Source: an archaeon (GTDB lineage Archaea; Iainarchaeota; Iainarchaeia; Iainarchaeales; 1-14-0-10-31-34). Taken from it: 51,245 nt of DNA. Positions 1 to 51,245 of the stretch are shown here, one piece after another. The notes beneath the pieces were generated by a model that worked only from the letters and a program-made list of their open reading frames with translations, had not been told where the DNA came from and did not search any database. Position 1 is the stretch's first letter. Each line of letters opens with the position of its first letter. The stretch is from positions 1 to 51,245 of the forward strand of contig JBDRIL010000060.1 in assembly GCA_043815885.1 (NCBI GenBank), in the 5' to 3' direction. The position numbers and the translations under genes are program-made.

Positions 1-426
1 GAGGAATTCATTCAGAGGGTAATGGAAGATGTCAAGAAGATAAAGGAATTGAGCAGGATAGAGAAGCCAAAAAAAATAACTGTTTTTGTCGCAGAGGAAT
101 GGAAGTGGAAGGTATTGCTAAAGGTTTTTAAGCTGAAGGAAAAGGAAAAGAGGATTGGTTTTGGGGAAGCAATAAATGAAGCAAGAAAGTTAAAGGAAGC
201 AAAAGAAAAGGGAAAGGAATTGCAGAAATTTGTTCAGGTTTTAGTGAAGAAAATAAATGAGATAAGGGAAGTAATTGAGATAGAAGAATACAAATGTATA
301 CATAACTCAAAAACTGTTCTGGAAAAAGAATTTAATGCAAAAATTGAATTAGTGAAAGCAGGGAAAAGCAAGGAAGGAAAAGCAAGGAATGCATTTCCCT
401 TGAAGCCGGCTATTTTAATTGAATGA
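1..426 (+). CDS. leuS: Leucyl-tRNA synthetase, C-terminal fragment (5' partial)
   Basis: Frame is open from base 1. 'VFVAEEWKW' and the ending 'KARNAFPLKPAILIE' match the archaeal LeuRS C-terminal domain. Confidence 0.85.
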   Translation, partial: EEFIQRVMEDVKKIKELSRIEKPKKITVFVAEEWKWKVLLKVFKLKEKEKRIGFGEAINEARKLKEAKEKGKELQKFVQVLVKKINEIREVIEIEEYKCIHNSKTVLEKEFNAKIELVKAGKSKEGKARNAFPLKPAILIE

Positions 427-461
427 ATATTTTAAGATAATTAGCTTTCCGCCCAAAGCCT

Positions 462-758
462 TTACTCAATGCAGATTTTGTTTCCCAATGGAGTATAAAC
501 TACGAGAACCCAGATTGCAGCTATCGGTATACGCATTGCAATTCCAAGCATTGCACCACTTGAGATAAGCCCGTCAGTTGTAAATTCAATAAATCCCCCG
601 CCCTCGCTCAGAAAACCAAGAACGTGGTCAACTAAAACCATGATGAATGCCCCCCACAGCATTAAGGCCAGAAAGCCAAGTTTGTACTTTTTATTCTTTA
701 CCAGAAAGCAAGTTGCAGTAACTGCAACCGCTGCAATAAGTGTAATGATAAACCACAT
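462..758 (-). CDS. Small 3-TM membrane protein, paralogue of the neighbouring gene
   Basis: Three hydrophobic segments; 'LMLWGAFIMVLVDH' motif. Confidence 0.8.
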   Translation of the reverse strand: MWFIITLIAAVAVTATCFLVKNKKYKLGFLALMLWGAFIMVLVDHVLGFLSEGGGFIEFTTDGLISSGAMLGIAMRIPIAAIWVLVVYTPLGNKICIE

Positions 759-783
759 TTCTATTGCCTCGCTTTTACTCCAT

Positions 784-1122
784 TCATGCTTCGGATGCAG
801 TCATTGGCACGGTTCTTAATGCTGTTGCTTTTTCATAGGCAACGACAATTGCAATCCATCCCAAAACTAACGCGACTGTCATCGGGATTCCCACTGTTGC
901 CATCTCTCCAATCATTGCTGTAGTGTCTGCTGCAGTGCTCATTGCAGTCAAAAATGGTGGCCAGGGAACAATTTCCTGGTGTGCAATGTGCTCTACAGCC
1001 AGAGCTATTGCGCCACCAAAAATCATTACAATAAGCCAGTTAATGTGCCATTGCCCCGGAAATTTTTTTCTCATAATAGTTATTATAACGCCGAATACTG
1101 TTGCCACCGCAAAACATGCCAT
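784..1122 (-). CDS. Small 3-TM membrane protein with N-terminal MAC and 'EHIAH' motifs
   Basis: ATG at 1122 follows a GGTGA SD. Hydrophobic helices; 'MIFGGAIALAVEHIAHQEIVPWPPFLTAM'. Confidence 0.8.
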   Translation of the reverse strand: MACFAVATVFGVIITIMRKKFPGQWHINWLIVMIFGGAIALAVEHIAHQEIVPWPPFLTAMSTAADTTAMIGEMATVGIPMTVALVLGWIAIVVAYEKATALRTVPMTASEA

Positions 1123-1173
1123 CAAATCACCTTATTCAAAACCTGCTTTTCTACCTAAAGAGTAAGAAACGAC

Positions 1174-1202
1174 AGTAATAAAAATATTATTTTAGTAATA
1201 CT
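1174..1202. promoter_or_regulatory. Candidate NikR operator
   Basis: AGTAATA-N15-TAATACT imperfect inverted repeat with an AT-rich spacer, between nikR and the divergent membrane genes. Resembles the GTATGA-N16-TCATAC architecture of the E. coli NikR operator. Confidence 0.5.
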
Positions 1203-1241
1203 ATTGATAACTCTTCTTAATAAACCTTGAAAGGGAATTAA

Positions 1242-1649
1242 ATGGAAGGAAAAGTGAAAAGAATCAGTGTTTCGGTTCCGGAAGAACTGCTGAAAGAATT
1301 TGATGAATTAACCACAAAAAAGGCTTACATCAGCAGGTCAAAGGCAATTGGGGACGCAATAAGAAGCTATATCGCAAACTATAGATGGAGTGAGGAAAAA
1401 AAAGCAGGAATAGGAACAATATCTATTCTTTACGACCACACGATTAGGGGGGTTACAGAAAAAATAGTCGAAGTCCAGCACTCCTTTCACAGCCTAATAA
1501 GCTCCAACACCCATCTTCACTTGGACGGAAAAAACTGCCTGGAAATAATAATAGTAAAATCAAACCCCAAAAAAATCAATGAACTGGCATCAAAACTGCA
1601 GGTCCTAAGAGGAGTGAAACAAGCAAAGCTTGTAACAATTACTCCTTAG
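1242..1649 (+). CDS. nikR: Nickel-responsive regulator NikR
   Basis: Ribbon-helix-helix N-terminus (RISVSVP...SRSKAIGDAIR); Ni-binding 'QH...HLHLD..NCLE'. Confidence 0.95.
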   Translation: MEGKVKRISVSVPEELLKEFDELTTKKAYISRSKAIGDAIRSYIANYRWSEEKKAGIGTISILYDHTIRGVTEKIVEVQHSFHSLISSNTHLHLDGKNCLEIIIVKSNPKKINELASKLQVLRGVKQAKLVTITP

Positions 1650-1716
1650 CCAAAAAAAGACAAACCGCCTGAAATCGTTAATTTTAAGGCATTAATACCA
1701 TACGCTATTTAGGGAC

Positions 1717-1802
1717 ATGAAACAAAAATTGCAATAGCGGCAATTGCCCTATTCCTGCTTTTGCTTGTAATTGAGTCAAATTCCAGGGCGCCAGGTGGGT
1801 AA
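1717..1802 (+). pseudogene. Possible frameshifted signal-peptide remnant
   Basis: Adding one A after ATGAAA gives MKTKIAIAAIALFLLLLVIESNSRAPGG*, with the stop abutting the next ATG. Confidence 0.3.
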
Positions 1803-2504
1803 ATGAGAAAATTATATTTGTTAGTGTTGTTTATTATTGGCGTTTTATTGTTGACTTCTGGTTGTCTAACAGAAACTGGACTTAAAAAGGTTGCCAAATG
1901 CGAAGAAATACAAGGCCAATACAACAAAGATTACTGTTATTACGATGCTGTCAGATATGGAGCCGGCAGTATAATCTGCACAAAGATAGCTGACCAAAAC
2001 ATGCAAAACTCCTGCTATTTTACCGCCGCTAAAAAAGAGGGAAATGGAGCGTTGTGCGAAAAAATTGATTACACAGAACTTAAAGAAGTTTGTTTTGCCG
2101 TAGTTGAAAAGAATGTGGATGCGTGTGAAAAATTAAACAATGAGTGGAAGAACAGATGCTACAACGATATTGCTCTTTCAAAGAAAGACAAATCAATCTG
2201 TGGGATGATAGCTGATGAAGAAGAGAGAGACCACTGCATCTGGGATGTTTTATTCTCATTAAATTTCTTTGGAATTAATAGGGAAGCAATATGTGAAGAG
2301 CTGACTAATTCAAAGATAAAAGATTTGTGCTATTTTGATGCGGCCAATGCAGAGCAAAATCCGGCAATCTGTGAGAAAATAACTGAGTCAGATAAAAAAT
2401 ACAACTGCTTAGCAATAAACTCAGGAGACAACAGCTACTGCAACAAAATAATGGATCTGGACAGAAAACAAAGCTGCCATACTACACTACAAACTTTTGA
2501 TTAA
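1803..2504 (+). CDS. Secreted or lipid-anchored Cys-rich repeat protein
   Basis: Lipobox-like LTSGC, then about 8 repeats of 'C-x-K-I-x(6-8)-C-Y'. Confidence 0.85.
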   Translation: MRKLYLLVLFIIGVLLLTSGCLTETGLKKVAKCEEIQGQYNKDYCYYDAVRYGAGSIICTKIADQNMQNSCYFTAAKKEGNGALCEKIDYTELKEVCFAVVEKNVDACEKLNNEWKNRCYNDIALSKKDKSICGMIADEEERDHCIWDVLFSLNFFGINREAICEELTNSKIKDLCYFDAANAEQNPAICEKITESDKKYNCLAINSGDNSYCNKIMDLDRKQSCHTTLQTFD

Positions 2505-2552
2505 CAAAGTTTAACCTATAGATTAAAGTATATAATCTCTATACCTCTCTGT

Positions 2553-2569
2553 AGGCGATGATGAGATTA
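2553..2569 (+). repeat. Direct repeat copy 1, AGGCGATGATGAG(a)TTA
   Basis: 16/17 identical to 3574-3590. Confidence 0.7.
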
Positions 2570-2602
2570 ACACTCAAAAAGTGGAGGGGGTTACAACAGT
2601 TT

Positions 2603-3370
2603 TTAGCTCACGGTTGAAGGATATTTTTCAAGATATGCTTCGGCAAGAATATTAAATAATGCATCATCATATACTGTGCCGGCATCATTTCCGTTCCAAC
2701 CAATGATTACATTACTGCCAGATACCCAGAGATAAGCCCTTGCTATTCCTGCTGGTTCCTCAACTGTTCTTTCAAAAATTTTATTTCCGTTAATCTCCCT
2801 AGAAACCATACTGCTAATACGACTTTTAAAATAACTATCTGCTTCATCAGAAGAGTTAAACATACAGAGATAAAACTCAGAGTGCTGGTCATTATCCTGA
2901 GGGCTCATATACCTTAAATCTATGCACTCGTTAGGGTATCCCTCGTCAATGCGCTCCCATAGCCCCCCGTAAGTAAATTCACAAAGCTCTGGCAAATCCC
3001 AAATCATTTTATCTCTAACAATCTGCTCCTTGGGGGGTTCGCACTGTTGGCAATCTGCATCAGTTGTACAACCATCCTCTCCTGCTCCTTCTACTTCCAC
3101 ACACTGTTGGTTTTGACATTCAAGGTGTGTTTCAACTGGTTGTACGCAGTCTATGCTATTACGGCATTCATCTACTCCACTTCCTTGTACCTGCACACAT
3201 TGCTGGTTTTGACATTCTAAATGTGTTGCTTGTTGTTGGCAGTCCTGTGGGCAGTTGTCATGATTTTCGCCTGCTTCGCAAGCGCCATTCCCGCAAACAG
3301 GTGGCTGTGTGCAACCGCTTATCAAAATCACTACAACTAGAAAAGCAACAATCAAATATTCTTTTTTCAT
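2603..3370 (-). CDS. Cys-rich lipoprotein
   Basis: Likely start MKKEYLIV...ISGC. 'CGNGACEAGENHDNCPQDC' motif and two tandem 'THLECQNQQCV.V.G.G.D.C....DC' modules. Confidence 0.85.
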   Translation of the reverse strand: MKKEYLIVAFLVVVILISGCTQPPVCGNGACEAGENHDNCPQDCQQQATHLECQNQQCVQVQGSGVDECRNSIDCVQPVETHLECQNQQCVEVEGAGEDGCTTDADCQQCEPPKEQIVRDKMIWDLPELCEFTYGGLWERIDEGYPNECIDLRYMSPQDNDQHSEFYLCMFNSSDEADSYFKSRISSMVSREINGNKIFERTVEEPAGIARAYLWVSGSNVIIGWNGNDAGTVYDDALFNILAEAYLEKYPSTVS

Positions 3371-3573
3371 TATTTTATTATAAGGGGTTATCTTTAATTT
3401 AAGGCTTTTGCCCGAGCTTTCGGACACGCTTTCAATTTTCGGACAAGACTAATTTTTATAGTTCTTCAAAAGAAAAATTTACTGCCTCGATTCCAAATTA
3501 GTTCGTATGAAACCACACCAAACCACAAAACCTCAGCAATATTCTTTAAAGGTGCTAACACCTACCATTTTTC

Positions 3574-3590
3574 AGGCGATGATGAGCTTA
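3574..3590 (+). repeat. Direct repeat copy 2, AGGCGATGATGAG(c)TTA
   Basis: 16/17 identical to 2553-2569; overlaps the hydA stop codon. Confidence 0.7.
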
Positions 3591-4862
3591 TCCCCATTTC
3601 ACTTTAAGGAAGTGGGCTGAACAGGAAAAGCAGGGGTCATAGGCGCGGATGAGTTTTTCCATTTCCAGGGAGATTTCTTCTTTTGGTTTTTTCAGGAGAG
3701 AGGGAAGAAAGAGTTTGATGTCTCTCTCTATGGATGCGACATTTTGGGCTGTAGGGACAACCAGATTGCATTCCTTAACTGTTCCTTTTTCATCGAATTT
3801 ATAGGAATGATAGAGTGTTCCTCTGGGGGCTTCAACTACCCCTATTCCGACTGATTTTCTTGGGGTTATTGGAGGAATTGATTCCTCTCTTAATTTTAAG
3901 TCCTTTATCTTGTCTATTGCGTAATCAATGAAGTGAAGTATTTCGACTGCCTGGGCAAGATTGTTTGCATAAGGGCATTGTTCTTTTAGTTTTACTCCAA
4001 TTCTATTCAACTCGTTCCTGGTTTCTTTTCTAATTCTTTTATGCATTAAATTGTATCTGCTTAAGGCTCCGACATAGAATTCCTCTCCAAAGAGCTTGGC
4101 GAATTTTGCAGTGGAAAAAGAGACAACGTATTCCCTTAAATTGCTTAAGTATTCTTCTTCTGGAATGCACATTCCTTTATTGGAGCAGACCATTCCTGTA
4201 TTGAGGGAATAATCATTGTTCACTAAAGAAATGTAAGTGGACGGCCTGACGCATTCATACTTAAAGGAATTAAATAATTCGATGCATTTCACTGCATCCT
4301 TTCTTGCCTTCTTTAAGTGATCATATAATTCATTCAATTGTTTTTGATAAGGAATTACCTTGAATCCTCCGATCGTTGCATTCACTGGATGAATGGCTCT
4401 TCCGCCAAACACCTTCACGATTTCTGAAGCTACCTTCTTTATTCGGATTGCCCGATGGATTTCTTCATGGTGTTTTTCCTCGAAATCAAGGATGGAATCC
4501 TTTCCAAGATAATCAGGAAGTGAGAAAAAGTAAAGATGGAGGGTGTGGCTTCTGATTATTTCCCCTATAAGCATTAGGTTCTGCATTAATCTGGTTTGTT
4601 CTGTGGTTTCTACGCCAAATGCTTTTTCTATGGCCTTAACTGAGGCAGAGACATAGGAAGTGGAACAGACACCGCAGATCCTTGAAGTAAAGGTCGGGAT
4701 ATCCTTATAGCTTCTTCCAACAACCATTTCCTCAAAGAAACGGGCATTCTCTGTAATATCCAGCTGGGCTTTCTCTACTACTCCTTTTCTTACTCTGAGG
4801 AATAAATTTGAATGGCCTTCAACTTTTGTTAAGCCATAAAGACTCAAATCCATTGAATGCAT
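3588..4862 (-). CDS. hydA: Group 3b NiFe hydrogenase (sulfhydrogenase) large/alpha subunit
   Basis: 'KVEGH', L1 'RICGVC', 'EAPRGTLYH', L2 'DPCFSCSAH' plus a short C-terminal extension. GGAGG SD precedes ATG 4862. Confidence 0.93.
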   Translation of the reverse strand: MHSMDLSLYGLTKVEGHSNLFLRVRKGVVEKAQLDITENARFFEEMVVGRSYKDIPTFTSRICGVCSTSYVSASVKAIEKAFGVETTEQTRLMQNLMLIGEIIRSHTLHLYFFSLPDYLGKDSILDFEEKHHEEIHRAIRIKKVASEIVKVFGGRAIHPVNATIGGFKVIPYQKQLNELYDHLKKARKDAVKCIELFNSFKYECVRPSTYISLVNNDYSLNTGMVCSNKGMCIPEEEYLSNLREYVVSFSTAKFAKLFGEEFYVGALSRYNLMHKRIRKETRNELNRIGVKLKEQCPYANNLAQAVEILHFIDYAIDKIKDLKLREESIPPITPRKSVGIGVVEAPRGTLYHSYKFDEKGTVKECNLVVPTAQNVASIERDIKLFLPSLLKKPKEEISLEMEKLIRAYDPCFSCSAHFLKVKWG

Positions 4863-4875
4863 TTTCTTCCTCCTT

Positions 4876-5661
4876 TTACAAATGAAAGTAATACTTTCCA
4901 ATTATCTCATTTATTTCCTTCATTGAAAAACCTTTTTCCTGCAATAATTTCTTGAATGAATTAAAGTTGGCATCACTGTAAAAGCCCCTGCAGCCGTCAC
5001 ACGCTGCACCATTATTTGGACAGAGGGAATCACATCCGGCAGCAATTATCGGGCCCATGCAGAAACCTTCTTTTATCAATAAGCATTCATTTTCATTCTG
5101 CTTGCATTCAACACACACAGCAAAATCCTTTTCCCTTGGCTTTAATCCATGAACAAGGTGAATCATCAATGAATAGAATTCTTCTTTCTGTATTGGACAG
5201 CCTCTTACAATGTAATCAACTTTAACGTATTTCCCTATCGGCCAGGCTTCTGTCTCCTGCTTGGTTGTTTCAGTGATTTTTTTCTTTAATTCTTCCGAGA
5301 GATGGTTTCTGACTGAAGTAATCCCTCCAAATGCAGCACATGCCCCCAAAGCCACAAGCGATTTTGCATTCTTTCTTATTTCCTTTAATTTCTTTATGTT
5401 GTCCTTTGAAGTAATTGTTCCTTCCACTATCGCAATATCCATTGGCTTTACTTCATAGGATTCCCTTAGCATTTTAAAGTAAGAGAGATTCATTGCCTTA
5501 TTCAATTCAAGCAATCTTTCCTCTAATTCAATTACCTCAAACTGGCAGCCCTCACAGCAGGTGAAAGTGAAAACACCGACAGTTAATCTGTTGTTTTTAT
5601 TGTATACCGAAGGTATACAATGTTTTTTTGATAAAACTTTTCGGAAAAGTTTTTTATTCAT
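4876..5661 (-). CDS. hydD: Group 3b hydrogenase small/delta subunit, with a 19-aa N-terminal insertion
   Basis: 'TCCEGC', 'VEG', 'GACA..GG', 'GCP' and a C-terminal Cys cluster. Confidence 0.92.
   Translation of the reverse strand: MNKKLFRKVLSKKHCIPSVYNKNNRLTVGVFTFTCCEGCQFEVIELEERLLELNKAMNLSYFKMLRESYEVKPMDIAIVEGTITSKDNIKKLKEIRKNAKSLVALGACAAFGGITSVRNHLSEELKKKITETTKQETEAWPIGKYVKVDYIVRGCPIQKEEFYSLMIHLVHGLKPREKDFAVCVECKQNENECLLIKEGFCMGPIIAAGCDSLCPNNGAACDGCRGFYSDANFNSFKKLLQEKGFSMKEINEIIGKYYFHL
5602..5658 (-). repeat. 57-nt in-frame double-hairpin element in hydD
   Basis: AAAACTTTT-CCG-AAAAGTTTT and ATTGTATACC-TTC-GGTATACAAT, bounded by AATAAAAA direct repeats. Homologous to 12597-12707. Confidence 0.85.
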
Positions 5662-5663
5662 TT

Positions 5664-6491
5664 TTATTCCTCTTCTTGAAATAAATTTATTTTATTTAAA
5701 GGAAAGACTGGCCCGTCCAGACAAACATGCTTTTCTCCAATCATGCAGTGACCGCACTTTCCTGTACCGCAATACATTAATCTCTCAAGGGAAGCATAAA
5801 TCCTTTCTTCACTGAAACCCAGTTCCTTCAGCTTTAATGAAACAAAGTGAATCATTACAGAAGGGCCGCAGATTAATGCCACTGCATTCTCTGGATTAAT
5901 GGTTTCCGGTTTCAATAAATCCGTAACCAATCCGACATGGCACTTGTAATCCTCGTCCTTGCAGTCAACAGCGAGAAGAGTGTTAATGGAAGAATTCTTC
6001 TGTAATTTATTCATTAATTCCCTGTAAATGATTTCCTTTGGGGACTTGGAGCCATAGTAGAGAGTGATTTTTTTACAGAGGGAAGGATTTTCTAGAAGGT
6101 GAAGCAGAAGGGAATGAATCGGCGCTACACCTATTCCTCCTGCAATCAGGTAAACATTTTTTCCATTTAATTCCTCTAAAGGCCAGCTGTTTCCGTAAGG
6201 CCCTCTCACTCCTACTGTTGCGCCTTCCTTTAATTCAAATAATTCATCTGTTACCTTGCCTGCTTTCATTACACTTAAATCAAATGAATTCTTTTGCGAT
6301 GGAGGAGAGGAAATGCTTATTGGGGCTTCTCCAACGCCAAAAACCGAGAGTTCTACAAACTGGCCCGGAAGAAAGGAAAAATTTTTTTGTGCAGAAGAAT
6401 CCTTAAAGGAAAGAGTGAAGGTTTTCACTTTAGGGGATTCCTCTTTTATCTTCTTTATAATGCATGGTTCTGGCATTAAATTATTCCTCAT
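5664..6491 (-). CDS. hydG: Group 3b hydrogenase gamma subunit (FAD/NAD(P)-binding, 2Fe-2S)
   Basis: 'PGQF', 'GPYGN', 'GGIGVAP', 'CGP', 'CGTGKCGHC...CLDGPVF'. ATG 6491 overlaps the end of the upstream gene. Confidence 0.92.
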   Translation of the reverse strand: MRNNLMPEPCIIKKIKEESPKVKTFTLSFKDSSAQKNFSFLPGQFVELSVFGVGEAPISISSPPSQKNSFDLSVMKAGKVTDELFELKEGATVGVRGPYGNSWPLEELNGKNVYLIAGGIGVAPIHSLLLHLLENPSLCKKITLYYGSKSPKEIIYRELMNKLQKNSSINTLLAVDCKDEDYKCHVGLVTDLLKPETINPENAVALICGPSVMIHFVSLKLKELGFSEERIYASLERLMYCGTGKCGHCMIGEKHVCLDGPVFPLNKINLFQEEE

Positions 6492-8682
6492 TTTTTTCAC
6501 CGCTGATATTGTTTACTATTTTCACTATATCGATTGAGACAGGGCATACATCAATACACCTTCCGCATCCAACACAGAGGTGCTGGGGGAAATTCTTTTT
6601 ATGGTAGAGTAATTTGTGGAGGATGAAATGCCTTAATCTGGAAGTACGGGACTTCCTGAATATATGGTCGCCGGAAACACGGGTAAAACGCTTTAACTGG
6701 CAGGAATCCCATTCCCTCATTCTAACAGCATCATTGCTCAGCAAAGCAAAATCATCCTTTATTCTGTAGCAGTAGCATGTAGGGCAGACCATTGTGCAGG
6801 AACCGCAACTCAAACAAATGTCTGCATTTTTCTCGAATTCTTTATGGGAAAAATTTTTTTTAAGGATTTCCTCAAAATTCTTTGAATTAATTTTTCTCGG
6901 GGTTTTTGGGACAGTAAGAGGGGAGTGCTTTTCAGTGGAAGAAAAAAACTTCTTGTTTATGAGTTTTAAGCCTTTTTCAGAGCCAACCTCTGCAAGGTAA
7001 TTCTTTCCGTTTCTCCAAAAGAATAAATCGAATTCTTGCGGAAGGTGAGTTCCGAGAGAGGTACAGAAACAGTTTTCCCCTGCTTCTTCACAGCTCAAAC
7101 CAATTAAAATTGAGTTCTCTCTTTTTTCCCAGTAAAAGGAATCAATTGGTTCCTTTAGGAAAACTGAATCAAGGATTGAAATTGCATGGAGGTCACAGCT
7201 CCTGATTCCAAAAAATATTCTATTTCCTGCTCTCGGGAGAGGCTTAACGGAATAAGAAGAATTTTTTTCATTGAATTCAAATAAGGCTTCTCCTGAAGGA
7301 AGAAAATATTTTTTTGTTGAAAAGGTGGTGGGTTTTTCCATGTAAAGGTTTGCTTCAGGGAATGGCTTGAAGCGCTTTATTTTTCTGTGGTCAAGGGAAG
7401 GGACAATCAATTCAGTTTTTTTATTTAATTCTTTCAGGAAAGGAAGGAGTTTTTCTTTCTTTAATTCAAATAATCCAAAAAATTGCTTTTTATGATTTTT
7501 TAATTCTTCTATTGCAGAAAGGGTTTTGCCTGAAAGGAATTTAAGCGAGGCCTTTCCGCTGAGGGAAACATAAGAGAATCTGTTTTTCGGGATTTTAAAT
7601 GAAAGCAGTGCTGTCTCAGTGTCCCCGCCTCCCAAAAAAGAGAATGCGTTGGAGGAAGCAATTGATTTAAGAATGCTTTTAGTTCCAAGGGAGAATTCTT
7701 TTTCCTCAAAGACTCCAAAAGGGCCATTGAATACAATCATTCTTGCTTTGGCTATTTCATCTGAATATAATTTAATTGTTCTTTCGCCGATGTCCTTGCT
7801 GAAGTATTTTGAGGGAAGGTCATCAACACTTAATTCCTTTCTTTTTTTGTTTTCATCAAAGGCCAAATCTATTGGAAGGAGAATCCTGCTTCCGTACTTA
7901 TTCAGTAATTCCTTTGCTTTTGGAATGAATTCAGTGAAATTCTTTTTTCTAATAAAGGAATCTTTGGCTCCAAGCTTGTGTCCCTGCGCAGAGAGAAATA
8001 CTTCAGAGAGAGCGCCTCCCAAAAGCACTTTGTCTGCCTTTCCTTGCTTCAGAAAAAATTCAATTGTTTTAATTGAGTCTTTTGGCTTAATTCCTCCGAG
8101 TATAAGCAAGCGGGGTTTTTGTGTAAAGGAAAGCGCTTTAGAGAGGGAATTGAGCTCTTTTTCCATTACCCCTCCAATGCAGGAAGGAAGTAAAGGGAGG
8201 AATCCTACAACTGATGCATGGCTTCTGTGGCTGACAGAAAACGCGTCCAATACAAATAAGTCTGCTTCTTTCGCCAAGTCCTGAATCCATTTTTCCTTTG
8301 AGTGCTCCAAGGGAGAGAGTTCCTTTGTTTCGTTTTCAAGGAAACGCGTATTTTCTAGGAGAAGGATTTGGCCTTTCTTTAAGTTTTTTACTTTCTGGAT
8401 AAAGTTATTCCATTCAGAGAATAAAACCTTTTTTCCGGTTAATCTGGAGAGAATTTTTGAGTGTTCTTTTAAGGAAGTGAAATCTTTCTCGCCTTTTCTT
8501 CCCTGATGGGATAAAACAATCAATCGGGTTTTTTTCCTGCTTAATTCCTTTAAGGTTTTAGCATGCTCAATAATTCTGCTTGAAATTACTGGTCTAGAGT
8601 TCTGAATATTGCTGTTGAAGTCAGCCCTTACAATAAGTGTTCTGCCACTAATATTCAGTTTATTTACCGGAGTTAAGGACAT
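6481..8682 (-). CDS. pgk: Fusion of phosphoglycerate kinase (about aa 1-397) and hydrogenase beta subunit HydB (4Fe-4S)
   Basis: PGK motifs: RADFN, SHQGR, LLENTRF, HRSHAS, NGPFGVFE, GGGDT. HydB/AsrA motifs: GIRSCD, CFC, CLSCGSCTMVCPTCYC, WDSC, CVGCGRCIDVCP. One uninterrupted frame. Confidence 0.92.
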   Translation of the reverse strand: MSLTPVNKLNISGRTLIVRADFNSNIQNSRPVISSRIIEHAKTLKELSRKKTRLIVLSHQGRKGEKDFTSLKEHSKILSRLTGKKVLFSEWNNFIQKVKNLKKGQILLLENTRFLENETKELSPLEHSKEKWIQDLAKEADLFVLDAFSVSHRSHASVVGFLPLLPSCIGGVMEKELNSLSKALSFTQKPRLLILGGIKPKDSIKTIEFFLKQGKADKVLLGGALSEVFLSAQGHKLGAKDSFIRKKNFTEFIPKAKELLNKYGSRILLPIDLAFDENKKRKELSVDDLPSKYFSKDIGERTIKLYSDEIAKARMIVFNGPFGVFEEKEFSLGTKSILKSIASSNAFSFLGGGDTETALLSFKIPKNRFSYVSLSGKASLKFLSGKTLSAIEELKNHKKQFFGLFELKKEKLLPFLKELNKKTELIVPSLDHRKIKRFKPFPEANLYMEKPTTFSTKKYFLPSGEALFEFNEKNSSYSVKPLPRAGNRIFFGIRSCDLHAISILDSVFLKEPIDSFYWEKRENSILIGLSCEEAGENCFCTSLGTHLPQEFDLFFWRNGKNYLAEVGSEKGLKLINKKFFSSTEKHSPLTVPKTPRKINSKNFEEILKKNFSHKEFEKNADICLSCGSCTMVCPTCYCYRIKDDFALLSNDAVRMREWDSCQLKRFTRVSGDHIFRKSRTSRLRHFILHKLLYHKKNFPQHLCVGCGRCIDVCPVSIDIVKIVNNISGEKNEE

Positions 8683-8700
8683 CCAAAAAGTCTCCTTAAT

Positions 8701-9732
<1,032 letters not shown>

Positions 9733-9754
9733 TCAGGCAATTCATTATTAAAAA

Positions 9755-10633
9755 TCATTCGGTTTCTTCTTCAATGAATTGCTCGTATTCAGTGGAATTG
9801 AATTTATAGAGGAATCGCTTTATCTTCAAGCCATTAAAGGAATACTTTTGAAGGATTTCAGTTTTTTCTCCAATGAATTCATTGAATGAAGCTTTTGAGC
9901 AGGGATCCAAAAGCATGAATTTGCTGTTGAATGCAGAAATCACAAAGGAATGCGTTGAAGAGTCTTCCATTTCTGCTACCATTACTGAAGCAGTTGCATC
10001 CCCTAATGCATTAAGGATATTGCAGAGAAAAAGGCTTACGTCTTCGTCATCCCCTGCCTTCAGAGAGAGGAGTTCCCTGGAGGAAAGCCAGTAATTCAGT
10101 TCAAGGTCTGAATCAATGCAATTAATTCCATTTGAAACAAATTCGTGTGCTTTTTCTGCTGTCTCCAGATAATCTCTCTTGAATTCATATTCTTCTGGTT
10201 TAAGGTTAGAGATAACTGATTGAGTGGTTAAGTCATTGGCATCAACCAATCCCTTTATTTCTCCAATGGTTTTCTTTTCGGATTCATTTATTAGTTCAGT
10301 GTACTTCTGCAATAAAAATTTGTATAGCTTGAAGCGCAATTCTTTTTCTTTCTGGGTTTCCTCTTTAGGGGAAACACTTCCAACAGCTTTTCTAAGGATA
10401 TCATATTTTTCCCTTAATTCCTGCAGGGATTCTTCTTTTTCCTTAAGCTTTTTTTCCAGTTCGTCTCTTGGGGAGGCCAGTTCAGAGAGCTTCTTTTTCA
10501 GGAGAGAAATCTTGAAATCAATTTCCTTTTTCTTTTCTTCAAGTGATTCTTCATGCTTGTCTTTTTCCAATTCTTCGATTCTCTTCCAGAGCTGCTGTTC
10601 AATTAAACTCTTTCTTCTTTCCTCTGAAGCCAT
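9755..10633 (-). CDS. Coiled-coil protein with a transglutaminase-like C-terminal domain
   Basis: Heptad-rich N-terminus. 'YW.S..E.L....GDDED', 'HSFV' and 'LLDP' follow the transglutaminase-like pattern. Confidence 0.6.
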   Translation of the reverse strand: MASEERRKSLIEQQLWKRIEELEKDKHEESLEEKKKEIDFKISLLKKKLSELASPRDELEKKLKEKEESLQELREKYDILRKAVGSVSPKEETQKEKELRFKLYKFLLQKYTELINESEKKTIGEIKGLVDANDLTTQSVISNLKPEEYEFKRDYLETAEKAHEFVSNGINCIDSDLELNYWLSSRELLSLKAGDDEDVSLFLCNILNALGDATASVMVAEMEDSSTHSFVISAFNSKFMLLDPCSKASFNEFIGEKTEILQKYSFNGLKIKRFLYKFNSTEYEQFIEEETE

Positions 10634-10756
10634 AAAATTGTACCTTTTCTATAAAATAACCCTTCCTGGGACAAGGATATAAATATTGCGAAAAAGGAAA
10701 AAAAAGTCAATATTTTTATTAAGAAGAGTAATTGTATATAAGGAGGGAAAAATAAA

Positions 10757-12193
10757 ATGAATGGACAGGTTTCACTGGAATACTTGATGGTTGTAGGGTT
10801 CTTCTTGGTTGTTATTGGAGTAGTGTTCATTTACTCTTATTCAAGTTCCTCTGATACTTTTACTCTGGATAAAATAGATAATTCACTGAGTGCAATAAAG
10901 AACGGAGTGAATCAGGTTTATGCTTTGGGGCCGGGAAACCAGATTAAAGTAGACATTGATTTGCCTTACAATATATTGGACCACGAACTTACAGGAAGGT
11001 CAATTGCTTTTGTACTGCAAAGAGCAGGAGGAACAACAGACATTGTTGCTTATACTGATGCAGAGGTAGTGGGCGAACTTCCAATTACAGCTGGAAGGCA
11101 CACAGTGGTAATTAAAATGCTTGAATCAGGAGTAGTGAGAATAGGGGAAGGATTAATCATTACTCCAACTACACTTATAAGGACAAAAGTTCCAGGAAGC
11201 AGTGAAGATTCAAATATATTTACTTTAAGTAACCGTTCAACAGAAAATCTAACAAACTTAATTGGAGCAATAAGTGGAAGCATTGCTTCCTATGTGGCAT
11301 TTGATGACAGTTCAACTATAAAACTAATCACTAACGGCCTTACAGTAAACCAGGATTTGAACTTTGACGTGAATTTTGCTGCAATTCCTGCTGGAACAGC
11401 GGCAGGATTCTATGAAGGATTTGTGGATGTAAATTCAAATGAAGGATTTACTGATAGAGCGTTAATTCAGTTAAGGATTCCTGGAGTGATACAGGACATA
11501 AATATTGCAGTATTTAATGACAGCAATTATTTAGTGTATGATGAAGATTTTGCGCAGGGAGAAACCGTTTATTACCTGATTAAGGCAATAGGGCAGACAG
11601 GAGAAGAAATAGAAATAATCGACTTAAACATAACTATAAGTGATCCCCCTCCAGTAACAAATGATTCAAACTACTTCAATCAATCAGTTCCGATTGGAGG
11701 ATACAAAGGAGAGTTCTATATTGATTGCGGGGCAGAGGAAGGGGAATGGACTATTACTGCACAGGCAAATGACTTCAATTATGTGAGGGAAGACAAGAAC
11801 TTCAATGTAGCTGAAGGAGGCCTTGATGCAAACAGTTTCTGGTTTAGCTGTGTTGATCCAGACTGCGACAAGACAGGAACTACGTTTGATGGATGGAGGA
11901 TAGGGAATTCCTGTCTCGATAATATAACAATAACAGAGATAAAGACAAAAGCAACAGCGGGAGCAGATGTAAAGGGAGTTAATAGAATAACAATAAACAA
12001 TATAACCAAATACAATGGAAGTGAAACCACTGACTGGGTTGTGTTGAGTGGGGGTTTTACGGTAGCAGGGTTTACCAATTACTTGACTGGGAATTCATTT
12101 AAGTTTGGTTCAAGTATTGAAGGAACACAGGAATTCGATTTATACTTCAAGTTTGAGGATGCAAGCATTTATCACACTACCTTTACCAAATAA
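10757..12193 (+). CDS. Large pilin-like or adhesin protein with class III signal peptide
   Basis: 'MNG/QVSLEYL' followed by a hydrophobic helix; beta-rich remainder. Confidence 0.8.
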   Translation: MNGQVSLEYLMVVGFFLVVIGVVFIYSYSSSSDTFTLDKIDNSLSAIKNGVNQVYALGPGNQIKVDIDLPYNILDHELTGRSIAFVLQRAGGTTDIVAYTDAEVVGELPITAGRHTVVIKMLESGVVRIGEGLIITPTTLIRTKVPGSSEDSNIFTLSNRSTENLTNLIGAISGSIASYVAFDDSSTIKLITNGLTVNQDLNFDVNFAAIPAGTAAGFYEGFVDVNSNEGFTDRALIQLRIPGVIQDINIAVFNDSNYLVYDEDFAQGETVYYLIKAIGQTGEEIEIIDLNITISDPPPVTNDSNYFNQSVPIGGYKGEFYIDCGAEEGEWTITAQANDFNYVREDKNFNVAEGGLDANSFWFSCVDPDCDKTGTTFDGWRIGNSCLDNITITEIKTKATAGADVKGVNRITINNITKYNGSETTDWVVLSGGFTVAGFTNYLTGNSFKFGSSIEGTQEFDLYFKFEDASIYHTTFTK

Positions 12194-12205
12194 AGGTTGA
12201 TTTAA

Positions 12206-12598
12206 TTGAATAAAGGACAAGCTGCAACAGAAGCAATGTTTTCCATGGCAATCATATTATTGATTTTTCTGCTGTTTTTCAGCATAATAGTGAACCATGA
12301 CGAGAGAGTAAGAGACTATGAAGGCAACTGGGAAGAAGCAGCAAGATGCAAGAAGATTGCAGGAATAATGAGTGCACTGTATGTGGCCGGGAATGGAGCA
12401 AAATGGGATGGAACAATTGACAGAAACTTATTTGTTTACGGAGACAGCTTTATTGATTTAGAGGACTACAATGCAACTGGAGCAAAAGAAGGGGCTTTGT
12501 GTTACTTTGACGGAGTAACAACTGAAGATGTGAATGGGCACTGGGGGGATATTGAGATAATGAATATAGATGGAAACATAGTGGTGAGAAATGCGTAA
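12206..12598 (+). CDS. Minor pilin-like protein
   Basis: 'NKG/QAATE' class III signal followed by a hydrophobic helix; TTG start. Confidence 0.8.
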   Translation: MNKGQAATEAMFSMAIILLIFLLFFSIIVNHDERVRDYEGNWEEAARCKKIAGIMSALYVAGNGAKWDGTIDRNLFVYGDSFIDLEDYNATGAKEGALCYFDGVTTEDVNGHWGDIEIMNIDGNIVVRNA

Positions 12599-13202
12599 TA
12601 AAAAAACTTTTAGGAAACCCTATTTGAATCCAAGGATTCAAAGGGGCCCATTTGAGTTCTACTCAATTGGGAGTTTTATCAAAAAGCATTGCATACCTTC
12701 GGTATGCAATAAAAAAGGACAGATAATAGCTTACGATTTATTCTTTGCAGTAACAGTGTTTATCCTGCTTTCAGGGGCAATGCTTTTGGTTTGGTATTAT
12801 AATGCAGAGTACGCGGAAAAAGAGGAAACACAGAATGACTTGAAGGAGAGAGTGACAAGAATAACCGATGTAATGGTGAATACAAGAGGCAGTCCAGCGA
12901 GATGGGATGAGAACCTTTCACAGGACATAAATACAATTGGTTTGGTGGGAGAGAGAAGGGTGATTGAAAAGGAAAAGCTTCAAGCATTTGAGTCAATGGA
13001 TTACAGTAAGGCAGTAAGTGCAATGAAGATTTCAGGATACAATTTTTACTTTAAGCTGGAACAGGGAAACCAGATAATAGCGGAAAAATATAATACTGTT
13101 TCCAGTGATTACTTAACGGAATCAGATTATGTGGTTGGAACAAGAAGGGTTGTGGAATATGAAAGAAAAAGGGCGATTCTTTCCCTTAATTTGTACAAGT
13201 AA
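12591..13202 (+). CDS. Minor pilin-like protein with a 37-aa insertion in its leader
   Basis: 'NKKG/QIIAYDL' followed by a hydrophobic helix; 'GSPARW' and 'IGL' motifs. Confidence 0.8.
   Translation: MRNKKTFRKPYLNPRIQRGPFEFYSIGSFIKKHCIPSVCNKKGQIIAYDLFFAVTVFILLSGAMLLVWYYNAEYAEKEETQNDLKERVTRITDVMVNTRGSPARWDENLSQDINTIGLVGERRVIEKEKLQAFESMDYSKAVSAMKISGYNFYFKLEQGNQIIAEKYNTVSSDYLTESDYVVGTRRVVEYERKRAILSLNLYK
12597..12707 (+). repeat. 111-nt in-frame multi-hairpin element in the pilin-like gene
   Basis: AAAACTTTTAGGAAA[54-nt double hairpin]AGTTTTATCAAAAAGC-ATTGCATACC-TTC-GGTATGCAAT, bounded by AATAAAAA direct repeats. Confidence 0.85.
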
Positions 13203-13632
13203 GGGATGGGTCTTAAGTATTGATTCAATGGGCGCAGTCATTCTAGTGGTGGCTGTAATACTGTTAATGAGTTATCATCCATTCGAGAAAAGCACTGATG
13301 CACTGAATTCACTTGAAATGCAGAGAAACTTCAATGATGCGCTGGATTTAATGGATAGGGATGGAACGCTTCAACAAATGGATTCAAGTGAAATAGTGGA
13401 AGACCTGAATGCTGTTCTCCCAATACAGTATGACTGGAAGTTAAGGATAAGGGAATACAGGTACTTTCAACAGGAATTCGTTAAAACCGATGATTTGAGT
13501 GCAGGGAATACGTCGAAGGATACCGAAGAAGAGAGTGTGGTTAAGGGAAGCAGGTTGTTTCTTTCCTTTTCTGACGAAAAAATCAATAGATTCCATTACG
13601 CTGAGTACTGGGGATGGTTGAAGAATGAATAA
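13159..13632 (+). CDS. Minor pilin-like protein (start uncertain)
   Basis: 'SKG/WVLSID' followed by a hydrophobic helix. Confidence 0.7.
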   Translation: MKEKGRFFPLICTSKGWVLSIDSMGAVILVVAVILLMSYHPFEKSTDALNSLEMQRNFNDALDLMDRDGTLQQMDSSEIVEDLNAVLPIQYDWKLRIREYRYFQQEFVKTDDLSAGNTSKDTEEESVVKGSRLFLSFSDEKINRFHYAEYWGWLKNE

Positions 13633-14491
13633 CAAGGGAGTCTTTATTACGCTGACAATTTTTCTCCTGGCTGCTGGGGTTCTTGCCTTAAGCCAGAGCA
13701 TCAGGCATAATTTCAATGAATTAGAGGGAAACAATAAATACGTTGTAATGACTGATAGAGTGGGCTATAAATACGAAAATATTCAGGACAATATTTTTGA
13801 TATAATAGAGAACATTAGCGGGATAGACTTCAATATAGGAGAGAAAAGCATTACCTTCACAGAAGAGCTTCCAAATGCAAGAAGCCTTGATGCAATGGAG
13901 ATATCGATTGGTGCTTACAAAAAATTTGTTGAAGAACACAAAGACGGATTGGATATAAACATGAACATAACTGACTTTGATTTAAGTACCTTCACTATAA
14001 TGCCTTACGACATTAATTACTCTCATGCTGATGCTCCTGGAAGAGGCAATAGACACAATAACACAATTTATTATGAGCCTTCCTCTCTTGACTTCAATGC
14101 ATATGTAGTGGAAGTAATACTGCAAAACCAAACATATGATGAAGTAGAGGAAGACATTGATTATGCTGACATGGCAGGAGAGCAAGGAGTCAACTTATTG
14201 CTCATTGTAAGGAACAGTGTAAAGATAGAGGAATTCAGTAAATTCTATGAAGGAATAGATGCAAACGCAGAGAGCGAGATAACGATTAGTACTACTGGAA
14301 ACGCGGAAAAGGATGTACATATAACTATTACTCCTTTTGGAAAAATGACTGTACTGAATAACAATTCTGTTGCAGTGGATATTGTTACGGGAATTGATTT
14401 TGGTGATGACGCAACAGAGGAACCATACCTTGAGTTATTGAAGGGATTAGTGGTAGTGAGGAGCCCCAGGCTTAAGATAGAAAAAAGATAA
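13625..14491 (+). CDS. Pilin-like protein
   Basis: 'MNNKG/VFITL' followed by a hydrophobic helix. Confidence 0.75.
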   Translation: MNNKGVFITLTIFLLAAGVLALSQSIRHNFNELEGNNKYVVMTDRVGYKYENIQDNIFDIIENISGIDFNIGEKSITFTEELPNARSLDAMEISIGAYKKFVEEHKDGLDINMNITDFDLSTFTIMPYDINYSHADAPGRGNRHNNTIYYEPSSLDFNAYVVEVILQNQTYDEVEEDIDYADMAGEQGVNLLLIVRNSVKIEEFSKFYEGIDANAESEITISTTGNAEKDVHITITPFGKMTVLNNNSVAVDIVTGIDFGDDATEEPYLELLKGLVVVRSPRLKIEKR

Positions 14492-14540
14492 TAAATAGAA
14501 TAAGCATTAAAAATAAGGAACCATAATATTATTTAGCTCG

Positions 14541-16232
14541 GTGAAAGAAATGGAAAACAGCGAAAAACAACAGAAAAAGAAGTTGTTTGGGTTAATCAAG
14601 GAATTAAATGAAATGACCGCCAAAAAAGAAGAAAAAAAGAAGGGAATAATGGATTTTATTTCAAGGATTTTTCCATTTCCGGAAAAAAGAAAGAAGCAAA
14701 AGGAAGAGAAAAGGGAAATTGCAATTGAAAAGGAATTTGAAGAAAGGGGATTAAAAGAAATAGAGAATGAAATCCTGAAAAAGGAAAAAGAATTCAAAGA
14801 ACTAGCAAAGAAACACGAAGTAAGGGAAAAAGAATTATTCAAGAAAAAAATGGCGGAACTGGAAAGAATAACCGAAAGCATAAGGCTCTCAAGAATGATG
14901 AATGAAGTAGAGGAAAAAAAGGAAACAGAAAGAAAGATAGAGGAAGTAGTGAGAGAGATAAAGAAAAAAGTTAAGCGAGGAAAGAATAAAGAAAAGGAAA
15001 AATCCTTGAAAGTGAAGAGAAAGAAGAGGATTGTAAAGGTAAGAAAGAAGCGAAAAGCTAGGAGAAGGAAAAAAATTGAAGAAGAAGATGAGGATGAAAC
15101 CCCTGAAAGAAGAGAGATTGGAAAGAGAGTAGTGATTAAAACCCGGGGAGGGGTAACAATAATGAAGGGGCGTCCTTCAAGAGCTGGTGCAGTGGGTGCA
15201 GCTCCTGCTGAAGCTCCAGCAAAGACACAGCAAGAGAGAGACGTTGACTTAGAAATAGAAAAAATGAAGGAAAGAATAAAGAACCTGAGAATGGCTTACT
15301 TCAAGAGAGAAGTGACAGAACAAGAGTACAGGCAGAAGATGTATGATTACAAGGAAGAACTGCATCTGCTTGAAGTGGAAAATAAGAGAATTGGGGAAAG
15401 GAAAAAAGAGGAAGAAAAGAGAAAAGCAGCAGAGCCTGCAAAAGAAGAAGTGAGGGAAAGGGTTCCTGAAAGAGAAGGAGTGGAAACCCCAAGAAGGGAA
15501 ATGAGTGAAGATGATTCAAGGAGATTAAAGGCATTAGATACATTCAGAAAGGAATTCACTGCAGGGCCAAGCTCTGCGCCATCAACAACTGTTTCTCCTG
15601 AACCAAAGGAATTTGATTTAGGGAAGTTTGAGAGAAAAGCCCCTGAAGATGAAAAGGAAGGAACTGAAATTGAAAAAAAGATAAGCCAGATAATTGAAAA
15701 AAAAGGAGTGGTTGGAAAGGTTGGGGAAACAAGATTAAAGAAAATGGAGAAGAAAGCAGAAAAATTAATGAGCAAATATCATATCCCGGAAGAAGAAATG
15801 GAGGAAGCCATAAGCAAGCTAGGAACGAAAAAACTGCTTGCAGACTTTGATAAACTGATTAATTTAATGGAACTAGAACACAAGACACATGAATTGGTTG
15901 AAGTTGTTAAGCCAGAGAAAGAAAAGTCATACATTGGCTCGGCAAGGCCTGCTGTAAAAGAAGAGGTAAAGGGGGTAATAAGAGACATAAGAAAGTACAG
16001 GATAATAACTGCCTTCGATAAAATTCTTTCTTTAGTGAACCAGAAAGGGATTGCAAGGGAAAAAGAACTGGTGAGGGAGCTTGGAATGAAGAAAGAAAGA
16101 GTCATGGAATGCTGTGAGATACTGAAAGAAAATGGATTGTTGAAGATAGAGTATCCCCCGATAGGGGACACTAAAATAATATCAAAAAATTATGTTCCAA
16201 AAAAAGAAAAGAAAAAGGAGAAGAAAAAATGA
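14541..16232 (+). CDS. Highly charged coiled-coil protein with a C-terminal winged-helix-like domain
   Basis: K/E/R-rich; C-terminal 'TAFDKIL...ELG...IL.ENGL.KIEYP'. Its stop overlaps the ATPase start. Confidence 0.7.
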   Translation: MKEMENSEKQQKKKLFGLIKELNEMTAKKEEKKKGIMDFISRIFPFPEKRKKQKEEKREIAIEKEFEERGLKEIENEILKKEKEFKELAKKHEVREKELFKKKMAELERITESIRLSRMMNEVEEKKETERKIEEVVREIKKKVKRGKNKEKEKSLKVKRKKRIVKVRKKRKARRRKKIEEEDEDETPERREIGKRVVIKTRGGVTIMKGRPSRAGAVGAAPAEAPAKTQQERDVDLEIEKMKERIKNLRMAYFKREVTEQEYRQKMYDYKEELHLLEVENKRIGERKKEEEKRKAAEPAKEEVRERVPEREGVETPRREMSEDDSRRLKALDTFRKEFTAGPSSAPSTTVSPEPKEFDLGKFERKAPEDEKEGTEIEKKISQIIEKKGVVGKVGETRLKKMEKKAEKLMSKYHIPEEEMEEAISKLGTKKLLADFDKLINLMELEHKTHELVEVVKPEKEKSYIGSARPAVKEEVKGVIRDIRKYRIITAFDKILSLVNQKGIAREKELVRELGMKKERVMECCEILKENGLLKIEYPPIGDTKIISKNYVPKKEKKKEKKK

Positions 16233-19200
16233 AGGAAAAAACACTTGCATCATACTTCATTGAAATAGACAAAGCAAAACTAGAAGTCAACATAATGCAG
16301 AAGGAAAAGGCATTTGTGAGATTTTATTTCCTGAATCTGCCTGAACTGGGAACAGGAACAAAAGCATTACTGAAGAACCTGAAAACGAGTTTGATTACAG
16401 ATGCAACAATCAAGGCAGAAAAAATGATGGACCCAAAATTCATCAAGGAATTAAAGGAAAAATTCAGGGAAAGAGCTGAAACAATTCTTTCAAAAGAACT
16501 GCCGGACATGGACGAAAAAATAAAGGAAATCCTTATCGTGATTTTGCTCCAGGAAATGCTTGGATTGGGAAAGATAGAGTTTTTGCTGGAAGACCCTAAC
16601 CTGGAAGAAATCGTGGTTAATACCTCAAGCGAACCAGTGTGGATATATCACAGGACATTTGGATGGCTGAAAACCAATATCCTGATTAAACCAGAGGAAG
16701 AAATCCAGAACTATGCAAGCATTATTGCAAGAAGGATTGGAAAACAGATAAGCGTTCTTAACCCATTGCTTGATGCGCATCTAATTACTGGAGACAGAGC
16801 AAATGCAACACTGTTCCCTATTTCCAGTAAAGGCAATACACTGACTATCAGAAGGTTTAGGAGAGATCCATGGACATTGACTGATTTTATTGAAAACAAG
16901 ACAGTTAATGCAGAAATAATGGCATTGCTCTGGATGGCAATAGAGTATGAGCTGAATATAATGTTCAGCGGAGGAACTGGTTCAGGAAAAACAAGTTTCC
17001 TTAATGTATGCATGCCATTCATTCAGCCAAATAATCGTATTTTATCTATTGAGGACACAAGAGAGATCCAGTTGCCTGAATACCTTCACTGGGTGCCTCT
17101 AACTACAAGGGAACCAAATCCAGAGGGAAAAGGGGGGGTTTGTCTTTATCCTGGAACATGGTTTGTTACAGGGGATGGAGAAATAAATGAGATAGCAGAA
17201 TATGTTGAAAGCAGATTAAAACAAAGGCCAACTGAAAAAATAGAATCAAATGTACTGGTAGCAGAAGGAAAACAGGATTGTGTAATAGCTGGAGACCCAA
17301 AAAAGTTCAGTTATCAAGCTGAAAAGATTAAAATTGTGTCAAGGGTCACTGAAAGAAAATATGTTTGTGAAATCGAATGTGAAAATGGTGAAACCATTAG
17401 TTTAACTGAAAATACTAAATTGCCAGTGGTTGGAATGAATGGAAAAATAGAGTTACTTAAGCCACAAGAAATAAAACAAGGGGATTATTACTTGCCAGCC
17501 TTTAGTGAAATTAATTTAAAAGGAAGTATCCAAGAAATAGATGCAATAAAGATTTTTGGAGAAGGAGAGTTTTATGCAGTTGATAAGGCAGATTTGTTTT
17601 CAGATTTAATTAAAGAACAAAGCGAAAATGGGTTGACGCTCAAGGAAATTGCAAATAAGTGTGGAATAAAAAGGCAAGCTTTTAACTGGTACAAAAAAAC
17701 AGGGATAGTAAGACTGCCTGTATTAAAAAAATTGGTTGAAGAAAGCAAAATAATGAATCTAGAACAATTAGAGAAGGAAATTTCGGTGATTAAGGCACGA
17801 GGACAAGGAGCAAAACACGTTAGAATCCCGAAACAAATTGATGAAGACCTCGTGTATCTAGCAGGATTTATTTTAGCTGAAAAAAGTTTAAGTAAAAATG
17901 GAATCCACATAGTGCAAAAGGATGAATTGCCAGAACTTGAACACTTAGTCAAAAAGATTTTTAATGTGGAAATCATACACAAAAAATTCGCCTACAATTA
18001 CTACAGGATTCTATCGCAAATCATTATGAAGATAATGAAGGAAGTGTTTGGCGCTACTAAATCAAAACTAATAAGAGTCCCAAAATGCATTATGCGAAGT
18101 ACCAATGAAGTAATCGCTGCATTTCTGGCAGGATATATTGATGGAGACGGAACTGTTGGAAAGAGAAGAGTTTCTTTAGCTACGGGCAATAAAGAAGCTG
18201 CAATAGAATTCAAATATCTTTTAACACGACTGGGGATATGGAGCAGGATCCAAAAAGCCAAGAGAGCATGGATTATTAATGTGTGTACAAGAGAAGACGT
18301 AGTTAAAGCATGCAAAAAAATAGAGTTTAGATTGGAAAAAAACAGAAAAAAAGCTGAAGAAATAAAAAATATCAAATACAGTCATAATACCAAAAGAAAC
18401 CGTGTCCCTGCCCTGCTTCTGCACAATTATATGAAGAGTTTAATGCAATCATTGAGTGTTGAAGAAAAAAGAAAGCACTTGTATCATGCAAGCTATAATA
18501 AAACCAGTGTGCCAAAGGGATACTTACAAAAGATATTATTGCAGGCAAAGTTGAGTGAAGAGGAAATTCAGAATATTGAGTTGTTTTTAAGAGAGGACTT
18601 GGAGTTTGTGAAAATAACTGATGTTAAAATTACTCCGAATGAAAAAAATATCCCCAGCTATGATGTAACCCCAGAAAATTCAACTTATTTTGTTGCAGGG
18701 ATAAATAATCTGACATTGGTAATGGATACAATGCTTGATTTGCTGGTAAATTCCTTGAGAATGCGTCCAGACAGAATAATTGTTGGAGAGATAAGAAGGG
18801 AGAGAGAGGCAGAGGTAATGTTTGAAGCAATGCATACAGGGCACAGTGTTTACACTACAGTTCACGCAAATACTGCAGAGGAAACAATAAGAAGGCTGGT
18901 AAATCCTCCAATCAATATCCCTGTTTCAATGCTTGATTCAGTGCATTTAAATGTAGTGATGTTCAGGAACAGGCGAATGGGAACAAGAAGAGTGCTTCAG
19001 GTAGCTGAACTCATCCCAGAAAAGAGGGGCGGAGGAGAAGAATTGGTTAAAGTGAATGTATTGTATAGATGGAAGGCATCAGTTGATGAAATAGGAAGGC
19101 ATTCAGAAAGCATCAGGTTGTTTGATGAATTAAGCCTTCACACTGGATTCACTATCCCTGAAATAAACGAGGAATTAAAAAGTAAGCAGGAAGTGGTTGA

Positions 19201-19345
19201 ATGGCTTATGAGGCACAAGATAAAAGGGATTGAAAAAGTGGGAAAGATAATGGCTCAATATTATATGGATAAAGACTCTGTAATGGAATTAGTGAATAAA
19301 AACAAGAAACCGGAATTTGGTGAAGAAATTGGAAAAACATATTAA
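16229..19345 (+). CDS. Type IV pilus/secretion ATPase (CpaF/VirB11/ArlI family) containing an intein
   Basis: Walker A 'GGTGSGKT', Asp box 'IEDTRE', 'LRMRPDRIIVGEIR', His box 'HTGH...TVHA'. Confidence 0.93.
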   Translation: MKEKTLASYFIEIDKAKLEVNIMQKEKAFVRFYFLNLPELGTGTKALLKNLKTSLITDATIKAEKMMDPKFIKELKEKFRERAETILSKELPDMDEKIKEILIVILLQEMLGLGKIEFLLEDPNLEEIVVNTSSEPVWIYHRTFGWLKTNILIKPEEEIQNYASIIARRIGKQISVLNPLLDAHLITGDRANATLFPISSKGNTLTIRRFRRDPWTLTDFIENKTVNAEIMALLWMAIEYELNIMFSGGTGSGKTSFLNVCMPFIQPNNRILSIEDTREIQLPEYLHWVPLTTREPNPEGKGGVCLYPGTWFVTGDGEINEIAEYVESRLKQRPTEKIESNVLVAEGKQDCVIAGDPKKFSYQAEKIKIVSRVTERKYVCEIECENGETISLTENTKLPVVGMNGKIELLKPQEIKQGDYYLPAFSEINLKGSIQEIDAIKIFGEGEFYAVDKADLFSDLIKEQSENGLTLKEIANKCGIKRQAFNWYKKTGIVRLPVLKKLVEESKIMNLEQLEKEISVIKARGQGAKHVRIPKQIDEDLVYLAGFILAEKSLSKNGIHIVQKDELPELEHLVKKIFNVEIIHKKFAYNYYRILSQIIMKIMKEVFGATKSKLIRVPKCIMRSTNEVIAAFLAGYIDGDGTVGKRRVSLATGNKEAAIEFKYLLTRLGIWSRIQKAKRAWIINVCTREDVVKACKKIEFRLEKNRKKAEEIKNIKYSHNTKRNRVPALLLHNYMKSLMQSLSVEEKRKHLYHASYNKTSVPKGYLQKILLQAKLSEEEIQNIELFLREDLEFVKITDVKITPNEKNIPSYDVTPENSTYFVAGINNLTLVMDTMLDLLVNSLRMRPDRIIVGEIRREREAEVMFEAMHTGHSVYTTVHANTAEETIRRLVNPPINIPVSMLDSVHLNVVMFRNRRMGTRRVLQVAELIPEKRGGGEELVKVNVLYRWKASVDEIGRHSESIRLFDELSLHTGFTIPEINEELKSKQEVVEWLMRHKIKGIEKVGKIMAQYYMDKDSVMELVNKNKKPEFGEEIGKTY
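17141..18727 (+). mobile_element. Intein (529 aa) with HTH and LAGLIDADG domains, ending in Asp
   Basis: Splits the conserved 'EGKGGV|TMLDLL'. Starts CLYPGT; 'YLAGFILAE' and 'FLAGYIDGDG' motifs; block F 'SYDVT...YFVAG'; ends VMD before Thr+1. Confidence 0.9.
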
Positions 19346-20240
19346 AAAAGAAAAGAGTGAAAAGATTCCTTTTTCCTTTATTCCTCCATCCCTGCTTAAA
19401 AGAATTTCAAAGAGATTTCATGGAATAGGAGCAATAGTGGCAAAGGCATTCCCCTCCCTTACAAGTGATTTGGAGCATGCAGAAATAAATTATTCGGTTG
19501 AAGACTATGGCGCAATAGCAGTAATCCTTGCATTCTTTTACTTTGTTTTATGCAGTATTGTATTCAGTTTAGTTGCTTCAAGGTTTTTTCCTGAAAGAGC
19601 CATCTTAGTTGGGATAACTGCTGGAGGCATTATAGCATTCCTTATACTGATACAGGTAACCATGTATCCAAGGATAAAGGTAAAAAAGAAGGTAAGAGAG
19701 ATAGAGAGGAATTTAGTGTTTGCCTTAAGAACAATGCTTGTACAGATGTCTTCAGGAGTCACGCTATTTGATTCAATGAATATGATTGCAGAAGGAAATT
19801 ATGGCGCCCTTGCAGATGAATTCAAGGAAGCAATAGATGAAATAAATACTGGAACACAGGAAGAAGAAGCACTGCAAAAAATGGCTGACAGGAATCCGTC
19901 ACTTTTTTTCAGGAGAAGCCTGTGGCAGATGGTTAATGGAATGAAGGCAGGGGCAGATGTAAGTGAATTAATGAATGAATTGGTTTCAACAATGATGAGA
20001 GAGGAAACCATCCAGATAAGGCGATATGGGTCGGATTTGAGGATGCTTTCATTAATGTACATGATGATTGGAGTAATTATCCCCGCGTTAGGTTTAACCC
20101 TTCTTATAATGCTTTCATCATTTCCGGTAATAAAATTAGGAGAAATAATGTTTTGGGGGCTGCTCTTTGGAGTGATTATAGGCCAATTCATGTACATGGG
20201 AATCATTAAATCAAAGAGACCAAACCTAATGGAGAGTTGA
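19317..20240 (+). CDS. Type II secretion F-domain membrane platform protein (TadB/C-like); start uncertain
   Basis: 'SG..LFD', 'YG.L..EF', 'GAD' and transmembrane helices, downstream of the ATPase. Confidence 0.85.
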   Translation: MVKKLEKHIKKEKSEKIPFSFIPPSLLKRISKRFHGIGAIVAKAFPSLTSDLEHAEINYSVEDYGAIAVILAFFYFVLCSIVFSLVASRFFPERAILVGITAGGIIAFLILIQVTMYPRIKVKKKVREIERNLVFALRTMLVQMSSGVTLFDSMNMIAEGNYGALADEFKEAIDEINTGTQEEEALQKMADRNPSLFFRRSLWQMVNGMKAGADVSELMNELVSTMMREETIQIRRYGSDLRMLSLMYMMIGVIIPALGLTLLIMLSSFPVIKLGEIMFWGLLFGVIIGQFMYMGIIKSKRPNLMES

Positions 20241-21247
20241 AGAAAAAAATGTATCAAAGAATTGCATCACTTCTTCCAAAAGGAGTAATAGATAAATTCC
20301 GGGAAGAATTAAGTTATCTGGAAATACCGATAGAGGAAAAACGATTTGTTGGATTTGTCTTCATTTATTCACTTGCTTTGAGTTTTGGGATTGCACTGAA
20401 TCTTTTTCTTTTCTTTGGAATTCCAATAATCATATCATTCGTGATATTTTCTCTCTTATTCTTTGGAGGAGTGTATATCTGGCTGAGCATGATGAGTGAA
20501 AGCAAGGGAAAGTTTGTTGAAAAGATTTTGCCTGACGCCCTACAGATGATTGCCTCAAACATCAGGTCAGGACTGACAACAGAAAGGGCATTACTTGCTT
20601 CAGCCAGACCTGAATTCGGAATACTGGAAAAGGAATTAAAAAGAGCCAGTAAAAAAATAATGGCCGGAGAGCGAATAGAAATAGCCTTAATGGACATGCC
20701 TGAAAGAATCCGTTCAAAGACATTAGAGAGAACTATATGGCTTATCTCCAAAGGAATTCGTTCAGGAGGAAAGATAGCTGATTTACTGATGAAACTGTCC
20801 GATGACTTGAGGGAACAGAATGCATTGCAGCAGGAAACAAAGGCAAATATCTCTATTTATGTAATGCTTATCCTTTTTTCTTCAATGGCTGGAGCGCCAG
20901 TGCTTTTCGGGATTTCTACTTTTATTGTTCAGGCACTGTACAAGCACATGAGTGATGTTCCTTCGTTTGACCCATCACTATCTGAACAAAGTTCAATGAA
21001 TATCCCTATTGCTGGCTCACTGCTTATGGGAGAGAGGAATCCGATTGAACCAGAGTTTGCGATAATGTTTGCAATGGTCATTATGTTCTTTGGTTCAATT
21101 TTTGCTGCCCTGACAATAGGAGTAATAAACGCAGGAAAGGAATTAGAGGGAATAAGATACATTCTACCTATACTGCTTGGGAGCTTTGCAATATTCTTTG
21201 CTGTAAGATTCATGCTTTTATTTATGTTTGGATCACTAATTCAGTAA
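20237..21247 (+). CDS. Type II secretion F-domain membrane platform protein (TadC-like)
   Basis: 'LPDALQMIASNIRSG.T.ERAL...ARPEFG.L', 'SGG'. Confidence 0.88.
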   Translation: MKKKMYQRIASLLPKGVIDKFREELSYLEIPIEEKRFVGFVFIYSLALSFGIALNLFLFFGIPIIISFVIFSLLFFGGVYIWLSMMSESKGKFVEKILPDALQMIASNIRSGLTTERALLASARPEFGILEKELKRASKKIMAGERIEIALMDMPERIRSKTLERTIWLISKGIRSGGKIADLLMKLSDDLREQNALQQETKANISIYVMLILFSSMAGAPVLFGISTFIVQALYKHMSDVPSFDPSLSEQSSMNIPIAGSLLMGERNPIEPEFAIMFAMVIMFFGSIFAALTIGVINAGKELEGIRYILPILLGSFAIFFAVRFMLLFMFGSLIQ

Positions 21248-21279
21248 TCCATTAAAATAAAAAATCCATTAAAATAAAA
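21246..21279. repeat. Perfect 17-bp tandem duplication (AATCCATTAAAATAAAA x2)
   Basis: Read directly, between convergent genes. Confidence 0.85.
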
Positions 21280-21308
21280 AAAAGAAAAAAGAAAAGAAGT
21301 CAAAGGAA

Positions 21309-21776
21309 TTAAACTGTTCCAGTGCATGTTGAAGTATGACTTCTTGAACTTCCGTATTGGTCTGTGTAGGTTAGAGTGAATGTAAATCTATAGGATTGGC
21401 CTGAAGCATTGCCTGGGTGTTCAGCTGGACTAAACACTAGAGTATTCTGGTCTCCTGCTGTCAGTGCTGAGAAACCAGCAGCTGGCTGTCCGTCTGCATT
21501 TGTTAATGGTATTATTATGTTACCAATTGTTCCTTCGACTGCCATGGCATAATTGTTCATTGCTCCGCCTGTTCCGTTAGAAATTCTGATTGATAGGTTA
21601 GCGTCTGAGTTTACCTTGTGTGTTACGACTGGAATTAAGGTGGAGAAGTTTCCGCAGCTGTTTGAAGTGGGTGTTCCAACCAAAATGTATAGGACTGCAA
21701 TTATCACTATAATTACAACTAGTGCCCATCCGTAAGTCATCAGGTATTCCAATGCTGATTGTGCTTTGTTATTCAT
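21309..21776 (-). CDS. Probable major type IV pilin
   Basis: 'MNNKA/QSALEYLMTYGWA' class III signal; one Cys pair. Confidence 0.88.
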   Translation of the reverse strand: MNNKAQSALEYLMTYGWALVVIIVIIAVLYILVGTPTSNSCGNFSTLIPVVTHKVNSDANLSIRISNGTGGAMNNYAMAVEGTIGNIIIPLTNADGQPAAGFSALTAGDQNTLVFSPAEHPGNASGQSYRFTFTLTYTDQYGSSRSHTSTCTGTV

Positions 21777-21919
21777 TTTTCAACCTCCATTAAATTATTT
21801 TTAAAAAGAATATCTTTTTCATATGATAAAGCACTATTCATATTTAAATGTTTTGCGGTTTAGGAAAGCAAAAGAAGAAAATTATAAGAAAAAAATTAAT
21901 TAATTGCTTAATTTGAGTG

Positions 21920-21955
21920 ATAACTTTATTAAATAAAATAACTTTATTAAATAAA
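21920..21955. repeat. Perfect 18-bp tandem duplication (ATAACTTTATTAAATAAA x2) in a divergent promoter region
   Basis: Read directly; each copy contains a TATA-like TTTATTAA. Confidence 0.85.
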
Positions 21956-21990
21956 GTAAGACAATTAATTACAGGCAAAGTGGTTTTTTT

Positions 21991-22686
21991 ATGGTAGAGA
22001 TTCCTAGAACACGTACTGGAGTTCCTGGATTGGATGAATTAATGGATGGAGGAATTCCAAGGGGAAATCTGGTTGTACTGGCAGGAGACCCTGGAAGTGG
22101 GAAAAGCTGTCTGTGTCTGTCTTATCTCTATCAAGGGGTAACAAAGTACGATGAACCAGGAATCTATATTTCCTTGGAGGAATCAGTTGATGAAATCGTT
22201 AGGGATGGAAAACAGTTTGGATGGGACTTCAAGAAATTAATGAAAGAAAAAAGGATATTGATTGAAACAGTAGAGCTTTATGACTTTGATAAATTAAAGA
22301 ATTTAATTGAAGATTCAATTCAGGTAATTGAAGCAAAGAGACTGGTGATTGATCCCGGGGTTATATTCAGGTTGTACTTTGAAAGAGAGCTTGATGCAAG
22401 GAAAAGGATAATGAGTCTTGGAAAGATGCTTAAACTGATTGACTGCACAACGATAATTACAAATGAAATAAATCTTGATAAGACAAGGAGTCTGTTTGGT
22501 TTGGAGGAATATGTGGCAGATGGAGTGATTCTATTGTACCACACAAAGATAGAGAACAGGTTTGTGAGAAGCGTTGGAGTACTCAAGATGAGGGGAACAA
22601 AAATTTCAGAAAAACTGCATCCAATAGTTATTTCCTCCACGGGAGTGAAGATACTTGCAAAACAGGAATTATTTGAGGAATTCTGA
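21991..22686 (+). CDS. KaiC/RAD55-family ATPase
   Basis: 'TGVPGLDELM.GG.P', Walker A 'GDPGSGKS', 'EEYVADGVI', 'KMRGT'. Confidence 0.9.
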   Translation: MVEIPRTRTGVPGLDELMDGGIPRGNLVVLAGDPGSGKSCLCLSYLYQGVTKYDEPGIYISLEESVDEIVRDGKQFGWDFKKLMKEKRILIETVELYDFDKLKNLIEDSIQVIEAKRLVIDPGVIFRLYFERELDARKRIMSLGKMLKLIDCTTIITNEINLDKTRSLFGLEEYVADGVILLYHTKIENRFVRSVGVLKMRGTKISEKLHPIVISSTGVKILAKQELFEEF

Positions 22687-23385
22687 ATGAAGAATAAAAA
22701 GAAGAGAAAAGAAAGAGCAATAAAGAAAATGAAAAGAGTAAGCAAGAGAATCGTGGAAACAGACATAAAGAAGGAATTGATTCCCGAGAGCGAGATAAAG
22801 GAATTGCTTTCTCCAAGAAGAGCTATTGACTTAAAGATAATGCAGAGCCTGGAGGGATTGCCTAAAACACATTTTACTACCCTGTTATTGGTTGAACCGA
22901 CTTCCTACAGCAAGATAAACATTGAATTAATCAGGATTTTCTGCAAGGAACACGTTCAAGGAATCTATGTTACACTAAATAGGTCGTTTCTCTTTCTGAA
23001 TGAATTGTTTCAGTCAGAGGGAATCAATATCGACAACATGAAATTCATTGACGCAATCACAAAGGTTACTGGAAGGAAAGAAGTAAAGGCAGAGAACCTT
23101 GTGTACGTGGAATCCCCAAACAATTTAGTTGAATTGAGTGTTGAAATAGACGAGGCAATAAAATCAGTCAAGGAAAAACCTGCATTCCTTATATTTGATT
23201 CAATTTCCACTCTGCTTATCTATAATGAAATTGGGTCCTGCGAGAAATTCATTCACTTGGTGATAGGGAAACTGCAGGAATCAAAACTGAAGGGAATCTT
23301 TTTAATGGTTAAATCAGATGAAATGAAAGGCATAATAAATACCTTAAGCCAGTTCTGTGACAAGACAATAGAGATATCGTTTTAG
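22687..23385 (+). CDS. Degenerate KaiC/RecA-fold protein (no Walker A)
   Basis: 'IYVTLN', 'FIDAI', 'IFDSISTLLIYN', 'FCD'. Confidence 0.7.
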   Translation: MKNKKKRKERAIKKMKRVSKRIVETDIKKELIPESEIKELLSPRRAIDLKIMQSLEGLPKTHFTTLLLVEPTSYSKINIELIRIFCKEHVQGIYVTLNRSFLFLNELFQSEGINIDNMKFIDAITKVTGRKEVKAENLVYVESPNNLVELSVEIDEAIKSVKEKPAFLIFDSISTLLIYNEIGSCEKFIHLVIGKLQESKLKGIFLMVKSDEMKGIINTLSQFCDKTIEISF

Positions 23386-23954
23386 AACAGGAAAGGCTTT
23401 GAGTCAAGTGAAAAATAGTCTGCTTCTTTTTTTACCTTGAAATGACAGTCCATTGAATGGATTATGTTTTCCATAACCCCTTTGTCATGGATTCCTTCTT
23501 TAATGGTGTAAATGATTGAATTGCCTCTTGCCTTTATCCTCCTGTTTTCATAGAAAAGAAAATGATAGAGTGCATTTGGGGGATTGAAGTGAATCAGGGT
23601 GGAGAGAGAATCAAAAATAAGGATTTTTCTTTCTTTTTTTGACTGGAGTGAATCAATCAGGGAAGAGAGTTGATGAAGAGAGTTAAGGGAAGAAATTAAT
23701 TTTGGGGAGTTGGAAAGGTTTACTACAGTAGAGTAAAGGTCAACTAAATTCAATTTATCTGAATTGAATTTATTTAAATCCAGTCCGATTCCTTCTGCTT
23801 TTTTTCTTAATTCCTGAATGCTTGAATCAGTTGAGATGAATGCAACAGGGCAGTGGGAGAGAAATTCTTTCATTAAATTCAAGCAGAATTCATTGGATTC
23901 TTCAGGATGGGCGCTTAAAAGAATTGTTTTTGAGTTAAGGTTCATTGGATTCAT
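23382..23954 (-). CDS. Degenerate KaiC/RAD55-like protein
   Basis: 'FISTD', 'VDLYS', 'IFDSLSTL', 'G.HD......H.MD'; Walker A lost. Confidence 0.7.
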   Translation of the reverse strand: MNPMNLNSKTILLSAHPEESNEFCLNLMKEFLSHCPVAFISTDSSIQELRKKAEGIGLDLNKFNSDKLNLVDLYSTVVNLSNSPKLISSLNSLHQLSSLIDSLQSKKERKILIFDSLSTLIHFNPPNALYHFLFYENRRIKARGNSIIYTIKEGIHDKGVMENIIHSMDCHFKVKKEADYFSLDSKPFLF

Positions 23955-25303
23955 TTTTTATTTCTCTCAAAAAATGGTTTAATTGAAATTGGTTGTTTTG
24001 CGATTGAGGAGGACTTTGATTCAATTGAATGCACTAAAAGAGTTGTTTCCTCCATTACCCGCTCTTTTTTCTTTCTTTCTTCAATTAAAGTACTCTTCTT
24101 GTTTAACAGTTCTTTTTCAAGTGAAGAGATTGCTTCCTCAAGAGACTTAATCTTGGAGGAAAGGGAAGAAGTTTTCAGTTCCTTTTCTGCTTCAAGGAAT
24201 TCTTTTTCAATTGAATTAAACTCCCAGAAAACCTTGTCAAAGAAGTCAAGGGAAAGAAGCCTTTCAATTTCAGTCAATTTTTTTTCCTTTTCTTTTTCCT
24301 TTAAAGTAATGGAATTATCATTAATCAACTGCTTTAAGAATGAAAGAATTTTTTTAAGGCCAACTCCTTTTGGGTCGCGCTTCAATGCAAGAAAGGGATC
24401 CTTCAAATAAGAATTCAGCAGTATTTCTTCCTCCTTATCCAGAACGAATTGCCTTGATTCAACTAATTTCAGGAATCTCTTCAATGGCTTTTCTATAGGG
24501 GAAAAGGTCTGCATTAAATCTGTCTTTAAATCCTGCTTTTTCTGCGTCAATGCATTCTTTTCTTCAATTAATTTATTGTAGGAAGAAGCTTCGCTTGAAT
24601 TCTTCAGTGAGGAGAGTTCCTTTTTCTTTTCCTCCATTTTTTCTTCAAGAGAAGAAATCTCTCCCTTCAAATAATTAATTGCATTTTTTACTGAATCGAG
24701 TTCACTGATTTTTGATTCAGTCTTTTTTATGCTGGATTTAACCTCTGGAAAAACAAAGAATGATTCATTTGATTCAAACAATTCCTTCAGGGAAGTGAAA
24801 GTGGAATTTAATTCCTTTACCTTTTCCCCTATTACCTTTACTGGCTCCTTTAAGATTATTCCAGTATACACAATGCTCTTCCCGAATGAATTGATTTCCT
24901 CTCCAATCAATTTACATGAATTAAATGAATACCCCTTTAATTCCTTGAAGTCAGTTGAAGAAGGAGGCGACAGTTTTTCTGCAAGGGAAAGCATGTGAGT
25001 GTATAAATTGTTCTTGCTGGTATTGACTATCTTCCTGAGTTTATAGTTACCTTCAGTTGTCTCAACACTTGTTTCCTTTAAATTCTTTAATTCAGCCTTT
25101 AATTCCTTTAACCCTCTCTTTACTTCACTCAGCTTGGAAAAGACATTCTTCTCTAGAGAAGCCGATTCAGAGGAAATCTTTTTCTCAATAAAAGGAATTA
25201 CTTTACTGAACTCCAATTCAATTGGTTCGGGTTTCTTTGGTTCCTCTTTTTTTCCGAATAAACCCTTAAAGATATTAAAAGGAATAGCAATGCCTCCTGA
25301 CAA
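23951..25303 (-). CDS. Long coiled-coil hypothetical protein
   Basis: 450-aa ORF with K/E/L/S heptads. Confidence 0.75.
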   Translation of the reverse strand: MSGGIAIPFNIFKGLFGKKEEPKKPEPIELEFSKVIPFIEKKISSESASLEKNVFSKLSEVKRGLKELKAELKNLKETSVETTEGNYKLRKIVNTSKNNLYTHMLSLAEKLSPPSSTDFKELKGYSFNSCKLIGEEINSFGKSIVYTGIILKEPVKVIGEKVKELNSTFTSLKELFESNESFFVFPEVKSSIKKTESKISELDSVKNAINYLKGEISSLEEKMEEKKKELSSLKNSSEASSYNKLIEEKNALTQKKQDLKTDLMQTFSPIEKPLKRFLKLVESRQFVLDKEEEILLNSYLKDPFLALKRDPKGVGLKKILSFLKQLINDNSITLKEKEKEKKLTEIERLLSLDFFDKVFWEFNSIEKEFLEAEKELKTSSLSSKIKSLEEAISSLEKELLNKKSTLIEERKKKERVMEETTLLVHSIESKSSSIAKQPISIKPFFERNKK

Positions 25304-25403
25304 AATACATTTTAGGGGGAAAGAAAATAAAAACCAATTGCGATTTCAAGGGAAATGCACTCTCTGAATAGTTTAATAACCCTTTTTTTGGAAAGAGTTT
25401 TTT

Positions 25404-26795
25404 ATGAAAGAAAAAATGAGGGAAATAATTGAATGGATTAAGGGAAGGAATGAATTGACTGTTGTAGGGCATATTGATGCAGACGGATTGTGCGCTACAG
25501 CAGTAATGCTCAAGGCGCTGGAAAGAGAGGAAAAAAAAACTTCTTTCAAGAATTTAAGGCAGTTGTATCCAAAAGAAATAAAGGAATTAAGGGAAAAAAA
25601 GAAATTCTTTGTCTTTGTTGATTTTGGTTCAGGGCAAATGGATTTGCTTAAAAAGGAATTAAGGGAAGGAGAGTTTGCAGTAATCGACCACCATCAGCCG
25701 ATTGAAGGAGAAGAATACTCGCTTCACTTGAATCCGTTCTTTTATGGAATGGACGGAGGAAGAGAGGTAAGCGGAGCGGGAATGAGTTATTTATTGGCGA
25801 GAGAAATGAATAAGGAAAACAGGGATTTATCGGTAATGGCAGTAGTAGGAGCAATAGGAGACATGCAGGAAGGAGTGGAAGGATTGAGTGGAATGAATAA
25901 GGAGATACTGGAGGAAGCAGTGAAAGAAGGCCTGGTGAAAAAGGAGAAAAGCCTAAAAATGTTTGGAAGAGTAAGCCGCCCGCTTGTACAGTTCCTGTTG
26001 TTTTCCACTAATCCTATTCTTCCGGAATTAACTGCAAACGAGGAAAACTGCATAAAGTTTTTGAAGGAGAATGGAATTGAGTTAAGGGAAGGAAAGAGTT
26101 GGAGGAGTTACGAGGATTTGGGTGAAGAGGAAAAAAAGAGGCTGGCCTCTGCTTTAATAATTCACTTGATTCAGAATGGATTCAGTGAAAGAAAGGCAAA
26201 TGAATTGATTGGAGAGGTTTACACTTTAGTAAAGGAAGAATTAAAGAGTCCTTTAAGGGATGCCAAGGAATTTTCCACGCTCTTGAATGCCTGTGGAAGA
26301 CACTCGATGGGTGAAATTGGAGTAAAGGTTTGTTTGGGTGATAGAGGGGAATACTATAGAAAGGCACTGAATTTGTTGCTGGAACACAGAAAACAATTAA
26401 GGGAGGGACTGGAATTAATTGAAAGGAATGGATTGGCGGAAGAGAGGGGATTTTATTACTTTGATGCAGGGAATGCCGTGAAAGAGGAATTAGTGGGAGT
26501 GATTGCTGGAATGCTTTACGGTTCAAGGATTGAATTAAGGGATAAGCCAATTATTGCTTTTGCAAGAGAGAGGGAAGGAAAAGGATTGAAGGTAAGCGGC
26601 AGAGCAACAAATGAACTTGCTGAAAAAGGAATTAATTTAGGAAAGATTTTGAGGGAAGTGTGTGGTGAATTAAGTGAGGAAAGTGTTGGCGGAGGCCACA
26701 AACAGGCAGCAGGAGCAAAAATAAAGGAAGAAGAAAAAAAGGAATTCCTAAGGTTATTGAATGAAAAAATAAGGGAATACAGAAAGGATTATTAA
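25404..26795 (+). CDS. RecJ-like DHH/DHHA1 phosphoesterase
   Basis: 'HIDADG', 'FVDFGSG', 'IDHH', 'GAIGDMQ', 'LLNACGR', 'GGGH..AAGA'. Confidence 0.92.
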   Translation: MKEKMREIIEWIKGRNELTVVGHIDADGLCATAVMLKALEREEKKTSFKNLRQLYPKEIKELREKKKFFVFVDFGSGQMDLLKKELREGEFAVIDHHQPIEGEEYSLHLNPFFYGMDGGREVSGAGMSYLLAREMNKENRDLSVMAVVGAIGDMQEGVEGLSGMNKEILEEAVKEGLVKKEKSLKMFGRVSRPLVQFLLFSTNPILPELTANEENCIKFLKENGIELREGKSWRSYEDLGEEEKKRLASALIIHLIQNGFSERKANELIGEVYTLVKEELKSPLRDAKEFSTLLNACGRHSMGEIGVKVCLGDRGEYYRKALNLLLEHRKQLREGLELIERNGLAEERGFYYFDAGNAVKEELVGVIAGMLYGSRIELRDKPIIAFAREREGKGLKVSGRATNELAEKGINLGKILREVCGELSEESVGGGHKQAAGAKIKEEEKKEFLRLLNEKIREYRKDY

Positions 26796-26852
26796 ATAGA
26801 AGAACTAATTCTATTTAATTGAATTAATTTTTGGAAAAGGAGGGCATAAATT

Positions 26853-26978
26853 ATGGAAAAAATGTCGCCGGAAAAAAAGAAATTATTTTTCTTTGGATTG
26901 TTTGGTTTAGTGGTTGGAATGGTGGCAGGATTTGGAGCAGCAATGATATTCTATCTGCCCAGATGTATTTGCTTCTAG
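26853..26978 (+). CDS. 41-aa single-TM protein (absent from the ORF track)
   Basis: GGAGG upstream; MEKMSPEKKKLFFFGLFGLVVGMVAGFGAAMIFYLPRCICF*. Confidence 0.6.
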   Translation: MEKMSPEKKKLFFFGLFGLVVGMVAGFGAAMIFYLPRCICF

Positions 26979-28363
26979 AAGCCGGCTCTGACTGACTTGA
27001 ATTTTTCCAGTGTCTTCCTGAATACTTTTTTTATTTCTTCAAGTGCTTCCGGGTTTTTGGCTTCAAACCTGAGCACTAAGGCAGGCTGGGTATTTGAGGC
27101 TCTCACTAAACCCCATCCATCTTTGAATAAGACTCTTGCTCCGTCAATGTCAATTACCTTGAATTTCTGCTTGAATTCCTTTACCAGTTCTTCTACTATC
27201 TTGAATTTCTCTTTGTCTCCACAGTAAACCCTTATTTCAGGAGAAGAATAATAGAGTGGAATGGTTGAAAGCATTTCAGAAAGCGGAAAAGATGAATGAG
27301 AGAGAATAGAGAGAAATCTGCATGCAGCATAGAATCCATCATCAAAACCATGCCAGTCATCAGCAAAATAAATGTGCCCAGACATTTCCCCCCCAACAAG
27401 AATTTTTTCTTTCCTCATTTTTTCCTTTATATTTGTGTGCCCTGTCTTATCCATTACAGGAATTCCCTTGTGGGACTTAATGTCATCAATCAATGCCTGA
27501 GAGCATTTAACATCAAAGAGGATTCTTGAATTAGGCTTTTTTTTAAGGAAGTCCCTTGCAAAGAATAAAAGGAGCTTGTCTGCCTCAATCCTTTCGCCTT
27601 TCTCTGAAACTACCCCCAGCCTATCACAGTCTCCATCAAAAGCTATCCCTAAATCAGCGTGTTCTGCCTTAACCCATGAAATCAGGTCAACGACATTTTC
27701 ATCAACTGTTGGATCAGGAAGATGATTAGGGAAGGTTCCGTCCAATTCAGTGTAGAGTTCAACTACCTCACATCCCAATTTACGGAATGCCTTTGGAGCA
27801 ATCAATCCAGCCAAACCATTCCCTGCATCCACTACAATCCTCAATTTTTTTGGGAGATCAAACTTCTTCACTAATTCCTTAAAGTAATCCTCTGTAATGT
27901 TTTTTTCCTCTGTTTTTCCCTCTCCCTTTGAAAAGGAATTGGCTTCAAGTATCTTTCTTATTTCCTGGATTTTTTCTCCGGCAATTGCTGCTCCTTTAGA
28001 GGCAGAAAGCTTTAATCCATTGTATTCGGAAGGATTATGTGAAGCAGTAAGCATTACTCCTCCAGAGGCATTCAGTTTTACTACTGCATAGTAATTTAAT
28101 GGAGTGGGGGTTAAACCTAAATCAATTACATTTATTCCAGTGGAAGTAATTCCCTTGATTAATGCCTTGGAGAAGGATTCAGAAGAAGTCCTGTTGTCCC
28201 TTCCAATGATTAAAGTTTTTTTTCCGAAAGAGAGAAGTGATTTTTTCTGCTGGAAGAATGTTCCAATGGCTTTTCCGATTAATTCCATTGCCTCTTCATT
28301 CAAGTCAATGCCTACTTTTCCCCGTATATCATATTCCCGGAAGATTAATGGATTCACTTTCAT
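26975..28363 (-). CDS. Phosphomannomutase/phosphoglucomutase (AlgC-like)
   Basis: 'IFREYDIRG', 'TASHNP', 'DGDCDR', 'GEMSGH', 'RASNTQP'. Confidence 0.95.
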   Translation of the reverse strand: MKVNPLIFREYDIRGKVGIDLNEEAMELIGKAIGTFFQQKKSLLSFGKKTLIIGRDNRTSSESFSKALIKGITSTGINVIDLGLTPTPLNYYAVVKLNASGGVMLTASHNPSEYNGLKLSASKGAAIAGEKIQEIRKILEANSFSKGEGKTEEKNITEDYFKELVKKFDLPKKLRIVVDAGNGLAGLIAPKAFRKLGCEVVELYTELDGTFPNHLPDPTVDENVVDLISWVKAEHADLGIAFDGDCDRLGVVSEKGERIEADKLLLFFARDFLKKKPNSRILFDVKCSQALIDDIKSHKGIPVMDKTGHTNIKEKMRKEKILVGGEMSGHIYFADDWHGFDDGFYAACRFLSILSHSSFPLSEMLSTIPLYYSSPEIRVYCGDKEKFKIVEELVKEFKQKFKVIDIDGARVLFKDGWGLVRASNTQPALVLRFEAKNPEALEEIKKVFRKTLEKFKSVRAGF

Positions 28364-28407
28364 AAAAAAACCTTAAAGTTATTAAGGAGAAAGTAATTAA
28401 AGAATTA

Positions 28408-29406
28408 ATGCATATGAAGGAAGTCAATGAATTCAGGAAAGACTATCTGCTTAATGAATGGACAACTGTAGTGAGCAAAAGAGCAAAAAGGCCTTCAGAC
28501 ATAAAGAAGGCTTCAGACAAAAAAGTGAAGAGAAAAGGAGTTGATAAAAGCTGTCCTTTTTGTCCGGGAAATGAATTCATGACTCCGCCTGAATCTCATA
28601 GAATTGAAAGAAAAGGAAAATGGAGCATGAGGGTTGTTGGAAACAAGTACTCGGCATTAGGAATGGAAAAAAAATTCTTCAGCGAAAGGAAAGGAATTTA
28701 TTGGAGGAAAGGAGCGCATGGAATTCACGAGGTAGTGATTGAAACCCCCTCCCACTCAAAGGATTTAGCTGATTTAAGTGAAAAAGAGATAAGTGAATTA
28801 TTCAGAGTGTTCAAGGAAAGGACAAGGGAATTAATGAAGAAGAAGGACATTAAATATGTGTTTTGTTTCAAGAACCATGGAAGAGAGTGCGGAACCTCTC
28901 TAGAGCATTCACATTCACAGATAATTGGTTTTCCTTTTATTCCAGGAAGAATTGAAATGGAAATAAATGAAAGCAGGAAGTATTTCAGGAGAGAAAGAAA
29001 ATGTATTTTCTGTGAAGTGGTAAAAAAAGAGGGAAAGAGCAGGAGAAAGGTGAGAGAGAATGAATCATTTATCGCAATAGCGCCATTTGCATCCAAATGG
29101 CCTTACGAGTACTGGGTACTGAGCAAGAAACACAAAAGCAGTCTGAGCGAAATGAGTGAAAAGGAATTAATTGATTTGGGGAAGATAATGAAGTATTTAT
29201 TGAAGAAAATGAAATCAATTCTACATAATCCTGCTTATAATTTTGTACTGCATTGCTCAATGAAGGGAAATGCCTGCTATCACTTCCATATAGAGGTTTA
29301 TCCTAACATAGACAAGAAATGGGGAGGAATAGAAAAAGGAACTGGAGTAATACTGAATGAAGCGCCTCCTGAAATGGCTGCAATGTATCTGGGAGAAAGA
29401 ACTTGA
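28408..29406 (+). CDS. galT: Galactose-1-phosphate uridylyltransferase family protein
   Basis: 'RAKRP', 'CPFCPGNE', 'G.HEV.IETP.H', 'G.SL.HSHSQ'. Confidence 0.9.
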   Translation: MHMKEVNEFRKDYLLNEWTTVVSKRAKRPSDIKKASDKKVKRKGVDKSCPFCPGNEFMTPPESHRIERKGKWSMRVVGNKYSALGMEKKFFSERKGIYWRKGAHGIHEVVIETPSHSKDLADLSEKEISELFRVFKERTRELMKKKDIKYVFCFKNHGRECGTSLEHSHSQIIGFPFIPGRIEMEINESRKYFRRERKCIFCEVVKKEGKSRRKVRENESFIAIAPFASKWPYEYWVLSKKHKSSLSEMSEKELIDLGKIMKYLLKKMKSILHNPAYNFVLHCSMKGNACYHFHIEVYPNIDKKWGGIEKGTGVILNEAPPEMAAMYLGERT

Positions 29407-30038
29407 GCAGAGCAAAATTAAGAAGGCGGATGCACACAATACCAAGGAGAAAACGCAACAGAATAAAAAGAGAAAAAGCATTGCGTGAAAATTTTGATGG
29501 ATTTCATAAAATGATTCAAAAGGAGTTAGAGGTTAAATTTCAAAAACCAAATTTTTTGAGGTTAAGAAAAAACAGAAGTCATCCAGAACCTCTCTCGAAA
29601 GTAATGCCCTTGAGAGGAAAACTTGGGGCGCTAATTAAGACAAAGAAAATTTTACACGGGCTGGCTCATGAAGGGGTTAGAGCATTAAATAAAAAGATGA
29701 AAAGAAAAGAAATCAGCTTGGGAATTGAGGAAGGTTATGCAAGCAGTTTTGAACTTGAAGCAATACTTGGCCTTGAAACCACCCCTGAAACAAAAGATAT
29801 GTTGTTGGAGAGATTCTTTATATCAAATGATTATAGAAATTTTTCTGTCGACCAATATGGCTTTATAGGGAACAGCATTGCAAAATACATCTATCGTGTT
29901 GCCGAAAGATCCCCGCAAAAAAGAGCAAAAATAAGAAAAGAATTAAGAGCAAAAATAAGAAAAGAATTAGTGACACTAGATTTTAAGGGCCCGTTAAATG
30001 CAATAAAGCATATAAAAGATAACTATGCCAATAAATAA
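29403..30038 (+). CDS. Hypothetical protein with Arg-rich N-terminus
   Basis: Overlaps the galT stop; contains a 24-bp tandem duplication (RAKIRKEL x2, 29921-29968). Confidence 0.65.
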   Translation: MSRAKLRRRMHTIPRRKRNRIKREKALRENFDGFHKMIQKELEVKFQKPNFLRLRKNRSHPEPLSKVMPLRGKLGALIKTKKILHGLAHEGVRALNKKMKRKEISLGIEEGYASSFELEAILGLETTPETKDMLLERFFISNDYRNFSVDQYGFIGNSIAKYIYRVAERSPQKRAKIRKELRAKIRKELVTLDFKGPLNAIKHIKDNYANK

Positions 30039-30064
30039 GTAAAAAACAAAAAAGATGTGATGAA

Positions 30065-31063
30065 ATGACTAAATACGATGTAATAACGATTGGTTCTGCT
30101 TCTGAGGATGTGTTTGTCAGGAGCAATGAATTTGAATTAATCCAGGCAACGGATTTAAAGGGAAGAGAGATCTGCATGCCTTTTGGGGAGAAGATCGATA
30201 TTGATGAAATGGAGTTTGGTTTTGGGGGGGGAGCATTCAATACAGGCATTGGATTAAAGAAAATGGGTTTAAGGGTTGGAATAGCAATTAATTTAGGAAA
30301 GGATTTAACTGCTGAAAAAATAATAAAGAGAATGAAGGAGGAAGGAATCTCAACTGAATTAGTGATGTACTGCCCTAAAAAAAATTCAGGGTATTCAGTA
30401 ATCATTAGGAGAAGCAAGGGAGACAGGACAATTCTCACATTCAGGGGAAGCAACAACTGTTTTGATGAAAAGAAGATTAAATGGAATGAGCTGGCGAAGG
30501 CGGAATGGATTTATGTTTCCTCCTTTGATTCAGGAAAGGATTTATTATTGAAGATAGGGGAATTGGCTGAAAGGAACGGAATAAGGATTGCATTCAATCC
30601 CGGAGCAATGCAGAGGCACAAGGGAATGAAGAATTTAAGTGGTTTTTTGAAAAAGGTTGAAGTACTCATAATGAATAAACTGGAGGCAACAGAGCTTACT
30701 GGGGAGGATTCACTTGAGAAAGCAATGAAGAAATTATACAGGAAAGGACCAGGAATTGTTGCTATTACGCAGGGAAAAAAAGAAATAGTGGTTTATGATG
30801 GAAAATACTTTTACGAAAAAATGCCTTTTGATACAGTAAAACTGGATTCAACCGGAGCAGGAGACGCGTTTTCTTCTGGTTTTCTGAGCGGGTTCATTAA
30901 GTACGGAGAAATTGAAAAAGCAATCGGGTACGGGGCAATTAATTCAGCAAACGTGATTCAATTCATCGGAACAACAAGAGGCTTATTGAGTGAGAAAAAA
31001 GCAGTGGAATTAATAAGGAAAAAAAAATGGAAGAAGCGGATTATTAGAAAGAGAAGGGCTTAA
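30065..31063 (+). CDS. PfkB-family carbohydrate kinase
   Basis: 'GGGAFN', 'FNPG', 'N..EA', 'DSTGAGDAF'. Confidence 0.92.
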   Translation: MTKYDVITIGSASEDVFVRSNEFELIQATDLKGREICMPFGEKIDIDEMEFGFGGGAFNTGIGLKKMGLRVGIAINLGKDLTAEKIIKRMKEEGISTELVMYCPKKNSGYSVIIRRSKGDRTILTFRGSNNCFDEKKIKWNELAKAEWIYVSSFDSGKDLLLKIGELAERNGIRIAFNPGAMQRHKGMKNLSGFLKKVEVLIMNKLEATELTGEDSLEKAMKKLYRKGPGIVAITQGKKEIVVYDGKYFYEKMPFDTVKLDSTGAGDAFSSGFLSGFIKYGEIEKAIGYGAINSANVIQFIGTTRGLLSEKKAVELIRKKKWKKRIIRKRRA

Positions 31064-31078
31064 ATAAATTTATAAGGA

Positions 31079-31492
31079 ATGAATTGGGGTAAGTGGATTA
31101 ATATGGAATGGCTTTTGAATGGGGTAAGAAAAGGGTGGAGTGCCTTAAAGATTTATTTCCTGCATTATGATTTAGAGAGCACTAGCAGAAGCGAGTGTGC
31201 TGGAGTGTTTTTAAGGGAAGTGAATCATCCAAGCAACTACTTTTTTTTGAATGGAAAGATTCCGATAAAGAGTTTGATTGAACTTTCAGCAGTAATGAAT
31301 GAAATGGATAAAGGCTCTTTTGCCTTTCACATGGGAAAGGACAGGAATGACTTCAGTGAATGGGTTGGAGGAGTGATTGGTGACAGGACTCTGGCGGAAA
31401 AATTAAATCAATTAAAGACAAGGGAAGAAATGGCAAAGGCAGTTGAAGTAAGAGCGAATTATTTTAAGAGAAAAATGGAAGAAAAGCATTAG
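31079..31492 (+). CDS. DUF5752-like protein
   Basis: 'F.L.G..IKSL.EL....M....F.FH....NDFSEWV..VIGD..LA'. Confidence 0.65.
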   Translation: MNWGKWINMEWLLNGVRKGWSALKIYFLHYDLESTSRSECAGVFLREVNHPSNYFFLNGKIPIKSLIELSAVMNEMDKGSFAFHMGKDRNDFSEWVGGVIGDRTLAEKLNQLKTREEMAKAVEVRANYFKRKMEEKH

Positions 31493-31494
31493 AA

Positions 31495-31770
31495 ATGAAT
31501 ATAGATAAATTAAAGCTAAAAGAAAAGGAAACACTGATTCTTTTATTTAAAAAAGAGAGTACAATTGAAGAGATACTGGAAGAAGGGGAACTGAATTACA
31601 AGGAATTGATTGCAGTGATAAGAAAGCTTTTGAGGAATGGATTCATTGTAAAGGGGAAAGGATTTCCAACAAAATACAGAGTGAAGAAGAGAGAGAGAGA
31701 AAAAGTGATAAAGCTTGCAGAAAGGCTTGACTGGAGTGAACTGGAAAAAGAAGAATGCACCTGCGGATAA
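31495..31770 (+). CDS. Small winged-helix protein
   Basis: 'LIAVIRKLLRNGFI.K..G.P..Y' pattern. Confidence 0.6.
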   Translation: MNIDKLKLKEKETLILLFKKESTIEEILEEGELNYKELIAVIRKLLRNGFIVKGKGFPTKYRVKKREREKVIKLAERLDWSELEKEECTCG

Positions 31771-31855
31771 TTCGTTTATTGTCGTTTTTTAAAGGGTCGT
31801 TTAACGAAACATTTATATTCTATTAAAGAGGAATAATTATTTCTCGTGATTTTTA

Positions 31856-32737
31856 ATGCAGGGGAATACTTACAGTAAGACATTCAATGAAGTGGCTTTC
31901 CAGGGAGTTTTAAGTAGAAAGACAATTAACCCTGGTTTTTTGGAGAGAAGTTCTTCCCTCAATCAAATTACTTTCAGGACAATGGCAATCCAGGCAACCC
32001 CAATAAAGGAAATAATTGAAGAAGGAGAAGGGATAAAGACATTCCTGTTTAAAAGAAAACTGAAAGCAAAACCAGGACAGTTTTTAATGTTATGGCTGCC
32101 TGAGTTTGGAGAAAAGCCTTTCAGTATTTCTTTTCTCGAGAAAAAGTATTTTGGGACAACGATTGCAAAGAAAGGAGAATTTACTTCTGCACTGCATTCA
32201 ATGCATGAAGGGGACCTGATTGGAGTGAGAGGGCCGTTTGGGAATGGGTTTTCCCTGAAAGGAAAAAATATTCTTTGTGTTGGAGGAGGAAGCGGAGTAG
32301 CTCCACTGCATTTTCTTGCTTCAGAGGCATTAAAGAAAAAAATGAGTGCAGAGTTTGTTATTGGGGCAAGGACTGAAAAGTATTTGATTTTTGCAGAAAA
32401 ATTAAGAGAAAAAGGAATTCCTGTAAGGATTGCCACTGAAGATGGAAGCAATGGAGAGAGGGGAACGACTGTAGAATTACTTGAAAAAATGGATTTAAGT
32501 GAAGTGGATTGTGTTTATGCTTGCGGGAGAGAGGAAATGCTGAAAAAGGTTGCCGGCATTTGCTTGGAAAAGGGAGTGAAGGCCCAACTTAGTCTGGAGA
32601 ACTATAAGAGGTGCGGTTTTGGTTTATGCAACCAGAACTGCTTAAAGCAATGGAATTTCAAGGCATGCAAGAACGGCCCAGTATTTAATTTAAAGGAATT
32701 AAGGAAAGTTAAAGGCTTTTTTTCTGAAAAGCAATAA
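31856..32737 (+). CDS. PyrK-like FAD/2Fe-2S electron-transfer protein (start uncertain)
   Basis: 'PGQF.MLW.P...EKPFS', 'RGPFGNGF', 'GGG.G.AP', 'CGFGLC...C...CKNGPVF'. Confidence 0.85.
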   Translation: MQGNTYSKTFNEVAFQGVLSRKTINPGFLERSSSLNQITFRTMAIQATPIKEIIEEGEGIKTFLFKRKLKAKPGQFLMLWLPEFGEKPFSISFLEKKYFGTTIAKKGEFTSALHSMHEGDLIGVRGPFGNGFSLKGKNILCVGGGSGVAPLHFLASEALKKKMSAEFVIGARTEKYLIFAEKLREKGIPVRIATEDGSNGERGTTVELLEKMDLSEVDCVYACGREEMLKKVAGICLEKGVKAQLSLENYKRCGFGLCNQNCLKQWNFKACKNGPVFNLKELRKVKGFFSEKQ

Positions 32738-32788
32738 AAAAAGAATTAACCTTTATTTTAATTAAAGCATTAATTAAGAGGGAAATGC

Positions 32789-34084
32789 ATGAGTGAAGAA
32801 AAAAGCAGCGAACTGCATAAATTCTATGCAAAAAATTTGGAAGAAAGGCTTTCAATTCTAAAGGAGTTCAGTGGATTGAGTGAAGAGGAATTGAATGAAT
32901 TAAGGAATTATGGAAGCCTTGACTTTGAAAAAGCAAATAGAATGATAGGGAATGTGATTGGAAGCATTCAGTTTCCTTTGGGGATTGCAACCAATTTCAT
33001 GATAAACGGAAAGGATTACCTTATTCCAATGGCAATAGAAGAACCAAGTGTAATTGCTGCTGCCTCCAAAGCAGCAGGGATTGCAAGAAAGGCAGGAGGA
33101 TTTAAGGCAGAATCCAAGGAATCAATAATGATTGGACAGATTCAATTAAAGGGAATAAAGGATTTCTCTAAGGCAAAGAAAGAGATATTGAAGAAGAAAA
33201 AAGAATTACTGGAGAAGGTTAATTCAATAGATAAAGTATTAATTGAGGCAGGAGGGGGGGCAAGGGAAATAGAGGTAAGGGAGATAGGAAAAGGGAAGAA
33301 GAAGTTTTTAGTAATTCATTTGCTTGTTGATGTAAGGGATGCAATGGGAGCCAACACCATTAATTCAATGTGCGAAAAGATTGCTCCGGAAATTGAAGAG
33401 ATAAGCAATGGAAAGGCTGGATTAAGGATTCTGTCTAATCTGGCTGTGCACAGGACAGTGAAGGCAAGAGCTGTTTTCACTAAGAAGGCACTGGAAGAGA
33501 GCTTTAAAGGACAAGGAAAAGGAGGAGAGATAATTAAAGGAATAATTGATGCAGCTGAGTTTGCTGAAGCAGATGCATTCAGGGCATGCACCCACAACAA
33601 GGGAATAATGAATGGAGTGGATGCAGTTGCAGTTGCAACAGGAAATGATTTTAGGGCAATAGAAGCAGCAGTGCACGCATTCTCCTGCTGGAAGAATAAG
33701 GGGTATAAACCATTGAGTAAGTATTACAAGGATAAGAAGGAGGATTTGGTTGGAGAGATTGAATTGCCGCTGGCTTTAGGAATTGTGGGAGGAGCCACTA
33801 AAACCAATCCAGTTGCAGGAATTTCTCTGAAGATTTTGGGAGTGAAGAGTGCAAGGGAATTAGCTGAGGTAATTGCGTGTGTTGGCTTGGCGAATAACTT
33901 TGCTGCTCTCAGGGCATTGGCTACAGAAGGAATACAGAAAGGCCATATGAAACTGCATGCAAAAAATATTGCAATAATGGCTGGAGCAAATGGAAAAGAA
34001 GTGGAAAGAGTAGCAGAAAAAATGGTTAAAGAGAAAGATGTTTCAGTTGGAAAAGCAAAAGAAATAATGAATGAATCTGGGTAA
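32789..34084 (+). CDS. mvaA: HMG-CoA reductase, class II
   Basis: 'EEPSVIAA', 'DAMGAN', 'THNKG', 'GND.RA', 'EGIQKGHMKLH'. Confidence 0.95.
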   Translation: MSEEKSSELHKFYAKNLEERLSILKEFSGLSEEELNELRNYGSLDFEKANRMIGNVIGSIQFPLGIATNFMINGKDYLIPMAIEEPSVIAAASKAAGIARKAGGFKAESKESIMIGQIQLKGIKDFSKAKKEILKKKKELLEKVNSIDKVLIEAGGGAREIEVREIGKGKKKFLVIHLLVDVRDAMGANTINSMCEKIAPEIEEISNGKAGLRILSNLAVHRTVKARAVFTKKALEESFKGQGKGGEIIKGIIDAAEFAEADAFRACTHNKGIMNGVDAVAVATGNDFRAIEAAVHAFSCWKNKGYKPLSKYYKDKKEDLVGEIELPLALGIVGGATKTNPVAGISLKILGVKSARELAEVIACVGLANNFAALRALATEGIQKGHMKLHAKNIAIMAGANGKEVERVAEKMVKEKDVSVGKAKEIMNESG

Positions 34085-34137
34085 AGGAAAAGGTTTTAAT
34101 TAATTGCCGGAATCATTAATTCATAGAGGAGAAGAAA

Positions 34138-34242
34138 ATGGAGCCAAAAACAATTGCAGTAATTGGTTTGTCGGTAATTGCAGTGTTGTTGCTTATAGGT
34201 TATTATTACTTTAAATTGACTTTATGGAGAAAAAAGAAATGA
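34138..34242 (+). CDS. 34-aa single-TM peptide (absent from the ORF track)
   Basis: GAGGAG SD; MEPKTIAVIGLSVIAVLLLIGYYYFKLTLWRKKK*; ATGA overlap with HMG-CoA synthase. Confidence 0.65.
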   Translation: MEPKTIAVIGLSVIAVLLLIGYYYFKLTLWRKKK

Positions 34243-35285
34243 CTGGAATAATTAGCTACGGGGCATATGTGCCGATATTGAGAATTACAATGGATGAGAT
34301 TGCCCATACATGGAAGAAGGACGGAAAAAAGATTGCAAGCGGTTTAGGGTTAAAGGAAAAGGCTGTTGCTTCATTTGACGAGGATGCATGCACTATTTCA
34401 GTGGAAGCAGCAAGAAAAGCATTGGAATTGGCTGGAATTAATTCTCAGGACATTGGAGCAATTTATGTTGGAAGCGAAAGCCATCCATATGCAGTAAAGC
34501 CCACTGCATCCATTGTAGGGGATGCAATCAATGCTGGACCGCATTTAATGGCTGCAGATTTAGAGTTTGCATGCAAGGCAGGAACAGCAGGAATACAGAT
34601 GTGCATTGGATTGGTTAAGAGTGGAATGATTGAGTATGGAATGAGTATTGGAGCAGATACAGCTCAAGGAAAGCCAAATGATGCACTGGAATTTACTGCT
34701 GCCTCTGGAGGAGCAGCAATAATGATTGGAGGAAAGAAGGAAGAAGTAATTGCAGAAGTAATTGACACCAGTAGTTTTACTACTGATACCCCTGATTTCT
34801 GGAGAAGACAGCACGCAGAATTCCCAAGACATGCAGGAAGATTTACTGGAAAACCGGCATACTTCAAACATACGATTGGAGCAGCAGAAGCAATAATGAA
34901 GAAACACAAGTTAACTGCAAAAGACTTTGATTATGCAGTGTTTCATCAGCCGAATGGAAAGTTTCCAGTGCAGGCAGGAAAAATTCTGGGATTTGAAGAA
35001 AAACAACTGGAACAGGGATTGATTACTCCTTTTATTGGAAATACTTACAGTGGAAGCAGCATGATTGGATTGTGCAGTGTACTGGACAAGGCAAAAGAAG
35101 GAGAAAAAATCTTAATGGTTAGTTATGGGAGCGGGGCGGGAAGCGATGCATTTATCTTTACTGTAACAAAGAATTTAGAGAAAAAAAGAGCAAAGGTTTC
35201 GGTAATGGAAATGATTAAGGAAAAAGAATACATTACCTATGCAGAATACGCAAAGCACAGGAAAAAACTGAAGAGTATGTGGTGA
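34239..35285 (+). CDS. Archaeal HMG-CoA synthase
   Basis: 'GSESHPYAVKP', 'EFACKAGT', 'FHQPNGKF', 'GNTYSG', 'SYGSGAGSD'. Confidence 0.96.
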   Translation: MTGIISYGAYVPILRITMDEIAHTWKKDGKKIASGLGLKEKAVASFDEDACTISVEAARKALELAGINSQDIGAIYVGSESHPYAVKPTASIVGDAINAGPHLMAADLEFACKAGTAGIQMCIGLVKSGMIEYGMSIGADTAQGKPNDALEFTAASGGAAIMIGGKKEEVIAEVIDTSSFTTDTPDFWRRQHAEFPRHAGRFTGKPAYFKHTIGAAEAIMKKHKLTAKDFDYAVFHQPNGKFPVQAGKILGFEEKQLEQGLITPFIGNTYSGSSMIGLCSVLDKAKEGEKILMVSYGSGAGSDAFIFTVTKNLEKKRAKVSVMEMIKEKEYITYAEYAKHRKKLKSMW

Positions 35286-35291
35286 AAAGAA

Positions 35292-35519
35292 ATGAGAGTA
35301 AAGGAATTATTAACGGAATTCAGGAAATCCAAAAAGGAAGGAGAAAGAACAAAATTCTGCCCAAAGTGCGGTTCAATTAATATGAGAAGTACAATGATTT
35401 TGATGAGTTCTTCCAATGAATGGAAATGCAATAAATGCGGATTCAAGGGAATTGCTTTTGAGGGAGATCCTGAATTCATTAAGAAATACAAAGAGAAATT
35501 AAAAGAGGGAAAGAAATGA
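35292..35519 (+). CDS. Small zinc-ribbon protein
   Basis: 'CPKCGS' and 'CNKCGF'. Confidence 0.75.
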   Translation: MRVKELLTEFRKSKKEGERTKFCPKCGSINMRSTMILMSSSNEWKCNKCGFKGIAFEGDPEFIKKYKEKLKEGKK

Positions 35520-36685
35520 GAAGCGTTAGTGTAATTGGTGTTGGAAACACTAAAATGGGAGAACAATGGGAAAAGAGTTTCAGGCAATTGATTGCTGAAG
35601 CAGGATTAAAGGCTTTAATGGATTCAGGAGTGGACGGAAAAGACATTCAGGCAATCTATGGAGGCACGATGGCTTCAGGAAGATTTATTGGGCAGGAGCA
35701 TATCGGGGCATTGATTGCAGATCAGCTTGGAATGAATCCGGTTCCAGCCACCAGAGTGGAAGCAGCTTGTGCGTCAGGAGGAGTTGCATTAAGAACTGGG
35801 TATCTTGCTGTGGCTTCAGGGCAATATGATATAGTTGCAGTGGGAGGAGCAGAAAAAATGACAGAGGTTTCAGTGGAAGAAGCAGGATTTGCGCTGGGAG
35901 GGGCAGGAGACCAGGAAACAGAGTTATTTCATGGGGCGACATTTCCTGCATTGTATGCATTGCTTGCAAGATCACACATGAATGCATTCGGGACAACAGA
36001 GGAACAAATGGCAATGTGTTCAGTTTTAATGCATAAGAATGGAATGAATAATCCTAATGCCCAGTTTCACAAAGAGATTAGTGTTGAGGATGTAATGAAT
36101 TCAGGCTATGTTGCTTCTCCATTAAAGTTACTGGATTGTTCCCCAATTACTGACGGAGCAGCAGCAATAATATTGTGTGAGACTTCAAAAGCAAAAAAAA
36201 TATGCGAGAATCCAGTTGAGGTGATTGCTTCAACCCAGGCATCGGATTCATTGGCTTTAACTGGAAGAAAGAGTTTGACAGAATTAATGGCCACAAGGAT
36301 TGCAGCAAAAGAAGCATTTGAAAAAACAGGGGTTAAGATAAAGGAAGTGGATGTAGTGGAAGTGCATGACTGCTTCAGCATTAATACAATTTTTTCAATT
36401 GAGGATTTGGGTTTCTTCAGGAAAGGAGATGGAGGAAAGGCAGTGGAACAAGGAAGAATTGAATTGAATGGAGAAGTTCCAGTCAATCCAGATGGAGGCT
36501 TAAAGATGGGGCATCCTGTCGGCGCGACAGGAGTAAAGCAGGCAATAGAAATAGTGGAACAATTAAGGGGAAAGGCAGGAAAGAGACAGGTAAAAGATGC
36601 AAGAATTGGATTAAGCCATAATGTTGGCGGAAGCGGGGCAACCTGCGTTGTTCATTTATTCAGGGGATTGGAGGGGAAGAAGTAA
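35516..36685 (+). CDS. Acetoacetyl-CoA thiolase (archaeal type)
   Basis: 'EAACASG', 'EVHDCF', 'GHPVGATG', 'HNVGG'. Confidence 0.95.
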   Translation: MRSVSVIGVGNTKMGEQWEKSFRQLIAEAGLKALMDSGVDGKDIQAIYGGTMASGRFIGQEHIGALIADQLGMNPVPATRVEAACASGGVALRTGYLAVASGQYDIVAVGGAEKMTEVSVEEAGFALGGAGDQETELFHGATFPALYALLARSHMNAFGTTEEQMAMCSVLMHKNGMNNPNAQFHKEISVEDVMNSGYVASPLKLLDCSPITDGAAAIILCETSKAKKICENPVEVIASTQASDSLALTGRKSLTELMATRIAAKEAFEKTGVKIKEVDVVEVHDCFSINTIFSIEDLGFFRKGDGGKAVEQGRIELNGEVPVNPDGGLKMGHPVGATGVKQAIEIVEQLRGKAGKRQVKDARIGLSHNVGGSGATCVVHLFRGLEGKK

Positions 36686-37089
36686 TGCCTCACACGTCTC
36701 TTCCACTGAATTGGAGAAGGTATCCTGAAAGATATTTATTGAGGGGAAACTACTGCGAGAACTGCAAAACTGCTTTCTTCCCTGCAAGAGTCATCTGCCC
36801 CCACTGCAGAAGAAAAGGAAAACTTGTAGAGAAAGAAATGCCCAGAACAGGAAAGATTATTTCCTTTACAGAAGTATTTGTCGGCCCGAAAGGATTTGAG
36901 CATGAGACTCCTTACTTTATTGCATTAATTGAACTAGAGAATAAATCAATAATATTAAGCCAGGTAGTTGATTCAAAGAAAGAATCAATCAAGAAAGGGG
37001 CAAAGGTAAAGAAGGTATTCAGGGTAATAAATGACATGGATATGGAAGGCGCAATAGCTTACGGATTCAAGTTTAAAGTGATTGAATGA
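36685..37089 (+). CDS. DUF35 Zn-ribbon/OB-fold scaffold of the thiolase-HMGS complex
   Basis: 'CENC....FP.R..CPHC', 'YGFKF'; adjacent to the thiolase. Confidence 0.92.
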   Translation: MPHTSLPLNWRRYPERYLLRGNYCENCKTAFFPARVICPHCRRKGKLVEKEMPRTGKIISFTEVFVGPKGFEHETPYFIALIELENKSIILSQVVDSKKESIKKGAKVKKVFRVINDMDMEGAIAYGFKFKVIE

Positions 37090-37781
37090 AAACATCCTCT
37101 TCTTGGTGGAGGCAAAGATACGGGGCAAAAAAAAAGCAAAAAGCGAGAGTTAAAAATAAACCAAGAACTGAAGGCGAAAAAAAGAAACTCTTAGGGCAGT
37201 TAAAAGAACTGAAAGTATTATGGAAAGAAAGGCAAGCAAGAAAAAAAGCCCAGCACGAATTTTTTCGGTCTAAGCTGAGGGGAGTTTTTTTAGAAATGCC
37301 TCCTGCCCAATTATTAAAGCATATTGAAACTTATTTTGGGGAATTACGGTCAATTAACGAAAGAATAAGGAAAACAAGCCCAAAAGAACTGTATAAGCTA
37401 GAAAAGTTGAATGACGGAAAAAAAGCAATTGAAGAAAGAATTGATGCTGCAATGAATGCATGGCAAAAAGACAAAGCAGGCATTATGATGATTCTAAAAA
37501 TCGGAGTCAAGGAAAAAAAATCAATAATGGCTGAAGCAGGAAATAAAGCAACAGAAATCGGGAAGACCAAAAATACAAAAGAAAAAATAGGGCAGATTAG
37601 CCGGCTTATCAAGGAAATAAACAGGAACCGAAGAGAATCAGTTTCAATTATTGACAGCGACCCAGAAAAAGCGAGAAATAACCTTGTTGCTTACTTAACA
37701 TACGAACACGCCCTCACGATATTGGAAAAAAACAAGCGATTAAAGGAAGTAATAAATTATTTAACAATCGCATACACTTAA
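37086..37781 (+). CDS. Basic helical hypothetical protein
   Basis: ORF overlaps the upstream stop; no recognised motif. Confidence 0.65.
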   Translation: MKTSSSWWRQRYGAKKKQKARVKNKPRTEGEKKKLLGQLKELKVLWKERQARKKAQHEFFRSKLRGVFLEMPPAQLLKHIETYFGELRSINERIRKTSPKELYKLEKLNDGKKAIEERIDAAMNAWQKDKAGIMMILKIGVKEKKSIMAEAGNKATEIGKTKNTKEKIGQISRLIKEINRNRRESVSIIDSDPEKARNNLVAYLTYEHALTILEKNKRLKEVINYLTIAYT

Positions 37782-37803
37782 TTTACCAGAACGCAAAAAA
37801 TGA

Positions 37804-39150
37804 TTGGGGATAAAAGTGAGTTTGAGAAGAAGGGTTGAAAGGAAAAGGCTTCGTGCAGCAATAGCAGGAAAAATGGGAACTTATTCTAGGCAGGAGTTAG
37901 TTAAAGCAACTCACCCAGAAATTCAGAAAATGTTTCATCCATATTCCCATAAAGGTCCAAAAGAAGGATACCCTTTGTATCAAATCTGTCATGATGTTTC
38001 AAAACTGCCGAAAGAGACTGTTGCAAATTTTGTTAGTGTTCCTGAATTAATGCGTAAACTTAAACAAGACCAAGTAATAAGAGGGCTTTTAAAACGCAAT
38101 CCAGAACTGGAGACTTCTTTTGAAAGAAGTGTTTGGCAGGCAATTAGTGAGAGAGGGGTGAAATCCTCAAAACTGTTTTGGCAGAGGGCCCCAAAAGAAT
38201 ATATTGATGCAATTGTCAAGGCGGCTGCCGGAAATCCGAATCCAATGAATGAAAGGATTGGAGAAGTTGCAAAAAAATTGTTTGGCGGGGGGATAGAACA
38301 TCGAACAATACTTGATATTGGGACATTTGCAGGAGGAACAATAACTTCTGCTGTTGAAAAACTCTCTCTGCCACAAAGAAGACTGCTGACAATTGTGCTG
38401 GTTGACGTGAATAGCGGAGTAGTTAGAAGGCATGCAGTGCCTGCTCTTGTAAAGCTTGGCGTGCCGAAACAAAATATTAAAGTGCTTCCAACGAGCTTTT
38501 ATAATGCAGCAGTTGCATTTAAAAAAATGCCAAAACCACTTCATGAAAAAGGGGAAAGAGCCCTTAAAAAGTTTTTTTCCCAGCTTACAGGAAAGGTTGA
38601 TTTAATTACTGCCGGAGCCTCAACAATAAATTTTGCAAATGATTTATCACCACTGCTTAAGAGTGTCAGAATACTTTTAAAGCGTGGAGGCGTGTTTGCT
38701 GACTGGGAGTGGGGGAGTGCTGAAGCGCGTAAAAGGAAAGTGAATACAGAAGAACTGAAAAGAATTAAAATCTGGGAAATAAATCAAAAAGCAGTCACTG
38801 AATTTGACGCTTATGTTTCTTTCCTTGATTTCTGGCTTGGATTCTTCAATTATCCAGCAAACGTCAAAAAAAAATTATTTGAAGATATTGAACACTCAAG
38901 GGAATTTGATTTCATGGGATGGTGCGAAAGAAACGTTAAATGGATGGAACAAGAAAGAATTAATGCAGGAAAACCTATTCTGGCTGATCCTGCGGGGTTC
39001 AGGAACAGGGCTTACAGGACAGGAGATGCAATGCTTAAGGCAGCAAGAATTCACGGATTTGATGTACAAAAACCAAGTTATCCTCTTGCCAATCCAGGAA
39101 AAAAAGACACTGGAAATGTGAACTGGTTGGTTGTTGCAAGAAAACCGTGA
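37804..39150 (+). CDS. Putative class I SAM-dependent methyltransferase-fold protein
   Basis: 'ILDIGTFAGG', 'VLVDVN', 'VDLI', 'LLKRGGVF'. Confidence 0.65.
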   Translation: MGIKVSLRRRVERKRLRAAIAGKMGTYSRQELVKATHPEIQKMFHPYSHKGPKEGYPLYQICHDVSKLPKETVANFVSVPELMRKLKQDQVIRGLLKRNPELETSFERSVWQAISERGVKSSKLFWQRAPKEYIDAIVKAAAGNPNPMNERIGEVAKKLFGGGIEHRTILDIGTFAGGTITSAVEKLSLPQRRLLTIVLVDVNSGVVRRHAVPALVKLGVPKQNIKVLPTSFYNAAVAFKKMPKPLHEKGERALKKFFSQLTGKVDLITAGASTINFANDLSPLLKSVRILLKRGGVFADWEWGSAEARKRKVNTEELKRIKIWEINQKAVTEFDAYVSFLDFWLGFFNYPANVKKKLFEDIEHSREFDFMGWCERNVKWMEQERINAGKPILADPAGFRNRAYRTGDAMLKAARIHGFDVQKPSYPLANPGKKDTGNVNWLVVARKP

Positions 39151-39161
39151 GGGGAAATCAT

Positions 39162-40097
39162 ATGGCGCAAGGAAAGGGTTTTGGGAAGACGATTTTGTTT
39201 GGAGAGCATTTTGTGGTTTATGGTTTGCCGGCGATTGCTGCTGCATTGAGTAATTATACTGTTGCAGAGGTTGAAGAGGGAAAGGAAGGATTGGAGATAA
39301 TTGATGAAAGACCTGCAACAGAGGGATACAAGAAAACAAAGAAAGGGGAGAGAAACAGGGCATTAGAGTTAATGCTGAAATACTTAAAGATTGATTTGAA
39401 GGAGACTCCTTTAAAGATAAGGCTTTCTGGAAATCTTTTCTGTGCTTCAGGGATTGGGGCAAGTGCTGCAATGGCTACAGGCATTGCAAGAGCATTAAAT
39501 GAATACTTTGAATTTGGATTGAGTGAAGAGCAAATAAATGATGTTTCTTTTGAAGGAGAAAAGGGTTCTGCTGGAACTCCAAGCGGGATAGATAATACGT
39601 GCGCGACTTTTGGGGGATTGCTGGTTTTTGAAAAGAATATGATAGGAGGGAAAAACAAGATTGAGAGACTGAGAGTAGAGAAGCCAGTGGAAATCGTTCT
39701 GGCTAATTCCGGTATAACACAGGAAACAAAAGTAGTGGTTGGGGATGTAAGGGCGTTAAAGGAAGAAATGCCGGAAGAATTTGAGGAAATATTTAAGGAA
39801 TACAGAAGGGTTTTTGATGAAGCGCTAAATGCATTAAAGGAAAATGATTGGAGGAAGTTAGGAGAACTAATGAATAAAAACCAGGAATTACTGCAGAAAA
39901 TAACTGTTTCATGCAGGGAATTGGATGAAATGCAGAAGACTGCATTAGAGGCAGGAGCATTTGGAGCAAAACTGACTGGAACAGGAAGAGGAGGATTATT
40001 GATTGCTTTAACTCCTGGAAGAGAATTGCAGGAGAAGGTAGCGAAAGCGCTGGAAGGAAAAGGATTTTCCTGCCAGAAAACAGAGATAGGTGTGTGA
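39162..40097 (+). CDS. mvk: Mevalonate kinase
   Basis: 'GK.ILFGEHFVVYG', 'SGIGASAA', 'PSGIDN', 'GAKLTGTG.GG'. Confidence 0.95.
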   Translation: MAQGKGFGKTILFGEHFVVYGLPAIAAALSNYTVAEVEEGKEGLEIIDERPATEGYKKTKKGERNRALELMLKYLKIDLKETPLKIRLSGNLFCASGIGASAAMATGIARALNEYFEFGLSEEQINDVSFEGEKGSAGTPSGIDNTCATFGGLLVFEKNMIGGKNKIERLRVEKPVEIVLANSGITQETKVVVGDVRALKEEMPEEFEEIFKEYRRVFDEALNALKENDWRKLGELMNKNQELLQKITVSCRELDEMQKTALEAGAFGAKLTGTGRGGLLIALTPGRELQEKVAKALEGKGFSCQKTEIGV

Positions 40098-40652
40098 ATG
40101 AAAAAAATAATTGTCGCAATCTGCGGGGCGTCAGGAGTGGGATACGGAATAGAATTACTTAAGGCATTGAAGGAAGTAAAGATAGAAACGCATTTGATTC
40201 TATCTGAATGGAGCGAGAAATTAATTCAAGAAGAAACTGATTACAGCATAAAAGAAGTGAAAGCTCTTGCTGATAGGGTTTATGGTTATAATGAAATGAA
40301 TGCTGCAATAAGCAGTTCGAGTTATCTGGTTGAAGGAATGATTGTTTGTCCTGCAACAGTGAAAACAGTCTCAGAGATAGCTCATGCTGACTCCAGTAAT
40401 TTAATAAGCAGGGCAGCAGACAACATGCTTAAAACAAAGAAACCATTAATTATTTGCATCAGGGAAACTCCTTTAAGTCCTCCCTGCCTGAAAAACCTTT
40501 TTGAGTTAAGCTCTTATGGAGCAATAGTATTTCCATTAAGCCCTGGGTTCTACCACAAGCCAAAAAGCATAAAGGATTTAATGGATTTTGCAACAGGAAA
40601 GATAATGGATTTAATGGGAATTGAGAATAAGAAGTTTAAAAGGTGGAGTTGA
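40098..40652 (+). CDS. ubiX: Flavin prenyltransferase UbiX
   Basis: 'GASG', 'NLISRAAD', 'RETP', 'PGFYH.P'. Confidence 0.93.
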   Translation: MKKIIVAICGASGVGYGIELLKALKEVKIETHLILSEWSEKLIQEETDYSIKEVKALADRVYGYNEMNAAISSSSYLVEGMIVCPATVKTVSEIAHADSSNLISRAADNMLKTKKPLIICIRETPLSPPCLKNLFELSSYGAIVFPLSPGFYHKPKSIKDLMDFATGKIMDLMGIENKKFKRWS

Positions 40653-41953
40653 TGGGTTTAAGGGAATATATTGAAGCTCTGGAAAAAAAAGACGGATTGG
40701 TGAAGTTATCAAAGCCTGTTTCAAAGAAATTAGAGGCAGCAGCAATACTGAATGAACTGAATGAAAAACCAGTTTTATTTGAAAAAATCAAGGAAAGCAA
40801 ATTCAGGGTTGTAGGGAATCTGTTTGGGACAAAGGATGCAATTGCTGATTATTTTGGAATAAAGCCAAATGAACTGATTCCAAAGATGGTTAATGCAATT
40901 GAGAATCCATCCAAACCAGAAATTATTAAGAAAGCTGCGTGCCAGGAAGAAGAAATGGAAGTGGATTTGGATAAAGTTCCGATACTATTTCACTGCTCAA
41001 AGGATGGGGGAAACTATATAAGCAGCGGAGTATTGATTACAAAAGATAAAGAGGGAGTGCAGAATGTTGATTTCCATAGATGCATGCAGATAGGAAAAAA
41101 CAAGTTCAGTGTAAGGATTGTAAGGAAAAGGCATTTTGATCAATTACTGAATAAACAAAAAGAGCTTCCAGTTGCAGTGTGTGTTGGAAACACTCCAAAT
41201 GTATTGCTTGCTGCTGCAACAAGTGTTGAATTCGGGAGAAATGAATTAGAAATAGCCAATACACTGGAAGCATTGAAAGTGGTTAAGGCAAAGACATTTG
41301 ATGGAATGATTCCAGCAGAAAGTGAATTTGTTCTGGAGGGAGTGGTGAGACTTGAAGAAAAGGCAAATGAAGGGCCATTTGTGGATTTAACTGAAACCTA
41401 TGATATTGTAAGGCAGGAACCGGTATTTGAAGTAAAAAAAATAACCCACAGAAAGAATGCATTATGGCAGGCACTGCTTCCGGGAAAACTGGAACACAAG
41501 ATATTGATGGGAATGCCAAGAGAACCCACAATTTTTAAGGAAGTGAATGATGCAGGAGTAAAGTGTCTGGATGTAAATGTAAATCCAGGAGGTTGCAGCT
41601 GGCTGCATGCAATAGTAAAGATAGATAAAATACAGGAAGACGATGGAAAAAGGACTATAGAGGCCGCATTTAAAGGGCATAAAAGCTGCAAGCACGTGTT
41701 TGTAGTGGATAAGGATATTGATATTTATGATTCACTGGAAGTGGAATGGGCAATGGCAACAAGATTCCAGGCAGAAGTGGATTTCATAATGAAGGACAAT
41801 GAAAAAGGAAGCAGCCTTGATCCAAGCGCTGACCCGGAGACACATTTCACTACTAAATGCGGTTTTGATTTAACCAAGCCATTAGTAGTAAAAGGAAAGA
41901 ACTTTGAGAAGGCTGAATTCCCAAAAGTTAATTTAAAGAAGTTTTTGGAGTGA
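40652..41953 (+). CDS. UbiD-family decarboxylase (likely anhydromevalonate phosphate decarboxylase)
   Basis: 'D.G.YI', 'EGPF.D.T', 'VD.DID', 'VEWA.ATR', 'SSLDPS'; mevalonate operon context. Confidence 0.9.
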   Translation: MGLREYIEALEKKDGLVKLSKPVSKKLEAAAILNELNEKPVLFEKIKESKFRVVGNLFGTKDAIADYFGIKPNELIPKMVNAIENPSKPEIIKKAACQEEEMEVDLDKVPILFHCSKDGGNYISSGVLITKDKEGVQNVDFHRCMQIGKNKFSVRIVRKRHFDQLLNKQKELPVAVCVGNTPNVLLAAATSVEFGRNELEIANTLEALKVVKAKTFDGMIPAESEFVLEGVVRLEEKANEGPFVDLTETYDIVRQEPVFEVKKITHRKNALWQALLPGKLEHKILMGMPREPTIFKEVNDAGVKCLDVNVNPGGCSWLHAIVKIDKIQEDDGKRTIEAAFKGHKSCKHVFVVDKDIDIYDSLEVEWAMATRFQAEVDFIMKDNEKGSSLDPSADPETHFTTKCGFDLTKPLVVKGKNFEKAEFPKVNLKKFLE

Positions 41954-43131
41954 GAAAAGTGGAGTTAACAAAAGAAGAAAAGGAAATGCTTGAAGGAAAG
42001 AAAGGGAATGCAGTAAAGAAGAGCATGGAGATACTGGTTGCATTGGGAGAGATTTTTGGGGCAGAAAAATTGATTGATGTAAAGAGCGTGCAGATTGCGG
42101 GAGTGAGTTATGATAATTTAGGGGATGCAGGATTGGAATTTCTGGAAGAAATGGCAAAGGATGGAAAGGTAAAGGTATTTACTACATTGAATCCAGCAGG
42201 AATGGATTTAGAGAACTGGAAGGAATTAGGGATAAGCGAAGAATTTGCAGTAAAACAGAAGATGGTTATTGATGCATTTGCAAAGATGGGAGTCCTTACA
42301 ACCTGTACGTGTACTCCTTATTTTGTTGGAAACAAGCCTTCTCTTGGAGAGCATATTGCCTGGAGTGAAAGTTCTGCTGTGGCGTTTGCAAACTCTGTGT
42401 TGGGGGCAAGGACTAACAGGGAAGGTGGTCCTTCAGCACTGGCTGCTGCATTAACTGGAAAGACTCCTGAATATGGATATCATTTGGATGAAAAAAGAAA
42501 GCCAGTAGTTACAGTGGAAGTGAAAACTGAATTAAGGAATGTAGTTGATTTTGGGGCATTGGGTTTTGTTATTGGAAAAAGGATTGGAAACAAGGTTTCC
42601 TTCATTAAGGGAATTCCTAAAGCAAGTATTGAAGAATTAAAGAGTTTTGGCGCGAGTATTGCAACCTATGGCGGAACCGCACTCTATCATATGGAGGGAA
42701 TTACCCCGGAAAAAGCAGAAGAGGCAGAGGAAAGGATTGAGGTAAATGCAGAAGACATTGAGGATGCAAAAAAGGAATTGAGTGATGGCAGTGAAGTGGA
42801 TTTTGTTGCAATCGGCTGCCCTCACTGCAGTATTAAGGAAATAGAGAGATTGGCGGAACTGCTTAAAGGAAAGAAAGTGAAAAAGGAAACATGGATTGCG
42901 GTTGCAAGGCCAGTAAAAGAAGAGGCAGAAAAGAAAGGATGGGTTAAGGTGATTGAGGAATCAGGAGCAAAGTTTGCTGCAGATACTTGTTTTGTGGTTG
43001 CACCAATAAAAGGAAGATTTAAGTGCATGGCAACTGATTCAGCAAAAGGAGTGTTTTATGCAAGGGGAAAAAACAAGTTCAAGACAGTTATTGCCCCAGT
43101 AGAAAAATTAATTGAAATTGCAACGAGTTGA
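41950..43131 (+). CDS. Aconitase X large subunit (phosphomevalonate dehydratase)
   Basis: 'TCTCTPY', 'WSESSA', 'GARTNREG', 'IGCPHCS', 'DTC'. Confidence 0.92.
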   Translation: MRKVELTKEEKEMLEGKKGNAVKKSMEILVALGEIFGAEKLIDVKSVQIAGVSYDNLGDAGLEFLEEMAKDGKVKVFTTLNPAGMDLENWKELGISEEFAVKQKMVIDAFAKMGVLTTCTCTPYFVGNKPSLGEHIAWSESSAVAFANSVLGARTNREGGPSALAAALTGKTPEYGYHLDEKRKPVVTVEVKTELRNVVDFGALGFVIGKRIGNKVSFIKGIPKASIEELKSFGASIATYGGTALYHMEGITPEKAEEAEERIEVNAEDIEDAKKELSDGSEVDFVAIGCPHCSIKEIERLAELLKGKKVKKETWIAVARPVKEEAEKKGWVKVIEESGAKFAADTCFVVAPIKGRFKCMATDSAKGVFYARGKNKFKTVIAPVEKLIEIATS

Positions 43132-43135
43132 TTTA

Positions 43136-43528
43136 ATGGAATTGAAGGGAAGAAAGATTTTTGGAGGAAGAGGGGAAGGAAAGGCAATTGTTTCAAGTGA
43201 AGGGATTTCTTTTTATGGGGGAGTAGATCCTGACACTGGGATAGTTGCTGAGGCAGGGCATCCATTGGAAGGAAAGAGTATTGCTGGAAAGATACTGGTT
43301 TTTCCCCAGGGGAAGGGTTCAACTGTAGGGAGTTATACTATGTACAGACTGAAAAAAAATGGAAAGGCTCCAATAGCAATAATCAATAAGGAATGTGACA
43401 CAATAGTTGCAGTAGGAGCAATAATTTCTGGGATTCCCTGTGTGGATAAGATTGATATTGAGAAAATAAGGGACGGAGTAAAGGTAAAGGTTGATGCTGA
43501 TAAGGCAGTTATTGAAGTGAGTGAATGA
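43136..43528 (+). CDS. Aconitase X swivel subunit (phosphomevalonate dehydratase small subunit)
   Basis: 'ISF.GGVDP.TG', 'GKGSTVGSY'. Confidence 0.92.
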   Translation: MELKGRKIFGGRGEGKAIVSSEGISFYGGVDPDTGIVAEAGHPLEGKSIAGKILVFPQGKGSTVGSYTMYRLKKNGKAPIAIINKECDTIVAVGAIISGIPCVDKIDIEKIRDGVKVKVDADKAVIEVSE

Positions 43529-44325
43529 ATCTAATTATTCTTAAAATTGGTGGCGCTGTTTGTACTTTCAAGGAAGTAAATGAATTAAAGGCAAGGGAAG
43601 AAAGCATTAGAAGGATTGCAGGAGAAATAAAAGAAGCAATTGGCAAGAAAAAGTTTGGGCTTATTCTAGTGCATGGGGCGGGAGCATTTGGGCATAAGCT
43701 TGTATCTGATTATAGAATAAATAATGGATTGAAGAGTGAAATGGATTTTGAAGGATACAGGAAGACACAGGAATCAGTAAAGGGATTGGATGATATTGTT
43801 GTTGGAATTCTAAAAGAAGGCGGATTGAGAGTGGAACAGGTTATCCCTCATGAAGTGATTGTGCAGGAAAATAAGAGGATAATTGAATTTGATTTAAGTG
43901 GGGTTGAAAGAATTTTAAAGGAAAAAGGAATTCCGGTAATGTATGGAGACATGGTAAAAGATAAGGCATTGAAGGGAAGTGTGGTTAGCGGGGACAAGAT
44001 TATTGCTTTTCTTTCGAAAGAATTAAAGCCGGAAAGGATTTTGCTTGGAACAGATGTGGATGGAATTTATTCAGCTGATCCAAAGAAAAATCCAAAAGCA
44101 GAAATAATTAAAGAAATAAATGAAGATAATTACCCTGAAGTAATAAAAAAAGTAGAGGGTTCTATGGGGATAGATGTAACAAGGGGGATGAAGGGGAAAT
44201 TAGAAGAAATAAGGGAGAATTGTGAGGGAGTGGAAATAATAGTATTTAATGCATTAAAGGAAGGGAATCTGTATAAATTACTTTCAGGCGAAAAAGGTAT
44301 TGGAACAAGGATCTTTTTTGGGTGA
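43525..44325 (+). CDS. ipk: Isopentenyl phosphate kinase
   Basis: 'LKIGG', 'HGAGAFGH', 'SGD', 'DVT.GM.GK'. Confidence 0.92.
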   Translation: MNLIILKIGGAVCTFKEVNELKAREESIRRIAGEIKEAIGKKKFGLILVHGAGAFGHKLVSDYRINNGLKSEMDFEGYRKTQESVKGLDDIVVGILKEGGLRVEQVIPHEVIVQENKRIIEFDLSGVERILKEKGIPVMYGDMVKDKALKGSVVSGDKIIAFLSKELKPERILLGTDVDGIYSADPKKNPKAEIIKEINEDNYPEVIKKVEGSMGIDVTRGMKGKLEEIRENCEGVEIIVFNALKEGNLYKLLSGEKGIGTRIFFG

Positions 44326-44331
44326 GAATAA

Positions 44332-45372
44332 ATGGGCTTGACTGAAGAAAGGAAAAACGAACATATTGAGATCAGCTTGAAGGAGAACGTGCAGTTCAAG
44401 GAAAAGACTAATGGGTTTGAGGACGTGGAGCTCTGCTATGAAACACTTCCGGAGATAAACAAGAAAGAAATTGAATTGGAAAAGAGGTTTTTAGGGAAGA
44501 AATTTAATGCTCCGGTAATGGTTACAGCAATAACCGGAGGAACAAAAAAAGCAAGGGAGATAAATAAGGATATTGCCCTTGCATGCGAGAAAACAGGGAT
44601 AGGAATGGGTTTGGGAAGTATGAGGGCAATGATTGAGAAAAAAGAATTAAGTGAAACCTATTTTGTGAGGGATGTTGCTCCAGAGATATTTCTTGCAGGG
44701 AATATCGGGGTAATGCAGCTGAATGAATTCAGTGTAAAGGAAATAGAGAATGCATTGAAGGAAGTAAAGGCAGATGCAATTGCGGTTCATGTGAATGCAG
44801 CACAGGAGGCATTTCAGGAAGAAGGGGATACTAATTTTAGAGGGGCATTAGAAGCAATAAATAAATTTGCAGGAGAAAGTAATTACCCGGTGATAGTAAA
44901 AGAAGTTGGCCACGGAATAAATGCTAAAACTGCAAGAGAATTAGAGAAAACAAAAGTGAAAGCAATTGATGTGGAAGGAAGTGGTGGAACAAGCTGGATT
45001 GGAATTGATTCCCTTAGAGGGAATAAAGAAATAGGGGAAACCTACTGGGATTTTGGGATTCCGACTGCTGCTTCATTGATTGAAGTGAGGAAGAATTTCA
45101 AGAGAGAAGTAATTGCTTCTGGGGGCATAAGGAATGGAATGGAGATAGTGAAGGCACTGGTTATGGGGGCAGAGTTAGGGGGGATTGCTTTGCCTGTATT
45201 AGAGGCACAGGAGAAAGGCGGGACAGAGGGAGTAGAGAATTACTTGAACAGAATAATTGAAGAAATAAGGACAGGAATGTTTTTGGTTGGAGCAAAAAAT
45301 TTAAAGGAATTAAAAGGAAAGAAATATATTGTAAAAGGAAATTTAAGGAATTGGGTGGAAAATAAAGGATGA
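44332..45372 (+). CDS. fni: Type 2 isopentenyl-diphosphate isomerase
   Basis: 'RK.EH', 'TGG', 'H.N..QE..Q.EGD', 'KEVG.G', 'GGTSW', 'SGGIRNG'. Confidence 0.95.
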   Translation: MGLTEERKNEHIEISLKENVQFKEKTNGFEDVELCYETLPEINKKEIELEKRFLGKKFNAPVMVTAITGGTKKAREINKDIALACEKTGIGMGLGSMRAMIEKKELSETYFVRDVAPEIFLAGNIGVMQLNEFSVKEIENALKEVKADAIAVHVNAAQEAFQEEGDTNFRGALEAINKFAGESNYPVIVKEVGHGINAKTARELEKTKVKAIDVEGSGGTSWIGIDSLRGNKEIGETYWDFGIPTAASLIEVRKNFKREVIASGGIRNGMEIVKALVMGAELGGIALPVLEAQEKGGTEGVENYLNRIIEEIRTGMFLVGAKNLKELKGKKYIVKGNLRNWVENKG

Positions 45373-45398
45373 ATTATACATAACTATATAATTTTGTT

Positions 45399-46223
45399 TT
45401 ACATAAAGTCCTTCGTTTTTTTGTATTCAATTCCTGCTCTTTCGCAGAAGGCAATCATTTTTTGTCTTTGTTCACTGGTTAAGCCTTTCCAGTCCAAGAG
45501 CATGAAATCAACTTTTTCCACTGTTTTTTCAGTCATTTGATTGAAGGAGTCTTTTGTCAGGGAATCAACTGCATACTTTGAGACAATGTGTGAGAGAGCA
45601 ATATCTGTTTTTAACTGTATTTTGGTAAATTCTGGGCAATAATGTGTTCCTCCTGCTCCAATTGCTGTTTTGTATTCTTTTGCGTTTAATCTTGTTGCTT
45701 TCATTATTGCGTAAGCAAGGACTCTTGCTGCCTCTTTTTCAGTCCACTGTTTTTCAGAGCTTCCGATTTCAATGAATACAGTTGGTTTTTCCAAAAAAGG
45801 GCCGTGGTGAGAAACCTCCAGTACAACATCCCAAGGCAGTCTTGAATTTTCTGCTTCATTGAAGAGGGCGAGGAATAATAGTTTGTTGAATACTGCTGAA
45901 GTTGGAATTAGTGTGTCATCTTTCCCCCCTAGCTCGGCTTTGCCAAAGTTTCCTATTGGATGGACTGTAAAGCAGGGTTTTCCGCTATTCGATTTGTGCT
46001 TTGAAGCAAAAATAAATAAAGGAGAAGACAATTCATTCAGGTAATCCGCATGAACCTGTATTTCTTCAATAAAAACTAAATCAATTTTTCCATTGGAGTA
46101 GATTGGAAGAGAATGGAATTGCCTTTCGGTTTCCCCAAAATCAAAGTCATGAATAAGGAAGTCAGATACATTCATTCCTGCAGTGTCTTTCCTGGAAACA
46201 ATAATAGAGGGATTTGACTGCAT
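45399..46223 (-). CDS. dtdA: D-aminoacyl-tRNA deacylase (archaeal DTD2)
   Basis: 'SKH', 'TVH..GN', 'EVSHHGP', 'FIEIGS', 'GGTHY'. Confidence 0.92.
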   Translation of the reverse strand: MQSNPSIIVSRKDTAGMNVSDFLIHDFDFGETERQFHSLPIYSNGKIDLVFIEEIQVHADYLNELSSPLFIFASKHKSNSGKPCFTVHPIGNFGKAELGGKDDTLIPTSAVFNKLLFLALFNEAENSRLPWDVVLEVSHHGPFLEKPTVFIEIGSSEKQWTEKEAARVLAYAIMKATRLNAKEYKTAIGAGGTHYCPEFTKIQLKTDIALSHIVSKYAVDSLTKDSFNQMTEKTVEKVDFMLLDWKGLTSEQRQKMIAFCERAGIEYKKTKDFM

Positions 46224-46243
46224 AAAATAGGAATTAGGGCGGT

Positions 46244-46720
46244 TTACTTTTTATAACCTAACGAAATCTGGTGAAATACTTCCTCTAAATTGGAGAGAGT
46301 AGTGGAAAGGTTTTTTGTGATGTAGTGGTTGAAGGAGGCTTTTAAATCATCTCTTTCAGCGAATGGAGCGGGATTGAAGGAATAATGATTCTTTTTTCTC
46401 TGGAGTAAATCCAGTTCCTTCATTCTGTTTAAATGATAGCGTAAGAGTTTTTCTGAAATGTCTTTCTTGTACTTTGATTTAATGTGTTTCTGGAGGTCCA
46501 AAGTAGTGGGGGCAATCTTTTTTGAGAGGGTTAAATAGAATAAGGAATCCAGTACTTCCAATAAGGTTGTGCGGCTTTCGTTTTCTGAGACCAATCCAAA
46601 GGAAAGGGCAAACCATCTCAGGAGAGATCGTTTAGTCAGCTTGATGTTTGGAGGCAGGTCCATTTCCCTGATGATAAACGTCTTTCTCACGAGTTCTGCT
46701 TCGGGGAGTTCTTTTTTCAT
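46244..46720 (-). CDS. Winged-helix domain protein
   Basis: 'LRWF..S.GL' and 'LRYHLNRMKELDLL' pattern. Confidence 0.7.
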   Translation of the reverse strand: MKKELPEAELVRKTFIIREMDLPPNIKLTKRSLLRWFALSFGLVSENESRTTLLEVLDSLFYLTLSKKIAPTTLDLQKHIKSKYKKDISEKLLRYHLNRMKELDLLQRKKNHYSFNPAPFAERDDLKASFNHYITKNLSTTLSNLEEVFHQISLGYKK

Positions 46721-46840
46721 TCAAAAACCTTTGGAAAAAGATTTTTTCCTTTTCTAAAAGATAATTCTCTTAAGTTTTATTTATTGTTTTCGGTTTTGAG
46801 TAAAAAAGATTTAAAAACTGAAGCAGAGGGAAGTTATTTT

Positions 46841-47203
46841 ATGATCAGCATTAATTCTTACTTTAGTCCTTTTAGGCTTGAGCCAAGAGATAGAAAACCA
46901 GTTGAATTGGCAGTGGAATTAGTGAATAGGTATGGGAAAGAAAAGAATTTGAATGTGGAAGTTTCACTTTCAAGAGGGCTTTCATTTGATTTGGGTGGAT
47001 TCAAGGGAATAGAAAAAATGAGGATAGACGGAATGAAGCCAATGGAATCAAAGAAGATTTACTTCAGTATCTATGCAAAGCCATTCATTGAATCAGGAGA
47101 ACACCCGATACAAATAAAGGTAAAGGAGCAAATGGAGGGTTATGCAGACCCGAGATATATTGCAAAGGAATTCACTAAGAATATGGAGTTAAAGGTAAAG
47201 TAA
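46841..47203 (+). CDS. Hypothetical beta-rich protein
   Basis: ATG 46841 follows a GAGG-like SD. Confidence 0.65.
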   Translation: MISINSYFSPFRLEPRDRKPVELAVELVNRYGKEKNLNVEVSLSRGLSFDLGGFKGIEKMRIDGMKPMESKKIYFSIYAKPFIESGEHPIQIKVKEQMEGYADPRYIAKEFTKNMELKVK

Positions 47204-47214
47204 TAGAAATAGTT

Positions 47215-47412
47215 TTATTCTTCTGTCTCAGCGTTTTCTTTTTCCAGTTCCTGCTGTAATTCTTCCTTGTCTTTCTTGCTTATGCCTAGTTTGGCGAGTA
47301 TTTGTTCGTGGTCTTTTGGAGTGAGTTTATTGTACCATCCCTTCCAGTCCTTGTCTTCTGGTTTAGAGCCCGACTTTCCTTCCAGTGGTTTTTTGGGTTT
47401 TCTTTTAGGCAT
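47215..47412 (-). CDS. Small hypothetical protein
   Basis: 65-aa ORF filling the gap between neighbours. Confidence 0.6.
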   Translation of the reverse strand: MPKRKPKKPLEGKSGSKPEDKDWKGWYNKLTPKDHEQILAKLGISKKDKEELQQELEKENAETEE

Positions 47413-47572
47413 TTTGCATCCAGAAGAATTATTTTTAAATTAAATTTATAAAGCTTTCCTAGAAGTAAGAGAAAAACAGCGGTATTTAAAAGAAGTTTAA
47501 CACACTATTATATTAGCTGCTTTTTGTTAGAGAAGCTTTTTTTTAGGGGCTATGAAAAGGAGTGAGTTTTTG

Positions 47573-47725
47573 ATGAACGTATTAAATTCTGCGGAAGAAA
47601 AGTTAAGGTTGAAGTTGTTACAGGAAGAATTCACTATGAGGAAAGGACAGCCCACTGCATGGACTAAAACAAAGTATAGGCCATACGCTAATTTTAACAC
47701 TAAAAAGAAAAAGAAAGCTACTTAA
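47573..47725 (+). CDS. 50-aa basic hypothetical protein (absent from the ORF track)
   Basis: GGAGTGA SD; MNVLNSAEEKLRLKLLQEEF...KKKKKAT*. Confidence 0.5.
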   Translation: MNVLNSAEEKLRLKLLQEEFTMRKGQPTAWTKTKYRPYANFNTKKKKKAT

Positions 47726-47893
47726 TACCAAAGGACAAATTTTGTTTCTATATTTTTGCCCTTTGATAGCTATCAAAAGACGCCATATAATTATGAACCT
47801 TTTTTAATGTCTTTTGATATAAAATAAAAGAATTTAAATTAAAAAGCACTAATTTATAGTATATAGTGATATAAGTAGTAAGAGTAGAGGCAA

Positions 47894-48541
47894 ATGGATT
47901 TAAAGAAGTTAATGGAAGGAAACCAGAACCTGGTTTTATTGATTCCAAATAAACACTATCCGGATGCATTAGTGGAAATAGCGAGAGACCTGGCTGAAAG
48001 AAATGAGAGCATCTGCTATGTTAGCATAAACAAGCCAAGCGAATCAATAAAGAAGGCCTTTGTAAAAGAAGGGATAGATGAAAGTAAGTTTTACTTTATT
48101 GACTGCATTAGCAGGACTATTACCCACAAAGAAGAAGAATTAGAGGAAAAATCAAAAGAAAGAACTATTTTCATTGACGGCCCCCATTCTCTCACTCAAT
48201 TGAGTCTAGAGCTATTCAATATTATTGAAAGAGAAAAAATCGAGGGCATTTTGTTTGACTGTATTTCAACGCTGTTGATTTATAATGAAGAAAAAGACGT
48301 AATGCGATTCGTCCACCACATGATGAGCAAGATAAAAAAGACCAACACAAAAGTAATCTATCCCTATCTAAAAGAAGACACTGATTCAAAGATAGTGAAA
48401 GAAATGGGTTTATTTGCAGACAAAATAGTTGAAATGGGAGAAAAAGAAATAAAAGAAAAAGCATCCAAGAAAGAACCAATAAAAGAAGAGAAAATAAAAA
48501 AACAGCGCTTAGATTCCTTCGAGGAAATTATAATAAAGTGA
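47894..48541 (+). CDS. Degenerate KaiC/RecA-fold protein, paralogue of 22687-23385
   Basis: 'CYVSINKP', 'FIDCIS', 'P.SLT.LS', 'FDCISTLLIYN', 'FAD'. Confidence 0.75.
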   Translation: MDLKKLMEGNQNLVLLIPNKHYPDALVEIARDLAERNESICYVSINKPSESIKKAFVKEGIDESKFYFIDCISRTITHKEEELEEKSKERTIFIDGPHSLTQLSLELFNIIEREKIEGILFDCISTLLIYNEEKDVMRFVHHMMSKIKKTNTKVIYPYLKEDTDSKIVKEMGLFADKIVEMGEKEIKEKASKKEPIKEEKIKKQRLDSFEEIIIK

Positions 48542-48545
48542 GAGA

Positions 48546-48881
48546 ATGGAAGAACTAACTTTAACTTTTATTGTGGTAAGACTTTTTGCAATTTTGGTGA
48601 TTGCCCTAATCTTTTTCGTGCTTTCCCAAATATACAAAAGTTGGCCAGAAAAAGTGACAAACAAAAAAGCAAAAATTGCCGGGTGGTTTGTAATAGCCGT
48701 CTCAATGATTGTTGGTCTGTTTTTATTAATAATGGTTTTTTATTCATTTTTTGTTAACCAAGAATTTCTTTTTACTGGAATCATACTTTTAATAGTGGCT
48801 CTTTTCTGGTTGGGTTTAGCAGTATTCTTCATACTTTATTTGACTGGAAAGATAACCCCAAAAAAAATAAGTGTGAAATAA
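48546..48881 (+). CDS. Small 3-TM membrane protein
   Basis: Three hydrophobic helices. Confidence 0.7.
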   Translation: MEELTLTFIVVRLFAILVIALIFFVLSQIYKSWPEKVTNKKAKIAGWFVIAVSMIVGLFLLIMVFYSFFVNQEFLFTGIILLIVALFWLGLAVFFILYLTGKITPKKISVK

Positions 48882-49141
48882 ATGACTCAAGAATTAATTG
48901 GAATTGGAATAATGCTCATTGTGATTGGGATGATACTGGTTTTTGTTGGAAGCATTACAGGAATCGGAAAAGGAGAGGGAAAAAGCAAGATAGAAGGAGC
49001 AGGAGTAGTAATGATTGAATGATTGGGCCAATTCCAGTGATTGGATTTGCTTCAAGCAAGACAATGCAGTATTTATTGATTGGAATAATTGTGATTGGAA
49101 TTATTTTGTGGCTGGTTTTTAATTTTTTAATGAAGAAATAA
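48882..49141 (+). pseudogene. DUF131 (TIGR00304-like) membrane protein frameshifted by an 8-bp duplication
   Basis: AATGATTG is duplicated at 49010-49025. Removing one copy restores 'GAGVVMIGPIP' and an 83-aa ORF. Confidence 0.8.
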
Positions 49142-49149
49142 TTGGATAA

Positions 49150-49720
49150 AAAAAACACTTGGTTATGTATCAACTTTATACATAACTATGTTCTCTGTTT
49201 TGCTGATTTTGCACTTGTATTCTGTCCTCTCGAGGCTTCCCCTGGCAAAAAAAAGTAAGATAACCTTTAGGGAGCGTGCCTTAAATTAACTGCTTTTCCC
49301 ACAAATATTGAATTTTGGCGTGTGGGGCCAGAATAAAGCGAGTCTGGGGGGTTTGGTACAGCTGGAAAAGGAAAAAAGCCCTATTAATTGTTGCTCTATT
49401 TTTGAGGGAAATTTTTGAGTATTTTTAGAGTATTCTTTAGGGAAAATTTCATTAAAAATCCTTTTCAAAAAACTTTTTCCTGCACGCGAGAAAAATTTTA
49501 AGCCACTTCACGAATTTTTTTGAAGCCACTTCCAGAGAATTTTGATTGTGGAAAAGGGCTGTAATATTTGTATACATAACCGAGAAATTCTGGGCCACTT
49601 CCAAAATGCGCTCCGTTCCTACTGCTTTGCCCCCCTTACTTCCACTAATGCACCATTTTCCCCACTTTTCTGAAAAATTGTGAGGGAATTTCGACGTATA
49701 ATGTAGAATATACAGCTTCC
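49150..49720. other. Motif-rich non-coding region (A/T tracts, GCCACTTC x3, TATACATAAC copies)
   Basis: GCCACTTC at 49502, 49525 and 49594; inverted pair GTTATGTAT-N7-ATACATAAC at 49162-49186. Confidence 0.6.
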
Positions 49721-49842
49721 TGAGAGTTTAAATGGTCGCCTCTGCCTCGCATAAATGCCTTAGAATTAGCCAAATGATGGCAAATATTGGGGTAAATCGG
49801 CTAAATTGTACTAAACCTTGCATGTTTGCACAAATAAAGCAG

Positions 49843-50469
49843 CTAACTAAAGAAGAATTTTACCTCTCCCTTTTTGGACCCGCGGGCTCTTGGGTTATGT
49901 ATAAGTATTTGTTCTTTTTTCTTCATTCTGGCCACAACATACTCTGGTTTTTCTTCAATTAATTTTACTAATTCTTCAAAGCTTCTGTTTCCTTTATTCT
50001 TTCTGGGGTTCATTTTCTCCTTTATTTTTAGTATTTTTATGAGCCCGTCTTTTGTCAAGTGCTCGTTTTGCTCCATCAAATCAAGGCACTCACTCCACTT
50101 AGCAAAGTCCTCGCCTTTCCTTGTATAGAAGCGTCTATGTTTAAAGAAATCTCTCGCTTTTAAGCAATCTTTAAATGTTTGAACATAGTATTGGCTATGG
50201 TCTTGGTGATCCGGCACTTTTTTTGACCTTTTAGCAGTATAAACCTCGCCCACCCCCAACTTCTTTCTAATTGCATAGAGAATGTAATTGTCTTTTTCCA
50301 CGACTGCAACTCTAAAAGAAGGTTTGACTAAAATTCCAAGAGATGCCTTCACTACTCTGTTATTCTTTCTCTCAGTCTTTCTAGGCCTATAATCAATTGG
50401 CCTCTGAATAGCAACACTAAAACAGCCTTCTCCTTCAACAAAACCCATTATTCTTTCATCAGAAATCAT
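49843..50469 (-). CDS. Free-standing single-motif LAGLIDADG homing endonuclease
   Basis: 'IMGFVEGEGCF', 'LGVG.V', 'K..DF..W...L.......HLT..G...I..IK..MN'. Confidence 0.9.
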   Translation of the reverse strand: MISDERIMGFVEGEGCFSVAIQRPIDYRPRKTERKNNRVVKASLGILVKPSFRVAVVEKDNYILYAIRKKLGVGEVYTAKRSKKVPDHQDHSQYYVQTFKDCLKARDFFKHRRFYTRKGEDFAKWSECLDLMEQNEHLTKDGLIKILKIKEKMNPRKNKGNRSFEELVKLIEEKPEYVVARMKKKEQILIHNPRARGSKKGEVKFFFS

Positions 50470-50744
50470 TTCTAATCGTCTCCCGGAGAGTTGGAAAAGA
50501 AGGCAATAAAATTAGCTTTAAGCTCTTCTTAAACAGTTTCTAGAGAGTTCGTTGCCGGTGAATGAACTTATAGAGTTTACTGAAACAATGGAGCAGTGCC
50601 CCCGCTTTTTTCCCACAAGGCCCTAAAACAGATTTATGTTATGTAGCAGTTACCTAATTTTTTCCCAAAAGAAAGAAAAGGGCAAGGACGCGGGGGAATT
50701 GGGGGAAAAGAAGGATTCCTGTAAACGGGTAAAAAATTAAAATC

Positions 50745-50947
50745 TTAGCTTTTTTTTATTCTTTTTACTTTTGGTTTTTTTCTTTTTTCTAACCTATCAA
50801 ATAAATAAGAAATAATGCTTAAAATATCCAGACAATTCCTATCGGAAAAATATTTTATTCTTGCCGCCATAGTTAAACTCGTGTGCCCAAGCGCAGGGTT
50901 TCTGAAACCAGTCATCACCCCCATTGATAAAAATTCATGCCCCTCAT
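50745..50947 (-). pseudogene. C-terminal remnant resembling a TIGR02391-family protein
   Basis: 'EG..FL.MG.M..FRNP..H......L...S.L...L' pattern. It has no start of its own and is joined to the ino1 fragment. Confidence 0.45.
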
Positions 50948-51244
50948 CTTGAATAGTGTGAGCAGGAACCTGTTTGCTATTGTTGCCCCGCACTGGCTTT
51001 TAATGTCATCCCCCATTAAAACCAATCCTTTTCCTTCAAATCTCTTCCTTATTTCTTCATCCTTTGCAATAGGTGTGGGCATGCAGTTAATGAAACTGCA
51101 GTTTGCTTTCAGTGCAGCTTCAGCGTAAGCATAAGTGGCTTTATCGCTTCCGGTGGGCAAATAATTCACTACAATCTCTGCCTTTGAATCCTTTAGGATT
51201 TTAGCAATGTCTACTGCCGGGGATTTGCTTTCGTGAATAAAGTA
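50915..51244 (-). pseudogene. ino1: Myo-inositol-1-phosphate synthase fragment (5' end outside the window, 3' half missing)
   Basis: 'VNYLPTGS..AT..YA..AL', 'FINC.P', 'GDDIKSQ.GAT'. Similarity stops after 'RG', before the expected 'GGNxDF' motif. Confidence 0.8.
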
Positions 51245-51245
51245 T

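What the first reader, a model, noticed from the sequence alone, without database searches (positions are those of the whole stretch)
5594..5661. In-frame palindromic element just after the hydD start codon (copy 1 of a coding-insertion family)
Seen: HydD begins M-[NKKLFRKVLSKKHCIPSVY]-NKNNRLTVG. The 57-nt bracket forms two hairpins (AAAACTTTT-ccg-AAAAGTTTT; ATTGTATACC-ttc-GGTATACAAT) between AATAAAAA direct repeats. The peptide KKHCIPSV.NK recurs in an unrelated pilin gene 7 kb away on the other strand. Removing the insert leaves a normal-looking N-terminus. Inference: a small non-autonomous element that inserts at A-rich gene starts and persists when in frame, analogous to Rickettsia palindromic elements. 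Alternatives are an element removed from the RNA or bypassed by the ribosome, since matching AAT AAA codons flank the hairpins.
Basis: partly seen in the sequence, partly recalled or inferred. Interest (0 to 1): 0.82.

Follow-up and report, generated by a model that had tools for sequence, protein, structure and literature searches.

The report
Mobile hairpin repeat inside hydrogenase gene
A 57-base two-hairpin repeat that occurs about 30 times in this small archaeal genome has landed, in frame, just behind the start codon of a hydrogenase gene, and related strains still carry the empty site, so it is selfish DNA that has become part of a protein.

Summary
The hydD-like gene (window 4876-5661, minus strand) carries 57 extra bases (5594-5650) directly after its ATG. 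They hold two hairpins, lie between two copies of AATAAAAA, and read through as 19 codons.

- **Family:** nhmmer finds 30 copies in the 1.16 Mb archaeal genome, 17 short and 13 long.
- **Coding copies:** 6 of 30 sit in frame and in sense just after a start codon. Besides hydD, five host proteins begin with a leader-like N-terminus, three of them class-III-signal-like. One more copy supplies a stop codon. The other 23 are intergenic.
- **Empty sites:** contigs of two other public runs skip exactly these 57 bases, with 8 ambiguous bases. Orthologues of three host genes lack the insert. A 93%-identical HydD keeps it.
- **RNA removal or ribosome bypass:** not supported. Every coding copy keeps the frame, and no splice motif was found.
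- **Mobilising enzyme:** unknown. No terminal inverted repeats, and no DDE, Y1, rve or reverse-transcriptase gene was found.
- **First hairpin unit:** it recurs in 65 of 196 genomes of the order and on many AT-rich IMG/VR contigs.

This works like the Rickettsia palindromic elements but is a new archaeal variant, not a member of that family.

The parts
4876..5661 (-). hydD-like gene: small (delta) subunit of a group-3b-type [NiFe] hydrogenase, 261 aa, including the 19-codon insert
   Evidence: ORF list and translation. PF01058 covers residues 36-168, E 7e-26. Homologues are named 'sulfhydrogenase subunit delta' by a source. 35 invariant columns are kept in a 14-sequence alignment.
5594..5650 (-). 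The 57-nt insertion as delimited by the empty allele. Because of the 8-nt repeat the same event can be written as anything up to 5602-5658.
   Evidence: read laying joint 5593->5651, 'skips 57', both = 8. X4 record 26: 419 nt, depth 6.8, 181 nt on the shorter side. X3: one contig, depth 2, 39 nt on the shorter side.
5651..5658 (-). Left copy of the 8-nt direct repeat AATAAAAA (codons 2-4 of hydD)
   Evidence: Read from the sequence. Equals the 'both = 8' of the joint.
5594..5601 (-). Right copy of the 8-nt direct repeat AATAAAAA. Its AAT also closes the stem of hairpin 2.
5633..5653 (-). Hairpin 1: AAAACTTTT-CCG-AAAAGTTTT. The stem is invariant in the short copies and the 3-nt loop is hypervariable.
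5622..5632 (-). Linker ATCAAAAAAAC between the two hairpins
   Evidence: ATCAAAA directly after hairpin 1 is kept across the order.
5599..5621 (-). Hairpin 2: ATTGTATACC-TTC-GGTATACAAT
   Evidence: Stem positions 2, 4, 5 and 8 show two-sided changes among 29 copies.
5659..5661 (-). hydD start codon ATG. It is the only ATG, GTG or TTG in frame upstream of the conserved CxxC motif.
   Evidence: Read. The next in-frame TTG lies after the invariant C36/C39.
5668..5672 (-). Shine-Dalgarno-like GAGGA, 6 nt upstream of the ATG
   Evidence: Read. The label is inferred from the sequence, not tested.
12591..13202 (+). Class-III-signal-like ('pilin-like') gene of unknown family, 203 aa, with a long copy of the element in frame after MRNKK
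   Evidence: Its orthologue P0123 (68% identity, 166 aa) starts MPKEKGQVLTYDLFF and is 37 residues shorter.
12607..12710 (+). Core of the long copy, 104 nt: hairpin 1 interrupted by a two-hairpin piece of about 55 nt, then linker and hairpin 2
   Evidence: nhmmer E 2.7e-33. Core coordinates. Fold -42.3 kcal/mol, z -5.3. Alignment of the 13 long copies.
5664..6500 (-). hydG-like gene (FAD/NAD-binding and Fe-S domains). Its stop codon TAA lies 2 nt before the hydD ATG.
3588..4901 (-). hydA-like large subunit (NiFeSe_Hases), downstream of hydD and overlapping it

Best explanation
Bases 5594-5650 are one copy of a short, non-autonomous, two-hairpin repeat. It integrated into the A-run of codons 2-4 of hydD (ATG AAT AAA AAC...) and left an 8-nt direct repeat, AATAAAAA.

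The added length is 57 nt, or 19 codons, and the sense frame used has no stop. The ribosome therefore reads straight through, and HydD carries a basic 19-residue N-terminal extension, KKLFRKVLSKKHCIPSVYN.

The family lands at A-runs that are usually preceded by T. Copies inside gene bodies are lost. The survivors lie between genes, often touching a stop codon, or in the first codons of genes whose N-terminus tolerates extra basic residues.

**Shown:**
- the repeat family;
- the precise empty allele;
- orthologues without the insert;
- frame conservation in all coding copies.

**Inferred:**
- that the insert is translated;
- that it is neutral or slightly harmful rather than useful;
- that stems are kept, and look 'compensated', through palindrome-templated correction or selection for the hairpin.

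**Unknown:** the enzyme that moves the element.
For: **1. Repeat family.**
- nhmmer gives 13 full-length long copies and 17 short ones, 30 in all.
- Mean pairwise identity is 0.85 for short cores and 0.88 for long cores.
- Chance expectation for the motifs in the window is 0.

**2. Empty allele in DNA.**
- The joint 5593->5651 skips 57 bases with 8 ambiguous bases.
- X4 shows it in a 419-nt contig, about 94% identical, depth 6.8.
- X3 shows it in one contig at depth 2, with 0 mismatches in the 127 nt on one side.

**3. Orthologues without the insert.**
- HydD: P0003 (59% identity), G035 and G027.
- Pilin-like gene: P0123, 68% identity, 37 residues shorter.
- Lipoprotein on contig C12: P0125, 85% identity, starts MNKKIILL, 37 residues shorter.

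**4. The insert persists in frame.** P0002 (93% identical HydD, 2 member sequences) reads MTKKLFRKVLSKKHYMPPAYNKNNKL. Its I->M and V->A changes are what an A.T to G.C change at stem position 8 of hairpin 2 would encode.

**5. Where the copies lie (stop-codon case).**
- 6 of 30 are in frame and in sense within 12-30 nt of a start codon.
- 1 of 30 provides the stop codon of the upstream gene.
- 23 of 30 are intergenic.
- TAAAAAA sites lie 63% in gene bodies (823 of 1298), yet no copy interrupts a gene body.

**6. hydD has no other usable start.** It keeps all 35 invariant columns of the family.

**7. Same spot hit in another genus.** G003's hydD holds a different insert of roughly 100 nt, built from hairpin units repeated in its own genome.
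Against: - No RNA or protein data, so translation of the insert is inferred only.
- No terminal inverted repeats.
- No candidate transposase in this 91.7%-complete assembly. Y1_Tnp, DDE_Tnp_1, rve and RVT_1 were all not found. Only TnpB-like genes are present, and the ends of their IS do not resemble the element.
- Presence and absence are patchy. A near-identical strain in X3 lacks the insert while a 93%-identical protein has it. Precise loss between the 8-nt repeats explains the polymorphism as well as recent insertion does.
- The X3 evidence is one contig at depth 2.
- The hairpin-1 unit with ATCAAAA is kept in 65 of 196 genomes of the order and on many IMG/VR contigs. That is wider than expected for a purely selfish, fast-decaying repeat and leaves room for a host function.
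- My gene calls rest on a home-made codon-usage caller.
Confidence: 0.8

Rival explanations
1. The element is a host cis-element, for example a bidirectional terminator or insulator, an RNA-processing or stability hairpin, or a protein binding site. On this reading it is kept for function, and the coding copies are accidental by-products.
For: - The unit ACTTTT-loop-AAAAGTTT-N-AYCAAAA occurs in 65 of 196 genomes of the order and in all 8 other genomes of the family. The reversed-pattern control gives 0 everywhere.
- In G001 at least 8 of its 19 units touch stable-RNA genes. One is inside a tRNA intron, one is inside RNase P RNA, and six lie 2-7 nt from tRNA ends.
- In the antisense orientation each hairpin is followed by a run of 6-7 T (read).
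- Stems are kept while loops vary.
Against: - Presence/absence polymorphism with a flanking direct repeat is the mark of insertion or excision.
- Intergenic copies occur in both orientations relative to neighbouring genes: about 10 sense and 8-9 antisense downstream of a gene (my reading).
- Copies inside the first codons of six genes are hard to explain as function.
- No RNA data were available.
- A useful role and mobility are not mutually exclusive.
Confidence: 0.13
2. The 57 nt are removed from the hydD message (archaeal bulge-helix-bulge splicing or another RNA excision), or the ribosome hops from the first AAT AAA to the second. Either way mature HydD would lack the peptide.
For: - Identical AAT AAA AA words flank the hairpins.
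- This lineage has many intron-bearing tRNAs.
- In G001 the hairpin-1 unit sits inside a tRNA intron.
Against: - All 6 coding copies keep the frame and have no stop, which removal or bypass would not require.
- The net inserts are 19, 37 and 37 codons.
- P0002 keeps the insert as an open frame after 7% protein divergence.
- There is no stop codon after the 'take-off' codon.
- A crude bulge-helix-bulge score is 5 of 10 for all rotations of the insert. Random sites have a median of about 6, and 7 tRNA-intron controls score 6-9. The controls had more search freedom, so this test is weak.
Confidence: 0.04
3. The in-frame copies have been recruited. The element would supply a useful basic leader module, or a new start codon (the ATG inside hairpin 2), to secreted and pilin-like proteins.
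For: - 5 of 6 coding copies lie ahead of hydrophobic leader-like segments read from the translations. These are three class-III-signal-like starts, one lipobox and one signal-peptide-like start. Pfam's Class_IIIsignal matches one of them at residues 24-47, at 22.9 bits, just under the 23.7 cut-off.
- 3 of 6 coding copies carry an in-frame ATG in hairpin 2. The genome's own gene call for the C12 lipoprotein starts there (P0124).
Against: - Orthologues work with short leaders.
- A-runs are common after start codons of such genes (MKK.., MNK..), so the bias follows from the target.
- The ATG variant is no more common in coding copies (3 of 6) than in the others (about 10 of 23).
- HydD is not secreted.
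Confidence: 0.03

Closest known systems
Rickettsia palindromic elements (RPE). Known to me from the review PMC10969869, of which I read passages only. It cites Ogata et al. 2000, which I did not read.
   Same: - Short palindromic repeats, many copies per small genome.
- A large share inserted in frame into unrelated protein genes.
- They add a peptide that the host protein tolerates.
- No coding capacity of their own.
   Different: - About 51-nt or 105-nt cores here, against about 150 bp for RPEs.
- An archaeon, not Rickettsia.
- Coding copies sit only in the first codons, mostly ahead of leader-like N-termini, or at a stop codon, not inside folded domains.
- Built from separable hairpin units.
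- Sequence relatedness to RPEs was not tested, because no RPE sequence was at hand.
Prokaryotic MITEs, including those reported at high density in DPANN archaea (PMC11602168, one passage read)
   Same: Small, non-autonomous and multicopy. Mostly intergenic. A flanking direct repeat at the one insertion with a known empty site. The review states that in-frame fusions of MITEs with host ORFs are 'not unusual'.
   Different: The short element has no terminal inverted repeats, and no partner IS with matching ends was found. Only the piece of about 55 nt nested in the long form has inverted ends, CCCTATTTGA / TCAAATTGGG (read).
REP/BIME elements and their RAYT transposases; IS200/IS605-derived hairpin elements
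   Same: Mosaics of different palindromic units with linkers. Hairpins near both ends. No inverted terminal repeats. Loops are strand-specific (TTC in 18 of 29 copies, GAA in 2).
   Different: - No GTAG or CGTC head (read from the copies).
- No Y1 transposase in this assembly.
- Across the order, Y1 genes and the hairpin-1 unit are not associated: 18 of 55 genomes with Y1 have the unit, against 47 of 141 without (my count).
- A flanking repeat that varies with the site (TGAAAAA, TTAAAAA) is not expected for IS200/IS605.
- 7 of 30 copies overlap coding sequence.
Mobile or shared archaeal tRNA introns (my recall of work on Thermoproteales; not checked in a paper here)
   Same: Hairpin-bearing short sequences shared between unrelated RNA genes in small archaeal genomes. 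In G001 one hairpin-1 unit lies inside a tRNA intron.
   Different: The hydD insert has no bulge-helix-bulge motif, and it is absent or present at the DNA level.

Membership tests
Rickettsia palindromic elements | Repeated palindromic element dispersed in the genome | tested here: met
   30 copies. Hairpins confirmed by folding.
Rickettsia palindromic elements | In-frame insertion in protein-coding genes, read through as peptide | tested here: met
   6 of 30 copies lie in continuous ORFs. 3 of the 6 have orthologues lacking the insert. Translation itself was not observed.
Rickettsia palindromic elements | Sequence homology to RPE families, and occurrence in Rickettsia or relatives | tested here: not met
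   The genome has archaeal 16S and 23S rRNA. Homology to RPE sequences was not tested (none at hand). Rfam gave no match in the window.
MITE (strict sense) | Terminal inverted repeats | tested here: not met
   The ends ..AAAAAACTTTT and ..GGTATACAATAAAAA are not inverted copies of each other (read).
MITE (strict sense) | Target-site duplication | tested here: inconclusive
   An 8-nt repeat at the one site with a known empty allele. Site-specific variants occur on both flanks in C14, C2, C50, C1 and C31. Most repeats are T plus an A-run, which could equally be part of the element's end.
MITE (strict sense) | Autonomous partner IS with the same ends | tested here: not met
   Only TnpB-like IS copies are present, and their ends differ. 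No DDE_Tnp_1, rve or Y1_Tnp. The assembly is 91.7% complete.
REP/BIME with RAYT | REP-associated Y1 transposase gene in the genome | tested here: not met
   PF01797: 0 matches at E <= 0.01 in G000, while the control rings in 6 of 14 known genomes.
REP/BIME with RAYT | Strictly extragenic location | tested here: not met
   7 of 30 copies overlap coding sequence.
IS200/IS605-derived hairpin element | Subterminal hairpins, no inverted terminal repeats | tested here: met
IS200/IS605-derived hairpin element | No target duplication; fixed short target 5' of the left end | tested here: inconclusive
   The left flank is T plus an A-run in most copies, which fits a fixed target. However, the right-hand repeat co-varies with the left flank in about 5 informative copies.
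Archaeal bulge-helix-bulge intron | Two 3-nt bulges around a 4-bp helix at the two cut sites | tested here: not met
   Best score 5 of 10 pairs over 44 placements. Random sites have a median of about 6. The test is crude.
Programmed translational bypass (T4 gene 60 type; features recalled, not checked in a paper) | Matched take-off and landing codons with a stop codon right after take-off | tested here: not met
   Matched AAT AAA words are present, but no stop follows and the gap is an open frame.

The most novel reading that the evidence does not exclude
The conserved unit (A-run, AAAACTTTT-loop-AAAAGTTTT, ATCAAAA) is a widely shared mobile hairpin cassette of small-genome archaea and of AT-rich viral contigs, and it spreads by a route not yet described. 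This genome holds no DDE, Y1, rve or reverse-transcriptase gene. The element has no inverted ends. It integrates at T-plus-A-run sites with a duplication, and its loops are hypervariable while its stems are fixed.

Candidate routes are a virus-borne enzyme acting in trans, or an RNA- or ssDNA-based copy mechanism linked to tRNA-gene flanks. Some in-frame copies may already serve as leader modules or new start codons.
Probability: 0.12. Interest if true: 0.8.

Novelty: new variant of a known kind. Interest (0 to 1): 0.55.

Why it matters
It extends 'selfish DNA inside protein genes', best known from Rickettsia, to very small archaeal genomes. It also shows a clear rule for survival: copies persist only between genes or in the first codons of genes, and five of the six host proteins begin with a leader-like N-terminus.

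**Practical consequences**
- Start codons of such genes are easily mis-called. The genome's own call for one host gene starts at the ATG inside the element.
- N-terminal signal predictions will be disturbed.
- The presence/absence polymorphism gives strain markers in groundwater populations.

**Open question made testable.** The element has no visible transposase, yet one of its hairpin units is shared across an archaeal order and with viral contigs. That sets a defined search problem for the mobilising activity.

Tried and rejected
**Searches that found nothing useful**
- Rfam on the window: 0 families at gathering score.
- BLAST of the long copy against 40 relatives: only four marginal hits of 18-26 nt, E 0.004-0.009. 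The exact family was not found outside G000 among those searched.
- IMG/VR scan for the full short-element signature: 0 hits.
- The representative-library search with the C1 PKD protein returned only PKD-repeat giants and said nothing about its N-terminus.

**Parent element**
- The 1.3-kb repeats on C11 and C38 are TnpB-like IS copies. Their ends do not resemble the element, apart from a 14-nt stretch at the tnpB start that I take as chance.
- The other long repeats are paralogous genes: radical SAM and FtsZ.
- No Y1, DDE_Tnp_1, rve or RVT_1 in G000. The assembly is 91.7% complete, so absence is not shown.
- Y1 genes across the order do not go with the hairpin unit: 18 of 55 against 47 of 141 (hand count). 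Kin are not independent.

**Ideas rejected**
- Special targeting of start codons. Among tolerated TAAAAAA sites, 45 of 462 lie in the first 30 nt of genes. That gives about 2.8 of 29 expected against 6 seen, which is only a modest excess.
- The C30 copy splitting one gene in two. The downstream frame is closed right before its start.
- Bulge-helix-bulge splicing. No motif was found (crude).

**No data**
- RNA evidence: no RNA holder was listed for this stretch.
- Supplementary tables of the two MITE papers were not opened. They may list MITEs of related archaea.
Full report
**What is there**

The minus-strand ORF 4876-5661 encodes a 261-residue protein that starts MNKKLFRKVLSKKHCIPSVYNKNNRLTVGVFTFTCCEGCQ. 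Pfam places the NADH-quinone-oxidoreductase 20-kDa / hydrogenase small-subunit domain (PF01058) from residue 36.

Its neighbours on the same strand are a NiFeSe_Hases large subunit (3588-4901), a FAD/NAD/Fe-S gamma-like subunit (5664-6500), and an ORF that fuses phosphoglycerate kinase to a 4Fe-4S beta-like part (6481-8682). Sources name close homologues 'sulfhydrogenase subunit delta'. 'hydD' is therefore a fair name.

Directly after the ATG, the gene strand reads AATAAAAA, A, hairpin 1 (AAAACTTTT-CCG-AAAAGTTTT, which overlaps the A-run), ATCAAAAAAAC, hairpin 2 (ATTGTATACC-TTC-GGTATACAAT), then AAAAA. RNAfold returns exactly these two hairpins: -14.7 kcal/mol, z -5.3, 0 of 200 shuffles as good.

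The genome (62 contigs, 1,160,370 bases, 36.8% G+C, 91.7% complete) has archaeal 16S and 23S rRNA.

**It is a repeat family**

Both hairpin motifs are absent from shuffled windows. nhmmer with the hydD copy and with the copy at 12595-12722 finds 30 elements.
- 17 are short, with cores of 48-52 nt. One is 61 nt, and one is a variant with a different second hairpin.
- 13 are long, with cores of 104-108 nt.

In the long form hairpin 1 is interrupted by a piece of about 55 nt that has two hairpins of its own and inverted ends. Mean pairwise identity is 0.85 for short cores and 0.88 for long cores.

Variation is concentrated in the loops. The 9-bp stem of hairpin 1 is identical in 15 of 16 short copies, and the 16th has a 1-nt deletion. 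Its 3-nt loop shows 10 different triplets.

Hairpin 2 shows two-sided changes at stem positions 2, 4, 5 and 8. At position 8 the pairs are A-T 12, G-C 9, C-G 1, G.T 4 and mismatches 3, out of 29 copies. Two copies carry the loop inverted, GAA instead of TTC. I read this as correction of one palindrome arm from the other, or as selection for the hairpin. That is inference.

**Where the copies sit**

I used a simple codon-usage gene caller of my own, which gave 1207 genes and 90.5% coding. With it, 6 of 30 copies lie in sense and in frame within 12-30 nt of a start codon:
- hydD;
- the class-III-signal-like ORF 12591-13202;
- a lipobox lipoprotein with DUF4412 (contig C12);
- a PKD protein with a near-threshold Class_IIIsignal match at residues 24-47 (C1);
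- a second class-III-like protein (C36);
- a large protein whose N-terminus reads like a signal peptide (C58).

One more copy (C30) supplies the stop codon of the upstream gene. The other 23 are intergenic. About ten lie within 20 nt of the stop codon of a gene in the same orientation, and eight or nine lie antisense after a gene (my reading).

The left flank is T plus an A-run in most copies. TAAAAAA sites lie 63% in gene bodies (823 of 1298), yet no copy interrupts a gene body. Among tolerated sites the first 30 nt of genes hold 45 of 462, so about 2.8 of 29 copies are expected there against 6 seen. Selection against disruptive copies is clear. Special targeting of start codons is not needed.

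All six coding copies are in the sense orientation. The antisense strand of the hydD copy also has two open frames, and across the short copies two antisense frames are open in 11 of 16. The antisense strand would encode hydrophobic peptides and carries T-runs after each hairpin.

**It is an insertion, and empty sites exist**

I laid the contigs of four public DNA runs on 4000-14000. One clean joint appeared: 5593 joined to 5651, skipping 57 bases, with 8 bases that fit either side.
- In X4 this is a 419-nt contig, depth 6.8, with 216 and 181 nt on the two sides and about 94% identity.
- In X3 it is one contig at depth 2, with 127 nt without mismatch on one side and 39 nt on the other.

An 8-nt repeat cannot cause a false join in a 31-mer assembly, so this is a real allele without the element. 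It reads ATG AAT AAA AAC AAC.

Protein searches agree.
- P0003 (59% identity) starts MKKKLKIGFF. G035 and G027 start MAKKLKVGVF and MAKKMRAGFY.
- P0002 (93% identity) keeps the insert as MTKKLFRKVLSKKHYMPPAYNKNNKL.
- The pilin-like protein has an orthologue (P0123, 68% identity) that starts MPKEKGQVLTYDLFF and is 37 residues shorter.
- The C12 lipoprotein has one (P0125, 85% identity) that starts MNKKIILL and is also 37 residues shorter.

The net inserts are therefore 19, 37 and 37 codons. The distribution is patchy: present in G000 and P0002, absent in a near-identical X3 strain and in X4. That needs either repeated gain at a hot spot or precise loss between the 8-nt repeats. Both are plausible and I cannot choose between them.

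In G003, a different genus of the same family whose HydD is 40% identical, the same position holds another in-frame insert (MKNKLFKKKFNQKNLFEKKVHQKAGGKVPYGNNKKKKLRAGFF). It is built from units that are repeated in G003: 43 BLAST matches at E <= 1, of which 27 at E < 0.01, self included.

**How it most likely works**

The insert has to be translated for hydD to function. No other ATG, GTG or TTG lies in frame before the invariant CxxC motif, the ATG has a GAGGA 6 nt upstream, and the rest of the protein keeps all 35 invariant columns of the family.

Five of the six hosts have N-termini that read like leaders, three of them class-III-signal-like. If those leaders are removed or play no part in the mature fold, extra basic residues there would matter little. 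That is inference from the translations and from one near-threshold Pfam match. Other HydD orthologues carry natural lysine- and arginine-rich N-terminal extensions (P0009, P0012, P0013).

Three coding copies contain an in-frame ATG inside hairpin 2. The genome's own gene call for the lipoprotein starts there (P0124), so the element can also shift the apparent or real start.

Removal from the RNA and ribosome bypass are unlikely, for three reasons.
- The frame is kept in all six coding copies.
- No stop follows the first AAT AAA.
- A crude bulge-helix-bulge scan scores 5 of 10, below the random median.

No RNA run was listed, so none of this was tested directly.

**What moves it is unknown**

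There are no inverted ends. The genome holds three TnpB-like genes whose IS ends differ from the element. No Y1, DDE_Tnp_1, rve or RVT_1 gene was found. Across 196 genomes of the order, Y1 genes (in 55) and the hairpin-1 unit (in 65) are not associated: 18 of 55 against 47 of 141.

**A wider pattern**

The pattern ACTTTT-N3-6-AAAAGTTT-N-AYCAAAA occurs in 65 of 196 genomes of the order, in all 8 other genomes of the family (up to 53 per genome), and never in the reversed control.

In G001 none of its 19 units is coding, but at least 8 touch stable-RNA genes. One is inside a tRNA intron, one is inside the archaeal RNase P RNA, and six lie 2-7 nt from tRNA ends.

The same unit occurs on at least 119 IMG/VR stretches. 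The 11 I looked at have 19-35% G+C and often carry several copies or tandem arrays. Those contigs may be viruses of such hosts or mis-binned host DNA; I did not test which. The full short-element signature gave 0 IMG/VR hits, and BLAST found the G000 family in none of 40 relatives.

The short element is therefore a lineage-specific composite of a widely shared hairpin unit and a local second hairpin. This breadth keeps alive a rival reading in which the unit has a host function.

**Comparison with what is known**

A review states that in-frame fusions of MITEs with host ORFs are not unusual and that Rickettsia palindromic elements are the extreme case (PMC10969869, passages read). A survey reports the highest archaeal MITE densities in DPANN genomes (PMC11602168, one passage read).

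Four literature searches (one search was badly framed) listed no paper describing in-frame palindromic insertions in archaeal leader peptides. I did not open supplements.

The element works like an RPE but fails membership: the host is an archaeon, and homology was not shown. It also fails the strict MITE and REP/RAYT definitions, having no inverted ends, no partner and no RAYT. I file it as a new variant of a known kind.

**Verdict**

Confidence is 0.8 that this is a mobile, or formerly mobile, hairpin repeat translated as part of HydD. Interest is 0.55: a clear and well-documented case, with a genuine open question about what mobilises it.

Noticed in passing
window 6481-8682 (-), with 8701-9699 (-): One continuous 733-aa ORF joins a complete phosphoglycerate kinase (PF00162, residues 7-386) to a 4Fe-4S dicluster part (Fer4_22, residues 623-717) of the kind found in hydrogenase beta subunits. 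It sits between a GAPDH gene and hydG-hydD-hydA. This is either a glycolysis-hydrogenase fusion or a missed stop.
   Followed up: no
G000 contigs C26:34109-34298, C26:34783-34936, C26:45775-45926, C28:7689-7835: Four tRNA genes (Ser-gct, Asn-gtt, Glu-ttc, Asp-gtc) carry 75-103-nt introns. The introns share a different hairpin, CTTTTTCTTTTT-aga-AAAAAGAAAAAG, followed by CCCAAAAAGAAAAA. They look like related introns in unrelated tRNAs.
   Followed up: partly
G001 loci L045-L062 (e.g. L052:641-755, L058:509-802): In a related genome the hairpin-1 unit lies inside a tRNA intron, inside the archaeal RNase P RNA gene, and 2-7 nt from the ends of six tRNA genes. Upstream copies are in the opposite orientation to the tRNA.
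   Followed up: partly
IMG/VR loci L063-L142 (e.g. L091, L110, L113, L104): The hairpin-1 unit with AYCAAAA occurs on at least 119 stretches of viral-collection contigs. These include contigs labelled as giant-virus bins, at 19-35% G+C. Some carry tandem arrays with periods of 29-38 nt. Whether these are viruses or mis-binned host DNA was not tested.
   Followed up: partly
G000 C11:11239-12556, C38:17321-18638, C2:1-720: Three TnpB-like (Cas12f1-like TNB, OrfB_IS605) genes. Two sit in a 1.3-kb repeat at 90% identity. No TnpA was found in the assembly.
   Followed up: partly
window 12607-12710 and the 12 other long copies: The long form looks like a short element whose first hairpin was hit by a second tiny element of about 55 nt with inverted ends CCCTATTTGA / TCAAATTGGG. 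No solo copy of that inner piece was found by nhmmer.
   Followed up: partly
G000 C12:13336-14139 (locus L033:1337-2140): The gene call on record for this lipoprotein (P0124, 234 aa) starts at the ATG inside hairpin 2 of the element, not at the upstream ATG that gives 267 aa. Repeat-borne start codons can mislead annotation.
   Followed up: yes
G002 C3:66409-66559: Four hairpin-1 units spaced exactly 42 nt apart, a short tandem array in a relative (listing).
   Followed up: no
G000 C14:25131-25282 (locus L044:1173-1322): The tRNA-Ala between the 16S and 23S rRNA genes is 152 nt long and has a 76-nt intron.
   Followed up: no

What the first reader, a model, noticed from the sequence alone, without database searches (positions are those of the whole stretch)
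12591..12715. Copy 2 of the element, in a pilin leader, with a compensatory base pair and a nested 54-nt double hairpin
Seen: a 111-nt (37-codon) insert between AATAAAAA repeats. Excising it yields MRNKKG/QIIAYDL, a typical short class III signal peptide. The terminal hairpin is ATTGCATACC-ttc-GGTATGCAAT versus ATTGTATACC-ttc-GGTATACAAT in hydD, so a T-A pair has become C-G with both sides changed. The first hairpin is split by 54 nt (12618-12671, also a multiple of 3) made of two more hairpins: TTTGAATCC-aa-GGATTCAAA and CCCAtTTGAGT-tct-ACTCAAtTGGG. Inference: structure is being maintained and the element is modular and nesting. The extra peptide would be removed by prepilin peptidase, which may explain tolerance here.
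Basis: partly seen in the sequence, partly recalled or inferred. Interest (0 to 1): 0.82.

Follow-up and report, generated by a model that had tools for sequence, protein, structure and literature searches.

The report
Mobile hairpin repeat inside pilin leader
A small hairpin-forming repeat, present about 30 times in this tiny archaeal genome, has inserted in frame just behind the start codon of a pilin-like gene and five other genes, and one of its hairpins turns up almost letter for letter in many distant archaea.

Summary
Window 12597-12716 carries a 111-nt insert between two AATAAAAAA repeats, in frame in a pilin-like gene. It has four hairpins.

It is one of 13 long copies. The genome (1.16 Mb) also has 15 short copies of about 57 nt and 4 partial ones.

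Both window copies are real insertions:
- A 68%-identical orthologue of the pilin-like protein lacks exactly the 37 extra leader residues.
- A roughly 6%-divergent metagenome contig skips exactly the 57 nt in hydD, with 8 ambiguous bases at the joint.

Hairpin 2 shows compensatory changes at 4 of 10 pairs across 28 copies.

Six copies are genic. All sit in the first codons, in sense and in frame. Five lie in apparent signal-peptide n-regions. None lies in a gene body.

The "nesting" idea is only partly right. The 54-nt module never occurs alone and marks a lineage-specific subfamily. No Y1 transposase was found in this genome.

Unexpectedly, hairpin 1 plus its ATCAAAA tail occurs in many archaeal phyla, including inside tRNA introns, and in some viral contigs.

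Best reading: a selfish palindromic repeat like Rickettsia RPEs or REPs, retained only where harmless. The mobilising enzyme is unknown.

The parts
12591..13202 (+). Pilin-like gene (203 aa) that carries the insert in its leader. The N-terminus with the insert removed would read MRNKKGQIIAYDL...
   Evidence: ORF. Orthologue P0002 (166 aa, 68% identity) starts MPKEKGQVLTYDLFF and lacks 37 residues. No Pfam hit for the gene itself.
12597..12605 (+). 5' copy of the direct repeat AATAAAAAA
   Evidence: Read directly.
12606..12716 (+). Long-form element, 111 nt counted with one copy of the direct repeat
   Evidence: nhmmer long model 12601-12715, E = 6.9e-35. Alignment A2 of 13 long copies.
12603..12677 (+). 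Hairpin 1 outer stem (AAAACT 12603-12608 pairing with AGTTTT 12672-12677), which encloses the inner module
   Evidence: centroid fold. Helix 1 is 97% paired in 13 copies.
12618..12671 (+). 54-nt inner module of two hairpins. It is the marker of the long-form subfamily. This copy lacks one A that 12 of 13 copies have.
   Evidence: Found in this genome only: 12 hits at up to 3 mismatches, and 0 of 150 other genomes of the order.
12688..12710 (+). Hairpin 2, ATTGCATACC-ttc-GGTATGCAAT, with the compensated C-G pair
   Evidence: The pattern occurs at 19 sites in this genome and in 0 of 60 other genomes of the order.
12708..12716 (+). 3' copy of the direct repeat AATAAAAAA. Its AAT is also the foot of hairpin 2.
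   Evidence: Read directly.
5594..5650 (-). Short-form copy (57 nt) in the first codons of hydD
   Evidence: A contig from run X4 joins 5593 to 5651, skipping 57 nt with 8 ambiguous letters.
4876..5661 (-). hydD-like hydrogenase small subunit with a 19-aa N-terminal extension from the element
   Evidence: PF01058, E = 7.1e-26. In 5 of 6 homologues an in-frame Met lies 6-8 residues before the conserved T/SLxxFSLTCCEGCQFE; the sixth locus is less clear.
10757..21247 (+). Type IV pilus-like operon: several genes with class III-like N-termini, an intein-bearing T2SSE ATPase (16229-19345) and two T2SSF genes (19317-20240, 20237-21247)

Best explanation
Copy 2 belongs to a non-autonomous, hairpin-bearing mobile repeat family. 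The family has a short form of about 57 nt with two hairpins and a long form of about 111-115 nt with four.

Copies sit at A-tracts of the type (AA)T-A5-8 and are flanked by a direct repeat of that tract. There are no terminal inverted repeats.

The element is selfish. Copies survive only where they do no harm: in short intergenic spacers and in the first few codons of genes. There, two of the three sense frames are open, and the element is translated as a Lys-rich hydrophilic stretch.

In the pilin-like gene it lengthens the class III leader from about 6 to about 43 residues. An A24 prepilin peptidase presumably removes the leader, so the mature protein is unchanged.

Shown: insertion, multiplicity, direct repeats, covariation, restricted placement.

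Inferred: translation through the insert, leader cleavage, and movement through a single-stranded hairpin intermediate handled in trans by an unidentified enzyme (an HUH/Y1-like enzyme is the leading guess).
For: Family size:
- 32 loci by nhmmer at E <= 1e-4: 15 short, 13 long and 4 partial.
- 31 matches of covariance model R1 in this genome.

Insertion shown twice:
- hydD empty site in a contig of run X4, which skips 57 nt with 8 ambiguous letters and differs at 25 of 397 aligned bases.
- The pilin orthologue lacks exactly 37 residues.
- HydD homologues have short N-termini.

Direct repeats:
- The bases before the A-run match between the 5' flank and the 3' end more within a copy than between copies. 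Mean match is 1.68 against 1.19, and 0 of 10000 permutations reach the observed value.

Hairpin 2:
- 94% of cells are paired. 4 of 10 pairs and 13 cells show double changes. 0 of 500 shuffles reach these values.

Placement:
- 6 of 32 loci are genic. All 6 are in sense, in frame and within the first codons. A seventh overlaps only the last 13 nt of a gene. None lies in a gene body.
- Yet only 27 of 294 sense-strand genic AATAAAAA sites lie in the first 30 nt.
- Intergenic copies occur in both orientations.

Encoded peptide:
- It changes along with the compensatory changes (CIPSVY, CMPKAY, CMPQAH, CIPSVC). The nucleic-acid structure is conserved, not the peptide.

Leader removal:
- Two A24 peptidases are present.
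- In the contig C1 gene the class III signal motif (PF04021) starts at residue 29, just behind the insert.
Against: - No transposase could be tied to the element. There is no Y1_Tnp in this genome, which is 91.7% complete.
- The TnpB IS ends are unrelated.
- 6 sampled Y1 loci in relatives carry no such hairpin nearby.
- Genomes of the order rich in the motif often lack Y1.
- The two hairpins differ in sequence, unlike the left and right ends of IS608-type elements (recalled).
- The foot of hairpin 2 (AAT) overlaps the repeated 8-mer, so 'target duplication' cannot be told apart from 'insertion next to a site that resembles the element's own end'.
- Near-identical conservation of hairpin 1 across phyla fits a neutral selfish element poorly and hints at a host function.
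- No RNA or protein data exist, so translation through the insert and leader cleavage are untested.
- Signal-peptide calls for 4 of the 5 genes are by eye only.
Confidence: 0.75

Rival explanations
1. The hairpins are functional host elements: bidirectional terminator-like or protein-binding hairpins used by archaeal-type transcription or RNA processing. They have been duplicated around the genome, and the genic copies are by-products.
For: - Hairpin 1 plus ATCAAAA is found in 46 of 151 genomes of the order, and the reversed control in 0.
- In genome contigs, 78 of 80 listed loci have archaeal titles from many phyla.
- An exact 27-mer occurs in at least 120 stretches, including two cultured Methanobrevibacter species.
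- By my count of positions, at least 17 intergenic copies in this genome lie within about 100 nt (most within about 50 nt) downstream of a stop codon.
- Copies directly follow tRNA 3' ends.
- In viral contig L334 there is one copy in each of 3 intergenic spacers.
- Each arm carries a T4 tract on both strands.
Against: - The distribution is patchy. Within one genus, counts run from 0 to 26.
- Copies sit inside coding starts and tRNA introns, where a terminator would be harmful.
- A hairpin of the same composition and stability with C and G swapped is about 44 times rarer: 3 sites against 131 in 9 genomes. This argues for shared descent or specific recognition rather than a generic hairpin need.
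- The hydD site is empty in a close strain.
Confidence: 0.15
2. The insert is an intron-like element removed from the mRNA by the archaeal splicing endonuclease (bulge-helix-bulge), so it is never translated.
For: - ARAGORN places the same hairpin-1 module inside predicted tRNA introns in 6 of the 80 loci from the genome-contig scan, and in 2 relatives' loci (L043, L079) added to the scan.
- The L043 tRNA was confirmed with Rfam at 52 bits.
- Insert lengths are multiples of 3.
Against: - An exhaustive search for helix / 3-nt bulge / 4-bp helix / 3-nt bulge around the six genic copies found only scattered AT-rich pairings. None brackets the element borders and none recurs between copies.
- Both flanks are A-rich and cannot pair with each other.
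- All six copies keep an open frame, which would not be needed if they were spliced out.
Confidence: 0.04
3. The extra 37 residues are a genuine, selected N-terminal peptide module (for example a long leader with its own function) rather than selfish DNA.
For: The frame is open. The peptide is Lys-rich, like signal-peptide n-regions. The reading frame of hairpin 2 is the same in all 6 genic copies.
Against: - The same DNA occurs about 25 times outside genes, in both orientations.
- The peptide sequence drifts with the compensatory base changes.
- The orthologue lacks it.
- It also sits on a cytoplasmic hydrogenase subunit.
Confidence: 0.02

Closest known systems
Rickettsia palindromic elements (RPEs)
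   Same: Both are short palindromic repeats, scattered through a small genome, that are inserted in frame into unrelated protein-coding genes and read through as extra peptide (review PMC10969869, passages read).
   Different: - The host here is an archaeon, not Rickettsia.
- These elements are 57 or 111 nt, against about 150 nt for RPEs.
- All genic copies sit in the first codons, mostly in cleavable leaders.
- The peptide is not conserved.
- Copies are flanked by an A-tract direct repeat.
- No sequence comparison with RPEs was made, because none was on hand.
REP/BIME elements with RAYT (Y1) transposases
   Same: Both are short imperfect hairpins without terminal inverted repeats, with a short conserved single-stranded tag next to the stem (here ATCAAAA). 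Both build mosaic and tandem arrays from different hairpin modules.
   Different: - There is no GTAG or CGTC tag (a feature taken from the search-listing abstract of PMC3733652).
- Copies occur inside genes and tRNA introns.
- No Y1 gene is present in this genome.
- No clear co-occurrence with Y1 appears across the order.
IS200/IS605-derived hairpin elements (PATEs) and TnpB-only IS
   Same: Both have sub-terminal hairpins instead of inverted repeats. The 5' flank resembles the element's own 3' end, as expected for insertion next to a short specific sequence (mechanism recalled, not from a call).
   Different: - The two hairpins are unlike each other.
- A direct repeat of 6-9 nt flanks the copies.
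- The 1319-bp TnpB elements of this genome have different ends.
Classical MITEs (terminal inverted repeats plus target-site duplication)
   Same: Both are small, non-coding and multicopy, flanked by a short direct repeat, with a verified empty site.
   Different: The ends are not inverted repeats of each other (5' CTTTT..., 3' ...GTATACAAT). No parent IS was found.

Membership tests
MITE (classical) | Terminal inverted repeats | tested here: not met
   The aligned ends of 28 copies are not reverse complements of each other. Each end forms its own hairpin.
MITE (classical) | Target-site duplication and an empty site | tested here: met
   The X4 contig skips 57 nt with 8 ambiguous letters. The flank permutation test gives 0 of 10000. 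Caveat: the repeat overlaps the foot of hairpin 2.
MITE (classical) | Derived from an autonomous IS with the same ends | tested here: not met
   A self-BLAST of the genome shows one IS-like repeat, the 1319-bp TnpB element, with unrelated ends. The genome is 91.7% complete.
REP / RAYT system | A cognate Y1 (RAYT) gene in the genome | tested here: not met
   PF01797 gives 0 matches in this genome, while the control genomes ring.
REP / RAYT system | A conserved GTAG or CGTC tetranucleotide at one end of the palindrome | tested here: not met
   The consensus of alignments A1 to A3 has no such tag. The conserved tag here is ATCAAAA 3' of hairpin 1.
IS200/IS605-type hairpin element | Similar sub-terminal hairpins at both ends, recognised by one TnpA | tested here: not met
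   Hairpin 1 (AAAACTTTT/AAAAGTTTT) and hairpin 2 (ATTGTATACC/GGTATACAAT) are unrelated in sequence.
IS200/IS605-type hairpin element | Insertion next to a fixed short sequence, without duplication | tested here: inconclusive
   The 5' flank is always an A-tract, mostly preceded by T. The data cannot separate duplication from end-resembling target choice.
Rickettsia palindromic element-like in-frame repeat | A palindromic repeat inserted in frame in ORFs, leaving them open | tested here: met
   6 genic copies are all open and in frame. Two are confirmed by insert-free relatives.
Rickettsia palindromic element-like in-frame repeat | Sequence relationship to RPE families | not tested
Rfam gave no match at E <= 10.
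Archaeal bulge-helix-bulge intron | A BHB motif bracketing both splice sites | tested here: not met
   The scripted search on 6 genic copies found no BHB at the element borders.
Class III (type IV pilin-like) signal peptide of the host gene | A short basic leader, G at -1, then a hydrophobic stretch | tested here: inconclusive
   The pattern KKGQ + IIAYDLFFAVTVFILL is present, and the orthologue has MPKEKGQ + VLTYDLFF. PF04021 does not match this gene. It does match the C1 gene, which carries the same kind of insert (22.9 and 24.9 bits).
Class III (type IV pilin-like) signal peptide of the host gene | Pilus assembly genes and a prepilin peptidase are present | tested here: met
   T2SSE and two T2SSF genes lie in the same operon. 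Two PF01478 genes are in the genome.

The most novel reading that the evidence does not exclude
The element in the pilin leader is a local composite built on an ancient, oriented module that is largely archaeal among cellular genomes. The module is a 9-bp hairpin, X-AAACTTTT-loop-AAAAGTTT-X', followed by ATCAAAA.

- It is shared nearly letter for letter by DPANN archaea, methanogens, ANME archaea and others, and by some viral contigs.
- It colonises tRNA introns, intergenic arrays and gene starts.
- Such identity across phyla, with a covarying outer pair and a 44-fold preference over the C/G-swapped hairpin, implies either a still-unknown mobilising or recognising machinery common to these hosts, or exceptionally wide horizontal spread.
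- This would be, in effect, an archaeal counterpart of REP elements whose enzyme is not yet known.
Probability: 0.35. Interest if true: 0.85.

Novelty: new variant of a known kind. Interest (0 to 1): 0.68.

Why it matters
- It documents, with insert-free relatives for two copies, selfish palindromic DNA that lives inside archaeal coding sequence. So far this is best known from Rickettsia.
- It suggests a simple rule for where such DNA is tolerated in a 90%-coding genome: the part of a protein that is cut off anyway, namely signal-peptide n-regions, including class III pilin leaders.
- For annotation, it explains over-long leaders and odd N-terminal extensions in DPANN gene calls.
- The hairpin-1 module gives a concrete, searchable 27-mer for asking what machinery moves or reads short hairpins across Archaea. 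Cultured Methanobrevibacter species carry it and make that question testable.

Tried and rejected
- **Rfam.** A scan of 12400-12900 at E <= 10 gave only chance-level hits.
- **BHB intron.** The search was negative.
- **Transposase link.**
  - There is no Y1 gene in this genome.
  - There are three TnpB matches. Two belong to a 1319-bp IS with unrelated ends. The third is a fragment on contig C2, about 1 kb from a copy, with no shared end.
  - 6 Y1 loci from relatives carry no hairpin nearby.
- **The 54-nt module alone.** It was not found in this genome, nor in 150 other genomes of the order.
- **Phage and plasmid collections.** BLAST with a Methanobrevibacter array unit gave no match. BLAST's low-complexity filter may hide AT-rich hits, so this is weak.
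- **RNA evidence.** No RNA holder was listed for the stretch, so expression could not be examined.
- **Copy 2 in metagenome contigs.** No contig bridging 12597-12716 without the insert was among the rows shown. The protein orthologue filled that gap.
- **Literature.** Six searches found no description of this motif or of in-frame palindromic elements in DPANN archaea.
  - The only paper holding one of the 15-mers used it as an unrelated bacterial primer.
  - PMC12306157 and PMC13107129 were read as passages only and do not mention it.
  - Subscription journals and supplements were not searchable.
Full report
**What is at the coordinates**

The ORF 12591-13202 begins ATG CGT AAT AAA AAA. It then runs through 111 nt before reaching AAT AAA AAA GGA CAG ATA ATA GCT TAC GAT.

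- The 9-mer AATAAAAAA stands at 12597-12605 and at 12708-12716.
- Between the two copies lie four hairpins:
  - an outer stem, AAAACT/AGTTTT;
  - two inner hairpins, 12618-12646 and 12647-12671;
  - the terminal hairpin, 12688-12710.
- The region folds far better than shuffles (z = -5.1).
- A second, shorter copy lies on the minus strand in the first codons of a hydrogenase small-subunit gene.
- Rfam has nothing like it.

**A family, in two sizes**

With the whole genome laid out (1.16 Mb, 62 contigs, 36.8% G+C, 91.7% complete), nhmmer found 32 loci at E <= 1e-4:

- 15 full short copies;
- 13 full long copies;
- 4 partial or rearranged ones.

A covariance model of the short form matched 31 places in this genome.

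The short form reads: A-run, AAAACTTTT-nnn-AAAAGTTTT, ATC, A-run, ATTGTATRCC-TTC-GGYATACAAT, A-run.

The long form is the same, with about 55 nt placed at one fixed point inside hairpin 1. So the "nested" module of copy 2 is not a private event. It marks a 13-copy subfamily.

- The module was never found on its own in this genome.
- A 36-nt core of it occurs 12 times in this genome at up to 3 mismatches, and in 0 of 150 other genomes of the same order.
- Its two hairpins are almost invariant and show no compensatory change.
- Copy 2 is the only long copy that lacks one A in the second inner hairpin.

**Structure is maintained in hairpin 2**

In 28 aligned copies:

- 94.3% of cells are paired;
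- 4 of 10 pairs carry changes on both sides (13 cells);
- 0 of 500 shuffles reach these values.

The most variable pair reads AU 12, GC 8, GU 4, CG 1, other 3.

Intermediates of both kinds (G-T, and C-A or A-C) occur, so neither strand is clearly favoured. The tool's own caveat applies: related sequences can beat shuffles without selection.

Two copies carry the loop inverted (GAA for TTC). This is what a flip of the palindrome would give.

**Both window copies are insertions**

For hydD:
- A contig of coded run X4 (419 nt, depth 6.8) aligns to 5378-5593 and then to 5651-5831. It skips exactly 57 nt.
- 8 letters fit either side of the joint, which matches one copy of AATAAAAA.
- The contig differs from the window at 25 of 397 aligned bases, so it comes from a related strain.
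- In 5 of 6 HydD homologues an in-frame Met lies 6-8 residues before the conserved TLxxFSLTCCEGCQFE. Here there are 26 residues, or 7 without the insert.

For the pilin-like gene:
- A search of the large protein collection with the mature part gave one relative besides the window's own protein, P0002.
- P0002 is 166 aa and 68% identical, and starts MPKEKGQVLTYDLFF.
- The pairwise alignment has gaps only within the leader, totalling 37 residues.

**Flanks**

There are no terminal inverted repeats. Every copy is preceded by an A-run and ends in one.

The bases just before the A-run agree between the two sides of the same copy more than between different copies:
- mean matching suffix 1.68 against 1.19;
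- 0 of 10000 permutations reach the observed value (one 5' flank, on contig C33, was picked wrongly by the script and was left in).

This supports a duplicated or copied target of the type T/G-A5-8, reaching 8-9 nt (AATAAAAA) in the two window copies.

Because AAT is also the foot of hairpin 2, I cannot separate true duplication from insertion beside a site that resembles the element's own 3' end.

**Where copies are allowed**

A rough home-made gene call (1173 genes, 90% coding) places 6 loci inside genes. A seventh overlaps only the last 13 nt of a gene. The rest lie in short spacers, in both orientations.

All 6 genic copies lie within the first codons, in sense orientation, and with hairpin 2 read in the same frame. 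The third sense frame ends in TAA, as the sequence shows directly.

Hosts of the six genic copies:

| Host | Evidence |
|---|---|
| hydD | PF01058 |
| The window pilin-like gene | leader pattern, orthologue, operon context |
| A PKD-domain protein on contig C1 | class III signal motif (PF04021) begins at residue 29, behind the insert |
| A second gene on C36 | KG-W plus a hydrophobic start |
| A lipoprotein-like gene on C12 | LLIGC |
| A gene on C58 | N-terminal hydrophobic segment |

The last three assignments are by eye.

Potential target sites are not concentrated at gene starts. Of 294 sense-strand genic AATAAAAA sites, only 27 lie in the first 30 nt. The pattern of 6 out of 6 at gene starts and none in gene bodies therefore reflects what survives, or a targeting rule not yet seen.

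The peptide encoded by hairpin 2 changes with the compensatory base changes (CIPSVY, CMPKAY, CMPQAH, CIPSVC). So the nucleic-acid structure is kept, not the peptide.

**Is the host gene a pilin?**

- It has no Pfam match.
- It lies in a run of genes with N-termini such as MNGQVSLEYL, MNKGQAATEAM and MNNKGVFITL.
- These are followed by a T2SSE ATPase and two T2SSF genes.
- The genome has two A24 prepilin peptidases.

I therefore accept "pilin-like", with leader removal as an inference.

**Search for a mobilising enzyme**

- There is no Y1 transposase in this genome.
- TnpB occurs three times. Two copies belong to a 1319-bp IS whose ends do not resemble the element.
- In 151 genomes of the order, Y1 is present in 43. 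It is absent from several motif-rich genomes, for example those with 34, 27 and 26 copies.
- Six sampled Y1 loci have no such hairpin nearby.

The enzyme remains unknown.

**A splicing explanation was tested and dropped**

No bulge-helix-bulge brackets the borders of any of the six genic copies.

**The unexpected part: hairpin 1 is widespread**

Hairpin 2 and the inner module are private to this genome. Hairpin 1 with its tail is not.

Within the order:
- AACTTTT-n3-4-AAAAGTT-nn-ATCAAAA occurs in 46 of 151 genomes and 28 of 66 genera.
- There are up to 34 copies per genome.
- The distribution is patchy within genera.
- The reversed control pattern scored 0 everywhere.

Across 185,579 species genomes:
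- Of the 80 loci listed, 78 have archaeal titles and 2 bacterial.
- The archaeal titles include Woese-, Pace-, Nano-, Micr-, Aenigm- and Altiarchaeota, Iainarchaeum, Methanosarcinales, ANME-1, Methanomicrobiales, Methanobrevibacter, Methanocaldococcus and Halobacteriota.
It includes many copies and tandem arrays with a 39-nt period in the cultured Methanobrevibacter curvatus and M. filiformis.

Structure and specificity:
- The stem is really 9 bp.
- Its outermost pair covaries freely: CG 140, AT 92, GC 78, TA 72 among 464 strand-instances. It is 82% paired, against 26% after shuffling.
- A hairpin of equal composition with C and G exchanged is 44 times rarer in the family's 9 genomes: 3 sites against 131.

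Contexts:
- The module sits inside predicted tRNA introns in 6 of those 80 loci, and in 2 relatives' loci that were added to the scan.
- The same tRNA-Asn carries one module in one relative and two in another.
- It follows tRNA 3' ends.
- It forms mosaics with GC hairpins that have TTCG loops.

Viral contigs:
- It also occurs in 56 stretches of IMG/VR contigs.
- One of these I verified as NCLDV-like by its capsid and poly(A) polymerase genes. It carries five tandem copies in one spacer.
- Another contig has one copy in each of three spacers.
- So "archaea only" would be too strong a statement.

I found no description of this motif in six literature searches. Subscription journals and supplements were out of reach.

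**Verdict**

- The element in the pilin leader is a member of a mobile palindromic repeat family. It behaves like Rickettsia RPEs in its in-frame residence in genes, and like REP/BIME elements in its modular hairpins without inverted ends.
- It meets the defining features of none of the classical families tested.
- Its retention in cleavable leaders is a plausible rule, but one still untested at the RNA and protein level.
- The nesting idea is reduced to a subfamily trait.
- The widely shared hairpin-1 module is the most interesting open thread.

Noticed in passing
window 16229-19345 (+): The pilus T2SSE ATPase is 1038 aa and carries an intein: Intein_splicing plus a LAGLIDADG_3 domain sit between the two parts of the ATPase.
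   Followed up: partly
window 6481-8682 (-): A 733-aa ORF fuses a complete phosphoglycerate kinase (PF00162, E = 4e-101) to a C-terminal 4Fe-4S dicluster domain. It lies directly upstream of the hydrogenase gamma-, delta- and alpha-like genes.
   Followed up: partly
L043 1463-1577 (-) in relative G001; L079 203-344 (-) in relative G008: The same tRNA-Asn(GTT) has an intron holding one hairpin-1 module in one genome and two in the other. This shows gain or loss of a module in place.
   Followed up: partly
L072 1-130 (relative G003, contig C31): A 17-nt piece of a tRNA 3' end (TGGACCCGGAGGGAATC) is duplicated on both sides of a stretch that holds a hairpin-1 module. This looks like an integration footprint at a tRNA gene.
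   Followed up: no
L332 3869-4039; L334 2004-2030, 3297-3323, 4921-4947 (IMG/VR contigs): The hairpin-1 module occurs in viral contigs. There are five tandem copies in a spacer of an NCLDV-like contig that has major capsid protein and poly(A) polymerase genes. Another contig has one copy in each of three spacers.
   Followed up: partly
L245 6535-6692, L214, L258, L255 (Methanobrevibacter curvatus DSM 11111): There are tandem arrays of the exact 27-mer with a 39-nt period, in several places of a cultured methanogen's genome.
   Followed up: no
G000 contig C13 8250-8405 (L022): A long copy lies directly behind a half short copy (hairpin 1 plus linker), and the linker ATCAAAAAAACAGT is repeated on both sides. 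This is either an element inserted into an element or an unequal exchange.
   Followed up: no
G000 contigs C38 17321-18638 and C11 11239-12556: Two copies of a 1319-bp TnpB-only IS, 90% identical to each other, each with an open 420-aa frame.
   Followed up: partly
window 8531-9678: Very high summed contig depth in all four metagenome runs over the GAPDH gene. This reflects many other organisms' conserved genes, not this genome.
   Followed up: no
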